A stretch of DNA of 64,000 nt, from positions 3,284 through 67,283 of the forward strand of contig JANRKY010000286.1 in the NCBI GenBank assembly GCA_033763135.1, given 5' to 3'. Of the stretch, positions 1 through 64,000 are shown in pieces (within the stretch, counting starts at the first letter, position 1; every line of letters starts with the position of its first letter). Source of the DNA: Blastocatellia bacterium. GTDB lineage: Bacteria > Acidobacteriota > Blastocatellia > RBC074. The notes beneath the pieces were generated by a model. That model was not told the DNA's origin. It made no database searches and worked only from the letters and a program-made list of their open reading frames with translations. The translations under genes were made by a program, and so were the position numbers.

Positions 1-2240
1 CCGATGGAGCCTGCGGCGTGGGATACCTGATGGGGGGGAACAATCCGGGCTTCGCCTCGTCCGGCTTCAACGTAGTGCGGCGGGATTGCGTCAGTCCGAA
101 TTACAGTTTCGGCCACGAGCTGGGGCACAACCAGGGATTGAATCACGCGCGGTCGGACGCGGTCGGGACCGGCGCGTTCAACTATTCCTTCGGGTTCAAG
201 GATTCGTCCAATCTCTTTCGGACGGTGATGGCGTACAACTGTCCGGTGAACTGTCCGCGGGTGCTCCATTTTTCGAACCCGGATGTCAACTACAACGGGC
301 GGCCGACGGGGATCGACGAGGCCGCGAGCAATTCGGCCAACAACGCGCTGAGTCTGAACGGCACGCGCGTGACGGTGGCCAATTTCCGCGCGGCGGTGAC
401 GACCTGCAACTATTCCATCGCGCCGGCGAGCGCGAACTTTCCGGCCGGCGGCGGAACGGGCAGCATCACGATGACGGTGGGGGCGGGCTGCGGGTGGTCC
501 GCGACGGCCAATCAGACGTGGATCACCGTCACCGGCGGCGGCAGCGGAAGCGGCAACGGCGTGGTGAACTATTCCGTCGCGGCCAATACGACGACGAGCA
601 TTCGCACGGGCTCGATCACGATTGCCGGGCAGAACTTCCCGATCGAGCAGGCCGCCGGCAGCGGCGCCTGTCCGCAGACGCCGCTCCTTCTCGGGCAGAC
701 GGCGTCGGGAAGCCTCGGCGCGGGAGATTGCGTTTTGAATGACGGGAGCTATGTCGATCTCTACAGCTTCAGCGGGACGACGGGGCAGCAGATTTCGATC
801 AGTCACTCATCGGCGCAGTTCGACGCGTATCTGCTGCTTGCCGGGCCGGACGGCAACGTGATCGCGCAGGACGATAACGGGGGCGGAGGCGCCAACGCAC
901 GCATTCCGGCGGGCAGCGGGTTGTATACGCTGCCGGCGACGGGAAGCTACACGATCTATGCGAACTCTCTGACGGCGGGCGAGACGGGCAGTTACTCGCT
1001 CGGCACGGCGGTCAGTCCGCCGACGCCGGCCGGGCTGCAGTTCTATCCGCTGGCGCGGCCGATTCGCCTGCTGGATACACGAGCATCGGCGAGTCCGAAC
1101 GCGTGCAACAAGCCGCTGGCGCAGATCCCGGGCGGGACCGCGCGGACGCAGCCTGCGCGCGGCCTGTGCGATGGATTGACGATCCCGGCGAACGCGGCGG
1201 CGATCACCGGCAACATCACGACCGTGCAGTCGGGCGGCGGCTTTCTGACGCTCTATCCGAGCGATGTTTCGCGGCCGACGGTTGCGAACTCGAACTACGG
1301 CGCAAATGAGATTCTGAACAATGTCTTCACCGTCGGGCTCGGGGCGAGTGACGGGGCGTTCAAGATTTATGTGACGACGAACACGGATGTCGTGGTGGAT
1401 GTGACGGGATATTACGCGCCGCCGGGAACAGGCGGGCTCTATTTTCATCCGCTGCCGAGGCCGGTGCGATTGCTCGAAACGCGCGCGGGCCTGTCGGGCT
1501 GTTATGCGCCGGGCAATCCGCTGCCGGGCGCGACGGAGACGACCCAGCAGGCGACAGGGGCCTGCGCGGGGCTCACGATTCCGTCCAATGCGCGCGCCAT
1601 CGTCGGCAATGCGACGACGGTCAGCCCGCAGGGAACGGGGGCGCAATTTTTCACGCTGTTCCCGGCGGACGCGGCGCGCCCGCTGGTGGCGAGTTCGAAC
1701 TATTCCGCGGGCCAGGTGATGAACGCTCCGTTTACCGTGGGCCTTTCGTCGACGGGCGCCTTCAAGATTCATCCGACGACGCAAACGCATCTCGTGATCG
1801 ACGTCACCGGGTACTACAGCCCGGACGCCACGGATGCCAACGGCGCCGGCCTGCGCTTCCATTCCCTGGCGGCGCCCATCCGCCTGCTCGAAACGCGCGC
1901 CGGTCTCAGCGGCTGTTATGCGCCGGGCGGCCAACTGCTCGCGGAAAGCGTGCGGACGCAGCCCGCGCGCGGCAATTGCGGCGGACTGACGGTGCCGGTC
2001 AACGCCGCGGCGCTGGTCGGCAACGCCACCGTCGTTCAGCCCCTCGCCGGCGGCTGGCTCACCTTCTGGCCGAGCGACGCAGCGACGCAGCCGACGGCGG
2101 CGGCGTCGAATTACGCCACCGGGCAGATCTTCAACCGCCACTTCATCGTGGGATTGGGGAGCGCTGATGGGGCGTTCAGGATCTACACAAAGGCGACGAC
2201 GCATCTGGTGATCGATCTGGCGGGCTATTTCGCGCCGTGA
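1..2240 (+). CDS. Secreted multidomain zinc metalloprotease, 5' end truncated by the window edge. Reprolysin-like HExxHxxGxxH catalytic domain, an Ig-like domain, a pre-peptidase C-terminal (PPC) domain and three tandem ~140 aa beta-rich repeats.
   Basis: ORF 18..2240, open to the window start. Motif GHELGHNQGLNHA. PPC-like segment DCVLNDGSYVDLYSFSG...FDAYLLLAGPDGNVIAQDDNGGGG. Three repeats each beginning RLLDTRA/RLLETRAGLSGCYAPG and ending VTGYYAP/AGYFAP. Confidence 0.7.
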   Translation, partial: DGACGVGYLMGGNNPGFASSGFNVVRRDCVSPNYSFGHELGHNQGLNHARSDAVGTGAFNYSFGFKDSSNLFRTVMAYNCPVNCPRVLHFSNPDVNYNGRPTGIDEAASNSANNALSLNGTRVTVANFRAAVTTCNYSIAPASANFPAGGGTGSITMTVGAGCGWSATANQTWITVTGGGSGSGNGVVNYSVAANTTTSIRTGSITIAGQNFPIEQAAGSGACPQTPLLLGQTASGSLGAGDCVLNDGSYVDLYSFSGTTGQQISISHSSAQFDAYLLLAGPDGNVIAQDDNGGGGANARIPAGSGLYTLPATGSYTIYANSLTAGETGSYSLGTAVSPPTPAGLQFYPLARPIRLLDTRASASPNACNKPLAQIPGGTARTQPARGLCDGLTIPANAAAITGNITTVQSGGGFLTLYPSDVSRPTVANSNYGANEILNNVFTVGLGASDGAFKIYVTTNTDVVVDVTGYYAPPGTGGLYFHPLPRPVRLLETRAGLSGCYAPGNPLPGATETTQQATGACAGLTIPSNARAIVGNATTVSPQGTGAQFFTLFPADAARPLVASSNYSAGQVMNAPFTVGLSSTGAFKIHPTTQTHLVIDVTGYYSPDATDANGAGLRFHSLAAPIRLLETRAGLSGCYAPGGQLLAESVRTQPARGNCGGLTVPVNAAALVGNATVVQPLAGGWLTFWPSDAATQPTAAASNYATGQIFNRHFIVGLGSADGAFRIYTKATTHLVIDLAGYFAP

Positions 2241-2306
2241 TGAGGGCGTGAGGAGAAGCGGGATTTCGTCTTCGTGGCGGGCCCCTGAGAAGAGGAGCGT
2301 GAGGAG

Positions 2307-3989
2307 TTGTCGCGGAAGCGGAATCAATTGTGGGAGGGCGTGGCGGTTGTGCTTCTGGCCCTGTCTCCGAGTTATCTCTGGCTGGCGTTGGATCGAGACG
2401 CCTTTGGCGGGGACCAGTCGGAGTATGGGACGACGTCCATTACTCTCTATCGGACTCTGACGCAATACCCGCGACAATGGCCGGCGGCCATGTTGCAGGC
2501 GCTGCCTTCGCGTGGGCCGGCGTTGGGATGGATCGGGCAGTTCTTCGTTCCCCTGGGAGAGCGGATCGGGTCGATCGACGTGGCCCTGTTATTGATGATC
2601 TGCCTGAGCCAGACGCTGAGCGTCTGGCTGATGTACCTGGCGATGCTGGCGCTGAGCGGCGGGCGGCGGGGAATCGCCGGGCTGGTTGCGGTTGCGATCA
2701 GCTCGGCGCCGTTGTTTGTCGGGCTTACCCACATGCTTTTCATCGAGCCGCTCCAACTGCTGGCGACAGCTCTCTGTATTTATCTGCTCAGTCGATGTCA
2801 GACGCGGGAGCCCGCGATCGTCCTGGGGCAGTTGCTCCTCCTGGGATCGGTCGCCGCGCTGGTCAAGGCGACGACGCTGCTCTTTATCTGCGCTTATGTG
2901 TCGGCGATTCTGGGGGAATCGCTGAGGCGGGGGCTGCGAGATCGTTCGTGGGGATGGCGGAGCGGGCGCGCCATGGTCGCGTGGGGAATTGGGATCGCGG
3001 CGGCGGCGCTCGCGGTTCTTTGGTACGGAGTGCATCTTCCCGTAGTGATTGCTCATACACGGTCCTCGGCCCTTGGGCCGACCGCCGCGGTATGGGGGAA
3101 GGAAGACACGTTTTTTCATACCCTGCAGTATTGGGGGCGCGAACTTTTCGAGAGCTTTTTTTACCTGCCGATCCTGGCGATCTTTCTTTCGCTGGTGGTT
3201 GTGGGCGTCGTTCTTTGGCGGCGGGGAATTGGAGAGGCTGACGGAAATCCGCGGCGATCCGATTTTCGCGGGGCCGCGCTCGTGTCCGCGGTTCAAATCG
3301 CGCTCACGCTCACGGTCTTCTCCTTTGGGTCGAACAGGATCGACCGGTTCCTGTTGCCTCTCTGGCCCTGCGTTGCGCTGCTGATTGGATGGGGTGTCGA
3401 CGAGATCCGGCAGCCGGGCGTGAAGAAGATGATCCAGGCCGCGTTTCTCGCGCAATTGCTGATCGTCCACGGCGCGATGTTCAAGCTCGTACCGGTCAAG
3501 TTTGCGCCTTCCTATTACGTGTTGCCGTTGCAGCGGGACTTGAAGAAGAAGCGCATCCTGGAAGAGGTGATCAATCGCACATGCGTGGAGCGGAGACATG
3601 AGCGATATCGTGTCGTGGTTGCAATTGATCCGACCATGTGGGGGGACTGGTTTGCGCCCGTGCCGGCGGGCTATGCGGCGGCAAAGCGATATGGCCTGGA
3701 GGCTCCGTGCGGCTTTGATTACGCCGGCGGCGGCTTTTTCGGGGCGAGCCTCGCGGAGACCTGGAGGCTTCTGGCGACGACGCCGCCGCAATATCTGCTC
3801 ATCAATGATCCGTCGAGATATCCCTTGTCTCCCAATGTACTGAACCGATCGCTGACCCCGGACAATCATGCCCGGTTGTTGGAGCTTCTACGAACAGACG
3901 GGTTGTTTGAAGAGCAGCCTCCATTGGGCGTCGATCCCGGGATCCTGGTATTTAAACGCAGGAGTCCGGGCCGGTCCGAGGCGCATTGA
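2307..3989 (+). CDS. Polytopic membrane glycosyltransferase of the GT-C fold (ArnT/PMT/GT39-like). The start codon is uncertain: TTG at 2307 or a downstream GTG.
   Basis: 560 aa ORF with more than 10 predicted hydrophobic helices. The N-terminal loop DRDAFGGDQSEY resembles the GT39/83 acidic loop. No ATG occurs before codon ~97. Confidence 0.5.
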   Translation: MSRKRNQLWEGVAVVLLALSPSYLWLALDRDAFGGDQSEYGTTSITLYRTLTQYPRQWPAAMLQALPSRGPALGWIGQFFVPLGERIGSIDVALLLMICLSQTLSVWLMYLAMLALSGGRRGIAGLVAVAISSAPLFVGLTHMLFIEPLQLLATALCIYLLSRCQTREPAIVLGQLLLLGSVAALVKATTLLFICAYVSAILGESLRRGLRDRSWGWRSGRAMVAWGIGIAAAALAVLWYGVHLPVVIAHTRSSALGPTAAVWGKEDTFFHTLQYWGRELFESFFYLPILAIFLSLVVVGVVLWRRGIGEADGNPRRSDFRGAALVSAVQIALTLTVFSFGSNRIDRFLLPLWPCVALLIGWGVDEIRQPGVKKMIQAAFLAQLLIVHGAMFKLVPVKFAPSYYVLPLQRDLKKKRILEEVINRTCVERRHERYRVVVAIDPTMWGDWFAPVPAGYAAAKRYGLEAPCGFDYAGGGFFGASLAETWRLLATTPPQYLLINDPSRYPLSPNVLNRSLTPDNHARLLELLRTDGLFEEQPPLGVDPGILVFKRRSPGRSEAH

Positions 3990-4019
3990 TGACGGCAGGA
4001 CGGCGCGCGGCGCGGCGGA

Positions 4020-7000
4020 TCAATCGATCATCGCCTCGGCCTGGAGCATCAGCGTGCGATCGATCAGCTCGGCGAGCATGACGTCTGTCAGGCTGCCCCG
4101 CTGGAGCTTGCGATTGAGCAGATGATCCTCGGTCGACGGCAGGTCTTCGTTATAGGTGCGGCGCTTCTCGTAGGAGGCGGTCGGCCCCAGTTTTCGCAGG
4201 ACGGGCTGATAGCTGTCGAAGGCGGCCTGGCTCGTCTCGACGAGACAGCGGGTCTGTTTCTTCTCGGCGATGAAGATATGCAGGCCGCGCTCGAGTTCGA
4301 GCTTCAGAAAGGCCTGCGGGAACTGGATGCCGAGCAGGATGGCGGCGACGCCGTCGATGGGCGCGGCGAAGAACTTCGCCGGCGTCTCGACCGGGATTCG
4401 CTGCAGGGCGGCGACGGTCGGCTCCTTCTTTTTCGAGGGGCGCGCCGCTTTGTGAATGAAATAGCAGAGCGAGATCTTTCGATCATGCAGCTTCGCGTAG
4501 GAATGATAGAGCTCCGCCAGTTCGAAGAGCCGCCGGGGCGATTCGCCATAGATCGCCAGCGTGACGACGTCCGGATTCTTGATGCGAAGCGCGTAGAGAT
4601 CGGTCAGGATGCGGTTCCAGCGGTTGGAGAGGGCATCGACGCGAACGCCGGCCTGCGTGAGATCGATTGTCTTCTTGCCGTAGAACTGGAGGAGCAGGTC
4701 GGCTTCGACCTGATTGATGTCGGCGCAGAAGTCGGCGATCGTCTGGCGCAGTTTTTTCAGCTGCGGGAGGGCTTCCAGACCGGCGAGGTCCTGGGGATTC
4801 TTCCATTTGCTTGTCTGGACGCGTTTTTCCAGGCGTTCGAGCGAGAAGATCTCGTTCTGCAGATTTCGCAGCGCGGCGCTGCGTTCGAGTTTTTGGGCGC
4901 GTCGACGGTAGAGCTGGCAGGACAGGGCGAGCAGCTTCGGCCGGTTGTTCTGCTGTTGGGTCTGGGCGGCGGCGCTCTCGGCGACTTTGCGGGTGTGCCA
5001 GGAGAGATGATCGGCCTCGACGCGAATGGCGATCTCGGCGACCTCGTTCGATTCGACCTGACAGAGTTCGACGGAGAGCGGCGCGACAAGTTCGCGTTCG
5101 ATGGCGCGTTTGAGCGGCCGGGCGCCGTATCGGGGATCGTAGCCGCGGCGTGCGAGATGGCGCGTGACCTCGTCGTCGATCTTGAGAACGACGTCGCGGA
5201 ACCGGAGCCCGTCGCGATGGCGGATCTTTTCGATCTCGCGTTCGGCGATTCGCAGGACCGTCGCTTCGTCGAGCGGGGCGAAGGGAACGATGCGGTCGAT
5301 GCGATTGAACATCTCGGGGCGCATCGCCTGGCGCACGGCGTTGGTGAAGTGTCGCGCGGCGGCCTCGCGCGTGGCATTGGCTTCGCCGAATCCCACGAGG
5401 CCGCGCTGGAACGACTGCGCGCCCAGATTCGACGTCATGATCACGACGGAGTTGGAGAAATCGGCGACGCGTCCCATGGCGTCGGTCAATCGGCCCTCGC
5501 CGAGCACCTGCAGCAGCAGATCGAAGAAGGAGGGATCGGCCTTTTCCAGTTCATCGAGCAGCACGACGGAGAAGGGTTGTTCCCGGACCTGCGCCGTCAG
5601 CAGGCCTTCTTTCCCGAAGACGCCGCCGACGAGGCGTGTGACGGCGAGCGGGTCGGCGTATTCACTCATATCGAACCGGACCATGCGGCCGCGATCCTGA
5701 AACAGAAATTCGGCCAGCGCCTTGGCCATCTCGGTCTTGCCGACGCCCGTCGGGCCGATGAAGAGCAGTGACGCGATCGGTTTTCGCGGTCGCGTCAGGC
5801 CGGCCTTGACGGTCGCCAGCAGATCGACGATCAGATGCACGGCGTCCGGCTGTCCCACGACCCGCGAGGCGAACCACTCCCGCACCGATTCCGGCTCCAT
5901 CCGCTCGTCTTCGCTGAGCAGCAGACGGGGCAGGCCCGTCTCTTTCGAGAAGGCGCGAATGACGTCCTCGGACTGCAGCTCCCGCTCGGTCTCGTGATCC
6001 TGCAGCAGGTTTCGAAGAAAGCGCACGGGGCGCCCCGGGCTGGCCGAATAGCCCGCGTATCGCTGATGGAGCTGATCGATGCGTTCGAGCGCCTCCAGAT
6101 GAATGCGGTCGTTCCCCTTCTCGACGGTGTCGGCGAGAGCGTAGCCGAGCAGGACGCCGCGCCGTCGCTCGGCGGTCGGCTCTTCGACCTTGATCTGCTG
6201 AAAGATGTCGAGCATCTTGCGATTGGCGCGATCGACGTGGGCGGCCTGTTCCGGCGTGCACTCCGCGATCACGAGCGCGTCGCCGCGCGCGATGAAGGGG
6301 CGCAGAAAGTCGGCGATGCCCTGTTCATTCCCGACATATTTTCCGACCTCCATCAGCTCGACGAGATTGCCGAAATAGAGGATCGCCCGCTGTTGCGCGG
6401 CCTCCTGCCAGAGCTGCCGGCATCGCTCCTGCCATTGTCCGAAGCCCGACATGCCCGCGACGAGGCGGGAGCCGTTCGTCGCATAAAAGGGCGTATGGGC
6501 GAACTGAAAATCGGCGCGGCGGCGGATCAGTTCGAAGACCGCCGCCGTCTTTCCGACGCCCGACGGGCCGACCAGCAGGACGCTGCGCGGAGACTTGCCC
6601 GAGAGGGCTTCCGCCATCTGCGCGACGACGGCCTCCATTTCATAGGCGACCGGCAGCGGGCGCGTCGTCAGATCGGTTGCGGCCTCGGCGAGGGCGGATC
6701 GCTTCTTCTCCTCGAACACGTTCTGTCGCGAGGCGATCTGTCGCGGCGTGAGCGCGTCGAGCTCGACCGTGTCCGCGGCGATGCGCAGGTCGATCTCCCG
6801 CTGCAGCCAGACAAGCCGGGCGAGCGATTCGCCGGCGCCCCGGCGCGCAAGCTCCGCGCGAATGTGGGGCGCGATGATCCGGTCGAGCGCCTCCATCGTC
6901 GCCGCTTTGGTCGAGACGATCTCGATGCCGAGCGTCGGCAGAAAGGCGATCGCGGCCGCGTCTCCATGCATCCACCGCACCCCGCGAAAACGAAGCTGCA

Positions 7001-7259
7001 CCGGCGTCCGCCAGAGCGGCGACTTTGCCGGGGGCGCGGCGACGAGCTCGTATTCGAATCGCTCGACCTCTCCAGCATGTCGTCGATGATGCGCATAGAG
7101 CGGCGGCGTGTCGGCCAGCAGCCGCTTTACGTTTTGCTTCAAACTCCCGATCACGCGCGAAGCCCTGCTTTCGACCCGAACCAGTTCGGGAAACAGCAGC
7201 GCCTGCGCCAGCAGGGTCTCGTTCTCAAGCTCGGTTATCAGGGTGATGATCGGCAGCAT
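4020..7259 (-). CDS. Atypical ClpA/ClpB-family double AAA+ ATPase. Unique ~200 aa N-domain, a D1 domain with a degenerate Walker B, an intact D2 domain, and an unassigned ~350 aa C-terminal extension.
   Basis: D1 Walker A is LLVGPSGVGKT. D1 Walker B reads ILYFGNLVELMEVG, where the ClpB consensus is ILFIDELHTMVGAG. D2 is FIGPTGVGKTEMAKALAEFLF, VRFDMSEY, VVLLDELEKA and GARPLKRAIERELVAPLS. The ORF runs to 7337 into the repeat island; the start is assumed to be the ATG at 7259. Confidence 0.75.
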   Translation of the reverse strand: MLPIITLITELENETLLAQALLFPELVRVESRASRVIGSLKQNVKRLLADTPPLYAHHRRHAGEVERFEYELVAAPPAKSPLWRTPVQLRFRGVRWMHGDAAAIAFLPTLGIEIVSTKAATMEALDRIIAPHIRAELARRGAGESLARLVWLQREIDLRIAADTVELDALTPRQIASRQNVFEEKKRSALAEAATDLTTRPLPVAYEMEAVVAQMAEALSGKSPRSVLLVGPSGVGKTAAVFELIRRRADFQFAHTPFYATNGSRLVAGMSGFGQWQERCRQLWQEAAQQRAILYFGNLVELMEVGKYVGNEQGIADFLRPFIARGDALVIAECTPEQAAHVDRANRKMLDIFQQIKVEEPTAERRRGVLLGYALADTVEKGNDRIHLEALERIDQLHQRYAGYSASPGRPVRFLRNLLQDHETERELQSEDVIRAFSKETGLPRLLLSEDERMEPESVREWFASRVVGQPDAVHLIVDLLATVKAGLTRPRKPIASLLFIGPTGVGKTEMAKALAEFLFQDRGRMVRFDMSEYADPLAVTRLVGGVFGKEGLLTAQVREQPFSVVLLDELEKADPSFFDLLLQVLGEGRLTDAMGRVADFSNSVVIMTSNLGAQSFQRGLVGFGEANATREAAARHFTNAVRQAMRPEMFNRIDRIVPFAPLDEATVLRIAEREIEKIRHRDGLRFRDVVLKIDDEVTRHLARRGYDPRYGARPLKRAIERELVAPLSVELCQVESNEVAEIAIRVEADHLSWHTRKVAESAAAQTQQQNNRPKLLALSCQLYRRRAQKLERSAALRNLQNEIFSLERLEKRVQTSKWKNPQDLAGLEALPQLKKLRQTIADFCADINQVEADLLLQFYGKKTIDLTQAGVRVDALSNRWNRILTDLYALRIKNPDVVTLAIYGESPRRLFELAELYHSYAKLHDRKISLCYFIHKAARPSKKKEPTVAALQRIPVETPAKFFAAPIDGVAAILLGIQFPQAFLKLELERGLHIFIAEKKQTRCLVETSQAAFDSYQPVLRKLGPTASYEKRRTYNEDLPSTEDHLLNRKLQRGSLTDVMLAELIDRTLMLQAEAMID

Positions 7260-7602
7260 CTGTAATTGAGAATTGACAATGGAGAATTGATAATTGGCAG
7301 CCGTCCGCCGCGGCGCCCGCCAACTATCAACCATCAATTGTCAAATTTCAATTCTCAACTATCAATTCTCGTCTCTTGCCGCATTTCTTCTCGCGGGTTA
7401 CATTGCCTTTCGCACGAGCAATACATCCCTTTACGAATCAGGCCGGCGGGAACTGGGAATTGAGAATTGAGAATTGAGGATTGAGAATTGATCGTCCGTC
7501 GACATCGATGTCGACGGCCAGGGCTCCACGATCAATCGTCAATTCTCAATTCTCAATTCTCAATTCTCAATTCTCAATTCCCCGGGCGTTTTCGAGGCAT
7601 TC
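7260..7602. repeat. AT-rich island of nested inverted repeats built from AATTGAGA/TCTCAATT octamers. It lies in the divergent promoter region between the AAA+ ATPase gene and the SDR gene.
   Basis: IR-A has imperfect arms at 7263-7297 and 7321-7370. IR-B has 37 nt arms at 7456-7492 and 7538-7574 with 2 mismatches. They flank a perfect 22 bp palindrome CCGTCGACATCGATGTCGACGG at 7496-7517. Confidence 0.85.
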
Positions 7603-8364
7603 ATGAAAATCGAAGGAAATACATTTCTCGTCTCCGGCGGCGCGTCGGGGCTGGGAGGCGCGACATCGACGCTGCTCGCGAAGGCGGGGGCGAATGTCGT
7701 CATCGCGGATCTCAACAGAGACAAGGGAGAGGCGCTGGCGCGCGAGCTGAATGCGGCGTTCATCGAGGCCAATGTGGCCGAGGAGGAGAGCGTGGGGCGG
7801 GCGGTGGCCGAAGCCGTATCGCGCTTTGGCCGGCTCGACGGAGCGATCAACTGCGCGGGGATCGGGGTGGCGGAGAAGACCGTCGGCAAGGACGGGCCGC
7901 ATTCGCTCGCTTCGTTCAAGCGGGTGATCGAGGTCAATCTGATCGGAACATTCAATGTGATCCGGCTGGCGGCGGCGCAGATGGCCGGGCAGGAACCCAA
8001 TGCCGGCGGGGAGCGGGGCGTGATCATCAATACGGCCTCGATCGCGGCCTTTGACGGGCAGATCGGCCAGGCCGCCTATTCGGCCTCGAAGGGAGGCATC
8101 GTCGGCATGACGCTGCCGATCGCGCGCGATCTGGCCCGCACCGGGATCCGCGTCGTGACGATCGCGCCGGGGCTCTTCGATACGCCCTTGCTTGCGGGGC
8201 TGCCCGAGGATGTCAAAAAGGTCCTCGGCGGCCAGGTCCCGTTTCCCTCGCGCCTCGGCAATCCCGCCGAGTTCGCCGCGCTCGCCCGCCATATCATCGA
8301 GAACGAAATGCTCAACGGCGAAGTGATCCGTCTCGACGGGGCGCTTCGCATGCCCCCGAAATAG
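7603..8364 (+). CDS. Short-chain dehydrogenase/reductase of the 3-hydroxyacyl-CoA dehydrogenase type (HSD17B10/FadB2-like).
   Basis: TGxxxGxG cofactor-binding motif ([13 protein letters not shown]). YSASK catalytic motif. 253 aa. Confidence 0.8.
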
Positions 8365-8372
8365 ACGACGCG

Positions 8373-8410
8373 TCGCCGCGTCGCCGCGTCGATTTTTCGT
8401 CAAACCAATA
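8373..8410 (+). terminator. Putative intrinsic terminator downstream of the SDR gene.
   Basis: GC-rich palindromic stem GACGCGTCGCCGCGTCGCCGCGTC followed by GATTTTTCG. Confidence 0.4.
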
Positions 8411-8445
8411 ACCCACGTTACATCATCAACCGGAGGTCTTGTTCA

Positions 8446-8904
8446 ATGAAACGCATGATTCAACTGTTCGCGCTCGCCCTGCTTCTTTCGACGGTGTCCG
8501 CGCTGGCCGCGGCGCAGACGGCGCCCGCGCCGCCGCAGATCGCGCCGAGCCCCTCGATCGCGAAGGATTCGAAATGCTTCGAGATTCGCACCTATTATGC
8601 GGCGCCGGGGAAGCTGGAGGAGCTGCACGCGCGGTTTCGCAATCACACGATGAAGCTCTTCAAGAAGCATGGGATGGGCGTCGTCGGTTTCTGGGGCCCG
8701 ACCGACAAGGAGAAGGGCTCGGAGAACACGCTCGTGTATGTGATGGTCTTCCCGAGCCGGGAGGCGCGCAACAAGGCGTGGGCGGCGTTTGCGGCCGATC
8801 CCGAATGGAAGAAGGCGCGGGAAGAGAGCGAGAAGAACGGGAAGCTGACCGAGAAGGTCGATTCCGTGATTCTGGGCGCGACCGATTATTCTCCCATCAA
8901 ATAA
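8446..8904 (+). CDS. NIPSNAP-family protein with an N-terminal signal peptide.
   Basis: Signal peptide [31 protein letters not shown]-like core [17 protein letters not shown]...GFWGP. GGAGG lies 8 nt upstream of the ATG. Confidence 0.65.
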
Positions 8905-8939
8905 CTGGCCTTGATCGTCGTTTCGGCCATAACGAGCGA

Positions 8940-9040
8940 GAGATTGCCACAGAGCCACGGAGGCACAGAGTCGAGAGCGGAGAAAATCCGGTTTTTCTGG
9001 CATTCTCCGCGCCTCTGTGGCTCTGTGGCCTGTCTCCCGT
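8940..9040. repeat. Long imperfect hairpin whose arms are tandem CCACAGAG octamers.
   Basis: The left arm GCCACAGAGCCACGGAGGCACAGAG... pairs with the right arm ...GCGCCTCTGTGGCTCTGTGGC. Intergenic, between the NIPSNAP gene and the TPP-enzyme gene. Confidence 0.6.
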
Positions 9041-9095
9041 TCCATCGTGGCCGAATCGATGATCAAAGCCAAATAACTCGCGGGGCGCAACACAC

Positions 9096-10643
9096 ATGAA
9101 CGGAGCGGAAAGTCTCTTCAAGACGCTGCTGGATGCCGGGTTGAATGTCTGTTTCGCGAACCCGGGAACGACGGAGATGCCGATGGTGCGCGCGCTCGAT
9201 GAGGTTGCGGGGATGCGCACCGTGCTCTGTCTGTTCGAGGGGGTGGCGACGGGCGCGGCGGACGGATACGCCCGGATGAGCGGGCGTCCGGGATTGACGC
9301 TGCTCCATCTGGGGCCGGGCTTCGCAAACGGGATCGCCTATCTGCACGATGCCAGACGCGCGCGGTCCCCGATCGTCAATCTGATCGGGGACCACGCGAC
9401 GTGGCATCTGGCGGCGGACGCTCCGCTGACGAGCGACATCGAGTCGCTGGCGCGTCCGGTCTCGACCTGGGTTCGGCGGAGCGAATCGGCGGACGCGATT
9501 CCGCGCGATGCGGCGGAGGCGATCGCTTCCGCGTGGGCGCGGCCGGGACAGATCTCCACGCTGATTCTGCCGCACGACCATCAGATGGCGGAGGCATCGG
9601 GGCCCGCCGCGGTCGCGCCGATTCCGGGGCCGCCTCCGGTCGGCGAAACGCCGCTGCGAGAGGCGCTGGCGGCGCTTCGGGAAGAGCCGCCGGCGGCGCT
9701 CTTTCTGGGCGGATACGCGCTGCGCGAACGCGGATTGAAGGCCGTCGCGCGAATTGCGGCGGCCGCCAACTGTCGGCTGCTCTGCGAGACCTTTCCGGCG
9801 CGATGGGAGCGCGGGGCGGGGACGCCGATCCTCGAACGGCTGCCCTATTTTCCCGAGCCCGGAATCGCGATGCTCTCGCAATTCAAAACCATCATTCTGG
9901 CCGGCGCGCGGTCGCCGGTCACGTTCTTCGGATATCCCGGCCTGCCCAGCTATTTCATTTCGCCCGAACAGCGGACGCTGACGCTGGCCACGCCGGAGGA
10001 GGATGTCGAGACGGCGCTCGAATCGCTCGCGGATGCGCTGGGAGCGCCCGCCAGCGTTGCCGTGAACACGGCCCGCGCCGTTCCGCCGCGCCCGGCGGGA
10101 GCGATCACCGCCGAGAGTCTCTCCGCGATCGTCGCCGCGCTGCTTCCCGAAGGCGCCATCGTCATGGACGAGAGCAACACGAGCATGGGGCCGTTTTCGG
10201 TGATGGCGCAATCGGCCAGCCCGCATACCGTGCTGACGCAGCCCGGCGGCGCCATCGGTCTCGGGCCGCCCTGCGCGACGGGCGCGGCCATCGCCTGTCC
10301 GGATCGCGTCGTTCTCAATCTGCAGGCCGACGGCAGCGCGATGTACACGATTCAGGCCCTCTGGACCCAGGCCCGCGAATCGCTCAACGTCAAGACGATC
10401 ATCTGCAACAATCGCAGCTATCGCATTCTCGGCATCGAACTGATGCGCGCCGGAATCACCCGGATCGGCGAGCAGGCCCGGCGGCTGGTCGGCCTCGACA
10501 ATCCCGCCATCGACTGGGTGCAGCTCTCGCAGGGGCTCGGCGTCCCCGCGACCCGCGTCGAGACCGCGGAGCAGCTCGCCCTCGCTCTCGAACGCGCCCT
10601 GGCCGAACCGGGGCCCGCGCTCATCGAAGCGCTGGTGAGCTGA
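9096..10643 (+). CDS. Thiamine-pyrophosphate-dependent enzyme (acetolactate synthase large-subunit / benzoylformate decarboxylase family).
   Basis: 515 aa. N-terminal TPP-pyrimidine-binding pattern [12 protein letters not shown]. Central and C-terminal TPP-binding regions. Confidence 0.8.
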
Positions 10644-10679
10644 GACGACGATCGCACTTAATGAAAAAGGAGTCATACA

Positions 10680-11882
10680 ATGAACTTCGAATATACCGAC
10701 AAGGTCAAATACCTGCAGAAGAAGCTGTCGTCCTTCATGGACGAATACATCTACCCCAATGAAGCCGCGTATTACGAGCAGCTCAACACGGGCGAGCGCT
10801 GGAAGGTTCTGCCCGTCATCGAGGAGTTGAAGCCGAAGGCGAAGGCCGAGGGGTTGTGGAATCTTTTTCTTCCCGAAAGCGAGCACGGGGCGGGGCTGAC
10901 GAATCTGGAATATGCGCCGCTGTGCGAAATCATGGGGCGGGTTCCGTGGTCGGCCGAAGTCTTCAACTGTTCGGCGCCCGACACCGGAAACATGGAGGTG
11001 CTCGTTCGCTACGGCAGCGAAGAGAACAAGGCGCAGTGGCTGACGCCGCTGCTCAACGGCGAGATCCGCTCCTGTTACGCGATGACGGAGCCTGAGGTGG
11101 CCTCGTCGGACGCGACGAACATCTGTTCGAGCATCGTTCGCGACGGCGACTCGTACGTCATCAACGGCCGCAAGTGGTGGACGTCCGGCGCCGGCGATCC
11201 GCGATGCCGCATCGCGATCTTCATGGGAAAGACCGATGTCACCGCGCCGACCCACAAGCAGCAGTCGATGATCCTCGTGCCGATGGACGCGCCGGGCGTG
11301 AAGGTCATGCGCATGCTCAATGTTTTCGGCTATGACGATGCGCCGCACGGCCACGCGGAGGTCCTCTTCGAGAACGTCCGCGTCCCGGCCGGAAACATTC
11401 TTCTCGGAGAGGGGCGCGGTTTCGAGATCGCCCAGGGGCGGCTCGGTCCCGGCCGCATCCACCACTGCATGCGCACGATCGGACTCGCTGAACGCTCGCT
11501 CGAAGCGATGTGCAAACGTGTCAAGCATCGCGTCGCGTTCGGAAAGACGATCGCCGAGCAGGGGACCATCCGCGCGGACATCGCCGCCTGCCGCATCGAG
11601 ATCGAACAGGCGCGCCTGCTGACCCTCAAGGCCGCCTATATGATGGACACCGTCGGCAACAAGGTCGCCCGCGCCGAGATCGCCATGATCAAGGTCGTCG
11701 CTCCCAACATGGCGCTTCGCGTCATCGATCGCGCGCTTCAGGCGCACGGCGGCGGCGGCGTCAGCCAGGACTTCCATCTGGCCAGCGCCTGGTCGCATGC
11801 CCGCACCCTGCGCCTCGCCGACGGACCGGACGAGGTCCATCGCGAGACCATCGCCAAACTCGAATTGAAGAAGTACGAGTAG
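10680..11882 (+). CDS. Acyl-CoA dehydrogenase (ACAD10/11-like, FadE family).
   Basis: 400 aa. [13 protein letters not shown] and the C-terminal catalytic region are typical of the ACAD fold. AAGGAG RBS. Confidence 0.85.
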
Positions 11883-11965
11883 GGACAGGCCCCCGTGCCT
11901 GTCCTCGAATTGAAGAAGTACGAGCAGGGACAGGCCCCCGTGCCTGTCCCCGCGTCTCCCCGTCC
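11862..11965 (+). repeat. Tandem ~45 bp duplication of the ACAD gene's last codons, each copy followed by a GGACAGGC-CCCCGT-GCCTGTCC hairpin.
   Basis: CTCGAATTGAAGAAGTACGAG[T/C]AGGGACAGGCCCCCGTGCCTGTCC occurs twice in direct repeat. The first copy carries the TAG stop. Confidence 0.6.
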
Positions 11966-11981
11966 GCCCCCGCGTCGATGG

Positions 11982-14900
11982 TCAATGGACCGCGCAGCGT
12001 TCGATGGCGGCCTGCAGCTCTTCGAGGCGGACGGGTTTGCTGACGAAATCGTCCATGCCGGCCGAGAGGCAGAGATCGCGGTCCTCCTGCAGCACGTTGG
12101 CGGTCATGGCGATGATGCGGGGGCGGTCCAGCGGCCATTCGGCGCAGATGCGGCGAGTGGCCTCGATGCCGTCCATCTCGGGCATGTGAACGTCCATGAA
12201 GATCACGTCATACCGCTGTCTGCGAATGGCGTCGATGGCTTCGATGCCGTTGCCTGCGATGTCGGCACGATAGCCGAGTCGGTCGAGCAGCCGCAGGGCG
12301 ACCTTTTGATTGATCACGTTGTCTTCGGTCAGCAGGACGCGGAGCGGCAATCGGCGGGCGGTCTCTGTCGAGAGCTTTGGCGGCGCGACGGAGTTTCGCG
12401 GCGAGGCCTTCCGCCGGCTGACGATGCCGATGAGCGCATCGTAGAGCTGAGAGGGCTTGATCGGTTTGTTGAGAAAGGCGGCGAAGTCGAGCCCTTCGTA
12501 TTTCTCCTTCAATTCGCGGGCGCTTGTGGCGAGCGAGGTCAGCATGACCATTTGCGGTTGAACGATGCCCGGCAGGCGGCGGATTTCGAGCGAGAGCATG
12601 GCGCCGTCCATGGCCGGCATCTGCATATCCAGAATCGCGAGATCGAACGCTTCGCCGCCGCGCAGCAGAGCGAGCGCCTCGGCGCCGCCGGCGACCGCCT
12701 GCGGCCGCATCCCCCAGGAACTCGTCTGTCGCAGCAGGATGCGGCGATTCGTTTCGTTGTCGTCGACGATGAGCACGCGTTTGCCGTCCAGATCGGGTTG
12801 TTCTCCCAGTTGATAGCTGCGCGGCGCGGTCGCGGCGGCCGCGGCCCGGATCGTGAACGTGAACGTGGAGCCCTCGCCTTCCCGGCTTTCGACGCGGACC
12901 GTCCCGCCCATCATTTCGCTGAGGAGCTTCGTGATCGCGAGCCCCAGCCCGGTTCCGCCGTACTGGCGGGTCGTCGACGAGTCGACCTGGCTGAACGACT
13001 TGAACAGGCGATCCATTCGATCCCTGGGAATGCCGATGCCCGTATCCCGCACGGCGAATTCCAGTTCGTGGAGGCCCGCTTCCAGCGGGCGCGAGGAGAC
13101 GGCGATCACGACTTCGCCCGCGAGAGTGAACTTGACCGCGTTGCTGAGCAGATTGACGAGGATCTGTCGCAGACGGGTGATGTCGCCGATGATGTCGCGC
13201 GGCGTCGTCTCGTCGATCATATAGGCGAGTTCGATCCCCTTTTCGCCGGCTCTCGATGAGAGCAGATCGAGCGACTCCTCGATGCAGCCGGCGAGGCTGA
13301 ATGGCTGCTGCTCCAGTTCGAGCATGCCGCTTTCGATCTTCGAGAAATCGAGAATGTCGTTGATGATCGTCAGCAGGGAATCGCCGCTGGTCCGAACGAT
13401 CTCGACGAACTCCCGCTGCTCTTCGTCCAGATCGGTATCGAGCAGCAGCCCCGTCATTCCGATGACGGCGTTCATCGGCGTTCGAATCTCGTGGCTCATA
13501 TTGGCCAGAAATTCGCTTTTGGCGCGATTGGCAGCTTCGGCGCCGTCCTTGGCGAGCTGCAGTTCCGTCTCGGCCCGCTTGCGTTGAATGAAGCGCGTGA
13601 TCCGGTTGGCGATTCCCTGGAGCGCATCCATCGTGGTTTGGGGGAGCGGCCGGCGCGAGAAGAGCGCGACGCCGCCGAAGAGCCGGTCCTCCGCGATCAG
13701 CGGATAGCCGGCAAAGGCGACCATTCCCTCGCGCCTCGCCCATTCGGGGTCTCCGATGTTCGGCGCGGTGAGAATCGAGTTCGTCAACAGGGGCTTGCGG
13801 GAGGCGGCGATTCCGCCGATCAGCAGCTTGCCGACGGGGATTCGCGCGTGCGGCCCGTCGATCTCGGTAAAGATGCCCGCGCTTGCTTCGAGCTGGAGCA
13901 TGTCCTCCGCTTCGTCATAGGACCAGATGCGGCAGAAAGCGGCGTCCAGGTGCCGCACCGTCAGCTCCGCGCAGCGTTGCAGCGTGTCGCGAAGAGCGCC
14001 GGGCCGGTTGAGCGCGTTGCCGATATCGGAATTGAGCGCGAGCAGATTGGCCCGCTCCTGCTGCTCGGCCTCGATCCGCGTGCGCTCGGCAATCTCCAGG
14101 CGCAGTTCGCGGGTTCGTTCCTCGACGACCGCCAGCAGCGCCCGCTCGCGCTCTCGGAGCTGCCGCACCCGAAACCGATACCCGCCCGCCGCGGCCAGCA
14201 GGACGCCCAGCAGACACATGCCGTAAAACCACCAGGTCTGCCGGAAGCGCGGACGAAGCTTGAACGAGACGCTCGCTCCCTGCTCGTTCCACACGCCATC
14301 GTTGTTGCAGGCCATGACCTGAAAGCGGTATTCCCCCGGCGGGATGTGGGTGTAATAGGCGACGCGGCGTCCCCCGGCATCGATCCAGTTCTCGTCGTAT
14401 CCTTCCAGCCGATAACGAAATCGCACCTTCTCGGGAACGAGCAGCGACAGGCCGTTGTAGCGAATCTCGAACGAATCGCCGCCGGGAGGAAGCTGGAGCG
14501 AATTGTCCGGCGGAAGCGCGCTCCCATTGACGACCAGCTCTTCGATCACGACCGGCAGCATGAGGTCGTTCTGTTTGAATCGCGCGGGATCGACGATGGC
14601 CACCCCTTTTTTCGTCAGAAACCAGAGCCTGCCGTCCCGCGCGCGCCACCCCGAATGACTGGTTCCGAAGACGCATTCGTCCGTCTTCATGCCATCGCCG
14701 GTTCCGAAGACCGTGGGCTGCAGCCGCGGCGCGCGCCCGGCGTCGAAGGCGGCCAGCTCCTGCGCGCGAATGCGCGCCAGTCCCCGGGGCGAACTCACCC
14801 AGAGATCTCCGCTCGCATCGTGGAGAACGCAGAGCGCCTGATTGTCCATCAGCCCCTGCGCCTCGGTGTAGCTCGTGAACTCGCCTTCGCGCCAGCGATT

Positions 14901-16478
14901 GAGGCCGCCCCGCATCGTGCTCATCCAGATCGCGCCGTCCGCGCTCTCGTCGAAGGAGGTGATCCAGTTGTCCGAGAGCCCGTCCGCTTTGGTATAGAGC
15001 TTCGCCTCCCCGTCGCGAATGCGAACCACGCCGCCCGTCGTTCCCGCCCAGAGCGTTCCCCGCGAATCCCGAAAGAGCGCGCTGTGGTATTCGGTATTGT
15101 CATAGGGCTTTCCGTCGCGAAGCAGCACGGGGCGTATCTCGCCCCGCACAAAGCGCCGCAAGCCGACCTTGTCGATGAAGAAGAGAATGCTCTCGTCGTC
15201 CTCCGCGACGCAGGAGATCCATTGATCATGAAACTGAGGGAGATACTCCGTGACCCTGCCGTCGCGGATCTGCCGCAGACCGCGGGTGCCCGCGACCCAG
15301 ACGCTGCCGTCGCGGGAGGCAAAGGACGGGCCGCCTCTGCCTGCGATGTTGGTGAGCGATCCCTTGTGGAGCCGGGTGAATTGCGCCGAACTGTCATTGA
15401 AGATGTAGATGCTGCCGTCGCCCGCCTCAACGACGCTGTTGACCGAATCGTGGGCCAGCCCCTCGCGGGTCGTCAGCGGGAGAATTCGCACGTCTCGCAG
15501 CCGGTTGAGTCCTTCCCGGGTGGCGATCCAGAGGCTTCCCTCGCGGTCTTCGCTCAATCCCTGCACGTAGTTATTGCTGAGGCCATTCAGAATATCGAGG
15601 TGCGTCCACCTGCCGTTCGCCAGCCGGTTCAAGCCTCCATTGGAGGTTCCGACCCAGAGATTGCCCTCCCGGTCCTCGTGAATGGCGGTGATGACGGCAT
15701 CGCTCAATCCCTCGGGCACGCCGATGGTGGTCAATTTCCCGTTTCGCCATCGGCATAATCCGACCAGTGTGCCGAACCAGAGATCTCCCCGCCGGTCGAC
15801 GGCGACGGCGTGAACGCGCGTCGAGGGCATTCCCTGCGCGGCCGTCAGGCGTTCGGTGCGCCCATTGGAAAAGATCTCGACGCCGGCGTGATGGCCGACA
15901 TAGATGGCGCCCGCTGCGTCTTCCGCGATCCCGCAGATATAGTTGTGCGCGACCGGATGGCGAAGAAATTTTCTGTCTCTGTATTCGAAAAGGCCATTTG
16001 CGGTCCCAATCCAGAGAGCGCCGCTCCGGCTTTGAAAGAGCACGCGGATCTGATCGTCGATGCCGTCCTGCTTTCCGAAATGAACAATCCGTCCATCCTG
16101 GATTCGGCGAAGCCCGTTGGTCTCGGTGCCCACCCAGAGGGCGCCATCGGCGCTCTCCAGCAGAACGGCGACCGACTCCTTGCCATGTTTCTCGTCCGCG
16201 CTGATCTTGACAAGGCGGAAGTTGGCGCCGTCGAAGCGGATCAGCCCCGCCGTCGTCGCGAGCAGCAGATAGCCCTGTTTCGTCGCATGCACCGAATTGA
16301 CCGCGCTCGCAGGCAGGCCGTTCTGTCGCAGCCAGACATCGTGGCTGTACTGGGTGAGCGCGATTTCCGGATCGAGCGCGAACGCGACGGAGCCGCACAG
16401 GACGCCGAGCAGGATCAATGACAACAACCGTCGCGCGGTGTCCCGGAACACACTCCTCTGGTACCTCATAGCTGGCAT
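11982..16478 (-). CDS. Hybrid sensor histidine kinase. Signal peptide, periplasmic two-component-regulator propeller/Y_Y_Y repeats, a transmembrane helix, GAF, HisKA and HATPase domains, and two receiver domains.
   Basis: 1498 aa. Phospho-acceptor block [21 protein letters not shown]. Two C-terminal REC domains ([13 protein letters not shown]... and [14 protein letters not shown]...). Confidence 0.85.
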
Positions 16479-16835
16479 CGTTCGTCTCGAACTCCGAGCA
16501 GGGACTTTGATTCTTCAATTCAGAAATGAATGAGCGCAATCCGACGAACCGCCGCGTCGGCGCTTCGCATCGAGGACCATTGGATTGGATCGCTGCTGTA
16601 TGTCTGGTTATCGTCGGCGGGAAAAGGCAGGGGTGTCCCGCAACTGCGTGATTACACCCAGAATCGCTCTCACTGTCAATAAAAACCCGCTCTTCCTTCC
16701 TTCAATTTCGGGGATTTTTCCCCCACATGACGATTTCTCGCGAACTGGAAAGCGATTGCGGACGAACTGGTCGGCGAAGGGAAGGGGGCCTTGTCGGCGC
16801 GGGGCTTTCGGGCGATGAGATGAGGCGGTGCGCGC

Positions 16836-17777
16836 TCACGAAAGCGAGTCGAGCAGGGAGCGCATGGCCTGCGGCATCGGTGCGTTGAAGATCATCGGCT
16901 GCCCCGTCGCCGGGTGCTTCAACTCCAGCCGCGAAGCGTGCAGTTGATGATGTTTTAGGCGAAGGGCGCCGGCCAGTTCGTCCGCGGCGCCCTTGTAGAA
17001 AGGATCGCCGACGATTGCGTGGCCGATCAGCTGGCAGTGGATGCGAAGCTGGTGGGTGCGGCCGGTGAGCGGTTCGAGTTCGAGAAGCGTGTGGTTCGCG
17101 TACCGGGTTCGCACCTTGTAGCGGGTCTGGGCCGGCCGGGTCTCCTTGCCCTCGCGCATCACGCGCCAGTGGGGAAAGATCGCCGGATCGAAGCCGATCG
17201 GCGCGTCGATCTCGCCCTCGCTCGTCGCCACGCGTCCGCAGACCAGCGCCTGATAGAACTTCTTCACCCAGCGCTCGCGGAAGTGTTTGGAGAGCGTACG
17301 ATGGGCCCGCAGCGTCTTGGCGATGATGATCACCCCGGAAGTGTTCCGATCCAGCCGGTGCACCAGCCCCGGACGAATCGCCTCGCCGCTCGATTGCCAG
17401 AAATGCCAGGCCAGGGCATTCATCAGCGTCCCCGATTTCTCGCGGCCCGACGGGTGAACCAGCAGCCCGACCTGTTTGTTGAGGACGATGATCTCCGCAT
17501 CCTCGTGCAGCACCTCGAGCGGAATCGCCTCCGGCGTCCCCGAGGACTTCTCCGCCGCGAACAGCTTCACCGAGACGCGGTCGTCCGGCCGCAGGCGCGC
17601 GCCCTTCAGCGAATTCGCGCCGTTCACCAGCGCATCGCCCTCCGCAATCAGGCGGCGAATCCGCGTCAGACTGACCTTCGGCAGTTTTCCGGCGATGAAC
17701 TCGTCGAGCCGCGGCTTGCCCTCCGCGACCGTGAATTCGAAGCTCAATCGTTCGGGATCGATCTCGGGCTCAGCCAT
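16836..17777 (-). CDS. RluA-family pseudouridine synthase.
   Basis: Catalytic motif VHRLDRNTSGVIIIAK. N-terminal S4-like domain. Confidence 0.85.
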   Translation of the reverse strand: MAEPEIDPERLSFEFTVAEGKPRLDEFIAGKLPKVSLTRIRRLIAEGDALVNGANSLKGARLRPDDRVSVKLFAAEKSSGTPEAIPLEVLHEDAEIIVLNKQVGLLVHPSGREKSGTLMNALAWHFWQSSGEAIRPGLVHRLDRNTSGVIIIAKTLRAHRTLSKHFRERWVKKFYQALVCGRVATSEGEIDAPIGFDPAIFPHWRVMREGKETRPAQTRYKVRTRYANHTLLELEPLTGRTHQLRIHCQLIGHAIVGDPFYKGAADELAGALRLKHHQLHASRLELKHPATGQPMIFNAPMPQAMRSLLDSLS

Positions 17778-18246
17778 GATTTCTCGAACTCCGGACCAGC
17801 AGCACGATCAGCACGAGCGCCGCGATCATATCGAACGACATCAGCCCCACCGAGACCCGATGCAACATGTCAAAAGTGATCTTCGCCGGGTCGCTCGCCG
17901 GGAGCGCCGCGATCCCCTCGCCGAACTGCAGCCGGATTCCGTGCAGCCGGTTCGAGACATAAAATCGCGAGATTGCCATCGACGCGACCATCATCGCCAG
18001 CGCGATCAGCTCGAACAGAAAGCGCCGTCGGTTTTGCTCGCGCGAAAAGAGCAGCAGCACGATCAGCAGCAGCCCGAGCCCCATCCCGATGAATTCCGTC
18101 GCCGCCAGATTGCGCGAGACGACGTTGCCCGCCAGATGCTGCAACGGCAGAACCGAGAAGGCCACCGGCGCGACGATGAAGCTGAAATAGCACATCACCC
18201 CGAACCAGAACCCCAGAATCGCCACTCGTATCTTGTCGGATGTCAT
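17770..18246 (-). CDS. Small integral membrane protein (about 4 transmembrane helices, possibly DUF4149-like). Its start forms an ATGA overlap with the stop of the upstream DUF309 gene.
   Basis: The internal start MTSDKIRVAILGFWFGVMCYF is preferred. The longer ORF upstream is a GC-rich low-complexity artefact. Confidence 0.5.
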   Translation of the reverse strand: MTSDKIRVAILGFWFGVMCYFSFIVAPVAFSVLPLQHLAGNVVSRNLAATEFIGMGLGLLLIVLLLFSREQNRRRFLFELIALAMMVASMAISRFYVSNRLHGIRLQFGEGIAALPASDPAKITFDMLHRVSVGLMSFDMIAALVLIVLLVRSSRNHG

Positions 18247-18593
18247 AATCGATCCTGCAGGGCAATCCGCGGCCGCGTCGCGGCGCCGTCGAAATGGGCC
18301 TTCACCGCGTCCGCGAACGCCCGCGCGTCCAGCCCCATCATCGTCGCCGGAAGCGCCGCCAGCCGCGCCTGCGCGCGCGCATGCACGCTCGCCGCTCCCT
18401 TCGCGTTTCCTCGCTCCCGGTGATGCAGCGCCGCCGCGATCTGGATCATCGCATGCAGAAACTCCCGCTCCGCGCCCTCCGCGCGCAGCCAGATCGTCTC
18501 CCAGACCTCGTGGCATTCGAAATAGCGCCCCTCGTTAAAAAGCGCGATCCCCTCGGAATATTCGGCGGCGGCGTTCATCTTCCTGGAACTCAT
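18243..18593 (-). CDS. DUF309-family protein.
   Basis: EGIALFNEGRYFECHEVWETIW matches the DUF309 signature. 116 aa. Confidence 0.65.
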   Translation of the reverse strand: MSSRKMNAAAEYSEGIALFNEGRYFECHEVWETIWLRAEGAEREFLHAMIQIAAALHHRERGNAKGAASVHARAQARLAALPATMMGLDARAFADAVKAHFDGAATRPRIALQDRL

Positions 18594-18606
18594 GATTCAT
18601 GCCAGT

Positions 18607-18730
18607 CCCACAGGTCCCATAGGTCTCATAGGTCTCATAGGTCCCATAGGTCCCACAGGTCCCATAGGTCCCATAGGTCCCATAGGTCCCATAGGTCCCA
18701 TAGGTCCCATAGGTCCCATAGGTCCCATAG
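18607..18730. repeat. Tandem 9 bp repeat (CCCATAGGT)n of 13.8 units that fills the rhodanese-to-DUF309 spacer.
   Basis: The units are CCCACAGGT, CCCATAGGT, CTCATAGGT, CTCATAGGT, CCCATAGGT, CCCACAGGT, eight perfect CCCATAGGT units, and a final partial copy. Confidence 0.95.
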
Positions 18731-18736
18731 CACCCT

Positions 18737-19063
18737 TCAATACCGCGGCACCGACGGATCCACTCGCAGCGACCAGTCGTCGATCCCGCCGAGCAGATTC
18801 TTGAGGTTCGTGAATCCCTGCGCCGCCAGAAACTGGCAGGCGCGATCCGAACGCATGCCGTGATGACAGTGCAGCACGATCTCCTGTTCCTTGTCGCCCA
18901 GTTCCGCCGCCCATTGCATGATCCGGCCGAGCGGACGCAGCTCCGCGCCCGCGATCTGCGCGGCCTGAAATTCCGACGGCTCGCGCACATCGATCAGACG
19001 GATCGTTTCGCCCGCGTCGCGCCGCGCCTTCAACTCTTCCACGGTGATGGTTCCGTAGCTCAT
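18737..19063 (-). CDS. Single-domain rhodanese (sulfurtransferase, GlpE/PspE-like).
   Basis: Active-site loop LHCHHGMRS. 108 aa. Confidence 0.8.
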   Translation of the reverse strand: MSYGTITVEELKARRDAGETIRLIDVREPSEFQAAQIAGAELRPLGRIMQWAAELGDKEQEIVLHCHHGMRSDRACQFLAAQGFTNLKNLLGGIDDWSLRVDPSVPRY

Positions 19064-19069
19064 TCTCGC

Positions 19070-19345
19070 TTACTCCGGTTTTGTCTCTCGCCGCACCCGT
19101 TCGATCAGCGCGGTCAGTTGTTCCACATCGAGCCTCGCCTCGTTGAGCGATCGCCGGCTGGCCATATAGCCCTGCCAGTACTCGCTCTCCGCGATCGTCT
19201 TGACGCGCTCCTCGCCGAGCGCGCTGGCCAGCATCGCAATCAGAATGCCCGAGACCTGCGTGTGCTCGACATACTTCGCGATCACGCTATAGGCCAGCTC
19301 CGCCGACTCGAGATTCCATTCCAGTTCGGTTTCCGTTGTCTCTTC
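19070..19345 (-). CDS. Small hypothetical protein (~92 aa).
   Basis: Only the C-terminal part of ORF 19070..19918 (from MEETTETELEW) is compositionally protein-like. It sits in the same operon context as ygfZ and the rhodanese gene. Confidence 0.4.
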   Translation of the reverse strand, partial: EETTETELEWNLESAELAYSVIAKYVEHTQVSGILIAMLASALGEERVKTIAESEYWQGYMASRRSLNEARLDVEQLTALIERVRRETKPE

Positions 19346-19362
19346 CATGCTCTTTGTCGAAG

Positions 19363-20418
19363 TTATGCGCCCGGGGTCGGTTGCGACGCCGGAGGCGAAA
19401 TGAAGGGCAGATCGATCAGCCGCGCGCGGCCGCATTCGACCTCGCCGCGCTTCAATGTGAATTCGGTTCCGACGGTCAGATGATAGCGATGAACATACCC
19501 GAGCGCGATCGGTCGGTCGAGCGCCAGGCTTCGCACACTGCTCGTGACGACGCCCACCTTCTTTCCGTCCGCGGCCCAGAGTTCGGTTCCGGCGGCGGGC
19601 GGCTCCGCGCCCTCGATCAGCAACCCGCGCAGTCGTCTGGCCGGCTGCCCGCGCCAGTGGATGCGCGCGATCACCTCCTGCCCGAGATAACAGCCCTTCG
19701 TGTAGCTCACGGCGGCTTCCAGCTCCGATTCGAGGATGATGTACTCTTCGCCCGCGTCCACGCCCTCGCGCGGCGCGCCCGCCTCGATGCGCGCCACCTC
19801 GAACGCTTCCGGGCCCGCTTCGCGCGCGCCCATCGGCTCGCCGGCCGCGAGCAGCGCCGCCAGCGCCTTGTCGCGCTCCTCTGCCGGAACGAAGAGATCG
19901 AATCCCGCCTCGCCGCATCGGGAATGGCGCGCGATCCGCACCGGAACCTCCGCGATCGTCGCCGCGGTGATCGCGTACGGCGCGGCCTCCGCCAGCGCAA
20001 CGCCCGCGACCGCGCCGAGCAGCTCCGCCGCGCGCGGTCCCTGCACCGAGAGCAGCGCAAACCGGTCGCTCTCGTCTTCCAGAAAGAACTCGCCCGCCGG
20101 CACGAACCGCGAGAGGTTCTTGAAGATCTTCTCCCGATTCACCGCGTCCAGCTCCATCAGCAGGGCCTCGCCCGTATTGTAGATCCGGGCCAGCGCGGCC
20201 AGCTTCCCCTGCAGCGTGGGAAACGCCGCGAGCACGCCCTGGCCCGCCGCGAGCGTCTTCACGTCGTTGCTCACCAGGCCATTGAGAAACTGCACGGCAT
20301 TCCTGCCGCTCACGCGCAGCTTTCCCGCCGTCGAAAAATCGATGATCCCCGCGCTCCGGCGAATCGCCTCGTATCCGGCGCGCAGCTCGTCTGTATTCAT
20401 CATCATTCCGCTATTCAA
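19363..20418 (-). CDS. YgfZ/GcvT-like folate-binding protein (Fe-S cluster repair/assembly factor family).
   Basis: Signature KGCYLGQEVIARIH. 351 aa. GcvT-like fold. Confidence 0.75.
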   Translation of the reverse strand: MNSGMMMNTDELRAGYEAIRRSAGIIDFSTAGKLRVSGRNAVQFLNGLVSNDVKTLAAGQGVLAAFPTLQGKLAALARIYNTGEALLMELDAVNREKIFKNLSRFVPAGEFFLEDESDRFALLSVQGPRAAELLGAVAGVALAEAAPYAITAATIAEVPVRIARHSRCGEAGFDLFVPAEERDKALAALLAAGEPMGAREAGPEAFEVARIEAGAPREGVDAGEEYIILESELEAAVSYTKGCYLGQEVIARIHWRGQPARRLRGLLIEGAEPPAAGTELWAADGKKVGVVTSSVRSLALDRPIALGYVHRYHLTVGTEFTLKRGEVECGRARLIDLPFISPPASQPTPGA

Positions 20419-20500
20419 CTGTGTTGGGTATGCAATCGTCGGGTCCCTCGAATAAACGCCACTTTATCACACGATCGCGAAGCCGGCCAAACCGAGCGCC

Positions 20501-20947
20501 TCAGTGCAGCTTGAGATCGGTCAGCATCTTGATTTGGTTCAACCCAAGCGATCTGAAAAGGTCATCATTGGTGACGAAGGAGTCGCATTGCAGGTGAAGA
20601 GCCGTTGCGAGGTGGATGGCATCGGGGAGCTTCAGTCTTGTTGTGGCGCGCAACCGGGCGGCTTCTTCCAGAATGGGACGGGTGATGGGGATGATTTCGA
20701 CGATTGAGGTCGTTGTGAGAAACGCACGATAGGTTTGCTGGACAGGAAAATTCCCGGCTTTTATCGGGCCAACCAATACTTCCGCCAGCGTAAGTTCGCT
20801 GGTTACAACGAATATTTCGCCTCCATCCATCGCGTCCAATATCGGTTGAATCTGGGCGGCAAATTTAGCCATCCCTTCAATCGCATAGATGACCATATTC
20901 GAATCAAGATAGATTCGTTTTCCGAGAGCATTGCTTACTCGTCCCAT
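20501..20947 (-). CDS. vapC: PIN-domain toxin (VapC-like).
   Basis: IYLDSNMVIY N-terminal acidic motif and other PIN residues. Overlaps the upstream antitoxin gene by 13 bp. Local GC is lower than the surroundings. Confidence 0.7.
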   Translation of the reverse strand: MGRVSNALGKRIYLDSNMVIYAIEGMAKFAAQIQPILDAMDGGEIFVVTSELTLAEVLVGPIKAGNFPVQQTYRAFLTTTSIVEIIPITRPILEEAARLRATTRLKLPDAIHLATALHLQCDSFVTNDDLFRSLGLNQIKMLTDLKLH

Positions 20948-21162
20948 GCATCACGCTCCGCCCGTATGAATTGGTCCACCTCTTCCGGCGTTGAAAACAC
21001 TCCCTTCCCCGCACCGAAGTAATTCGCATAATTGGTGGTGGTGAGCGATTGGCTTTGTTTCTGTTCGAGAACTTCCGCGATCTGGCGAATTAGCCTGACG
21101 ATTTCATCGGGTCGCAGCAACTTCACCTGGTCCACAATGAGATCGAGTTGACTGGCTGACAT
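20935..21162 (-). CDS. Putative antitoxin partner of the PIN toxin.
   Basis: 75 aa. The 3' end overlaps the toxin gene. Acidic C-terminus FIRAERDAWDE. Confidence 0.5.
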   Translation of the reverse strand: MSASQLDLIVDQVKLLRPDEIVRLIRQIAEVLEQKQSQSLTTTNYANYFGAGKGVFSTPEEVDQFIRAERDAWDE

Positions 21163-21236
21163 AAAACCTCCTTTCCCATCGAGCGCATTCTACAACTCTT
21201 TCTATCCGCGTCTCAATCGGCCACCGATCGCACCCC

Positions 21237-24200
21237 TTATGAAAACAGCCCCTGGATATCCTCGGCGGTGAGCGATTTGATGAAGCCGGTCTCGGTGGTG
21301 ATCAGCTGTTTGACGAGGTCGCGCTTGCGATCCTGGAGTTGCAGGATCTTCTCTTCGACCGAGTCGCGCATCATCAACTTGTAGACGAAGACGGGTTTGT
21401 CCTGGCCGATGCGGTGGGCGCGATCGGAGGCCTGCATCTCGACGGCGGGATTCCACCAGGGATCGACGTGGACGACGTAGTCGGCCGCGGTCAGGTTGAG
21501 GCCGACGCCGCCCGCCTTGAGGCTGAGCAGGAAGACGCGGATCCCCTCGTCATTCTGGAACTGATCGACGCGCGCCTGCCGGTTGGTCGTCGAGCCGTCG
21601 AGATAGGCGTAGGGGATGCGGGCCTTGCGCAGCTCCTTCTCGACGAGCTTGAGCATCTGGACGAACTGGGAGAAGACGAGCGTCTTGTGCCCCTCGGCCT
21701 GCGCGGTCTTGAGCGTGTCGAGAAGCGCTTCCATCTTGGCGGACCCGCCCTTGTGCGTCGGGCGGACGAGGCGCGGGTGGTTGCAGATCTGGCGCAGCCG
21801 GAGCAGCCCTTCGAGAATCCGGAAGCGCGCCTGCCGGACGCCTCCCTCCTCGATCAGCTTGAGCAGCAGCGCCCGATACTTGTCGCGCGTCTCGATATAG
21901 AGCGCGCGCTGCGCCGGTTCCATCTCGCCCCAGAGGATCTTTTCGGTGCGGGGCGGCAGATCGAGCGCGACCTGGTCCTTGGTGCGCCGCAGGATGAAGG
22001 GATAGACCAGCCGCTTGAGCGTGCGCGTCGTGCCTTCGTCCTTCTGCCGCTCGATCGGCCCCATGAACTCTTCGCGGAAATAGTCGGCCGAGCCGAGCAG
22101 GCCCGGATTGAGAAACGCGAACTGCGACCAGAGCTCCAGCGTGTTGTTCTCGACCGGCGTGCCGGTGAGCGTCAGCCGGTGGCGGCAGGCGAGCTGCCGG
22201 GCGGCCTTGGCCGATTCCGAGACCGGGTTCTTGATGGCCTGCGCCTCGTCGAGAATCACCGTGTCGAACTCGTATTCCCGCAGCCGCTCGATCTCGCGAA
22301 GCAGAATGCCGTAGGTCGTCAGCACGACGTCATATTGATCGAACTCGCCGGTCTCGGCCGCGCGATCCGTGTGCGCGAAATCGAGGATGCGCAGCTCGGA
22401 CGCGAACTTCGCCGCCTCGCGCTGCCAGTTGGTGACGAGCGAGCGCGGCACGATCAGCAGATGCGCGCTCCGCGGCTCCTTCCTGCGCCTGCGCTCGTTC
22501 CGCGCGGCGTAGGATTCCTTGAGCGACTGCAGAAAGCAGAGCGTCTGGATCGTCTTGCCCGTCCCCATATCGTCCGCCAGACAGCCGCCGAACCGCGCCT
22601 CGCGCAGAAAATGCAGCCAGTCGAAGCCCGCCTTCTGATAGGGGCGCAGTTCGCCCGCAAACGCCCGCGGCAGCGCCTGCGGTTGAATCCCCTCGAAATT
22701 CTTCAGCCAGGCGCGGGCCCCCTCGAACCGCTTGTCCGCCTTGACGTGCTCGCTGTCGCCGAACAGATGATCGAGCAGCGCGACGTGATGGCGCGCGACG
22801 CGCAATCCTTCCTCCCGCGCCTCGCTCAGTCCGAACAGATGTTTGTACTTCTCCAGCCAGTCCTCCGGGATCTCGCCGATCGTGCCGTCCGCCAGTTTGA
22901 TGAAACGCTCATTCCTGCGAAGCGCCTTGCGAATCTCGGCCAGCGGGACCATCTGCTCGCCCCAGTGCGCGATCGCCTTCAGATCGAACCAGTCGATCTC
23001 CGAGGTGATCTCGAACGTGATATGGGGCTTCGCCTGATTGATCCGCGCGCTCAGGTCGGATTCGCCATAGATCTCGACGCCGGCCGCGGCCAGCAGCGGC
23101 GCGCGGTTCTTGAGAAAATCGTAGGGATGCATGCCCTTGCGCAGCAGAAAGGTCTCCTGCGCCGTCCCGTCGCGAAGCGCGCCCGCCTTGAGGCCGAACT
23201 CGTCCCCGCCGAGCCGCTGCCACCATTCCGTCTCGCGCTCGATCTGCCGGGTGATTCTCACCGCGAGGTTGCGTTCGGCGTCGTGAACATAGCTGAAGGC
23301 CGGCGGTTTGCGCTCGCTGAGGCATTCGAGGCCGTTGTAGCTGAAACGCAGCGAGATCTGCAGCTCGTGATTCTCTTCGGTCAGATAGACGCGCGGTTGC
23401 GGGACGGCGCCCGAGAGCGTTTCGGTTCGCGCCGCCTCGCCGCGCAGGGAATAGGCTCCCGCAACCTCGCTGAACTTGCGGCTGTAGAACTCGTCGAGCG
23501 AATCGGGCGGGACGATCACCTCCGCCTGCCGGCGAAGCTGATTGTATTGGCTCAGGTGCAGATCCACTCGAAAGATCCGCGAGCCGTCGCGCAGCCAGAG
23601 CGGATGATGATGAAAGACCTCCTGGTCTCGCGAGCCCAGCCGAATCGCTCGATCCGGAAAGGCCGCGACGAGCGAAAGACGGACGCCGCCGTCCGCGCGC
23701 TCCATCTCCACCTCGACCTGCGCGAGACCGGGCAGAACCTCCGCCGCCTCGCGGATGAGCCGGTCCCCCCGTCCGCGAAAGACCAGTTCTCCCGCCAGCG
23801 CGTCCCAAAACGGAGGCCGGGTTGAATCCGCGTAGCCGATGGGCGACGCCTGGAGCCGCTCAAAGGCCAGTTGCATCAACGCCTGCGAACAGGGCGTTGC
23901 ATTCACCCAGCGACGCGAATCCATCTCACGCGCCTGCAGTTCGTAGGCGCTCAGATAATACGCGGGGTTGTTCCAGTTGCGCAGGAGCAGTTCGCTCAGG
24001 GCGGCCCGATCTTGCCAGATGGATTCGGGAATTACCGAGGTCGAAACAAACCCGGGCTGCGCCATCTGCCGGCCATTTCGTTCGACGAACGAGAAGAAGA
24101 GAATCCCCTTCGCCAGTCCCTGTCTCGCCGGCCGCGCTTCCGGCCGCAGGATCATCGCAAGCTCTTCGCGCCACTTCGATTCGGCTTTCGGCTTCCCGTT

Positions 24201-24698
24201 CGCGGGCGCTTCGGGCGCGTATTTCTCCCGCAGCAGCATCGCGGCCGCAATCTTGTGCTTGCAGACGACCTCCGCCGTGATCCGGCCGAAGGGGCAGTCG
24301 CAGTTTGAGACGACCTCGCCGTCCAGCAGCGTGAACCGGACCCGATAGGGAGAGTCGTCGACGACGCGCACCCGCGCGCTCTCTTCGGTCAAGCCCTCGA
24401 TGCGCAGGTCTCTCTTTCGCGCGAAGAGCGCCGCGCCGCGCTTCGCGATGCCCGCGCCCGCCGTCCGCCGCATCGCTCCGAGGTCGATCGCGACGGCCAA
24501 CGCGCGCAGATCGGGCGGCGAAGGCGAAGCTTCCTCGTGCAACTCGCGGCGGCTCTTCTCATGGCGCGCCCAGCGGGACATCGCCAGTTCGCGCAGCTTT
24601 CGCCGAGTCTCGGCAGAAATTTTTCTCTTCATCTGCTCCGGGTATATTCTGAATTTTTGGATTGTATCGTAACCGTCAATGTATCGCTCTGCCCGCAA
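21237..24698 (-). CDS. SNF2-family helicase with an N-terminal SWIM zinc finger.
   Basis: SWIM motif CDCPFGRITAEVVCKHKIAA. DEAQAIKN box. C-terminal helicase domain LSLKAGGVGLNLTAADYVVHVDPWWNPAVEMQASDRAHRIGQ. Confidence 0.85.
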   Translation of the reverse strand: MRAERYIDGYDTIQKFRIYPEQMKRKISAETRRKLRELAMSRWARHEKSRRELHEEASPSPPDLRALAVAIDLGAMRRTAGAGIAKRGAALFARKRDLRIEGLTEESARVRVVDDSPYRVRFTLLDGEVVSNCDCPFGRITAEVVCKHKIAAAMLLREKYAPEAPANGKPKAESKWREELAMILRPEARPARQGLAKGILFFSFVERNGRQMAQPGFVSTSVIPESIWQDRAALSELLLRNWNNPAYYLSAYELQAREMDSRRWVNATPCSQALMQLAFERLQASPIGYADSTRPPFWDALAGELVFRGRGDRLIREAAEVLPGLAQVEVEMERADGGVRLSLVAAFPDRAIRLGSRDQEVFHHHPLWLRDGSRIFRVDLHLSQYNQLRRQAEVIVPPDSLDEFYSRKFSEVAGAYSLRGEAARTETLSGAVPQPRVYLTEENHELQISLRFSYNGLECLSERKPPAFSYVHDAERNLAVRITRQIERETEWWQRLGGDEFGLKAGALRDGTAQETFLLRKGMHPYDFLKNRAPLLAAAGVEIYGESDLSARINQAKPHITFEITSEIDWFDLKAIAHWGEQMVPLAEIRKALRRNERFIKLADGTIGEIPEDWLEKYKHLFGLSEAREEGLRVARHHVALLDHLFGDSEHVKADKRFEGARAWLKNFEGIQPQALPRAFAGELRPYQKAGFDWLHFLREARFGGCLADDMGTGKTIQTLCFLQSLKESYAARNERRRRKEPRSAHLLIVPRSLVTNWQREAAKFASELRILDFAHTDRAAETGEFDQYDVVLTTYGILLREIERLREYEFDTVILDEAQAIKNPVSESAKAARQLACRHRLTLTGTPVENNTLELWSQFAFLNPGLLGSADYFREEFMGPIERQKDEGTTRTLKRLVYPFILRRTKDQVALDLPPRTEKILWGEMEPAQRALYIETRDKYRALLLKLIEEGGVRQARFRILEGLLRLRQICNHPRLVRPTHKGGSAKMEALLDTLKTAQAEGHKTLVFSQFVQMLKLVEKELRKARIPYAYLDGSTTNRQARVDQFQNDEGIRVFLLSLKAGGVGLNLTAADYVVHVDPWWNPAVEMQASDRAHRIGQDKPVFVYKLMMRDSVEEKILQLQDRKRDLVKQLITTETGFIKSLTAEDIQGLFS

Positions 24699-24983
24699 TT
24701 GAGCAAGCGAAGCCGTGGCGCTTTCGCCGAAACGCCGGTCACCGCGAATTTTTCGCCGCTTACCGGTTTTTCCTACCCCGCGGGCGCAATCGAAGCGAGA
24801 ATGCGTCCGGTTTCAGCCGCGGGATTTTGCTGAAACAACGGACGCGCGAGAAGCGTTATCCGTGATCACGTTTCAACCCGAAATGAAATGACGAATATCG
24901 TTCGGCGTTTGGCCTTCAGGCGACCCGGCATCATCGGATGCCCCCGTCCGAAGGCGGATTGACAACCATGGGAGGATGGTCTT

Positions 24984-27668
24984 ATGCGATCGAAAATCGC
25001 GCTGGTTTTCTCATTGATTCTCGCACTGTTTCTCACGCTGTCGGTCTCGGCGCAGACGCCGGTCCTGGACCGGGAACTCTTCTTCGGCGATCCCGAGATC
25101 TCGGGCGCGCAGCTCTCGCCGGACGGGCAGTTCATCGCCTTCATCAAGCCGTATCAGGGGACGCGCAACATCTGGGTCAAGCGCACCGCGGAGCCCTTCA
25201 GCGCGGCCCGGCCCGTGACGGCCGATCCCAAGCGTCCGGTCCCGGCCTATTTCTGGAGCCGCGACGGAAAGTTCATTCTGTTTGTGCAGGACAAGGGAGG
25301 CGACGAAAACTACAACGTCTTCGCCGTGAATCCGGCCGAGAAGCCGGCCGCCGGCGAGGCCGTGCCGAAGGCGCGCAATCTGACCGACGCCAAGAGCGTT
25401 CGCGCGCAGATCTACGCCGTGCCGAAGAGCGACCCCGACCTGCTCTGGGTCGGCCTGAACGACCGCGACCCGGCCTGGCATGATCTCTACAAAGTGAAGA
25501 TCTCGTCCGGCGAGCGGACGCTCGTCCGCAAGAACACCGAGCGGATTCTGAGCTGGACCTTCGATCTCAAGGATCAGATCCGCCTCGCGACGCGCGCCAA
25601 CGACAAGGGCGAGACCGAGGTGCTTCGCGTCGAGGGCGCGGCCGAGGCGGCCACGTTCAAGATGATCTATTCGTGCACCGTGTTTGAGAGCTGCGGGCCG
25701 GTCCGCTTTCACAAGGACAACAAGCGCGTCTATTTCGTAACCAATCGCGGCGCCGACGCCGATCTGATCCGCCTGACGCTCTTCGATCCGGAGACGGGCC
25801 GGGAAGAGGCGGTCGAATCGGATCCGCTGAACCGGGTGGATCTCGGCGGCCCGATCTTCTCGGACGTCACCGATGAGTTGATCGGAACCTCGTACGACGA
25901 CGAGCGCCCGCGCGTCTATTGGAAGGACAAGGCCTTCGAGGCCGACTACAAGTGGCTGCAATCGAAGCTGCCCGGCCGGGAGGTCAATTTCGGCTCCTCG
26001 ACGACCGATGAGACGCTCTGGCTCATCTCGGCGTCGAGCGACCGGGAACCCGGTGAGTCGTGGCTCTTTGATCGCAAGTCAAAGAAGCTGACGCAGCAGT
26101 ATCGCGTCTTCGACAAGCTGCCGCGCGAGCATCTGGCCGAGATGAAATCGATCCGCTACAAATCGTCGGACGGGCTGGAGATCCCCGCCTATCTGACGCT
26201 GCCGAAGGGCGTCGAGGCGAAGAATCTGCCGACGATCATCTTCCCGCACGGCGGTCCGTGGGCGCGCGATGCGTGGGGTTTCGATGGGTACGCGCAGTTC
26301 CTGGCCAATCGGGGTTATGCGGTGCTCCAGCCCAACTTTCGAAGCTCGACGGGGTATGGCAAGAAGTTTCTCAATGCGGGAAATCAGCAGTGGGGCGAGA
26401 AGATGCAGGACGACCTGACGTGGGGCGTCAAGCATCTGGTCGCGCAGGGCATCGCCGATCCGAAGCGCGTCGGGATCATGGGCGGCTCCTACGGCGGCTA
26501 TGCGACGCTGGCGGGGGTGGCGTTCACGCCCGACGTCTATGCGGCCGGAGTCGCGATCGTCGCGCCGTCGAATCTGATCACGCTGCTCGAATCGATCCCG
26601 CCCTACTGGGAAGCGGGACGGAAGATCTTCCACGAGCGGATGGGCGATCCGACGACGACGGCCGGGAAGGCGCAGCTCGAGCGTCAGTCGCCGCTCAACG
26701 CCGCCAATCGAATCAAGACGCCGTTGATGGTCGTGCAGGGGGCGAACGATCCCCGCGTGAAGAAGTCGGAGTCGGATCAGATCGTCGTGGCGCTTCGCGA
26801 GCGGAATTTTCCGGTGGAGTACATCGTCGCGCCCGATGAGGGACATGGCTTTGCGCGCCCGGTGAACAACATGGCGATGTTCGCCGCGGCCGAGAAGTTT
26901 CTGGCCCGGCATCTCGGCGGCCGCTTTCAGGAGGGTGCGACGCCCGAGGTCTCGCAGCGCCTGAAGGAGATCACCGTCGACGTCAGGACGGTCGAGAAAC
27001 CGAAGCGGGTCGACGCCGCCGCGGTCGGCACGCCGAAGCCGGCCGTCGATCTGACGCCGGGAACCCAGAACTACAACGCGAAGATCGAACTGGGAGGACA
27101 GTCGATCGAGATGCAGATCACGGTCGAAATCAAGGAGGCCAACGGACTGTGGGAGGTTCGCGAGACCGCGAAGGGGGCCATGGGCGAGATCCTCGACGCC
27201 ACCTGGCTGGAGAAGGGAACCCTCACGCTTACGAAGCGCGCCATCAAACAGGGCCCCGTCACGATCGATCTGGCAATGAAGGGAAACAAGGCCGAGGGGA
27301 CAATGACCATGAACGGCCAGTCGAAACCCATCTCCGCCGAACTGAGCGGCGCGCTCTTTGCGGACGGCGCGGGCGCCTATGCCGTGATGGGAACGCTGCC
27401 CCTCGCCGAGGGCTACAGCGCAACCTTCCGCAACTTCGACCTGCAGAAACAGAAGATCGACCTGAAGCAGTTGAAGGTCGTCGGCATCGAGAAGGTGACG
27501 GTTCCGGCCGGCAGCTTCGAGGCCTACAAGGCGGAGATCGCCTCCCCCTCGGGAGACGGCGGAAAGACCACCATCTGGGTCGCTCGCGATTCCCGCAAGA
27601 TCGTCAGGATCGGCGCCGTCATGCCCCAGATGAATGGGGCCACGCTCACCAGCGAACTGCTGAAATAG
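24984..27668 (+). CDS. Secreted S9 family (prolyl oligopeptidase/dipeptidyl peptidase) serine peptidase with an extra ~230 aa C-terminal domain.
   Basis: Signal peptide. Beta-propeller N-terminal half. Catalytic GGSYGGY. Downstream Asp and His. Confidence 0.85.
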   Translation: MRSKIALVFSLILALFLTLSVSAQTPVLDRELFFGDPEISGAQLSPDGQFIAFIKPYQGTRNIWVKRTAEPFSAARPVTADPKRPVPAYFWSRDGKFILFVQDKGGDENYNVFAVNPAEKPAAGEAVPKARNLTDAKSVRAQIYAVPKSDPDLLWVGLNDRDPAWHDLYKVKISSGERTLVRKNTERILSWTFDLKDQIRLATRANDKGETEVLRVEGAAEAATFKMIYSCTVFESCGPVRFHKDNKRVYFVTNRGADADLIRLTLFDPETGREEAVESDPLNRVDLGGPIFSDVTDELIGTSYDDERPRVYWKDKAFEADYKWLQSKLPGREVNFGSSTTDETLWLISASSDREPGESWLFDRKSKKLTQQYRVFDKLPREHLAEMKSIRYKSSDGLEIPAYLTLPKGVEAKNLPTIIFPHGGPWARDAWGFDGYAQFLANRGYAVLQPNFRSSTGYGKKFLNAGNQQWGEKMQDDLTWGVKHLVAQGIADPKRVGIMGGSYGGYATLAGVAFTPDVYAAGVAIVAPSNLITLLESIPPYWEAGRKIFHERMGDPTTTAGKAQLERQSPLNAANRIKTPLMVVQGANDPRVKKSESDQIVVALRERNFPVEYIVAPDEGHGFARPVNNMAMFAAAEKFLARHLGGRFQEGATPEVSQRLKEITVDVRTVEKPKRVDAAAVGTPKPAVDLTPGTQNYNAKIELGGQSIEMQITVEIKEANGLWEVRETAKGAMGEILDATWLEKGTLTLTKRAIKQGPVTIDLAMKGNKAEGTMTMNGQSKPISAELSGALFADGAGAYAVMGTLPLAEGYSATFRNFDLQKQKIDLKQLKVVGIEKVTVPAGSFEAYKAEIASPSGDGGKTTIWVARDSRKIVRIGAVMPQMNGATLTSELLK

Positions 27669-27679
27669 CCCGCGGGCCG

Positions 27680-27860
27680 AACGCCTCACGCGAAGGCGCG
27701 AAGATGGGAAGAGCCCGGTCTTCTTCGCGCCTTCGTTTTCGATTCAGAAGCCATGCGAGCCGCGGGATCGAAAAAAGAACGGGAAGATCAAGAAAACTCG
27801 GGAATCGCTTTTCTTTGCGTCTTCGCGGCTTCGCGTGAGGCCCTCTTCTTGCTAACTTTC
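27680..27860. mobile_element. MITE-like ~180 bp element with terminal inverted repeats (copy 1 of 2).
   Basis: TIRs CCTCACGCGAAG...CTTCGCGTGAGG. Internal hairpin CGAAGGCGCGAAGA / TCTTCGCGCCTTCG. The 47598-47800 copy shares the ends, the internal hairpin and conserved internal blocks. Confidence 0.6.
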
Positions 27861-28295
27861 ACCGTATTCCCTGGAAAACGCGTCGAGGGCGCGCTGCAGC
27901 CGGGCGGCGTGCGAGCGTTCGGCGCGAACGAGCGTCTCGAACCATTCGGCGACCTCGTCGAGCCCCTCTTCCCGCGCGGTTCGCGCATAGGCCACATACA
28001 TCTCGGTGAACTCGAAGGTCTCGCCGGCAATCGAGGCGCGCAGGTTGGCGAGGGTGTCGCCGATCGGCTCGCCGGTGACGGGATCGCCGACTTCGCGGAG
28101 AAAGTCGAGATGGCCGTGGGCGTGGCCGGTCTCCCCCTCGGCGATGTCGCGAAACAGCCCGGCGGCGTCGGGATTTCCCTCGATGTCGGCCTGCCGCGCG
28201 AAATAGAGATAGCGTCGATTGGCCTGCGCCTCGCTGGCAAAGGCCTTTTTCAGGTTTTCGTGTGTCTGGCTGCCTTCTAGCTTTGGCATGGTCAT
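27852..28295 (-). CDS. Rubrerythrin-family ferritin-like diiron protein (no rubredoxin domain).
   Basis: [29 protein letters not shown] and a second E-x-x-H half-site. Confidence 0.75.
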
Positions 28296-28305
28296 TCCGG
28301 ATGTC

Positions 28306-28345
28306 CACCCATAAACGAAGACACAAAGGAGACGGCGTCTCCTTT
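28306..28345 (-). terminator. Near-perfect 19 bp inverted repeat followed by TTTAT on the minus strand. Terminator or operator between the iscA-like gene and the rubrerythrin gene.
   Basis: CGAAGACACAAAGGAGACG-g-CGTCTCCTTTGTGTCTTCG. Confidence 0.45.
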
Positions 28346-28381
28346 GTGTCTTCGGGGTATTCGTAAAATTGTCGGCCGAGA

Positions 28382-28711
28382 TCAGGCCGTGAAGGAACTG
28401 CCGCATCCGCATCCGCCGGACGCGTTCGGGTTGTTGAAGGTGAACCCGGATCCCATGACGCTGTTGACGAAGTCGATCTGCACGCCATCGAGATACTGGG
28501 CGCTGAACATGTCGACGAAGACGCGAAGATTGCCGGCCGTGACGACCTCATCGGTGCCCTGCGGGGCCTCTTCGATGTTCATCGCGTACTGGAACCCGGA
28601 GCAGCCGCCCGGAACGACGCGAACGCGGAGACCACCGTCATTTCCGACGTTTTCGGCTTCGAGGAACTTGGCGACTTCGGAGACTGCCGTTTCAGTCAAA
28701 GTCAAATTCAT
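28382..28711 (-). CDS. IscA/ErpA/HesB-family Fe-S cluster insertion protein.
   Basis: C-terminal GGCGCGSSF and an internal conserved Cys. 109 aa. Confidence 0.85.
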   Translation of the reverse strand: MNLTLTETAVSEVAKFLEAENVGNDGGLRVRVVPGGCSGFQYAMNIEEAPQGTDEVVTAGNLRVFVDMFSAQYLDGVQIDFVNSVMGSGFTFNNPNASGGCGCGSSFTA

Positions 28712-28811
28712 AGTGTCATTCTCCTTCTGTTGAATCTGAACGAATCAAATGGTTAATGATGACGGGTGATGATAGCACGGCGAATCGCCGCGTCAACCCG
28801 GTTTACCGCGG

Positions 28812-29897
28812 TCACTTCTTCAAATTGAGCACGGGCAGCGTCTTGTTCGCCTTGATGGCGTTGATGCTGACCTGCGCGGCGACGTTCTGCGCGACGCTGC
28901 GAAAGGCCCGCGCCTGCGGGCTGTCCGGCTGACCGATGACGATCGGAATTCCCAGATCGCCGCCCTCGCGAATGCTGATCGCGATGGGAATGCCGCCGAG
29001 GAAGGGGACGCCGTACCGCTCCGCGAGCGCCTCTCCGCCGCCGTTGCCGAAGATGTGATACTTGTTGCCGTCGTTCGGGCACTCGAAATAACTCATATTC
29101 TCGACGATGCCGAGGCTCGGAACCTGCAGCTGCTCGAACATGCTGTAGGCCTTGCGGACGTCCGAGAGCGCGACCTCCTGCGGCGTCGTCACGAGGACGG
29201 CCCCGGCCAGCGCGACCATCTGCGCGAGACTCAGCTGCACATCGCCCGTTCCCGGCGGCATGTCCACGATCAGATAGTCGAGCTCGCCCCATTCGACCTG
29301 CTTCAGAAACTGCGAGACGGCCGAGTGGAGCATCGGGCCGCGCCAGACCACCGCCTTGTCTCCCGGATTGAGCAGCCCGATCGACATGGTCTTGACGCCG
29401 TGATAGACCGGCGGAACGATGTTGTTTCCCCGGACCAGCGGCATGTCGTTGCCCCCCATCATGATCGGCACGTTCGGCCCGTACACGTCCGTGTCGAGAA
29501 TGCCCACGCGCGCGCCCATCAGCGCCAGACTCACCGCCAGATTGACCGAGACCGTCGATTTGCCCACGCCGCCCTTGCCCGAACTGACCGCGACGATGTG
29601 GCGAATGCCCGCGATCTCCTTGTCCATGGCCCCGCGCGCCTTCGGCACCTCGGCCTCCATCGTGACCTCGACCCGCTCGACCCCCGCGACTCCCATCACC
29701 GCCTTCTCGGCCTCGAACTTCAATTGATCCCGCACCGGACACGCCGGCGTCGTCAGCACAAACCGAAACCCGACGATCCCTCCGCAGATCCTGACGTCGC
29801 GGATCATGTTCAGACTGACGATGTCCTTATGGAGATCGGGGTCCTTCACTCCTCGCAACGCCCCCAGCACGATCTCCTCTGTGATCTGTTCACTCAT
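28812..29897 (-). CDS. Mrp/ApbC/NBP35-family Fe-S cluster carrier ATPase with an N-terminal MIP18/DUF59 domain.
   Basis: Deviant Walker A SGKGGVGKST. CPxC-type motif region. 361 aa. Confidence 0.9.
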   Translation of the reverse strand: MSEQITEEIVLGALRGVKDPDLHKDIVSLNMIRDVRICGGIVGFRFVLTTPACPVRDQLKFEAEKAVMGVAGVERVEVTMEAEVPKARGAMDKEIAGIRHIVAVSSGKGGVGKSTVSVNLAVSLALMGARVGILDTDVYGPNVPIMMGGNDMPLVRGNNIVPPVYHGVKTMSIGLLNPGDKAVVWRGPMLHSAVSQFLKQVEWGELDYLIVDMPPGTGDVQLSLAQMVALAGAVLVTTPQEVALSDVRKAYSMFEQLQVPSLGIVENMSYFECPNDGNKYHIFGNGGGEALAERYGVPFLGGIPIAISIREGGDLGIPIVIGQPDSPQARAFRSVAQNVAAQVSINAIKANKTLPVLNLKK

Positions 29898-29931
29898 TTA
29901 TTCATTTTCCTGAAATTGGTTGCCCACAAAC

Positions 29932-30630
29932 TCATTCGTGTTCTTTCGCGGCGGATTCCATCTTCTCGCCGCAAGAACGCACCAGCCGGTATTCGCACAT
30001 CCGCGAACCCGAGACGATGTGGCACTCCCGCGCGACCTCGCAGGCGAGCGTCTCGCGATAGATCCGCAGCTCCTCTTCGCAGATCTGCGGATGCGAATGC
30101 GCCACCCGCTCCGTCGGACAATTCCGCAGCCGCAGCCGATAGGCCCCATCCTTCATCTTTCGCGCCTCGGCCAGATAGCCCTTCGCGCTCATGATCTTCG
30201 CCAGTCGCTTGACGCACTCGTCGAACTCCAACCCCGCAAACTCCGCCTTCAACTGCCGGATCAACTCGTCCGTGCGCCCGCTCAGGACGCGCTGCAACCC
30301 CTCCTCCCCAAACGTTCGCTGCAACTGCACCAGCACGTCCCGGGCGAACTCGTCATATATCTGGGGAAATAGACAGCAGGCCTTCTGGGTCAGGGAATAG
30401 AGATACCGCGGCCGACCCCGCTCATGCCGCTCGACCTTGTAATCGATCAGCCCGTCGCTTTCAAGCACGCTCAGATGCCGCCGGACATTGACCTTCGACA
30501 CGGCCATCTCCCGCGCCAGCTGCTCCGCGCTCATCGCCCCGTTGTTCTTCAACAGATCGATGATCGCGCTCCGCGGCTCCTTGAGGATATGTTCGACTGC
30601 AGCTCCGGATGTTGACACAACCCGGATCAT
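29932..30630 (-). CDS. Winged-helix transcriptional regulator with a Cys-rich C-terminal domain (SufR/ArsR-like). Candidate Fe-S cluster biogenesis regulator.
   Basis: N-terminal HTH (AIIDLLKNNGAMSAEQLAREMAVSKVNVRRHLSVLE). C-terminal cysteines (NCPTE, QICEEE, CEVARECH, RMCEY). Confidence 0.5.
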   Translation of the reverse strand: MIRVVSTSGAAVEHILKEPRSAIIDLLKNNGAMSAEQLAREMAVSKVNVRRHLSVLESDGLIDYKVERHERGRPRYLYSLTQKACCLFPQIYDEFARDVLVQLQRTFGEEGLQRVLSGRTDELIRQLKAEFAGLEFDECVKRLAKIMSAKGYLAEARKMKDGAYRLRLRNCPTERVAHSHPQICEEELRIYRETLACEVARECHIVSGSRMCEYRLVRSCGEKMESAAKEHE

Positions 30631-30926
30631 AGTCGCCGGTTCGGCCTTTTGTCAACAAATCGGTTCTCAAAAGGTTTTTCCCGGGGAGGGGCGTGCGTTT
30701 TGCGGAGGCGCATGCTAGGATTGGTCTGTCCAAGTGTAGACAGGTTATGGCCCATAGCGAACCCAACCTCTCGCATCCCAACTTGACCCAGAAGTGGCAG
30801 AGAACCGCAAAGCCGCAACGTCAGAGAACTGGCGATGAGCGCGGCGAGCGGGAGAAGAGGCTCTGCGCATTGAGACACAGGGGCATGTGGGAGCGCAAAA
30901 TTCAATAAACGGAGTTAGTAAGAAGA

Positions 30927-32768
30927 ATGTCTGCAACTACAGCGAAGAATCACGTAGAAGAACTTGAAACCGTCACGATTCGGTTTGCCGGTGATTCAGG
31001 CGATGGTATGCAGGTGACGGGAACACAATTCACCTCGACCGCAGCGATCATTGGCAATGATATCTCGACTCTGCCGGACTTTCCGGCGGAGATTCGTGCC
31101 CCCGCAGGAAGCCTTCCGGGCGTATCCGGATACCAGCTCAATTTCAGCAGCCGCGACATCCGCACGCCGGGCGACGAGCCGAACGTGCTGGTGGCGATGA
31201 ATCCGGCGGCGCTCAAGACAAACATCAAGGATCTGGAGTCGGGCGGGATTCTGGTGTTGAACACGGACGAGTTCAATGAGAACAACCTGAAGAAGGCCGC
31301 GTATGCGACGAATCCGCTGGAGGATGGGTCGCTGACGAACTATCGGGTCTTCAAGCTGCCGATCACGTCCCTGACCTTGAAGGCGTTGGAAGGCGCCTCG
31401 CTGCCGTTCAAGCAGCAGGAGCGCTGTAAGAACTTCTATGCGCTGGGGCTGATGTACTGGCTGTATGATCGTCCGATGGAGCCGACGTTGAAGTGGATCG
31501 ACGACAAGTTCGGGACGAAGCCGGCGGTTGCGGAAGCGAACGTGCTGGCGTTGAAGGCGGGCTACAATTACGCGGACACGACGGAGATCTTCACGACGCA
31601 TTATCACATCGGGAAGGCGGCGATCAAGCCGGGCAAGTACCGGAACATCACGGGGAACGAGGCGACGGCGATCGGGTTCATCACGGCGGCGCAGTTGACG
31701 GGGCGTCCGTTGTTTTACGGGAGCTATCCGATCACGCCGGCGTCGGACGTGCTGCATGAGTTGTCGAAGCACAAGAATTTCGGAGTGAAGACGTTTCAGG
31801 CCGAGGATGAGATTGCGGCGATCGGGGCGGCGATCGGGGCCTCGTTTGCGGGGCACATCGGATTGACGGGGACGAGCGGTCCGGGCGTGGCGTTGAAGTC
31901 GGAGGCGATCGGGCTGGCGGTGATGACGGAATTGCCGCTGGTGATCATCGACGTGCAGCGCGGCGGTCCGTCGACGGGGTTGCCGACGAAGACGGAGCAG
32001 GCGGATCTTTTGCAGGCGATGTTCGGGCGGAACAGCGAATGTCCGGTGGGGATTGTGGCGCCGGCGACGCCGGGCGACTGCTTCAATATGGCGGTCGAGG
32101 CGGTGCGGCTGGCGACGAAATATATGTCGCCGGTCTTCTTCCTGTCGGACGGCTATCTCGGCAACGGGTCGGAGCCGTGGGAGATTCCCCAGGTCGAGGA
32201 TCTGCCGAAGATGAAGGTCGAGTTCCGCACGGAGACGGAAGGGTTCTTCCCGTATCTGCGCGACGAGGCGACGCTGGCGCGCCCCTGGGCGATTCCGGGA
32301 ACGCCGGGCCTCGAACACCGGATCGGCGGCATCGAGAAACAGAACATCACCGGAAACGTCAACTACGATCCGGAGAATCACGACTTCATGGTTCGCCTGC
32401 GGGCGGAGAAGATCGAGCGGATGCAGCAGGACATCCCCGACCTCGAGGTCTTCGGCGCGCCCGAGGGCAAGGTGCTCGTGTTGGGATGGGGCTCGACTTA
32501 CGGGTCGATCACGACGGCGGTCGAGCAACTGCGGGAGCAGGGGCATGCCGTTTCGAGCGCGCACCTGCGCCACCTCAATCCGTTCCCGAGGAACCTCGGC
32601 GACATTCTGCGGAAATTCGACACCGTCATCATTCCGGAACTGAACCTCGGGCAGCTGGCCATGCTCGTGCGCGCGAAGTTTCTGGTGGATGCGGTCAGTT
32701 ATTCGCAGGTGAAGGGCAAGCCCTTCAAGGTCTCGTCGCTGATCAACAAGGTCAAAGAGTATCTGTAA
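30927..32768 (+). CDS. korA: 2-oxoglutarate:ferredoxin oxidoreductase, alpha subunit (KorA, with a fused gamma-like N-domain).
   Basis: N-terminus [53 protein letters not shown] closely resembles actinobacterial KorA. Confidence 0.85.
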
Positions 32769-32781
32769 AGGGTGAATTTCA

Positions 32782-33825
<1,044 letters not shown>

Positions 33826-33829
33826 ACTT

Positions 33830-34390
33830 ATGTCGATACTTTCAACAATCATCAACGCAGCGAAAGAGGTCGTCGATGTCGCGCGGACCACGGCGCAGGG
33901 GATGAGCGTGACGCTCAGTCACATCCCGCAGCGCAAGGATACCGTGAGTTATCCGGAAGAGGCGGTCCAGATCTATCGCCGGTTCCGCGGGGAGCATTTT
34001 CTGGATGTGAACGAAGACGGCAAGGAGCGGTGCGTCTCCTGTTTCCTCTGCGCGGCCGCCTGTCCGGCCGATGCGATCTATATCGAGGGCGCCGAGGACC
34101 CGCGGCCGTACGAACAACGGATCTCGATGGATCATCGGTACGCGAAGATCTATCAGATCGACTATGGTCGCTGCATTCTCTGCGGTTTCTGCGTCGATGC
34201 CTGCCCGACCGACGCCATCAATCATGGCCACAATTTCGAATGGGCGGTCTATACCCCCGGAGAAATGGTCAAGGACAAGGAGTATCTGCTCGGGAACAAG
34301 TGGCGCGAGCCGGATGTCACGCCCACTCCGGCGCAGCGTCCGCTGGCCGCCAGGCAGAAGCTCGATAAATTCAATATCGTGCTGAAATAA
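33830..34390 (+). CDS. NuoI-like 2x[4Fe-4S] ferredoxin.
   Basis: Two cluster motifs CxxCxxCxxxCP (CVSCFLCAAACPADAI and CILCGFCVDACPTDAI) in NuoI-like spacing. It starts 5 bp after korB. Confidence 0.75.
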   Translation: MSILSTIINAAKEVVDVARTTAQGMSVTLSHIPQRKDTVSYPEEAVQIYRRFRGEHFLDVNEDGKERCVSCFLCAAACPADAIYIEGAEDPRPYEQRISMDHRYAKIYQIDYGRCILCGFCVDACPTDAINHGHNFEWAVYTPGEMVKDKEYLLGNKWREPDVTPTPAQRPLAARQKLDKFNIVLK

Positions 34391-34425
34391 TCGCGTCGAA
34401 ATCGACGCGTCGCCTGTTTTTCAGC
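34391..34425. terminator. Bidirectional hairpin terminator between the convergent ferredoxin and SDR genes.
   Basis: CGCGTCGAAATCGACGCG followed by TGTTTTT on the plus strand and by ATTATTT on the minus strand. Confidence 0.4.
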
Positions 34426-35149
34426 CTCGCCCGAGATACGGCTGATCGATGGGAAGGATGATGGCTTCGAGGAGATTGATGTTCGGGGGCATGGCGGCCA
34501 TGGCGACGGCGGCGTCGACCCAGTCCTCGATCTTCATGACGGGTTCGGCGGAGGCTTTCCGGCTTGGGGCCAGCGTTTCGACCTCGGTGTTGCCCGGGTG
34601 GAGACAGCCGCAGGTGATGCCGAAGGCTCTTCCTTCGAGGGCCGTCGACTGGGTCAGTCCCCAGAGGCCGTGTTTGCTGGTGTTATAGGCGGCGGCGTTC
34701 GGCCGGACGCGCTGGGCGGAGATCGAGCCCACGTTGATGATGCGGCCGACGCGCTGTCGCTTCATGACGCGCATGGCTTCGCGGGTGCAGAGAAAGGGGC
34801 CGCGCAGATTGACGGCCATGACCTTCTCCCAGGCGTCGAGCGAGAGCTGATCGAGCGGCCCGCCGTCGAAGACCCCGGCATTGTTGACCAGAATGTCGAG
34901 CCGGGAGAACTTCGCCAGCGCCTGTTGAAAGACGGCTTCGACCTGGCCCTCGTCGGTCACGTCGGCGGCGATGGCGAGCGCCGTGGCGCCCCGCGCTTCG
35001 AGCGAGCGCGCCAGCTCCGCCAGAAGCGTTTCGCTGCGGGCCGTCAGAATGAGATGCGCGCCCTCGGCCGCAAACGCCTCCGCGATGCCTCTGCCGATGC
35101 CCTTGCTTGCGCCCGTGATGAGGGCGACCTTGTCCTGCAGTCTTTTCAT
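34421..35149 (-). CDS. Short-chain dehydrogenase/reductase.
   Basis: LITGASKGIGRGIA and YNTSK motifs. AAGGAGG RBS. Confidence 0.85.
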   Translation of the reverse strand: MKRLQDKVALITGASKGIGRGIAEAFAAEGAHLILTARSETLLAELARSLEARGATALAIAADVTDEGQVEAVFQQALAKFSRLDILVNNAGVFDGGPLDQLSLDAWEKVMAVNLRGPFLCTREAMRVMKRQRVGRIINVGSISAQRVRPNAAAYNTSKHGLWGLTQSTALEGRAFGITCGCLHPGNTEVETLAPSRKASAEPVMKIEDWVDAAVAMAAMPPNINLLEAIILPIDQPYLGRG

Positions 35150-35164
35150 CGAATCCTCCTTGGG

Positions 35165-35249
35165 AAATCATCCACGAAGTTACACGAAGAAACGCGAAGG
35201 GAAGCCTCTTCTTCGTGCCTCTTCGTGTGGCGTTGTGGATGATTTTTCA
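35165..35249. repeat. CACGAAG-family palindromic hairpin element (copy 1 of 3).
   Basis: The arms AAATCATCCACGAAGTTACACGAAGAA... and ...CTTCGTGTGGCGTTGTGGATGATTT pair. Shares its core with the copies at 38044 and 39965. Confidence 0.6.
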
Positions 35250-35278
35250 TTCTTTACATGAAATTTGGCGAGCGAAAG

Positions 35279-36576
<1,298 letters not shown>

Positions 36577-36580
<4 letters not shown>

Positions 36581-37110
36581 TTTCCCCGGGTGGCGGAGAC
36601 GGCGTATCCCTTCGACTTGTCACCCAGGGCCTTTGAGAGGTTGATGATGGACAGCAGGTCGGTCTGCGCCTGTCGAGCCAGATTCGTATTGAAGACCTTG
36701 CTGTTCTGATGGATCGGATTGTGCGCGAAATCCCAGATCAGTTTCGATAATTGCCGGATCGATTCGTCGAACTTCTGCGGCGTGTCGATTGCGCGGGGGA
36801 CATCTTTCACCTGCGCCATCTCGCCGAGCGCCATCAGCGAGCGCAGCGCCCGGGCGGCCTTGTGGATCGATCGGGCATCCTTGCCCAGCCGCTCCCCCGT
36901 GACCAGACCGGTCTCGTGATCCTGCAGCAGCTTCTGACTGAGGAGTTGAATCTGCTTGAAGTTCTTCTGAAAACTCTGGCGTACATAGGCCCGCTCCCGC
37001 TCGCGGTCCGCCGATCGGGTCTGCGCGGACGACACCGCTGCCGTCGGATGCAGTTCGGATAGGCAGAATAGCAACAGCGCGACGAATGGGAGGTTTCGCA
37101 AAGCGGTCAT
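36577..37110 (-). CDS. Secreted hypothetical protein. Its stop overlaps the start of the MFS gene.
   Basis: Signal-peptide-like MTALRNLPFVALLLFCLSELHPTAAVSSAQ. Lower GC than the neighbours. Confidence 0.4.
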
Positions 37111-37310
37111 CCGATGATCCTCGTGGCATGAATGGATAGCGTGCAGGACTGCAACGCCGCGAGTGTATAGCATCCTTCGACATGATGTACAGGCGACGCG
37201 ATGTACAGGCCGCGCCGGTGACGATCTTTTGAATATGGCTTGCGTAAGAGCGCATGCGTGTGGGATGATAGCCCGTATCCTTCACCCACATTGAACTTCA
37301 GGAGGCCGCA

Positions 37311-38036
37311 TTGAATACAGAGTTGAGCAGGCTCATCTCGCTCCAGGATCTTGATGTCGAAATCAAACGATTACGGGCGGACATCGAATCACTGCCCGAA
37401 CGCCGAGAGGCGCTGGAACGGGAGTTCACCGAATCTGCGAGAGAATATCTCGATTTGAAGGAACAGCTCGATACCGCCAAAGCCGAACGCGCATCCCTCG
37501 ACGCCAACCTCGAAGCCGAACAGCAGAAACATCAGAAATTCAAAGACGATCTCGGAAAGATGACCGCTCCGAATATCAAGGTCTACGAGACGATCATGCG
37601 GGAGATCGAAGTCTCGAAGAAGGCCATCGGCCTCTATGAGACCGAGCTTTTGAAGTTGATGGAGCGGATCGAGAAGCTGGATGCCCAGGTCAGCGAGCGG
37701 CAACCCGCGATCGAGTCGCGTCGGATCGAGATCGATCGGCAGTTGGCCGAATGGGACGCGACGATCGACGCCAATCAGCAGCGGCTCGAAGCGTTGAGCG
37801 TCGAGCGCAAGCCGCTGATCGAGGCGCTCAGCCCGCCGGCCCGGCTCGAATACGACCGCCTTTCCCGCATGAAGTCGGGGCTCGCTCTCGCCGAGGCGCG
37901 GAACTATTCCTGCATGGCCTGTCGCATGAAGATTCGCCCGCAGGTCTACACCGACATCCGCCGCGGCGATTCGGTCATCATCTGCGAAAGCTGCAGCCGA
38001 ATCCTCTATTTCAAGGCCGAAGCGGCGACGAATTAA
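37311..38036 (+). CDS. Coiled-coil protein with a C-terminal C4 zinc ribbon (COG1579 family).
   Basis: Long coiled coil, then CMACRMKIRPQ...CESCSRILY. Confidence 0.7.
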   Translation: MNTELSRLISLQDLDVEIKRLRADIESLPERREALEREFTESAREYLDLKEQLDTAKAERASLDANLEAEQQKHQKFKDDLGKMTAPNIKVYETIMREIEVSKKAIGLYETELLKLMERIEKLDAQVSERQPAIESRRIEIDRQLAEWDATIDANQQRLEALSVERKPLIEALSPPARLEYDRLSRMKSGLALAEARNYSCMACRMKIRPQVYTDIRRGDSVIICESCSRILYFKAEAATN

Positions 38037-38043
38037 GAGATTC

Positions 38044-38135
38044 AGTCGACTCCGCAGAAAATCATCCACGAAGTCACACGAAGAAACACGAAGAAGAGGA
38101 TTCCCTTCGTGCTTCTTCGTGTGACTGCGTGGATG
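38044..38135. repeat. CACGAAG-family palindromic hairpin element (copy 2 of 3), lying between convergent genes.
   Basis: The arms AAAATCATCCACGAAGTCACACGAAGAAACACGAAG and CTTCGTGCTTCTTCGTGTGACTGCGTGGATGATTTT pair. Confidence 0.65.
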
Positions 38136-38227
38136 ATTTTTTAATTGCTTCCGTACGTCGCCACGCGACGTGAACGACTCCATTCAAAAGGCAAATTGCA
38201 GCCGGCGCGCCGGCTGCGATTTGCCTT

Positions 38228-38974
38228 TTATTCCGTCGCCGCGAGTCGCTGCCGCAGGATTTCGAAGAGGACGATGCCGGAGGCCACGCTGACGTTGAGC
38301 GAGGTGATGTGTCCGCGCATGGGGATGGAGACGAGGGCGTCGCATTTTTCGCGGACGAGTCGTCGGATGCCCTTGCCTTCGCTTCCCAGCACGATGGCGG
38401 TCGGCACGTTGAAATCGAAGTCTGAATAGGGCGTTTCCGTTCCGCCTTCCACGCCGACGACCCACACGCCGCGTTCCTTGAGGTCTTCGATCAGCCGGAC
38501 GAGATTGGTCACGCGGGCGATGCGCAGATATTCGATCGCGCCGGCGGAGGTCTTGGCGACGGTGTCGGTCAGGCCGGCGGCGCGATGTTCGGGGAGAAAG
38601 ACGCCGTCGACGCCCGCGCCCTCGCAGGTTCGAAGGATCGCGCCCAGATTGTGGGGGTCCTCGATGCCGTCGAGCAGGACGACGAGGGGATTGGGCGAGA
38701 GCGAATCGAGAATCGCCTCGGGATCGATATAGGCGCTGCCGGCATTGAGGGGCGGCGCGAAGGCGATCACGCCCTGGTGGTTGGCGCCGCGGGTCATTTC
38801 GTCCATGGCGCGGCGATCGCGTTTTTCGATGGCGATTCCGGCGCGTCGCGCGATCTCGAGCAGTTCGTTCAATCGGGCGGGGTTGGCGCCCGTGGAGACC
38901 ACGATCCGCGAGATCTTCCGGCGGCGCGCGCGCAATGCTTCGAGCACGGGAAGCAGTCCGTATATCTGATTCAT
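38228..38974 (-). CDS. rlmB: 23S rRNA (guanosine-2'-O)-methyltransferase RlmB (SpoU/TrmH family).
   Basis: SpoU substrate-binding N-domain plus C-terminal SPOUT motifs (LVLGSEGKGI, VSIPM...SLNVSVA). Confidence 0.85.
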   Translation of the reverse strand: MNQIYGLLPVLEALRARRRKISRIVVSTGANPARLNELLEIARRAGIAIEKRDRRAMDEMTRGANHQGVIAFAPPLNAGSAYIDPEAILDSLSPNPLVVLLDGIEDPHNLGAILRTCEGAGVDGVFLPEHRAAGLTDTVAKTSAGAIEYLRIARVTNLVRLIEDLKERGVWVVGVEGGTETPYSDFDFNVPTAIVLGSEGKGIRRLVREKCDALVSIPMRGHITSLNVSVASGIVLFEILRQRLAATE

Positions 38975-39105
38975 TTGATCCTCGATCTGTAGAGTGTGGT
39001 GTGAACGCCGGGAATTGTAGCAGGAATCCGCGTTTGTACGAGGCCGGGCGGCGAAAGAAATTGCTCCGTCCGGGGACCGGCTTGCAATCGCCGCGTCGCG
39101 TGTGG

Positions 39106-39954
39106 ATGATCGAACGCATGAAGAGCATCACGTTGATTCTGTGCCTTTGTCTGTTGCTGGTTGGCTGCGCGTCGACGGGACAGATCGGCGGAAATACGCC
39201 GCAGGGAGCCCGCGGTCGAAGCTACCCGCCGATGGTGGAAGGGACGGCGGAGCGCGAACTGGCCGTGCGCGAAGCCTGGCGGCAGTTCTGCAAGGAGTTC
39301 CGGTTGCCGGAGGCGAAGCCCGATCTGGAGGCGGTTCTGTATACGCCGCGGTCCCTGCCGTTGGAGCTCGCCGGGCGCATTTATCTCAATGCGCGGAGCG
39401 TGGCGTTCGATGAGATGGAGGCGGCGAGCGTGCTTCGGGGCTTCATCGAGCGGGCGCGCGGCGTGCTGACGGGAGAGGGCGCGGCCGCGACGCTCGGCAT
39501 CAAGGATCTCTCTCTGGCGACCTTTACGAAGGATGGCAACTTCTATCGCGCGACCTATCGACAGGTCAACTATCCTTATCCGATCGTCGAGGGATATGGG
39601 GAACTGCGGATCGTCATCGGCAAGGATGGGACGTTGCTGCAGCTCGGAAGCCGCCTGATTCCGGCCTTCGAGCTTCCGGCAAAGCCGGAGATCCAGCCGC
39701 AGGCCGTCGCCGCCGGCCTCGTCGGGCGGGAGTTCAAGTATGCGAGCGTCGCCGGACAGCCAATGAGCTACAAGATCGCCGATCGCGCGGAGATCGCCGT
39801 CGGCGATCCGGTCGTCTATCCGAAGATCGACGGGAAGCGCCTGACGATCCATCTCGCCTTCCCGATTCAGGCGGGCAAGGGCATTACCTGGACCGTCTTC
39901 ATCGACGCGATCACGGGCACGGAGCTGGGCGTGAAACAGAACTTCGCTTCGTGA
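39106..39954 (+). CDS. Lipoprotein of unknown function.
   Basis: Lipobox LLLVGCAS after MIERMKSITLILCLC. The upstream ORF extension overlaps rlmB and is discounted. Confidence 0.5.
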   Translation: MIERMKSITLILCLCLLLVGCASTGQIGGNTPQGARGRSYPPMVEGTAERELAVREAWRQFCKEFRLPEAKPDLEAVLYTPRSLPLELAGRIYLNARSVAFDEMEAASVLRGFIERARGVLTGEGAAATLGIKDLSLATFTKDGNFYRATYRQVNYPYPIVEGYGELRIVIGKDGTLLQLGSRLIPAFELPAKPEIQPQAVAAGLVGREFKYASVAGQPMSYKIADRAEIAVGDPVVYPKIDGKRLTIHLAFPIQAGKGITWTVFIDAITGTELGVKQNFAS

Positions 39955-39964
39955 GAAGCGGGCT

Positions 39965-40060
39965 CTCCACAAAAGAACATCCACGAAGGCACGCGAAGAG
40001 CCACGAAGATAGGACTTATCTTCGTGGCTCTTCGTGTGCCTTCGTGGATGTTCTTTTATG
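39965..40060. repeat. CACGAAG-family palindromic hairpin element (copy 3 of 3). About a 43 bp stem, between convergent genes.
   Basis: CCACAAAAGAACATCCACGAAGGCACGCGAAGAGCCACGAAGATA ... TATCTTCGTGGCTCTTCGTGTGCCTTCGTGGATGTTCTTTTATGG. Confidence 0.65.
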
Positions 40061-40069
40061 GAGGTTCGG

Positions 40070-43000
40070 CTATTTCGCGCTGTTCGCGCTTCCCGGGCCG
40101 AGGACGGCCAGGGGCATGGATTCCGCGCGCGCGTTGACGGCTTCGCGGCGGACGGGCCAGTCGTCGAAGCGGACGGCGGGCGCGGCGCGCGTGAGGCGAA
40201 GGAAGCGGACGGTCACGAGGCGTCGCGCGCCCTGGGCGAAGGATTGCTCCGCGGGGAGGGCGAGGGCGAACCCGAGATGGCCGGCGGCATCGGCGTTGAG
40301 GTGGAGCGTGGCCCCGGCGGCGTCGGGGCCGGGAGAGGCCGAGACGAAGCGCAGCTCGCGCGGATCGAAGCGCAGGCTGAATCCGAGGGCGTTCTCCAGC
40401 CCCTGCGCGTCGAGGACCAGTTCGAACGATTCCGTGCGGCCCCGGCCGATCGGGCTGCGAGAGAGGGAGAGGGCGCCCGCCGCCGCGTTTCGGCCAATGA
40501 ATGGCGGATCGATGAATTCCCGGACCTGGCGGCTGAGCGCGAATGGCGGACAGGCGCCGAACCCGGCGGCGCATTCCTGGCCGCGGATGGCCGATGAGGG
40601 CGGACCCGCGGGGCCGCCCGCGCCGACGATGGGATCGAGCCCCGCGGCATAGCGACCGGCCTGCACCCAGTCCGCGACCGACAACGAACCGTTGCCGCGC
40701 GTATCCTTGGGCGCGCAGTCGGCGCGCTGGAACTCCGAGCCGGTCGAGACGAGATCGAGTCCCGCGACGAATCGGCCGACCTGCACCCAGTCCGCGACCG
40801 AGACGGAGCCGTTGCCGTTCGGCCGGGGAGAGACATCGGCCTCCGTGCCCTGGGTGATCGTCACGGCGGCGCTCGTGTAGCCGGCCGGAAGCGTGTTGGC
40901 CGCGGCGTCCACGACTTCGCGCGCGATGGGCTGATCGCCGAAGGTGATGTTGGTCGTGGCCGCGGTGGTGGTCGCGGCGATGGTGAAGTTGATGTTCACG
41001 ATGCGGCGCGGGCCGGCCGCGAACTTCTGTCCGGTCGGAAGCACGAGGCCGATTCCGAGGCGGCCCTGCGCGACCTGGCTCGAATTGACGTTGAGCGAGG
41101 CGCCGACGGCGTCCGCGCCGAGCGTGGCCTGCGGATTGGTCAGGATGTTCTGATCGAAGGCCAGGCTGAAGCCGAGGCCGTTTTCGTCTCCCTGCGAAAC
41201 GAGTTCGACGGGAACGACGACGCTGCCGCCCGGACTGCCCCCGGCGGCGACCACGCGCAGGATGCGATTGGCCTGTTGCGTCGTCCCGTTGCCGTTCAGC
41301 GGGATGTTGACGGTCGGCTTCGCCGGGTCATTGCTCGGGATCGAGAGCGTCGCGGTCTGCGTTCCGCTCGCGACCGGCAGAAAGCGAATGGGGATCGTCT
41401 CCTGCCCGCCCGGCGGAATCACGAACGAATTGGTCACCGCCACCACGCCGAATCGAATGCTGTCGGTCGCCATTCCGTTGATCGTCAGGATCGCGGTGCC
41501 CGTGTTGCGGATCGTCAGCAGCCGGTCCGCCGACGCGCCCGCGGCGACGCTTCCGAAATCGAGCGCGGCCGGCGAGGTCTGCAGCGCGGGCGCGCTGCCC
41601 GTGGACGAGAGCACCGCGCGAATCGTTGCATTCGCCGAGCTCGTCCCCGGCGGCGGCGAGATGAGCTGAAACGTCGCGCCGTCCGACTGCGAAACGAAGC
41701 TGCGCCCAAAGGCCGTGCTGTTCGTGTCGAGCGGGAATCCCAGCCCCGGATTCGTCGCGGGCGAGAGATAACCGACATAGAAATCGCCGCTGTTGATCGT
41801 CGGGCCATTCTGGATCGGAAAGTCGAAGAAGGTCGTCGCGCTCGTTCCTGGGACCGTGGTGTTCAGCCGCGTGATCTGCGGCTGATTGGGTCCGTTGCTC
41901 GATCCGCTCGGGTCCGTGAAATAGACCAGCGTCATCGGCTTGCCGGTCGGATCGGGCTGGCCCGAAAAGGTGCGGAACTGCAACCGGATGTTCTGCAGCG
42001 TCGCGGGATAGGAGGCCGGCGTGAAGCGGTTGACGATCATCAGCCCCTCCGCTCTCAAGCCGCCTTCGACCGTTCCGTCGTCGAGCTTCGCTTCCGCGCT
42101 GCCCGTCGCCGTCGTCGTTCGCAGGCCGAATCCCATGACGTCCATGACCCGCAGATCGGCGAGCGTCGTCAGGTTGCGCTGTCCGGGGCTGACCGTCGGA
42201 ATCATCATCCCGAGATAGCCCCCGAAGAGCAGGTCGTCCTTCCAATGCGACGGCTGTTTGCCGTCGCCGCCCGAACTGTCCGGGCGGCCGGTCGAGAGCG
42301 GAACCTCGATCCCGCCGTCATAGAAGACCTGATTGCCGCCCGACGAAAGAATGCGCTGCGCCGTCGGAAAGGTCGCCGTCGTCGCGCCGGGCCGAAGCCG
42401 GAAGAGGTCCCAGATCGACGCCGTGACTTCAAACGTCGGAATCAGCTCCTTGACTCCGACGTTCGAGGAGAAGCCCAGCACGTGGCCGAGTTCATGAAAC
42501 GCGATCGAATCGAAGTCGAGCGCTCCCGCCGAGATCCCATCCGTCGGATCGAAATCGAACGTGAAGCCCGAATTGAACCCGACCGAGGGGGGCGGCCCAA
42601 ACTGTGCCTGTTCGGCGGTCGGATCCGCGACCGGATTGAGAAAGCCGAGCGCGCGGAAGAGCGGAGACGGCCCCGAGACCGTCGTCGTCGTCCCGATATC
42701 GGTCGGCGCCGACGATGTGGGCAGGGCATTGTAGAGCGTCGTCTCCTGCGGGCTGGTGGCCCGCGCGAGCAGCGCCGTCCGAACCGCGGTATAGAGCCCC
42801 GGGCCGGAGATCAACTGCCCCTCCGTGCTGCCCAGCGTTCCGACGGAATAGGGCTGCCCGAATCGCGTCGGCCCGTAATCCACATCCACCACCACCGTGA
42901 TCGGCGTCTGGATCAAGGCCTCCCATCTCTGCGCCGCCTTGATGAACGCATTTTTGGCGGCGGGAAACCCGTCCAGCTGCGTCGTGCTGCGCAGCGTGAT

Positions 43001-43282
43001 CTTCAGCCCCGCCGCCTGCTGCCACTCCTCCCGCGTCGCCCGCTCCAGCGCCCGCAGCGGAAGCGCCTCTTCTCGCCGCCCCATCGCTTCGCGCTCGCCC
43101 GGCGTCGCCTCCCGGCACTCCACCCTGCCGTCCTCGAATCGCAGCACGAACGCAGCGCCCGCTCCCCGCGGCTCGTCCGCTCTCGTCCGCGCCGTCGAGG
43201 ACGCTCCCTGGTGAATGCATAGCGCCGCGAACAGTCCGAGGCTGAAGATCATCCGGTACGCGAATTTCGAGCTACTCATCAT
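40070..43282 (-). CDS. Large secreted protein. N-terminal HExxH zinc-metalloprotease-like domain, Ig/cohesin-like modules and two dockerin-like calcium-binding repeats.
   Basis: Signal peptide. FHELGHVLGF. Dockerin-like NGNGSVSVADWVQVGRFVAGLD and RGNGSLSVADWVQAGRYAAGLDP. Confidence 0.65.
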   Translation of the reverse strand: MMSSSKFAYRMIFSLGLFAALCIHQGASSTARTRADEPRGAGAAFVLRFEDGRVECREATPGEREAMGRREEALPLRALERATREEWQQAAGLKITLRSTTQLDGFPAAKNAFIKAAQRWEALIQTPITVVVDVDYGPTRFGQPYSVGTLGSTEGQLISGPGLYTAVRTALLARATSPQETTLYNALPTSSAPTDIGTTTTVSGPSPLFRALGFLNPVADPTAEQAQFGPPPSVGFNSGFTFDFDPTDGISAGALDFDSIAFHELGHVLGFSSNVGVKELIPTFEVTASIWDLFRLRPGATTATFPTAQRILSSGGNQVFYDGGIEVPLSTGRPDSSGGDGKQPSHWKDDLLFGGYLGMMIPTVSPGQRNLTTLADLRVMDVMGFGLRTTTATGSAEAKLDDGTVEGGLRAEGLMIVNRFTPASYPATLQNIRLQFRTFSGQPDPTGKPMTLVYFTDPSGSSNGPNQPQITRLNTTVPGTSATTFFDFPIQNGPTINSGDFYVGYLSPATNPGLGFPLDTNSTAFGRSFVSQSDGATFQLISPPPGTSSANATIRAVLSSTGSAPALQTSPAALDFGSVAAGASADRLLTIRNTGTAILTINGMATDSIRFGVVAVTNSFVIPPGGQETIPIRFLPVASGTQTATLSIPSNDPAKPTVNIPLNGNGTTQQANRILRVVAAGGSPGGSVVVPVELVSQGDENGLGFSLAFDQNILTNPQATLGADAVGASLNVNSSQVAQGRLGIGLVLPTGQKFAAGPRRIVNINFTIAATTTAATTNITFGDQPIAREVVDAAANTLPAGYTSAAVTITQGTEADVSPRPNGNGSVSVADWVQVGRFVAGLDLVSTGSEFQRADCAPKDTRGNGSLSVADWVQAGRYAAGLDPIVGAGGPAGPPSSAIRGQECAAGFGACPPFALSRQVREFIDPPFIGRNAAAGALSLSRSPIGRGRTESFELVLDAQGLENALGFSLRFDPRELRFVSASPGPDAAGATLHLNADAAGHLGFALALPAEQSFAQGARRLVTVRFLRLTRAAPAVRFDDWPVRREAVNARAESMPLAVLGPGSANSAK

Positions 43283-43548
43283 CGTGCCTTCTCCCTGAAG
43301 CAAATGGATCGATCGCGGAACGATCTCCGCGCATAGGGAACCCTTTGAAATTGAAATGTTCTTGTCGTGAGACGAAATCTGGAGGAGGAGCAGGCCGCTT
43401 TCGGGCCATTCGCAGTCTATTCATCCGCGCGAAGCCCGTCAATCTTTTTGTCCCGCAAGGAGAGAAATGGCGTAGAGGAGAGCGGGGCGCCGCCCGCGGA
43501 ATTCAATTCGTTTTCTTGCGCTTCACAGAATTGGCGCGCATCCCTGAA

Positions 43549-43597
43549 AGCGCGAAGCGTCTGGAAGGCGGCGGGCCTCCAGACGCTTCGCGAGGCG
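43549..43597. repeat. CGCGAAG-containing hairpin, related to the MITE termini.
   Basis: CGCGAAGCGTCTGGAGG ... CCTCCAGACGCTTCGCG. Confidence 0.5.
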
Positions 43598-43601
43598 TCG
43601 A

Positions 43602-45320
43602 TCAGCGTCGAACGAGCCGGAAATTGTCGACGACGAAATTGCTGCGGACATACCGGTTCTGATTTCCGACGGCGAAGATCGTGATCGGCTGGGCGCCGTC
43701 GGGGATGGTGAAATTGACGCGCAGCGTCGCGCGCTGTCCCGCCGGCGACGCGGAAGAGACGCCCGGCGCTCCGTTATTGAAATTGACTCCGAGCGTGGCA
43801 ATCGTGCCGATGCTCGGAATGACGTCGCAACTCAGTGTGTAATCCCCGGCCGGAAGCGCGATCTCCTGCGCGCAATAATCGACCAGCCGGCGCCCGTTGG
43901 CCTGGAACTTCAACGCATACGCGCCGTCGGTGACGAGCGACTCGTCGTTGACCATGAGGGCGCCGCCGCCCCCGACGAAATAGGTGTAGACCCGCCACCC
44001 GCTGTAATTTCCCGTCTCGAAGCTCGGATTGACGATCACGTCGATCGGCGCGCCTTCACCGCCCGGTGGCGGCGTCGGCGTCGGCGTCGGCGTCGGAGTA
44101 GGCGTGGGAGTCGGCGTTGGCGTCGGCGTGGGAGTCGGGGTCGGAGTCGGGGTCGGCGTCGGGCTCGGAACCGGCGTTGCGGTCGGGCTCGGGCTCGGGC
44201 TCGGGCTCGGCGAGGGGCCCGGATTCGGGCCGCGCGGGCCAATGCGACGGATGGTGTGCGTGAAATAGTCGCTGACGAAGATGTTGCCCTTCGAATCGAC
44301 GGCGACGCCGCCGGGGCGGACAAAGGAGGCCTGCAGGGCCGGTCCGTCGACATGGTCTTCGACGCCGTTGCCCGCGACGGTCGAGACATAGCGGGTCGTC
44401 AGGTCGAGCTTGCGGACCGCGCCGTTATGCCAGTCGCCGATGATGATGTTGCCGTCGGCGTCCCGCGCGACGGCCGTGGCGAGGAAGAACGACGCCTGCA
44501 GCGCGGGGCCGTCCTTCAATTCGAAATTGCCGCTGCCCGCGATCGTGGTCACCTCGCCCGCGGGCGTGACCTGGCGGATGCGGCTGTTGAAGAAATCGCC
44601 CACGATCAGATTCCCCTGCGCGTCGAGACAGAGCTGCGGCGCCGCGCCGGAAAAACTGAAGGAGGCCTGCTCGCCGATCCCGTCCGCATAGCCGTTGTAA
44701 TTGCCCGCAAGCGTCGAGACATAGCGGTTCACATCGATCTTGCGAATGAGGTTGGTGGCGGAATCCAGCACATAGATGTTGCCGGCGTCGTCCACCGCGA
44801 CGCTCGTCGGCCGCGCGAAGCGCGCGGAGAGGGCCGCGCCGTTCTGATTGCCGTACGCGCCGCTGCCGGCAATCGTCGTCACCGCGCCGCTCGGCGCAAT
44901 CTGCCGGATGCGGTTGTTCCCGTAGTCCGCCACGAGAATATTGCCGTTCTTGTCGACCGCCACGCCCGATGGGCCGTAGAACCGGGCCGTCGTGCCGATG
45001 CCGTTGGCGTAGCCCTGCACCCCGCCCGCGATCGTCGTGACGTTGCCCTCCGGATCGATCTTCCGAATTCGCGCCCCCCGAAAGTCCGCGACAATCAGAT
45101 TGTCATCCTTGTCGATCGCCATCCCCAACGGCGCATTGAACCGCGCCGACGCGCCCGGACCGTCCGCGTAGCTGCCCGAAAACGCGCCCCCCGCAAACGT
45201 GCTCACATAGAGCCCGCTCTGCGCCTCGCTCTTTTGCAGAGCTGTCATTGCCAGTATTGAAAGGGAAAGAATCAGGACGAGCGATACGCGGCAGGAAAGA
45301 ACTCTTTGCAACAGATTCAT
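43602..45320 (-). CDS. Secreted NHL-repeat beta-propeller protein with a (Thr/Ser-Pro)n linker and a C-terminal jelly-roll-like domain.
   Basis: Repeated NHL-type motifs (GIAVD, NRIRKI). Linker [45 protein letters not shown]. Confidence 0.75.
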
Positions 45321-45445
45321 CCAAACGGCTCCTGAGGTTTTCTTGCGGAATTGCAAGCGGTCTTTTCGTATCTTCTGTCTTTTTGTGAGGACGAGCTAAC
45401 GCAAAGCCCTCAGATACGAATCGCCGGGGCCGGGTTGCATGGGAG

Positions 45446-45545
45446 GCGAAAAAAATGCTGAATGCTGAATGATGAACGATGAATCAAGAGGACGTCGCCG
45501 CTGATTCATCATTCATCATTCATCATTCAGCATTCATCGTTCAGC
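45446..45545. repeat. Long hairpin with tandem GAATGAT/GAATGCT heptamer arms. It abuts the mscS stop codon.
   Basis: GCTGAATGCTGAATGATGAACGATGAATCA ... TGATTCATCATTCATCATTCATCATTCAGCATTCATCGTTCAGC. Confidence 0.6.
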
Positions 45546-46347
45546 TTTGCTTGATCGCGTAGTGCTGTTTGGGCACGGCATATCCGGCGTCGCCGAAGGA
45601 TTCGCGGATGATGCGGTTGGTGTCGAAATAGACCTGCCAATAATGATCATTGTGGCAGAAGGGGCGGACGGCCAGAACGGGGCCCATTGGATTGAAGGTC
45701 AGGATTTCGACTTCGGGGCCGGGAGTGGGGACGACGTTGGGGATCTGAGCGAGCCGATCCCTGAGCATGGAGATCGCCTCCTTGTGATCCGTGGTGTGAT
45801 CGAGCTGGGCGACCAGTTCGACGCGGCGAAACGGATTGGAGGAGAAGTTCTGAATCGTATCGCTGAAGATCTTGTTGTTTCCGATGAAGGTGCGGACGTT
45901 GTCGGGCGTGTTGACGGTCGTCACGAAGAGGCCGATCTCCTCGACGGTTCCGGTGACGCCGCCCGCGGTGATGAAGTCCCCGACCTTGAACGGATGCAGG
46001 ATGACGAGGAACGCTCCCGAGGCGAAATTGCCGAGCAGCCCGCTCCAGGCCGTGCCGATGGCCAGGCCGAGGCCCGCGAGCAGCGCGGCGAAGGTGGTCG
46101 TCTGAATGCCGAAGAAGCCCAGAATTCCCACCACCAGCAGGATCTTCAGGGTGACGCTCAACGCCGAGGCGACATAGGTCACGATGGTCTGGGCGACCTT
46201 CTGCCGGTCGAGCGCCCGTCGCGTCAGGTTGATCGCGATTCGGATCAGCCAGTTGCCGACAATCCACAGCGCGATGGCGCCGAGCACCTTGACGCCGAAC
46301 TCCGTGCCAAGATTGATCAGCGTATTGAGAATCTTCGTTGTATCCAT
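45541..46347 (-). CDS. mscS: Small-conductance mechanosensitive channel MscS.
   Basis: Three transmembrane helices followed by the MscS beta-domain. The start MDTTKILNTL is preferred. Confidence 0.85.
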   Translation of the reverse strand: MDTTKILNTLINLGTEFGVKVLGAIALWIVGNWLIRIAINLTRRALDRQKVAQTIVTYVASALSVTLKILLVVGILGFFGIQTTTFAALLAGLGLAIGTAWSGLLGNFASGAFLVILHPFKVGDFITAGGVTGTVEEIGLFVTTVNTPDNVRTFIGNNKIFSDTIQNFSSNPFRRVELVAQLDHTTDHKEAISMLRDRLAQIPNVVPTPGPEVEILTFNPMGPVLAVRPFCHNDHYWQVYFDTNRIIRESFGDAGYAVPKQHYAIKQS

Positions 46348-46635
46348 AGGGCAGGTTTCTCCTTCAGCAGGGATCCGCCAGGGCGGATCGGTTCGATTGA
46401 AACAGGGATCGATTGCGGGACTTCGACCGAGGCCCCGTCCGGGCAAAAGCCACACGACGGCCGGCAACACCGGTCGTTGAGATTGCGAGAAACTGAATTG
46501 ATGGGGAATCCCAGGAATTAGTAACAGATTCAAGGAAGATTGTAAATCCAGACTTTGCAGAAAGATGCGGGTACGGTAAAGTTGCCGGGAGCAAAGATCT
46601 TTCAGCAGGACACCAACGCAAATTATCGCAAACTT

Positions 46636-47550
46636 ATGAAGATGACGGCACGGATCATGGCGTTCAGCCTCCTCCTTCTGCTGCTGCCGGCGCGTCCGAT
46701 CAGCGGCGCGTTTCCGGGCGAGGGGCGATTGGCGGAGGCGCGGGCGGAGATGGAAGCGCGGATTCTCGAATCGAAGGCCGAGGTGGTGGGCGTGGCGATC
46801 GCGGATCTGGAGACGGGGCAGACGCTGCTGCTCAACGAACGCGTTCGCGTTCACGCGGCGAGCACGATGAAATTGCCGGTGATGATGGAGCTGTTTCGGC
46901 AGGCGAAGATGGAAAAACTCGGCCTTCGGCAGCCGCTCGAAGTCAAAAACTCGTTTCGGAGCATCATCGACGGCAGCGAGTATCGGCTGAATTCCCGCGA
47001 CGACAGCGATGCCGAAGTCTATCGATGGATTGGCCGCAGAATGCCGATGATCGATCTGATCGATCGCATGATCACGCGGAGCAGCAATCTCGCGACCAAT
47101 CTGCTGATCGAGATCGCCGAGCCCGCGCGCGTCAACCGGATGATGCGCGACCTCGGCGCAAACGAGATGGAGGTGCTGCGCGGCGTCGAGGACGCCAAGG
47201 CGTTTCAGGCGGGGAAGAACAACACGACGACGGCCTACGACCTGCTGCTGTTGTTGCGCGCGCTCGCGGAAGAACGGTTTCTCGACAAAAGCTCCTGCCG
47301 GGCGATGATTCGCATCCTCGCCGCGCAGAAGTTCAACGAGGGCATCCCCGCGGGACTGCCCGCCGGGACGAAGGTCGCGCACAAGACCGGCGAGATCACG
47401 CGGCATAATCACGACGCCGCCATCGTCTATCTGCCCGGCCGCAAACCGTACGTCATCGTCGTGCTGACAAAAGGCATCGAAGATCGCGGTCGCAGCAGCC
47501 GGCTGATTGCGGAGATCTCCCGCGCGGCGCATCGCCGCCTGGCGCGATAG
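46636..47550 (+). CDS. Class A beta-lactamase-like serine hydrolase with a signal peptide.
   Basis: S-x-x-K motif (ASTMKLP), SDN-type motif (SSN) and KTG motif. Confidence 0.8.
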
Positions 47551-47597
47551 CCGGAATCGTTTGGAGTTTCGCCTGACGGCCCATGGCATTAAGTTTA

Positions 47598-47800
47598 GCC
47601 TCACGCGAAGACGCGAAGGCGCGAAGCGGAAAGAGGCAGGTCTTCTTCGCGTCTTCGTTTTCGATTCAGAAACCCCGCGAGCCGCGCGGCCAGCGGGGCT
47701 GAAAAGAAAGAACGCGAAGAGGAAGAAAACTCGGAACTTACTCGTCTTTGCGTCTTCGCGGCTTCGCGTGAGGCCCTCTTTTTACAAACTTAATGCCCTT
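47598..47800. mobile_element. MITE-like element with terminal inverted repeats (copy 2 of 2).
   Basis: Shares the TIRs CCTCACGCGAAG/CTTCGCGTGAGG, the internal hairpin and conserved internal blocks with the 27680-27860 copy. Confidence 0.6.
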
Positions 47801-48048
47801 GGCCTGACGGCGGAACCCCAAACGATTGAAAGGAACATCTTCACAGATGGAGTGCGATACGGTACATTAGGGCGAGGCATTCGCCCCAGATGCCTGATCA
47901 TGCCCCTGAGCGCACAGCCCGAGAGTAGAGAAAGAACAGACAATTGACGTTCATTCACACCGATACATCATTTTCGTTTTGATCGAGTTGCGAGATTCGA
48001 TACCTTCGATACATTCGGCATTTTTGATACTGAGGATATGGCGAGCCA

Positions 48049-49893
48049 ATGATAGGGAGAGTCATCGGCAATTATCAGGTTACGAGCGAGTTGGCGCGCG
48101 GCGGAATGGGCGCGGTCTATCGCGGGCATCATTTGACGTTGCCGCGGGAGGTCGTGGTCAAGTCGATTCTGCTGGCGCCGTTTTCGCCGTCCGCGCAGGT
48201 GCATCTGAAGGCGCGTTTTCGCCGCGAAGCGTACATACAGTCGCAGCTCGACCATCCGAACATCGTTCGCGTCTATGAGTTCTTCACCGGCGAAGAGAAC
48301 TATTATCTGGTGATGGAGTATGTGGGCGGGATGACGCTGCGGGATCTGCTTGCGCGGCAGGGGGTGCCGACGCCGGCGCAGGCCGTCTATCTCTTCAAGC
48401 AGGCGCTCTCGGCGCTCGATTACGCGCACAATTTCAGTTATCTCGACGAGTCGGACAACGGGCATACGGGCGTCATTCACCGGGACATCAAGCCGGCGAA
48501 CATGCTGCTCGATACGAAGGGGAAGTTGAAGCTCACCGATTTCGGGATTGCGAAGGTGATCGGGGAGCAGGGGACGGGCGGCGGGATGACGCAGACCGGG
48601 TTCCAGCCCGGAACGGTCGAATATATGTCGCCGGAGCAGATTCGGGGCGGCGAGATCGACGAGCGGTCGGATCTCTACAGCCTGGGCGTGACGTTTTACG
48701 AGATGCTGACGGGGCAGTTGCCGTTTCCGCGATCGGCGACGGGGTCGGACTGGGAGGTTCGCAAGGGGCACATGGAGGTCGAGCCGCCGCCGTTGCAGGA
48801 GGTGCGCGCGACGATTCATCCGGCGCTGGCCTCGATCGTCACGCGGTCGCTGGCGAAAAATCCCCAGGACCGCTATCAGTCGGCGGCCGAATTTCTGGAG
48901 GCGCTGCGGATCTATGAGCAGCGGCACGGGTCGAATGGCGCGGCCAGGAGTGCGTCGGATCGGAGCACGCAGCAGCCGCTGATCGTCGCGACGAATGTCG
49001 ATCCGGATCTGACCCGGCCATCGGCGCGGCGGGCGCAGGCGATGCTGGAAGAGACGCCGACGATCGCCCTCGAAACGCCGCGGCCGCTGCCGGTCACCGT
49101 CTCGGCGGCCGTTCCGATTTTTCAGACGCACGCGGGGCCGCCGCCCTCGCGCCCGCTTGAACAAGCCGCGCCGCCCGGCGTCAGCAAGTTTCGGCTGGCC
49201 TTGGCGGGGCTGGGAATTCTTCTGGTGGGGACGGTTTCGGGGGCCTATCTCTTCTCGCAGGGGAGCCAGTCGCCGGTTCCCGCCGTGCAGATGGCCACGC
49301 CCGGGGCGGCCTCTCCGACGCCGACCGCGACCGTTGCCGCGATGGCGAAGAGTTCGCCGAAGCCCCGCCCCGCGGGCAGTCCGGGCGGGAGGCCGGGTGA
49401 GTTTTCGGCATTTCGGCAGGCGCGCCAGTTCGAGCAGCAGGAACTGTACGGCGACGCGATCGGCGTTCTGCAGCAATATCTGACCATCAATCCGACGGCG
49501 CCGGACAAGGTCGCCGTGGAGGCGCGGATTGGCGAGTTGCGCGCGGTCGATGCGGCGCTGGTCTCGGCCGACGCCGCCATGAACGCCGGCAAATACGAGC
49601 TTTCGGCGCGCGGGTATACCGCCGCCATCCGGTTGCGCCCGGAATCGAAGCGGGCCAGGACCGGGCTGGAGCAGTCTCTCTCCCGGATTCCCAATCTGCA
49701 GGCGCGACCGCGCGGAGGCGGATTTCCGCGTCCGGACGGTCCTGCCGGGATGGGCGGCCCACCGCGGGCTCCCCGGCCCAATCTCCAACCCGACCGGCCG
49801 CCGTTCGCCGATCCGGCCTTGCCACCGGATGGTCGTCCGCTCAACCGGCGGCGACTTCCCACGCCGACGCCGAAACCGGAACCTCAACCCTGA
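48049..49893 (+). CDS. Ser/Thr protein kinase (Hanks type) with a transmembrane helix and a Pro-rich/TPR-like C-terminal region.
   Basis: ELARGGMGAVYRG, HRDIKPANMLL, DFGIAK and SPEQ motifs. Confidence 0.85.
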   Translation: MIGRVIGNYQVTSELARGGMGAVYRGHHLTLPREVVVKSILLAPFSPSAQVHLKARFRREAYIQSQLDHPNIVRVYEFFTGEENYYLVMEYVGGMTLRDLLARQGVPTPAQAVYLFKQALSALDYAHNFSYLDESDNGHTGVIHRDIKPANMLLDTKGKLKLTDFGIAKVIGEQGTGGGMTQTGFQPGTVEYMSPEQIRGGEIDERSDLYSLGVTFYEMLTGQLPFPRSATGSDWEVRKGHMEVEPPPLQEVRATIHPALASIVTRSLAKNPQDRYQSAAEFLEALRIYEQRHGSNGAARSASDRSTQQPLIVATNVDPDLTRPSARRAQAMLEETPTIALETPRPLPVTVSAAVPIFQTHAGPPPSRPLEQAAPPGVSKFRLALAGLGILLVGTVSGAYLFSQGSQSPVPAVQMATPGAASPTPTATVAAMAKSSPKPRPAGSPGGRPGEFSAFRQARQFEQQELYGDAIGVLQQYLTINPTAPDKVAVEARIGELRAVDAALVSADAAMNAGKYELSARGYTAAIRLRPESKRARTGLEQSLSRIPNLQARPRGGGFPRPDGPAGMGGPPRAPRPNLQPDRPPFADPALPPDGRPLNRRRLPTPTPKPEPQP

Positions 49894-49903
49894 GCTGCCT
49901 GTC

Positions 49904-50671
49904 ATGAGTCTTTATGAAAGCTCCCGGCTCGCCGCCGGCTACGCCTTCAACCGACCGCCGGTGCACCGCCGCGTCATCGAATTGATTCAAGAGAGAATGA
50001 AGACGATTCCCGGCGCGGGCGCGCCTCGCCGCCGCGCTCTCGATATCGGCTGCGGCGCGGGCCTGTCGACGGCCGCGTTGTCCGCGCTGGCCGAGACCGT
50101 CATCGGACTGGAACCCGTTCACGCCATGCTCGCGCATTGCCGGCAGGTCGCTCCGCAGGCCGCCTTTCTCGTCGGGCAGGGAGAGCGCCTTCCTTTTGGC
50201 GACGCCGCCTTCGACCTGATGACCGCCGCGGGCGCGGTGAACTACATGAATCTCGACCTCTTTCTCCCGGAAGTCACCCGCGTTCTCGCGCCTGACGGGG
50301 TGCTCGTCATCTATGATTTCTCGGCCGGCCGACGGCTTCGCGACGATGCGTCGCTCGATGAGTGGTACGCCGAATTCGAGCGTCGTTATCCTTCGCCTCC
50401 CGGCTATGCGCTCGATGTGCCGGGGCTTCCGTGGCAGGCTCACGCGCTGCGGCTCGCCGCCTTCGACCCGTTCGAGATCGCCCTTCCGATGACGCTCGCC
50501 TCGTATCTGCCGTACGCCATGAGCGAGACCTCCGTCGAGGCGGCCATCCTGGGCGGCGCGCCGGAAGCGGAGATTCAGGCCTGGTGCCGGCGCACGTTGG
50601 CTCCGATCTTCGGCGAATCGTCCCGCGACGTCCTCTTCGACGGGTACATCAGCTGCATCCTTCCCGCATAG
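49904..50671 (+). CDS. Class I SAM-dependent methyltransferase.
   Basis: Motif I ALDIGCGAGLST. Motif post-I/II. 255 aa. Confidence 0.7.
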   Translation: MSLYESSRLAAGYAFNRPPVHRRVIELIQERMKTIPGAGAPRRRALDIGCGAGLSTAALSALAETVIGLEPVHAMLAHCRQVAPQAAFLVGQGERLPFGDAAFDLMTAAGAVNYMNLDLFLPEVTRVLAPDGVLVIYDFSAGRRLRDDASLDEWYAEFERRYPSPPGYALDVPGLPWQAHALRLAAFDPFEIALPMTLASYLPYAMSETSVEAAILGGAPEAEIQAWCRRTLAPIFGESSRDVLFDGYISCILPA

Positions 50672-51046
50672 CGTGAGCCGCATTTCTGCGGAATATCCAG
50701 CAAAATTGGGGAAAATGGCCGTCGTGGTCTGGGGAGAATTTCTCGCCGCGCGGAAATTTTCGCACGCCGGCATGCGTCCCTGTCCGGCTCGTGTCCACGC
50801 GCGCGTTGGACGGGATTTCCCTTCGACGGGCTCGTGACGGCCAGGCCCTCCGAATCTTCGCCCTTCTGGTCGTGGAGCCCGTCTTTCCCGGCCGTTGGAA
50901 TGGGAGTTGCGTCACCAGAGCCGGTTTAATGCCAATACAATCAGGATCGATTCAAGCTTTGCGTACGTTCCCAGAGCTGATGCGCGGTTTCGCGCGCCGG
51001 CTCGCGAGACATTGCATGCCGGCCGAAAAGGCCATGGAGGAACGAT

Positions 51047-52153
51047 ATGTCGTCAGAGACTTTTTACGAAGCGGTCAAGCGGAGTGGCGTATCGCGACGT
51101 GATTTTCTGCGATTCTGCGCAACGACCACGGCCTTTCTGGGATTGGAGAGCACGGTCTTTCCGCAGGTGGTGAAGGCTCTCGATACCGTCAAACGCCCGC
51201 CGATCTTCTGGCTCAACTATGCGGCCTGCAGCTGCTGTTCGGAATCGATGATCAAGTCGTCGCATCCGCTGGCGTCGGACGCGCTGCTCGGCGTGATCTC
51301 GATGGACTTCATCGAGACGATTCAGGCGGCGGCCGGATTCCAGGCGGAAGAGATCATTCACAATGGCATGAAGGAGAATTACGGCAATTATATTCTGGCC
51401 ATTGAGGGATCGGTGCCGACGGCGGACGGCGGAATCTATTGCACGGTCGGCGGGGTGACGGCGATGGAGTCGCTCAAGGAGGCGGCGAAGGGAGCGAAGG
51501 CGATCATCTGCGTCGGCTCGTGCTCCTCGTTCGGCTGCGTCACGGTGGCCAAGCCGAATCCCACCGGTTGCGTTCCCGTCCACAAATTGATCACTGACAA
51601 ACCCGTCATCAACATTCCCGGCTGTCCGCCGATTCCCGAAGTGATCATGGGGACGATCGTCCATCTGGTGACCTTCGGCACGCTGCCGGTGCTCGATCGA
51701 CTGCAGCGTCCGCGGGTCTTTTACGGCCAGCGGATTCACGACAAGTGTTATCGCCGGGCCTTCTACGACGCCGGGATGTTCGTCGAAAACTTCGACGACG
51801 AGGGCGCGCGCAAGGGCTGGTGCCTGTACAAGATGGGGTGCCGCGGGCCGGTGACCTACAACGCCTGCGCGGTGACGAAGTGGAATGACGGGACGAGCTT
51901 CCCGATTCAGTCGGGCCATCCGTGTCTGGGCTGTTCCGAGCCCGATTACTGGGATCGCCAGCCGCTCTATCAGCATGTGGCGGGGACGCCGCTGCCCGGA
52001 TTGTCGAACGTGGACATGCTTGGCAAGCTCTTTGCGGGCGGCGTCGGCGCGGCCACGGTCGCGCATCTGGCCGCTTCGACGATCAGGAAGGCCACCCGGA
52101 AACAGGCGCCGGAAGAGACCGCGGGCGAGCCGCAGTCCGGAAAGGAGGCATAG
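51047..52153 (+). CDS. [NiFe] hydrogenase small subunit with a Tat signal.
   Basis: Tat motif RRDFLRF. N-terminal cluster cysteines CSCCSES. 368 aa. Confidence 0.9.
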   Translation: MSSETFYEAVKRSGVSRRDFLRFCATTTAFLGLESTVFPQVVKALDTVKRPPIFWLNYAACSCCSESMIKSSHPLASDALLGVISMDFIETIQAAAGFQAEEIIHNGMKENYGNYILAIEGSVPTADGGIYCTVGGVTAMESLKEAAKGAKAIICVGSCSSFGCVTVAKPNPTGCVPVHKLITDKPVINIPGCPPIPEVIMGTIVHLVTFGTLPVLDRLQRPRVFYGQRIHDKCYRRAFYDAGMFVENFDDEGARKGWCLYKMGCRGPVTYNACAVTKWNDGTSFPIQSGHPCLGCSEPDYWDRQPLYQHVAGTPLPGLSNVDMLGKLFAGGVGAATVAHLAASTIRKATRKQAPEETAGEPQSGKEA

Positions 52154-52156
52154 GTC

Positions 52157-53884
52157 ATGGCACAGAGAATCGTTGTCGATCCCATTACGCGCATTGAAGG
52201 CCATCTGCGAATCCAGGCGATGCTCGGCGATGACAAGGTGATCGCCGATGCGTCGAGCACGAGCGCGCTCTTTCGCGGCATCGAGATCATTCTGAAGGGG
52301 CGCGATCCGCGCGACGCCTGGGCGCTGGCCGAACGCATCTGCGGCGTCTGCACGCTGGTGCACGCGATCACCTCCGTTCGCGCCGTCGAGGACGCGCTCG
52401 GCATCGTCATTCCGAAGAATGCGAACACGATTCGCAACCAGATGATCGCCACGCTCCACCTGCACGATCATGTGGTCCATTTCTATCATCTGCACGCGCT
52501 CGACTGGGTGGATGTCGTCTCGGCGCTCAAGGCCGATCCGAAGGCCACCTCCGAACTGGCGCAGAAGATCTCGCGCTGGCCGAAGTCTTCGCCCGGCTAT
52601 TTCGCGGACACGCAGAACCGGTTGAAGAAGTTCGTCGAATCCGGCCAGCTCGGCATCTTCGCGAACGGGTACTGGGGCCATCCGGCCTACAAGCTGCCGC
52701 CCGAGGCCAATCTCATGGCGGTTGCGCACTATCTGGAGATGCTCGCCTGGCAGAAGGAGATCGTGAAGATCCATGCCGTGTTCGGCGGAAAGAATCCGCA
52801 TCCGAATCTGATCGTCGGCGGCGTTCCGTGCGCGATCAATCCGAATCATGTCGATGCCATCAACATCGATCGACTGAGCCTGGTCAAGGCCAAGATCGAC
52901 GAGGCCGTCGAAGTCACCGAACAGGTCTATTACCCGGATCTGCTGGCGATCGCGTCCTTCTACAAGGATTGGGCGAAATGGGGCGGCGGCCTGAGCAACA
53001 AGGGGATCATGGATTACGGCGATTTTCCGACCGTGCCCGGCGATCCGAAGACCAATCGCTGGAAGGGCGGCGCGATCCTCAACGGGAATCTCCAGGAGGT
53101 GTTCGAGATCGATCCGCGCGATCCCAGCCAGATTCAGGAGTACATCTCGCATTCGTGGTTCGAATATTCCGAGGGCGAGAAGAAGGGATACCATCCCTGG
53201 GACGGCGAGACGACGCCGAAGTACCAGGGGCCCAAGCCGCCCTGGGAGTTCCTGGAGATGGGCGAGAAGTATTCCTGGATGAAGGCGCCGCGCTGGAAGG
53301 GGCATGCGATGGAGGGCGGTCCGCTTTCGCGGACGCTGCTGGCCTATGCCCAGGGCGATGAAGAGGTGAAATCGTATGTCGACGAGGCGCTCAAGACGCT
53401 CGATGTGCCGTTCGAGGCCCTCTATTCGACGCTCGGGCGGACGCTGGCGCGCGGCATCGAGACGCGCCGCGCGGTGCGGTTGATGCAGACGCTTCACAAC
53501 GAACTGATCGAGAACATCAAGGCGGGCGACTACCAGACGGCCAGCACCGAGAAATGGGACCCTTCGACATGGCCGAGCGGGGAACTGAAGGGCGTCGGAA
53601 CCTATGGCGCGCCGCGCGGCGCGCTGGCGCACTGGGTGAAGATCAGGGATCGGAAGATCTCGAACTATCAGTGCGTGGTGGCGACGACCTGGAACGGATC
53701 GCCGAAAGATCCGATGGGGCAGCACGGCCCGTTCGAGGCGTCGCTCATCGGCCTGCCGGTGCATGATCCGAAACAGCCGCTGGAGATTCTGCGCGTCATC
53801 CATTCGTTCGACCCCTGTCTGGCCTGTTCGACGCACGTGCTCGATATGCAGGGCAATGAGATCGTCCGCGTGGACGTCCAATGA
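52157..53884 (+). CDS. [NiFe] hydrogenase large subunit.
   Basis: RICGVC near the N-terminus. C-terminal DPCLACSTH, followed by a 15 aa extension that the maturation protease cleaves. Confidence 0.9.
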   Translation: MAQRIVVDPITRIEGHLRIQAMLGDDKVIADASSTSALFRGIEIILKGRDPRDAWALAERICGVCTLVHAITSVRAVEDALGIVIPKNANTIRNQMIATLHLHDHVVHFYHLHALDWVDVVSALKADPKATSELAQKISRWPKSSPGYFADTQNRLKKFVESGQLGIFANGYWGHPAYKLPPEANLMAVAHYLEMLAWQKEIVKIHAVFGGKNPHPNLIVGGVPCAINPNHVDAINIDRLSLVKAKIDEAVEVTEQVYYPDLLAIASFYKDWAKWGGGLSNKGIMDYGDFPTVPGDPKTNRWKGGAILNGNLQEVFEIDPRDPSQIQEYISHSWFEYSEGEKKGYHPWDGETTPKYQGPKPPWEFLEMGEKYSWMKAPRWKGHAMEGGPLSRTLLAYAQGDEEVKSYVDEALKTLDVPFEALYSTLGRTLARGIETRRAVRLMQTLHNELIENIKAGDYQTASTEKWDPSTWPSGELKGVGTYGAPRGALAHWVKIRDRKISNYQCVVATTWNGSPKDPMGQHGPFEASLIGLPVHDPKQPLEILRVIHSFDPCLACSTHVLDMQGNEIVRVDVQ

Positions 53885-53900
53885 AAGGAGGCGCACGGCA

Positions 53901-54653
53901 ATGGCAGCCAAAATCCATCCCACGCACGCCGCGGCGATCCGCGACATTCCCGCCGAGCGCACGATCCGGTATTACATCTGGGATCGGGTCGTTCGCGCCG
54001 GCCATTGGATCAATTTCGTCTGTCTCGCGGCCCTGATTCTGACGGGCTTCTATATCGGCAGCCCGTTCTATCGCCCGACGGCCGACGAACCGTACGGCGC
54101 CCACGTCATGGCGACGATGAAGAACGTCCACTTTCTGGCGGCGGTGGTCTTTTCGATCAACGGGCTTTTCCGGATCTACTGGATGTTCGCCGGTCGAACC
54201 TATCGGCAGTGGTTCCGCTCGCATCTGTGGCAGGCCGCCTTCTGGAAGGAGGTCGGGTGGAAGCTGCGGGAGTATCTCTCGCTCCGCTATATCGGCCATT
54301 ACGCGCCGACGCTCGACCATAACGCGCTGGCCTCGCTGACCTATACGCTGCTCTTTCTGGCCTGCGCCTTCATCAGTCTGACGGGCTTTGCGATGAAGGG
54401 CGCGATCGATCCCGACGGATGGCTCTCTCTCTTCTTCGGATGGGTGATTCCGCTCTTCGGCGGCGAAGCGACGGTCCGCATGCTCCACCGGCTGGCGATG
54501 TGGTTGATCATCGGATTCGCCGTTCACCACATCGGGTTCGTGGTCTATTACGAGGTGCTGACGGAGCGCGGTCTGATTTCGTCGATCATCACCGGCTACA
54601 AGTCGCGCCCCGCGGACTGGAAGGAAGACCGCCAGCCCTGGGGGAAAGGATGA
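53901..54653 (+). CDS. Ni/Fe-hydrogenase b-type cytochrome subunit (HyaC/HupC-like).
   Basis: Four transmembrane helices with conserved haem-ligating His (RAGHWINF). Confidence 0.8.
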   Translation: MAAKIHPTHAAAIRDIPAERTIRYYIWDRVVRAGHWINFVCLAALILTGFYIGSPFYRPTADEPYGAHVMATMKNVHFLAAVVFSINGLFRIYWMFAGRTYRQWFRSHLWQAAFWKEVGWKLREYLSLRYIGHYAPTLDHNALASLTYTLLFLACAFISLTGFAMKGAIDPDGWLSLFFGWVIPLFGGEATVRMLHRLAMWLIIGFAVHHIGFVVYYEVLTERGLISSIITGYKSRPADWKEDRQPWGKG

Positions 54654-55156
54654 ACGAGATCAACGCAGTCGTGCTCGGCATCGGCAACCCGCTGCTCGGC
54701 GATGACGGCTTTGGCGTCGAGGTCGCGCGCAGATTGAAGGAGGCGCGCGACCTCGACGACATCGAGGTCGTCGACGGCGGGTCGCAGGGGCTCTATCTGC
54801 TGCCTTATCTGCAGGGGCGGACGCATATCATCGTCGCCGACGCGATCGCCTTCGGCGGCCGTCCCGGCGAGGTCGTGCGGCTTCGCGCGGAGCAGATTCC
54901 CGCGCGGCTGCAGATCAAGATGTCCGAACATCAGGTCAGTTTTCACGAAGTCCTGGCGTTGATGCAGCTTCTCGGCGAAGCGCCGCGGGAGTTCGTCTTC
55001 TTCGGCGTCCAGCCGAAATGCAACGAATGGGCCGAACCGATGAGCCCCGAAGTCGAAGCGGCCATCGACCCCGTGATCGCCCGGATCCGCGATCAAGTGC
55101 AACTCTGGAGGCGCGAAATTCATGGAACTGATGAACGCTATTCCCGTGCTCAATGA
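54650..55156 (+). CDS. Hydrogenase maturation endopeptidase (HyaD/HupD/HybD family).
   Basis: VLGIGNPLLGDDGFG. ATGA overlap with the cytochrome b gene. Confidence 0.8.
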   Translation: MNEINAVVLGIGNPLLGDDGFGVEVARRLKEARDLDDIEVVDGGSQGLYLLPYLQGRTHIIVADAIAFGGRPGEVVRLRAEQIPARLQIKMSEHQVSFHEVLALMQLLGEAPREFVFFGVQPKCNEWAEPMSPEVEAAIDPVIARIRDQVQLWRREIHGTDERYSRAQ

Positions 55157-55532
55157 GATCCGACACTCGCTCGAAGCGCTCCGCGAGCGCGGAGAGACGC
55201 GCACGATCAATATTTACAACTTTCCGATGACAAACGACGACGCGCAGTTTCTGGATGAGGCGCTCGGGCGCGGCCCGGTTCAGGTTCGGTACGACGGGCG
55301 GGAGTGCACCTTCTGGCAGGAGACCGACGTCTCCGGCGTCTGGTGGGGCGAATATCGCAACGCCGACGGCAGGATCGTTCTGCGAACCATCGAGATCGCC
55401 GAGTTTCCGCCGCTCGCGAAGGCGCAGGTCGAAGATATGGGCGACGGAATTCAGCGCATCGACGAGCTGATCGCCGCGCAATCCAACGAGGTTCGGCGCG
55501 CGCTTCCGGTGCTGGGCGCGGCCGCGGACTGA
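55122..55532 (+). CDS. Hydrogenase accessory protein, possibly a short HupH/HyaF-like factor.
   Basis: 136 aa ORF between the protease gene and hypA. The family assignment is tentative. Confidence 0.4.
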   Translation: MELMNAIPVLNEIRHSLEALRERGETRTINIYNFPMTNDDAQFLDEALGRGPVQVRYDGRECTFWQETDVSGVWWGEYRNADGRIVLRTIEIAEFPPLAKAQVEDMGDGIQRIDELIAAQSNEVRRALPVLGAAAD

Positions 55533-55536
55533 CGCC

Positions 55537-55878
55537 ATGCATGAAGCCGCCATCGTTCAGGGACTGCTCGACATCGCCATCGGCGAGGCGATCAAGCACG
55601 GCTCGCCGCGCATCAATCGGATCAAGATCCGGCTCGGCGCGTTTCGCGGCGTCGTTCGCGAAGCCCTCGAATTCTCCTTTGCCGCGATGCGCCACGGCAC
55701 CCTCGCCCAGCACGCGGTGCTGGAGATCGAGACCATTCCGCTTCGCGTGCAGTGCGCCGATTGCGGCGAGATCGAGCTTTCGCCGCGGGATTTCAGTCTG
55801 CTCTGTCCGCAATGCGACGAGCCGGTGGCGATTCTCGCCGGCCGCGAAATGCAGATCGAATACGTCGATCTCGATTAG
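55537..55878 (+). CDS. hypA: Hydrogenase nickel incorporation protein HypA.
   Basis: MHEAAIVQGLLD N-terminus and a C-terminal zinc ribbon CxxC...CxxC. Confidence 0.85.
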   Translation: MHEAAIVQGLLDIAIGEAIKHGSPRINRIKIRLGAFRGVVREALEFSFAAMRHGTLAQHAVLEIETIPLRVQCADCGEIELSPRDFSLLCPQCDEPVAILAGREMQIEYVDLD

Positions 55879-55938
55879 CCCTGTGGGCGTTCCGTCAGGC
55901 GAAGACGGAACGCCCCGTCATTATTCCGGAGAATTCGC

Positions 55939-56643
55939 ATGCATCAAGTCGTCCTGGGAAGCAACATTCTGGAACGGAACGAAGAGCTGGCGGCCCATAA
56001 TCGCGAGCATTTTCGCGAGCTGGGCGTGTTCGTGATCAATTTCATGTCGGCGCCCGGCGCGGGCAAGACCTCGGTTCTGGAAGAGACGATCCGGCGGATC
56101 AAGGGGGAATACCGGCTCGGCGTGATCGAGGGCGATCTGATGACGACGCTCGATGCCGATCGAATCTCGGCGCTCGATGTGCCGGCCTGGCAGATCACGA
56201 CCGGCTCGGTCTGTCATCTCGATGCGCATATGGTTCACAGCGCGCTGCACAGTTTTCCGATCGAGGGGTTCGATCTGCTGTTCATCGAGAATGTCGGCAA
56301 CATGGTCTGTCCCGCGGAGTTCGATCTCGGCGAGGATCTGCGCGTGATGGTCTACAGCACGGTCGAGGGGGCAGAGAAGCCCCGGAAATATCCGCTGATG
56401 TTTCATCAGGCGGACGCGGTCCTGCTCAACAAGATCGATCTGATTCCCTATGCGGGCGTCTCGCTCGATCAGCTCGTTCGCAACGTTCGCGAAGTCAGCC
56501 CGGAAACGACGACGCTGCCGGTCTCGTGCCGGACGGGCGAGGGCATCGACGCGTGGGTCGACTGGATGCGAAATCGAATCGGAAAGGAGAGAGCCCATGT
56601 GTCTGGCAGTCCCCGGGCGAATCATCAGCATTCAGGGCGATGA
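55939..56643 (+). CDS. hypB: Hydrogenase nickel incorporation GTPase HypB.
   Basis: P-loop MSAPGAGKTS and a CH-containing metal site. Confidence 0.85.
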   Translation: MHQVVLGSNILERNEELAAHNREHFRELGVFVINFMSAPGAGKTSVLEETIRRIKGEYRLGVIEGDLMTTLDADRISALDVPAWQITTGSVCHLDAHMVHSALHSFPIEGFDLLFIENVGNMVCPAEFDLGEDLRVMVYSTVEGAEKPRKYPLMFHQADAVLLNKIDLIPYAGVSLDQLVRNVREVSPETTTLPVSCRTGEGIDAWVDWMRNRIGKERAHVSGSPRANHQHSGR

Positions 56644-56851
56644 CGTGCTGCGATCGGGCCGGGTCAATTTCGGCGGCATCGTCAAGGAGGTCAATCTTGG
56701 CTATGTGCCCGAGGCGGTGGTCGGAAACTATGTCGTGGTGCATGTCGGCTTCGCGCTGAGCGTCGTGGACGAAGCGGAGGCGGAGCAGGTCTTTGCGTAT
56801 CTGCGGTCGATGGGAGAACTCGACGAACTGGTCGCGCAGGAGACCGTATGA
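56597..56851 (+). CDS. hypC: Hydrogenase assembly chaperone HypC.
   Basis: N-terminus [10 protein letters not shown]. Overlaps the 3' end of hypB. Confidence 0.85.
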
Positions 56852-58020
56852 AATTTGTGGACGAATATCGCGATGCGGAGGCGGCGCGCGAATACGCCGG
56901 ATCGATTGCGCGAATCACGACGCGTCCCTGGACGCTGATGGAGATCTGCGGCGGGCAGACGCACGCGATCGTCAAGTTCGGGATCGACGAGCTGCTGCCG
57001 AAGGAGATCACGCTGGTGCATGGGCCGGGCTGTCCGGTCTGTGTGACGCCGATCGAGCTGATTGACAAGGCGATCGAGATCGCGTCGCGGCCGGAGGTCA
57101 TCTTCTGTTCGTTCGGGGACATGCTGCGCGTGCCGGGGACGTCGAAGGACCTGTTCGTCGTCAAGGCGGCGGGCGGCGATGTGCGGATCGTCTATTCGCC
57201 GCTCGATTGCCTGAAGATCGCCGAGGCGAATCCGGACCGGCAGGTGGTCTTCTTTGCGGTGGGCTTCGAGACGACGGCGCCGCCCAATGCGATGGCCGTC
57301 TATCAGGCGGCGCGGCGGGGCATCGGCAATTTTTCGATGCTCGTTTCGCACGTGCTGGTGCCGCCCGCGATGGAGGCGATCCTCTCTTCGCCGCTCAATC
57401 GCGTGGAGGGCTTTCTGGCGGCCGGGCACGTCTGCACGGTGATGGGCACGAGCGAATACGATCCGATCGCGGCCCGGTATCGGGTCCCGATCGTCGTCAC
57501 GGGGTTCGAGCCGCTCGATATTCTGCAGGGCGTGCTGATGTGCGTGAAGCAGCTCGAAGAGGGCCGGGCCGAGGTCGAGAATCAGTACGCGCGCTCGGTG
57601 CGTCGCGACGGCAATCGCCCCGCGCAGGAGATTCTCCGCGAAGTCTTCCGGATCGTGCCGCGCAAGTGGCGCGGCATCGGCGAGATTCCGCGGAGCGGGC
57701 TGGCGCTGCAGGAGGTCTATCGCGAATTCGACGCCGAACTGCGGTTCGATGTCGCCGGGTACACGGCCGAGGAGCCGGCCGAATGCATCAGCGGGCTGAT
57801 TATGCAGGGCGTACGGAAGCCGCACGAGTGCACGGCCTTTGGCGCGAGATGCACGCCGGAGATGCCGCTCGGCGCGCCCATGGTCTCCAGCGAGGGCGCC
57901 TGCGCGGCCTATTATCGCTATCGACGCCCGGTTGTCGTTCCGCCCTCCGGCGGCCGGCCGTGCGCGGAAAACGGGTTGCCGGAAGGCGGAGCTCCAAACG
58001 AGTTCCGGAGAAGAGGATAA
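56848..58020 (+). CDS. hypD: Hydrogenase maturation factor HypD.
   Basis: GPGCPVCV and CxxC motifs. ATGA overlap with hypC. Confidence 0.9.
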
Positions 58021-58023
58021 TTC

Positions 58024-59079
58024 ATGACCGACGCGACCGAGTTCACGCTTTCGTGCCCGCTGCCGATTCAGCAATATCCGCAGATTCTGCTGGCGCACGG
58101 CGGCGGCGGAAAGCTGATGCACCAGTTGATCGAGCAGGTCTTCGTTCCGGCATTCGAGAATCCGCTGCTTGGCGAGCGGCACGATGGCGCGACGCTGCAG
58201 GTCGGGGGCGCGCGGATGGCGTTCACGACCGACTCATATGTTGTCCGGCCGCTCTTCTTTCCCGGCGGCGACATCGGCACGCTGGCGATCAACGGGACGG
58301 TCAACGATCTGGCGATGTGCGGCGCCCGTCCGCTCTATCTGAGTTGCGGCTTCATTCTGGAAGAGGGGTTGCCGATGGAGACGCTCTGGCGTGTGCTGCA
58401 GTCGATGCGCGAAGCCGCCGCCGCCGCCGGAGTATCGATCGTCACCGGCGACACCAAGGTCGTCGATCGCGGCAAGGGCGATGGCGTCTTCATCAACACG
58501 GCCGGCGTGGGGCTGATCGAACACGACCTGATGATCGGGCCGCGCCGCGTCCGGTCCGGCGATGCTGTCCTGCTCAGCGGAGACATCGGCCGCCACGGCA
58601 TCGCGATCATGGCCACCCGCGAAGGCCTCGAATTCGAGAGCGAGATCGCCAGCGACTGCGCGCCCGTCGCCGACGCCGTCTTGAACCTGCTCGCCGCCGG
58701 CATCGAACTGCACTGCATGCGCGACCTGACCCGCGGCGGACTCGCCAGCGCGCTCGTCGAGATCGCCGAGGCCGCCCGCCTTCGCATCGACATCGAAGAG
58801 CGCGCCATCGCCGTTCGCGAAGACGTTCGCGGCGCCTGCGAGATCCTCGGCTTCGATCCGCTCTATCTCGCGAACGAGGGGCGCTTCATCGCTTTCGTCC
58901 CCGTCGCGCAGGCCGCCCGTGCGCTCGATCTGCTCCAATCCCATCCGCTCGGCGCCGACGCGGCGATCATCGGCCGCGTCTCCGACCAGACCGAAAGCCT
59001 CGTCACCCTTCAGAGCCGCATCGGCGCGACCCGCATCGTCGATATGTTCAGCGGCGAACAGTTGCCGCGCATCTGCTGA
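58024..59079 (+). CDS. hypE: Hydrogenase maturation factor HypE.
   Basis: PurM-like fold. C-terminal PRIC. Confidence 0.9.
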
Positions 59080-59181
59080 ACCCGCCCCCGGCCCTTTCCC
59101 CGCAGCGCGCGATGCGAGAGAATGCGCGCGTTTTCGCATGGAAGCGGGGCCCGCCCCGCTCGGTCTTTCCCGGGAGCGCCT

Positions 59182-59475
59182 ATGAATTTCGATCAATTTC
59201 AAACGACCCTCGACTCCGACCGGCCGCCGGACGGAATCTCCGCCTGTCTGACCGCCCTGTGGCACGAGGCCCGCGACGATTGGGACCGTGCCCACAAGAT
59301 CGTTCAGGAGATCGAGACGGCCTCCGCCTCGTGGGTGCACGCCTATCTCCATCGAAAAGAGGGAGACGAATCGAACGCCCGCTATTGGTACGGAATGGCC
59401 GGCAAACCCTTTCCCGCGGGGCGCTCGCTCGATGAGGAATGGCGCGACATCGCCGAGGCGCTCTGCCGGGCGTAA
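59182..59475 (+). CDS. Small hypothetical protein.
   Basis: GGGAG lies 6 nt upstream of the ATG at 59182. 97 aa. No recognisable family. Confidence 0.35.
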   Translation: MNFDQFQTTLDSDRPPDGISACLTALWHEARDDWDRAHKIVQEIETASASWVHAYLHRKEGDESNARYWYGMAGKPFPAGRSLDEEWRDIAEALCRA

Positions 59476-59603
59476 GGTTCTCCTGTTTCCATCCGGCGCG
59501 ATCTGATTTACACTGCCCTGGTCTTCGCAGCGACGGCCGTCATTCGACCCCCTTCGCCGCTGCGGGATCTTCACTTATCGGCAGCCGCCAAGCAGGAGTC
59601 CTT

Positions 59604-60254
59604 ATGTCGTCGAAACAGTGCCTCGTGGCGATGACAGCCATCGCGTTCTTTCTCTCCATTGCCGCATCGCAGACCCGGGCCCAGGAGCTTCCGCGCCTGG
59701 AGATCGGCGTGCACGTCACGGCCCTCAATCTGGGCGATTTCAAATTGAAGATCCCGGATCTGAGCAAATCGGAGCGCGGCGCCGGCGCGCGCGTCTCGGT
59801 CAATGTCAGCAAGAGCGTCGCGATCGAGGCCGAATACAACGTCTTTCCGAACGATTTCCGGCTCACCGTCCCGCAACTCAATCAGCTCGTGACCCGAAAG
59901 CTGACCCGCGATCGCGTCGATCAGTTTCTGCTCGGCCTCAAGGTCGGCGGACGCAGCGATCGCTTCGGGCTCTTCGCCAAACTGCGGCCCGGCTATGTCA
60001 GCACCAAACTTCAGGACGAGACGATCAATTCCAATCCGAGCCTCAACACGCTTTTCCGCACGAGCGGCGGCCTGGCCCTCGATTTCGGCGCGGTCCTCGA
60101 ACTCTATCTGACCCGGACCATCATGTTCCGCATCGACGCCGGCGATATGATCATTCGCTATGAAAGAAATGTCGTGAACGGCACGCAAACCCAGTCCAGC
60201 CGCTTCACCACGCATAACCTGCAGGTGACGGCCGGAATCGGATTGCGGTTCTGA
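59604..60254 (+). CDS. Outer-membrane beta-barrel protein (OmpW/OmpA-like small barrel).
   Basis: Signal peptide. Alternating amphipathic beta-strands. C-terminal aromatic residue (GIGLRF). AGGAG RBS. Confidence 0.6.
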
Positions 60255-60333
60255 TCGATTGAAGAAGGGAATGCGGAGGGGCAGGCAGGAAAAGAGGCAG
60301 GACAAGGGCGCGCCCCTGTCCTGCCTCTCGTTG

Positions 60334-61200
<867 letters not shown>

Positions 61201-61474
61201 GCTTCCTCCTGACGGATATGGCGAAACTCCCGCCACCCTTCCGCAATATGATTTGGTGTTTGAAAAGACGCGCAGGATAGCACACGCCCACAGGGCTTTC
61301 CAGCAGGGCGCCGCGGCCCGCTGATTTCAAGATTCTCCTGATCTCGACTTTTTCCGTCACTCGCGCGCTTCACCAGGCAACCGCATTGACTGAACATACG
61401 AAAAGGAACGAGAATTCCGACCGGAGCCAGATTCTGTACTGTCCGATCAGGAGACGAATCATTGGGGGAGCGCG

Positions 61475-61777
61475 ATGTTGCCTGAAGCGATCAGAGCCAA
61501 ACAAGAGCCGCTGAAAGAGGTATGCCGGAGGTATCGGATCCGGGAACTAAGCCTGTTCGGCTCCATGGCGCGCGGGGATTTCAATGACCAAAGCGACGTG
61601 GATCTGCTGGTCGAATTCGAGCCGGAGATGGAGGTCGGATTTTTGACTCTGAGCCGATTGCATCGCGAATTGTCGTCGATACTCGGGCGCCCGATCGACC
61701 TCGTCCCAAAACTTGGATTGAAGCCGGCAATCAAACAGGAAGTACTGGAAAGCGCGGAGTTGGTCTATGCGGCATGA
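61475..61777 (+). CDS. MNT-type nucleotidyltransferase antitoxin (HepT/MNT pair).
   Basis: GSMARGDFNDQSDVDLLVEF. Confidence 0.8.
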   Translation: MLPEAIRAKQEPLKEVCRRYRIRELSLFGSMARGDFNDQSDVDLLVEFEPEMEVGFLTLSRLHRELSSILGRPIDLVPKLGLKPAIKQEVLESAELVYAA

Positions 61778-62111
61778 TGAGCTTTATATCCGGGATATGG
61801 TCGAAGCGGCGGCAGCCATTGAGACGTTTCTCGTGGGCGTGACGCGGGAGGCATTCCTCGACAGCGACCTGCTCCGCAGCGCTGTGTTGCATAAACTGAC
61901 GATCATTGGCGAAGCCGCGTCGAGGATCTCCCGTGAGTTTGCCAATCGTTTCCCGGAAGTCGAATGGGCGGCGATTTCCGGCTTTCGCAACATCGCCGTT
62001 CACGAATACTTTGCCGTGGACTGGAAAATCGTATGGGTGGGCGCGACAAAAGAGGCGCCGATTCTCGGCGCTCAGATCAATGAGATTTTGAAAAAAGAAT
62101 TTCCTGAATAG
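61767..62111 (+). CDS. HepT-like (DUF86) RNase toxin.
   Basis: FRNIAVHEY motif (R-x4-HxY). Overlaps the MNT gene by 11 bp. Confidence 0.8.
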   Translation: MRHDELYIRDMVEAAAAIETFLVGVTREAFLDSDLLRSAVLHKLTIIGEAASRISREFANRFPEVEWAAISGFRNIAVHEYFAVDWKIVWVGATKEAPILGAQINEILKKEFPE

Positions 62112-62216
62112 CACCGGCCCCACACTCGCCGAAAAGGCCGCGCCCGCTTGCCGGATTGATTTCAAGGGCAGAGGCCGGCGAGTTGGGGAAAGCCGTCACC
62201 GTCTCTTCGTTTTCCA

Positions 62217-63083
62217 TCACTTCTTCATCGCCTGCAGCGCCCGGGCGGCGGTCTGTTTGACGGTCGGGTCGGCGTCGTTGGCGGCGGCCTCTTCGAGGGC
62301 CGGGCGGGCGTAGTCGATGCCGATTTTGCCGATCCATTCGGCGGCCCAGCGGCGGAGTTCGGGATCGTTGCTGAGTTTGAGGATCGCGGCGAACTCGGAC
62401 GGGCCGTTGCGGGTGTTCTTCAATTCGAACATCGTCTCTTCGGCCAGTCTGCGGGTCGATTCGTGCCTGCTCTTGAGAAACTGATAGAGAAAGAGGATCG
62501 CCTTGCGGGAATAGCTGACGTCGCGCATCTGGGCGCAGGTCAGGATCGCCGCGCAGCGAACGCGCATGTCGTCCGGATCGGCGATGTCGGCGCCGCTCGG
62601 ATTGGCGATGCCGTTGAGGACCATGTTCCGCGGCCGGAACGTCTTGAAGGAGGCCAGCGGACTGATCAACGCCATGCGCACCCGCCAGTCCGGGTCCTGC
62701 ATCAGGTTGATCAGATCCTCGGCCGAATCGGGGCGGCCGAGCCGCCCGAGAGATTCGGCCGCCGCCGCGCGAACCATGGCGTCCGGGTCCTTCAACGCGT
62801 CGATCAACGGATCGACGGCGCGATCGTCGCAGCTCGCGGCCAGTCCCTGCGCGGCCTGCGCCCGCGTCTTCGCGTCCTTCTCCTTGAGCGACGCGATCCC
62901 TTTCGCAACCGCATCCTCAGCCGAGGTCCCGGCCTTGAGGCTCGCGCACGGTTCATAGATCGGCTGGGATTTGATCGTGGCGCCGCCGGTCTTCGCTGGG
63001 GGCTGCGCTCCGGCGCAGGCGCTTACGAAGAGCAAGACCGTGAGCAGCCAGAGGCCGGAAGGGAATCCTGCATTTTTCTTCAT
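62217..63083 (-). CDS. HEAT/PBS-lyase-repeat lipoprotein.
   Basis: Lipobox LFVSAC. Repeated DxxVRxxAAxALG units. Confidence 0.65.
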   Translation of the reverse strand: MKKNAGFPSGLWLLTVLLFVSACAGAQPPAKTGGATIKSQPIYEPCASLKAGTSAEDAVAKGIASLKEKDAKTRAQAAQGLAASCDDRAVDPLIDALKDPDAMVRAAAAESLGRLGRPDSAEDLINLMQDPDWRVRMALISPLASFKTFRPRNMVLNGIANPSGADIADPDDMRVRCAAILTCAQMRDVSYSRKAILFLYQFLKSRHESTRRLAEETMFELKNTRNGPSEFAAILKLSNDPELRRWAAEWIGKIGIDYARPALEEAAANDADPTVKQTAARALQAMKK

Positions 63084-63104
63084 ACAACTTACTCGGAACA
63101 GAAA

Positions 63105-63200
63105 AGATTCGGACACAAGGGGAATGGACAGGATGAACAGGATGTTTCAGGATTCACAGGATTGTCCGTCAACGCCGAATCCTGTGAATCCTGAAACATC
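63105..63200. repeat. Perfect 38 bp inverted repeat with tandem CAGGAT(G/T) arm units.
   Basis: GGACAGGATGAACAGGATGTTTCAGGATTCACAGGATT - 14 nt loop - AATCCTGTGAATCCTGAAACATCCTGTTCATCCTGTCC. Confidence 0.75.
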
Positions 63201-63260
63201 CTGTTCATCCTGTCCATTTTTCACCGTCTGAATGTTGCCGTCTCTGATTCGGAACGGACG

Positions 63261-64000
63261 TTAAGCGGCCTTGACGACCGGTTTATCGGGATTCGCCGGC
63301 GTGAGCAGCTTGAGCGCCCGCGACGAGTGCGAGAGCGCGATCACCGTGTTGCTGACGAACTTGCTGTACCAGTCCCAATAGGGGCGGAGATCGGTCGCCC
63401 GCAGCGCGACCAGATGATCGTAGAGCAGCTGCTCGCCCGCGCGCCACTGTTTCTTCTCCTCGGCCGTCGGCGTGAAGAGCTTGTGCATCTCCGCGTAGTT
63501 GAGCGCCTCGAATGCGTGGCCCAGAAACCGAATCTGCGAGCGCAGCCGCATCACCTCGATCGTATCGGACGGCGCCGCGCCCCGCGTGACGACCTTGCCG
63601 TCCTGCGCGACCGCCAGGCGGTTGAGCATGTCCGGTCCCAGCCCCTTCGCCGCGTTCGCCTCGCGGTCGATCGCCTTCGAATCGCCGATCAGCCGCCGGA
63701 TCGAGACCTGATACATCTCCTTCAGCCGCGCTTCCAGCTTGTTCTCCCGATAGCCCATCTTCAGGCACGAGAAGAGCCCATAGACCGAATGCATCCCGTA
63801 GCAGCTGTATTTCGTGATCTGCTGACGGAATTCGAGCGACTCGTCCTCACCGCGATCGAGCGACTCCTGAAGCCCGTCACACATCAGCTCGTAACTTCCC
63901 AGCGCTCCGTTGATCACGTCGTTGAGGTTGATCTTCTCTCCCCACGCATTGGTCCAGATCGGCTGCGAGACGGGCACGATCAACGAAAACGCGATCAACC
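63261..64000 (-). CDS. Hypothetical protein. The N-terminus lies beyond the window end.
   Basis: ORF 63261..63998 is open at the window end. No recognisable family. Confidence 0.4.
   Translation of the reverse strand, partial: LIAFSLIVPVSQPIWTNAWGEKINLNDVINGALGSYELMCDGLQESLDRGEDESLEFRQQITKYSCYGMHSVYGLFSCLKMGYRENKLEARLKEMYQVSIRRLIGDSKAIDREANAAKGLGPDMLNRLAVAQDGKVVTRGAAPSDTIEVMRLRSQIRFLGHAFEALNYAEMHKLFTPTAEEKKQWRAGEQLLYDHLVALRATDLRPYWDWYSKFVSNTVIALSHSSRALKLLTPANPDKPVVKAA

Follow-up and report, generated by a model that had tools for sequence, protein, structure and literature searches.

The window analyzed here comprises 64,000 nucleotides from a Blastocatellia (Acidobacteriota) MAG, and in it two genes of the minus strand enclose a spacer of 177 nt with a long inverted repeat. 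Upstream lies the 3′ part of gene A (63261–64000), which codes for ∼465 amino acids in relatives and whose product gave no match in a Pfam search; its stop codon at 63261 is found 42 nt ahead of the hairpin. Downstream, 39 nt past the hairpin, the ATG at 63083 starts a gene (62217–63083) for a HEAT-repeat lipoprotein that matches Pfam HEAT_2 and related families and displays a lipobox-like VSAC. Exact-protein look-ups with the HEAT protein and with SucD returned no match, and no relative was identified when genomes were scanned with the HEAT protein. The arrangement, a hairpin between two same-strand genes and upstream of the HEAT gene, is as originally predicted.

The inverted repeat itself spans the positions 63123–63218 and consists of two arms of 41 nt, which are 100% complementary, and a loop of 14 nt; its occurrence is far above chance. 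The original prediction had placed a perfect inverted repeat with arms of 38 nt and a 14-nt loop at 63105–63200. The repeat is real and longer, as the 38-nt arm lies inside the 41-nt arm, and the coordinates were shifted leftward by ∼18 nt and truncated the right arm. Both arms are internally periodic, as had been noticed, and comprise four CAGGAT units each with a spacing of 9, 10, and 9 nt. The left arm (63123–63163) reads AATGGA-CAGGAT-GAA-CAGGAT-GTTT-CAGGAT-TCA-CAGGAT-T, agrees with the family consensus GACAGGATTAACAGGATTTTTCAGGATT(T/A)ACAGGAT and has the outer end of the family, AAT(G/A)GACAGG. The right arm (63178–63218) is an ATCCTG array and the exact reverse complement of the left arm (41/41), so that there are no mismatches between the arms, and three non-consensus bases are mirrored in both. 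The loop (63164–63177), GTCCGTCAACGCCG, is partly similar to the loops of the copies in L083 and L082 (TCnnnnTTnACnGAnn on the gene strand) and unrelated to those of most other copies. A link between the loop 10-mer GTCCGTCAAC and the palindrome at 7494–7503, which had been drawn earlier, did not hold up: 8 matches with at most one mismatch were counted in the window against 4.06 ± 2.04 expected, and as 7 of 100 shuffles also reach 8 matches the link is at chance level.

Folded as RNA, the hairpin spacer reaches −90.5 kcal/mol compared with −47.1 ± 3.8 kcal/mol for 200 shuffled sequences (z = −11.3). The 41-bp stem has a GC content of 46–47% and is followed on the minus strand by CCCCUUGUG without a U-tract. 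The short GC-rich stem and the U-tract of an intrinsic terminator are not present, and a terminator scan of the window did not call the hairpin. Rfam returned nothing at the gathering score and, at the E-value threshold, sub-threshold animal miRNA hairpins only.

In relatives the junction between gene A and the HEAT gene is tight and operon-like. The spacer of 177 nt in the window corresponds to 16 nt in the closest relative L081, where the empty junction reads TAACGTCCG-CGG-AAGTTGTATG, and to 13 nt in L082, 43 nt in L001, and 84 nt in L085. When the orthologous junctions are aligned (alignment A3), a segment of 161 nt (63095–63255, minus strand) is an insertion with clean flanks relative to L081, L082, and L001, and thus the orthologous sites are polymorphic for it. 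The outer flank of the insertion (63095–63122) is outside the CAGGAT family and carries AAGATTCGGACAC, which it has in common with an ACGGA-unit element of L081 (12715–12853). The other outer flank (63219–63255) is made of GACGG-type units (minus strand CAGAGACGGCAACATTCAGACGG) and probably represents what is left of a second periodic element, within which the CAGGAT hairpin would be nested. An imperfect GTTCCGA repeat is found at both ends of the insertion, and the empty site of L081 is devoid of it. Judged from the alignment and from the further copies described below, the hairpin was not formed in place but is a recently inserted copy of a widespread repeat.

The original prediction suggested that the hairpins are not copies of one element. 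For the hairpin studied here this is not the case, as it belongs to a dispersed family: copies at other sites in L082, L083, and L084, among them the non-orthologous L083 5880–5979 and L082 1–68, have its arm sequence including the non-repetitive spacers, and a metagenome scan for arrays yielded at least 120 loci. The arrays lie on at least 120 metagenome contigs, with up to five matches per 13 kb (L106), and contigs end inside the copies, that is, the assemblies break there. With several intergenic copies per contig the family behaves as a high-copy extragenic palindromic repeat. Exactly four units at a spacing of 9, 10, and 9 nt are present in 184 of 223 arrays; since a 3-unit pattern had served to select the loci, both the unit counts and the spacing are biased in its direction. 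As the number of units is essentially fixed and the spacers are distinct and conserved, the array is not a freely slipping tandem repeat. Adjacent arrays are almost always arranged as CAGGAT→ ←ATCCTG (72 of 74 pairs, 2 in any other geometry), and the 72 pairs enclose interiors of 1–206 nt, a MITE-type layout of terminal inverted repeats and a short non-coding interior. The arms are ∼40-nt periodic arrays with the outer-end consensus aaAAAT(a/g)GA|CAGGAT; on the outer side, the consensus has an A-tract next to one arm and a T-tract next to its counterpart. In addition, ∼70 solo arrays have no partner.

Paired copies strongly favor the 3′ ends of genes and avoid divergent, promoter-bearing spacers (24 in convergent, 25 in tandem, and 3 in divergent spacers). 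Solo arrays occur equally in both orientations, with 22 sense and 24 antisense by gene starts and 30 sense and 38 antisense by gene ends, which argues for a feature at the level of the DNA and not of the RNA. That solo arrays would sit just upstream of start codons was considered and is not upheld by the counts. No convincing target-site duplication of fixed length was found among 49 elements; the best signal was a 3-nt match in 12 of the 49, and the flanks are AT-rich. The element is not phage-borne, as a single match was obtained among 2.9 million viral contigs. A plasmid collection contained no match to the array, and a literature search for the array strings retrieved no relevant paper with these strings. 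Two phyla host the arrays, since in addition to the Blastocatellia of the window they occur in L216, whose nearest named relatives belong to the Kiritimatiellia, Opitutae, and Lentisphaerae.

The original prediction expected the two arms to co-vary. At the level of the family they do not: among 31 distinct copies the arms pair in 87.3% of the cells compared with 87.6 ± 0.5% in shuffles, the covariation score is 0.055 compared with 0.057, and the derived bases common to both arms number 17 with 16.0 ± 3.0 expected. Thus, it is the sequence of the array that is conserved and not the stem, and any protein involved would be sequence-specific and not structure-specific. Of the structure-specific binding protein proposed earlier, the binding protein remains reasonable and the structure specificity is unsupported. 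Perfectly symmetric copies are nevertheless over-represented (3 vs. 0.44 expected, p ∼0.006), and derived bases are mirrored in both arms in the window copy and in L179. In the window copy the mirrored changes convert CAGGATT to CAGGATG in two units of each arm; lineage-specific subfamilies or a shifted preference of a binding protein can also give rise to such changes. The length of the loop does not predict the symmetry of the arms (Spearman −0.19, p 0.29).

Three wide array pairs on unrelated contigs enclose a gene of the GxxExxY family (TIGR04256, E ∼1e-42; PF13366, E ∼1e-40). Such gene-bearing pairs are rare, amounting to 3 of ∼77 in the array-sampled loci, and the 2.1 Mb of fetched DNA contain only these three GxxExxY genes and a fragment beside a solo array. 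When GxxExxY genes were sampled by protein alone (P0212, P0232, P0187), all three were located within CAGGAT arrays, so that the arrays surround every GxxExxY gene inspected, irrespective of the route (array or protein) by which it was retrieved. At one end of the gene, the start codon adjoins or overlaps the innermost unit of an array; at the opposite end, the stop codon is located within or directly at the second array. In all cassettes the last unit falls on the start codon (CAGGATG) and the AGGA of the previous unit is at Shine–Dalgarno distance, as is also seen in some solo arrays. Tails encoded by the array (NPVNPEKSC, HPVNPVNPV) occur in 94 of the 120 closest homologues, whereas among more distant representatives only about one fifth have array-encoded ends. 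The cassette is present in L210 and L221 and absent from L219 and L220 at the same ABC_tran–SBP junction, and its ends (TTTAGACAGG...CCTGTCTAAA) are the ends of the hairpin. From these comparisons the cassette is to be regarded as a discrete unit. In none of the fetched loci did periodic inverted arrays surround an open reading frame of another type.

The structural model of the GxxExxY protein is of high confidence (pLDDT 88) and has a PD-(D/E)XK nuclease core, and the E, D, and ExK positions are invariant in alignment A5; a sequence search of solved structures gave no match. The family is large, with 16,529 clusters at 50% identity, and is listed as function unknown (PMC3424549). The window copy has only the arrays and their ends in common with the cassette: its interior of 14 nt contains no open reading frame, and a GxxExxY gene is absent from the 64-kb window and from the fetched contigs of the relatives. 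Remnants of the gene were not detected in the interiors of 21 paired elements either, so an origin of the hairpins by simple internal deletion is unsupported.

We suggest that the hairpin is probably a gene-less relative of the GxxExxY cassette and belongs to a dispersed palindromic family with a layout like that of REP and RAYT. The arm is a conserved module of ∼40 nt in which four CAGGAT units follow each other at about one helical turn, and two modules are inverted around a short, variable interior. In the lineage of the window the copy recently entered the otherwise tight junction between gene A and the HEAT gene, where another periodic element had apparently left a remnant into which it was inserted. 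At other loci, inverted arrays that terminate in the same way form the borders of the small GxxExxY (PDDEXK_3) gene with its predicted PD-(D/E)XK nuclease fold. This recalls a REPtron, with a gene between inverted repeats and gene-less copies elsewhere, whereas the repeat and the enzyme are different. That the arms pair follows from their agreement with a single conserved sequence and not from any maintenance of the stem; the selected feature is thus likely the sequence-specific recognition of CAGGAT units on DNA. The GxxExxY nuclease may mobilize the hairpin: this protein or a partner may recognize the arrays and spread or maintain them, and the gene-less hairpins may be its non-autonomous relatives. 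When transcribed, the window copy would yield a 41-bp RNA duplex, and cleavage by RNase III or stabilization of the upstream message may occur as a by-product.

The relation between gene and array could also run the other way, with the GxxExxY gene as a guest that targets pre-existing hairpins; some insertion sequences are known to target the loops of REPs. In a developed form of this idea the arrays are sites of a host protein, nucleoid-associated or regulatory, the hairpins are pairs of such sites, and GxxExxY is a selfish guest resembling a homing nuclease which inserts into the centers of the pairs. We regard this as unlikely, though as deserving serious consideration. It agrees with the conservation of sequence and not of structure, with the unit spacing of 9–10 nt, at which all units look to the same side of the helix, with the ∼70 solo arrays, with interiors free of gene remnants and with the vast excess of gene-less over gene-bearing pairs. 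Moreover, Geobacter metallireducens has paired sites on opposite strands, made of three to five tandem 7–9-mers, and insertion sequences are found there at a constant distance (PMC2700814). A regulatory site, however, is not expected to be present or absent at orthologous junctions or to break assemblies, nor to be shared as near-identical arrays between Acidobacteriota and a Kiritimatiellia-like genome, and the paired copies avoid the divergent spacers in which promoters lie. Furthermore, the start and stop codons of the open reading frame are built into the arrays, which suggests a long co-evolution and not an opportunistic insertion. A role at the RNA level, as terminator, as stabilizer of an mRNA 3′ end or as RNase III site between gene A and the HEAT gene, for which the hairpin would be kept, appears rather improbable to us. 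The strong bias to gene 3′ ends, the A-tract and T-tract outside opposite arms, which resemble a two-way terminator, and the very stable fold speak for it, and RNA duplexes as long and perfect as this one (41 bp) are classical substrates of RNase III. Yet compensatory changes that keep the stem are not seen, the hairpin is neither followed by a U-tract nor called as a terminator, its site is an operon-like junction in relatives, and solo arrays are unable to form the stem; the 3′-end bias itself is expected of any insertion that is harmful in promoters.

That the hairpin was made in place, by slippage of units within one arm, which then served as the template for the second arm (as in quasipalindrome correction by template switching), as all periodic-arm hairpins would have been, was the mechanism of the original prediction, and for the window hairpin it is largely unsupported and in our view quite improbable. 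The perfect symmetry of the window copy with its three mirrored derived bases, the excess of perfect copies and the mirrored bases of a CACGAAG copy (copy E, see below) speak for it, and the hairpins at 7448–7582 and 45454–45541 do look like slipping repeats with unequal units per arm. On the other hand, the arm sequence down to the non-repetitive spacers is common to copies in other genomes, the unit number is fixed at four (184 of 223 arrays), covariation across the family is absent, the segment was inserted at the junction and its flanks are clean, and the mirrored changes are explicable by subfamilies or a shift in binding preference. A further reading takes the CAGGAU units as binding sites of a CsrA-type protein and the arrays as translational control or sponge elements. 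The unit indeed agrees with CAGGA(U/A/C)G, the repeat unit of CsrB RNA, and the units at the start codons of all cassettes and some solo arrays, with AGGA at Shine–Dalgarno distance, fit as well. But every GGA is base-paired within the folded hairpin, solo arrays have no sense-strand bias, other families of the same design have no GGA and Rfam gave no CsrB-like match, so we consider this reading very improbable.

The gene-less relative of the GxxExxY cassette that we favor can be compared with several known systems. Palindromic repeats that are dispersed through bacterial genomes leave their mark on intergenic regions, on transcript ends, and on genome assembly, and to our knowledge the responsible enzyme is known only for REPs, namely the RAYT transposase. 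As REPs and BIMEs with their RAYT, the CAGGAT elements are short extragenic palindromes in many copies, mostly at gene 3′ ends, whose presence varies among relatives, and as in a REPtron a single small gene lies between inverted repeat copies while most copies are gene-less. A textbook REPtron is contained in the fetched data, an IS200-like Y1 transposase gene between 48-nt GC-rich inverted arms (L025 304–995). By definition a REP is a palindrome of 20–40 nt headed by the tetranucleotide GTAG or CGTC (PMC3733652). Unlike the GC-rich imperfect palindromes of REPs, the CAGGAT arms are AT-rich, ∼40 nt long, built of four 6-nt units and without such a head. The enclosed gene codes for a GxxExxY protein (PF13366/TIGR04256) of PD-(D/E)XK fold and not for a Y1/HUH transposase, and the repeat has been conserved in different phyla, while REPs are as a rule species- or genus-specific. 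To the MITEs of Neisseria (Correia/NEMIS) the elements are similar in their terminal inverted repeats around a short unrelated interior, in being non-autonomous, abundant, intergenic, often co-transcribed and able to form long RNA hairpins, and in the insertion polymorphism among relatives, which extends to the cassette (L210, L221 vs. L219, L220). In contrast to MITEs, no convincing target-site duplication was detected, the arms are internally periodic, and no DDE transposase has the same ends; the only gene that shares them is GxxExxY, and its protein is not a known transposase. The intervening sequences of 23S rRNA likewise have a small open reading frame of a multi-copy uncharacterized family in the loop of a long stem cleavable by RNase III, but these reside within rRNA helices, whereas the CAGGAT elements are intergenic with a different family of open reading frames.

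The same design as in the CAGGAT pairs is found in G. metallireducens, where sites paired on opposite strands at variable distance consist of three to five tandem units of 7–9 nt; several families of 16–48 copies each are present in the genome, with function unknown; the sites were taken to bind IHF/HU, had no gene associated with them, and a link to GxxExxY was not reported (Aklujkar et al. 2009, PMC2700814). Compared by published consensus only, their units GTTGCTYN, TCTCCGTS[Y], and MTYCTGA differ from CAGGAT. Tandem TAACTGA heptamers of Beggiatoaceae, Cyanobacteria, and Bacteroidetes (MacGregor 2015, PMC4679880) are also short intergenic units spread over distant phyla with no known vehicle. 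They are mostly direct, variable in copy number and just upstream of start codons, whereas in the CAGGAT module the unit number is fixed at four, the spacers are distinct, and most occurrences are inverted pairs. The cyanobacterial STRR are further tandem heptamer repeats. A Pyrinomonadaceae hairpin (L015 2846–2926) has arms of (TAACTGA)n.

If the link between array and gene is functional, the GxxExxY family gains a role, the long AT-rich hairpins of GC-rich Acidobacteriota and PVC genomes are explained, and concrete substrates for biochemistry are at hand. A more far-reaching proposal, which we put forward tentatively and which may well prove wrong, is that the GxxExxY proteins are the enzymes of an unrecognized class of small prokaryotic selfish elements, in which a minimal PD-(D/E)XK nuclease would recognize the four-unit end arrays and, in genomes of different phyla, mobilize or maintain both its own cassette and gene-less palindromic derivatives numbering in the hundreds per genome. 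The REP/RAYT lifestyle would then have been invented twice, independently, and the other periodic-arm families in the genome of the window would be footprints of sister systems. For annotation, such perfect hairpins are to be treated as repeat copies and not as locus-specific regulators, and gene callers routinely run GxxExxY open reading frames into the arrays, which gives rise to NPVNPEKSC-type tails.

Nine inverted repeats of the window have arms that are 24 nt or longer and 85% or more identical, compared with 0–1 in 30 Markov-1 shuffles. The other hairpins cited in the original prediction are real (7448–7582, 45454–45541, and 8946–9029) and six more are found in the window; likewise, the notion of different unit sequences sharing one design is borne out, as one design is common to several periodic-arm families. 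For the families other than CAGGAT no gene partner was seen in the data examined. A second link to the window, by which 'EN*' tails of GxxExxY proteins would be encoded by GAATTGA arrays, proved wrong, since the stop is the TGA of TGACAGGAT. Periodic-arm hairpins are also present on the Acidobacteriota contigs L004, L015, L001, L042, and L045 and on CAGGAT-bearing metagenome contigs, and besides CAGGAT the unit families comprise CACGAAG, GCGCGAAG, GAATTGA, GAATGAT, CACAGAG, ACGGA, and GAACGCGGAT. The GAATTGA heptamer-arm hairpin (7448–7582) lies in a divergent spacer, has five units in one arm and six in the other and an inner GC-rich palindrome, and is related to the hairpin at 7264–7370. The GAATGAT heptamer-arm hairpin (45454–45541) is also in a divergent spacer and the CCACAGAG-arm hairpin (8946–9029) in a tandem spacer. 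Three copies represent the CACGAAG family, which has units at 10-nt spacing and A-tract/T-tract flanks: copy X (35165–35246) with asymmetric, decayed arms, copy D (38056–38142) in a convergent spacer, and copy E (39965–40063), which is near-perfect. Finally, a third family with GCCTCACGCGAAGGCGCGAAG arms and an interior of ∼110 nt is represented by copy C (27683–27841) and copy G (47598–47774), which are 81% identical over 171 nt.

The CAGGAT hairpin is a perfect inverted repeat with two arms of 41 nt (63123–63163 and 63178–63218) separated by 14 nt, and each arm contains four CAGGAT units at a spacing of 9, 10, and 9 nt. The originally predicted perfect arm of 38 nt is real and contained in the 41-nt arm, but had been placed about 18 nt too far left. 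As predicted, the hairpin lies between two same-strand genes upstream of the HEAT-repeat lipoprotein gene: both neighbors are on the minus strand, the hairpin begins 42 nt past the stop codon (63261) of the uncharacterised gene A, and the HEAT gene starts (ATG 63083) 39 nt past the hairpin. The G+C content of the element is 46–47% compared to 63% for the window, and the spacer folds as RNA with −90.5 kcal/mol versus −47.1 ± 3.8 in shuffles (z = −11.3). The proposed likeness of the loop to the core of the palindrome at 7494 is at chance level (8 matches versus 4.06 ± 2.04 expected). A consensus scan called one sigma-70-like site within the hairpin (63161–63188, minus strand; TTCACA, 16 nt, GACAAT), and a perfect TTGACA is present in other array copies (GGATTGACAGGAT); the arrays may carry promoter-like hexamers.

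SucD, encoded 2 kb from the hairpin, assigns the window to Acidobacteriota, and an NCBI MAG labelled Blastocatellia bacterium has a HEAT protein identical to that of the window. The order of gene A and the HEAT gene is kept in relatives with a HEAT identity of 85%, 74%, 72%, and ∼60%, in which the spacer has 16, 13, 84, and 43 nt, respectively, versus 177 nt in the window. In the closest relative (L081), whose neighboring genes are 81–87% identical at the DNA level, the junction reads TAACGTCCG-CGG-AAGTTGTATG, while in the window 161 nt are found between TAACGTCCG and AAGTTGTATG. The hairpin thus came in by insertion (63095–63255) into an operon-like junction. Conversely, L081 has an ACGGA-unit hairpin in an insertion of 138 nt where the window has ∼16 nt. 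AAGATTCGGACAC and GACGG-type units are found both in the outer 65 nt of the window insertion and in this ACGGA-unit element, and from reading both sequences it seems that what surrounds the CAGGAT hairpin is left over from another periodic element, in which the hairpin is nested. Less than 1 kb from the hairpin there is a second lineage-specific insertion, a two-gene module (61317–62219) between the HEAT gene and sucD, the latter being 2 kb from the hairpin. Its open reading frames (61475–61777 and 61767–62111, plus strand), which we read as a putative nucleotidyltransferase-type antitoxin and a DUF86/HEPN-type toxin, are without counterpart in L081 and in the locus L001, where the gap between HEAT gene and sucD is 135–273 nt or the genes are adjacent.

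When the window spacer was compared by BLAST with the fetched loci, the hairpin core was found elsewhere in the 74% relative, namely with 42-nt arms ∼180 nt downstream of its HEAT gene (L083, 5880–5979) and at the opposite end of the same contig (L082, 1–68); the contig ends fall inside these copies. Only the hairpin itself (∼97 nt) is common to the copies, and the flanks differ. Scanning metagenomes with a three-unit pattern gave at least 120 loci, with as many as five matches in 13 kb. Among the loci listed, 184 of 223 arrays have exactly four units, a number which, like the spacing, is biased toward the pattern by which the loci were picked. The CAGGAT units point toward inverted ATCCTG units in 72 of the 74 neighboring array pairs, with interiors of 1–206 nt of unrelated sequence, and ∼70 arrays in these loci are solo arrays. 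The outer end (aaAAAT(a/g)GA directly before CAGGAT) is conserved, one side carrying an A-tract and the other a T-tract, and the similarity of the arms ends there. Paired copies are biased toward the 3′ ends of genes, as they are found in 24 convergent, 25 tandem, and only 3 divergent spacers. Solo arrays prefer neither the sense nor the antisense orientation relative to the adjacent genes, which argues against a function of the RNA sequence such as CsrA binding. Arrays are also present in consecutive spacers around hisA- and hisF-like open reading frames (N-termini MSLLVIPAIDIKDGKCVRL and MGLAKRIIPCLDV) in L094 (4053–5737) and L117 (1379–2225); therefore one operon can be peppered with these elements.

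The co-variation of the arms that the original prediction demanded is absent at the family level. In 31 distinct paired copies 87.3% of the cells are paired versus 87.6 ± 0.5% with shuffled right arms, the covariation score is 0.055 versus 0.057 in shuffles, and 17 derived bases are shared versus 16.0 ± 3.0 under permutation. In addition, the two arms of one element differ freely at the variable spacer positions. Thus, the arms pair because both match one conserved array, and pairing itself is not selected. The window copy is unusual: its arms match completely, and three derived bases of one arm are mirrored in the other, a feature also seen in L179 of the same subfamily; the mirrored changes turn CAGGATT into CAGGATG in two units of each arm. 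Perfect copies are commoner than expected (3 versus 0.44, p about 0.006), which leaves room for occasional copying from arm to arm. Lineage-specific subfamilies or a shifted preference of a binding protein would give the same picture. The suggested mechanism of slippage and arm copying is largely unsupported for the window hairpin, although the shared design is real.

Three of the five wider array pairs, on unrelated contigs, enclose a single open reading frame of about 136–163 amino acids coding for a GxxExxY protein (TIGR04256, E about 1e-42; Pfam PDDEXK_3, E about 1e-40). Its start codon lies next to the inner unit of one array or overlaps with it (CACAGGATGAAAGAG in L160), and the 3′ end runs into the other array giving the tail NPVNPEKSC. 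Besides these three genes, a fragment next to a solo array is the only GxxExxY sequence in the 2.1 Mb of fetched DNA. As the loci had been selected by their arrays, a second sample was drawn by protein. Array-encoded tails were found in 94 of the best 120 homologues (81 NPxNP-type, 10 FIL-type, 3 forward-array) and array-encoded ends in about one-fifth of more distant representatives; some mis-called N-termini are translated arrays. All three GxxExxY proteins picked regardless of arrays are embedded in CAGGAT arrays: P0212 and P0232 each lie between two complete hairpins, and P0187 lies in a compact cassette of 3+2 units within an ABC-transporter operon. At the ABC_tran–SBP junction two lineages carry the cassette, whose ends (TTTAGACAGG...CCTGTCTAAA) are the hairpin ends, and two others lack it. 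The nearest named relatives of its host are Kiritimatiellia, Opitutae, and Lentisphaerae, so the combination of array and gene is found in at least two phyla. In L219 the same junction (3575–3636) is an unrelated AT-rich spacer of 62 nt with a small inverted repeat (TTCAATCATC ... GATATTGAA). The arrays also distort annotation: the gene calls P0377, P0383, P0384, P0389, and P0403 fuse the GxxExxY frame via array-encoded NPVNPV to a downstream protein with a prepilin-type N-terminal segment (AFTILELLVAM...), consistent with hosts of the PVC group.

The GxxExxY family comprises 16,529 clusters at 50% identity (E ≤ 1e-3) and a 2012 survey of PD-(D/E)XK enzymes listed its function as unknown and noted multiple transfers (PMC3424549). 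In the alignment, all sequences keep the E of GxxExxY, a D, and an ExK motif. A confident AlphaFold model (35 sequences, pLDDT 88.3) weakly resembles Cas4 SSO0001, lambda exonuclease, RecB-type nuclease domains, and an uncharacterised restriction-endonuclease-like protein (E about 1e-3, TM ≤ 0.54).

Taken alone, the hairpin locus is just an ordinary copy of a repeat. The best-supported reading is that the hairpin represents a gene-less copy of a dispersed palindromic element, with arms formed by four-unit arrays of conserved sequence, and that the GxxExxY cassette is the gene-bearing form. The layout is the same as in REP/RAYT systems, whereas repeat and enzyme are different. We suggest that the GxxExxY protein or a partner recognises the arrays on the DNA and that this recognition would drive the spread of the elements; effects of an RNA hairpin would only be secondary. 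This simple model is weakened, as we found no target-site duplication at the elements, no remnants of the gene in the hairpin interiors, and no GxxExxY gene in the window; the gene could also be a guest of the hairpins. Neither the CAGGAT family nor its tie to GxxExxY was found in the literature searched, and both are worth following up.

The window contains at least ten long intergenic hairpins with internally periodic arms of differing units, and an inverted-repeat finder reported nine versus 0–1 in 30 shuffles, so that the proposed common design holds. The other families behave like the CAGGAT family. The CACGAAG family has three window copies and one in L081, symmetric and decayed ones mixed; an A-tract is followed by three units spaced 10 nt apart, a loop, their mirror image, and finally a T-tract. 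The window elements at 27683 and 47598 are 81% identical over 171 nt, and more unit families occur on CAGGAT-bearing contigs and in other Acidobacteriota loci. No gene partner was found for these other families, which may be sister systems. In all loci scanned, the only open reading frames enclosed by periodic inverted arrays are those of the CAGGAT/GxxExxY combination, plus one classical REPtron-like unit on an Acidobacteriaceae contig (L025, 304–995), an IS200-like Y1 transposase frame (MAHRYPNILIHCVFSTKERQ...) flanked by GC-rich inverted repeats of 48 nt. The periodic-arm design has also been described, without explanation, for Geobacter metallireducens (PMC2700814). A hairpin with (TAACTGA)n arms is found in a Pyrinomonadaceae MAG (L015, 2846–2926); in Beggiatoaceae, Cyanobacteria, and Bacteroidetes, direct repeats of this heptamer are reported to be abundant (PMC4679880).

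Other repeats of the window are of different types. The GC-rich palindrome with AAAA/TTTT flanks at 38186–38229 (AAAAGGCAAATTGCAGCCGGCGCGCCGGCTGCGATTTGCCTTTT), in a convergent spacer that also holds the CACGAAG hairpin D, resembles a two-way terminator of the classical type. The 9-mer GTCCCATAG occurs fourteen times in tandem (18605–18730, 95% matches) as a direct array without hairpin between the frames 17476–18423 (plus) and 18737–19063 (minus). At the end of the frame 10680–11882, a 45-nt unit is tandemly duplicated with 97% identity (11859–11949), each copy having a small GC-rich hairpin (GGGACAGGCCCCCGTGCCTGTCC), and about 23 imperfect copies of the hexamer CGGCGT/CGGAGT (44070–44212) within the frame 43602–45356 (minus) are probably a repetitive coding segment. 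Simple tandem units are also found near CAGGAT arrays (L145, about 1680–1726; L086, 1252–1353; L137, 3022–3090 and 9410–9535; L138, 3135–3427). Among these, GAGCAA directly abuts an array and arms of the hexamer GTCGTT form perfect hairpins, which hints that several repeat types may have insertion sites in common.
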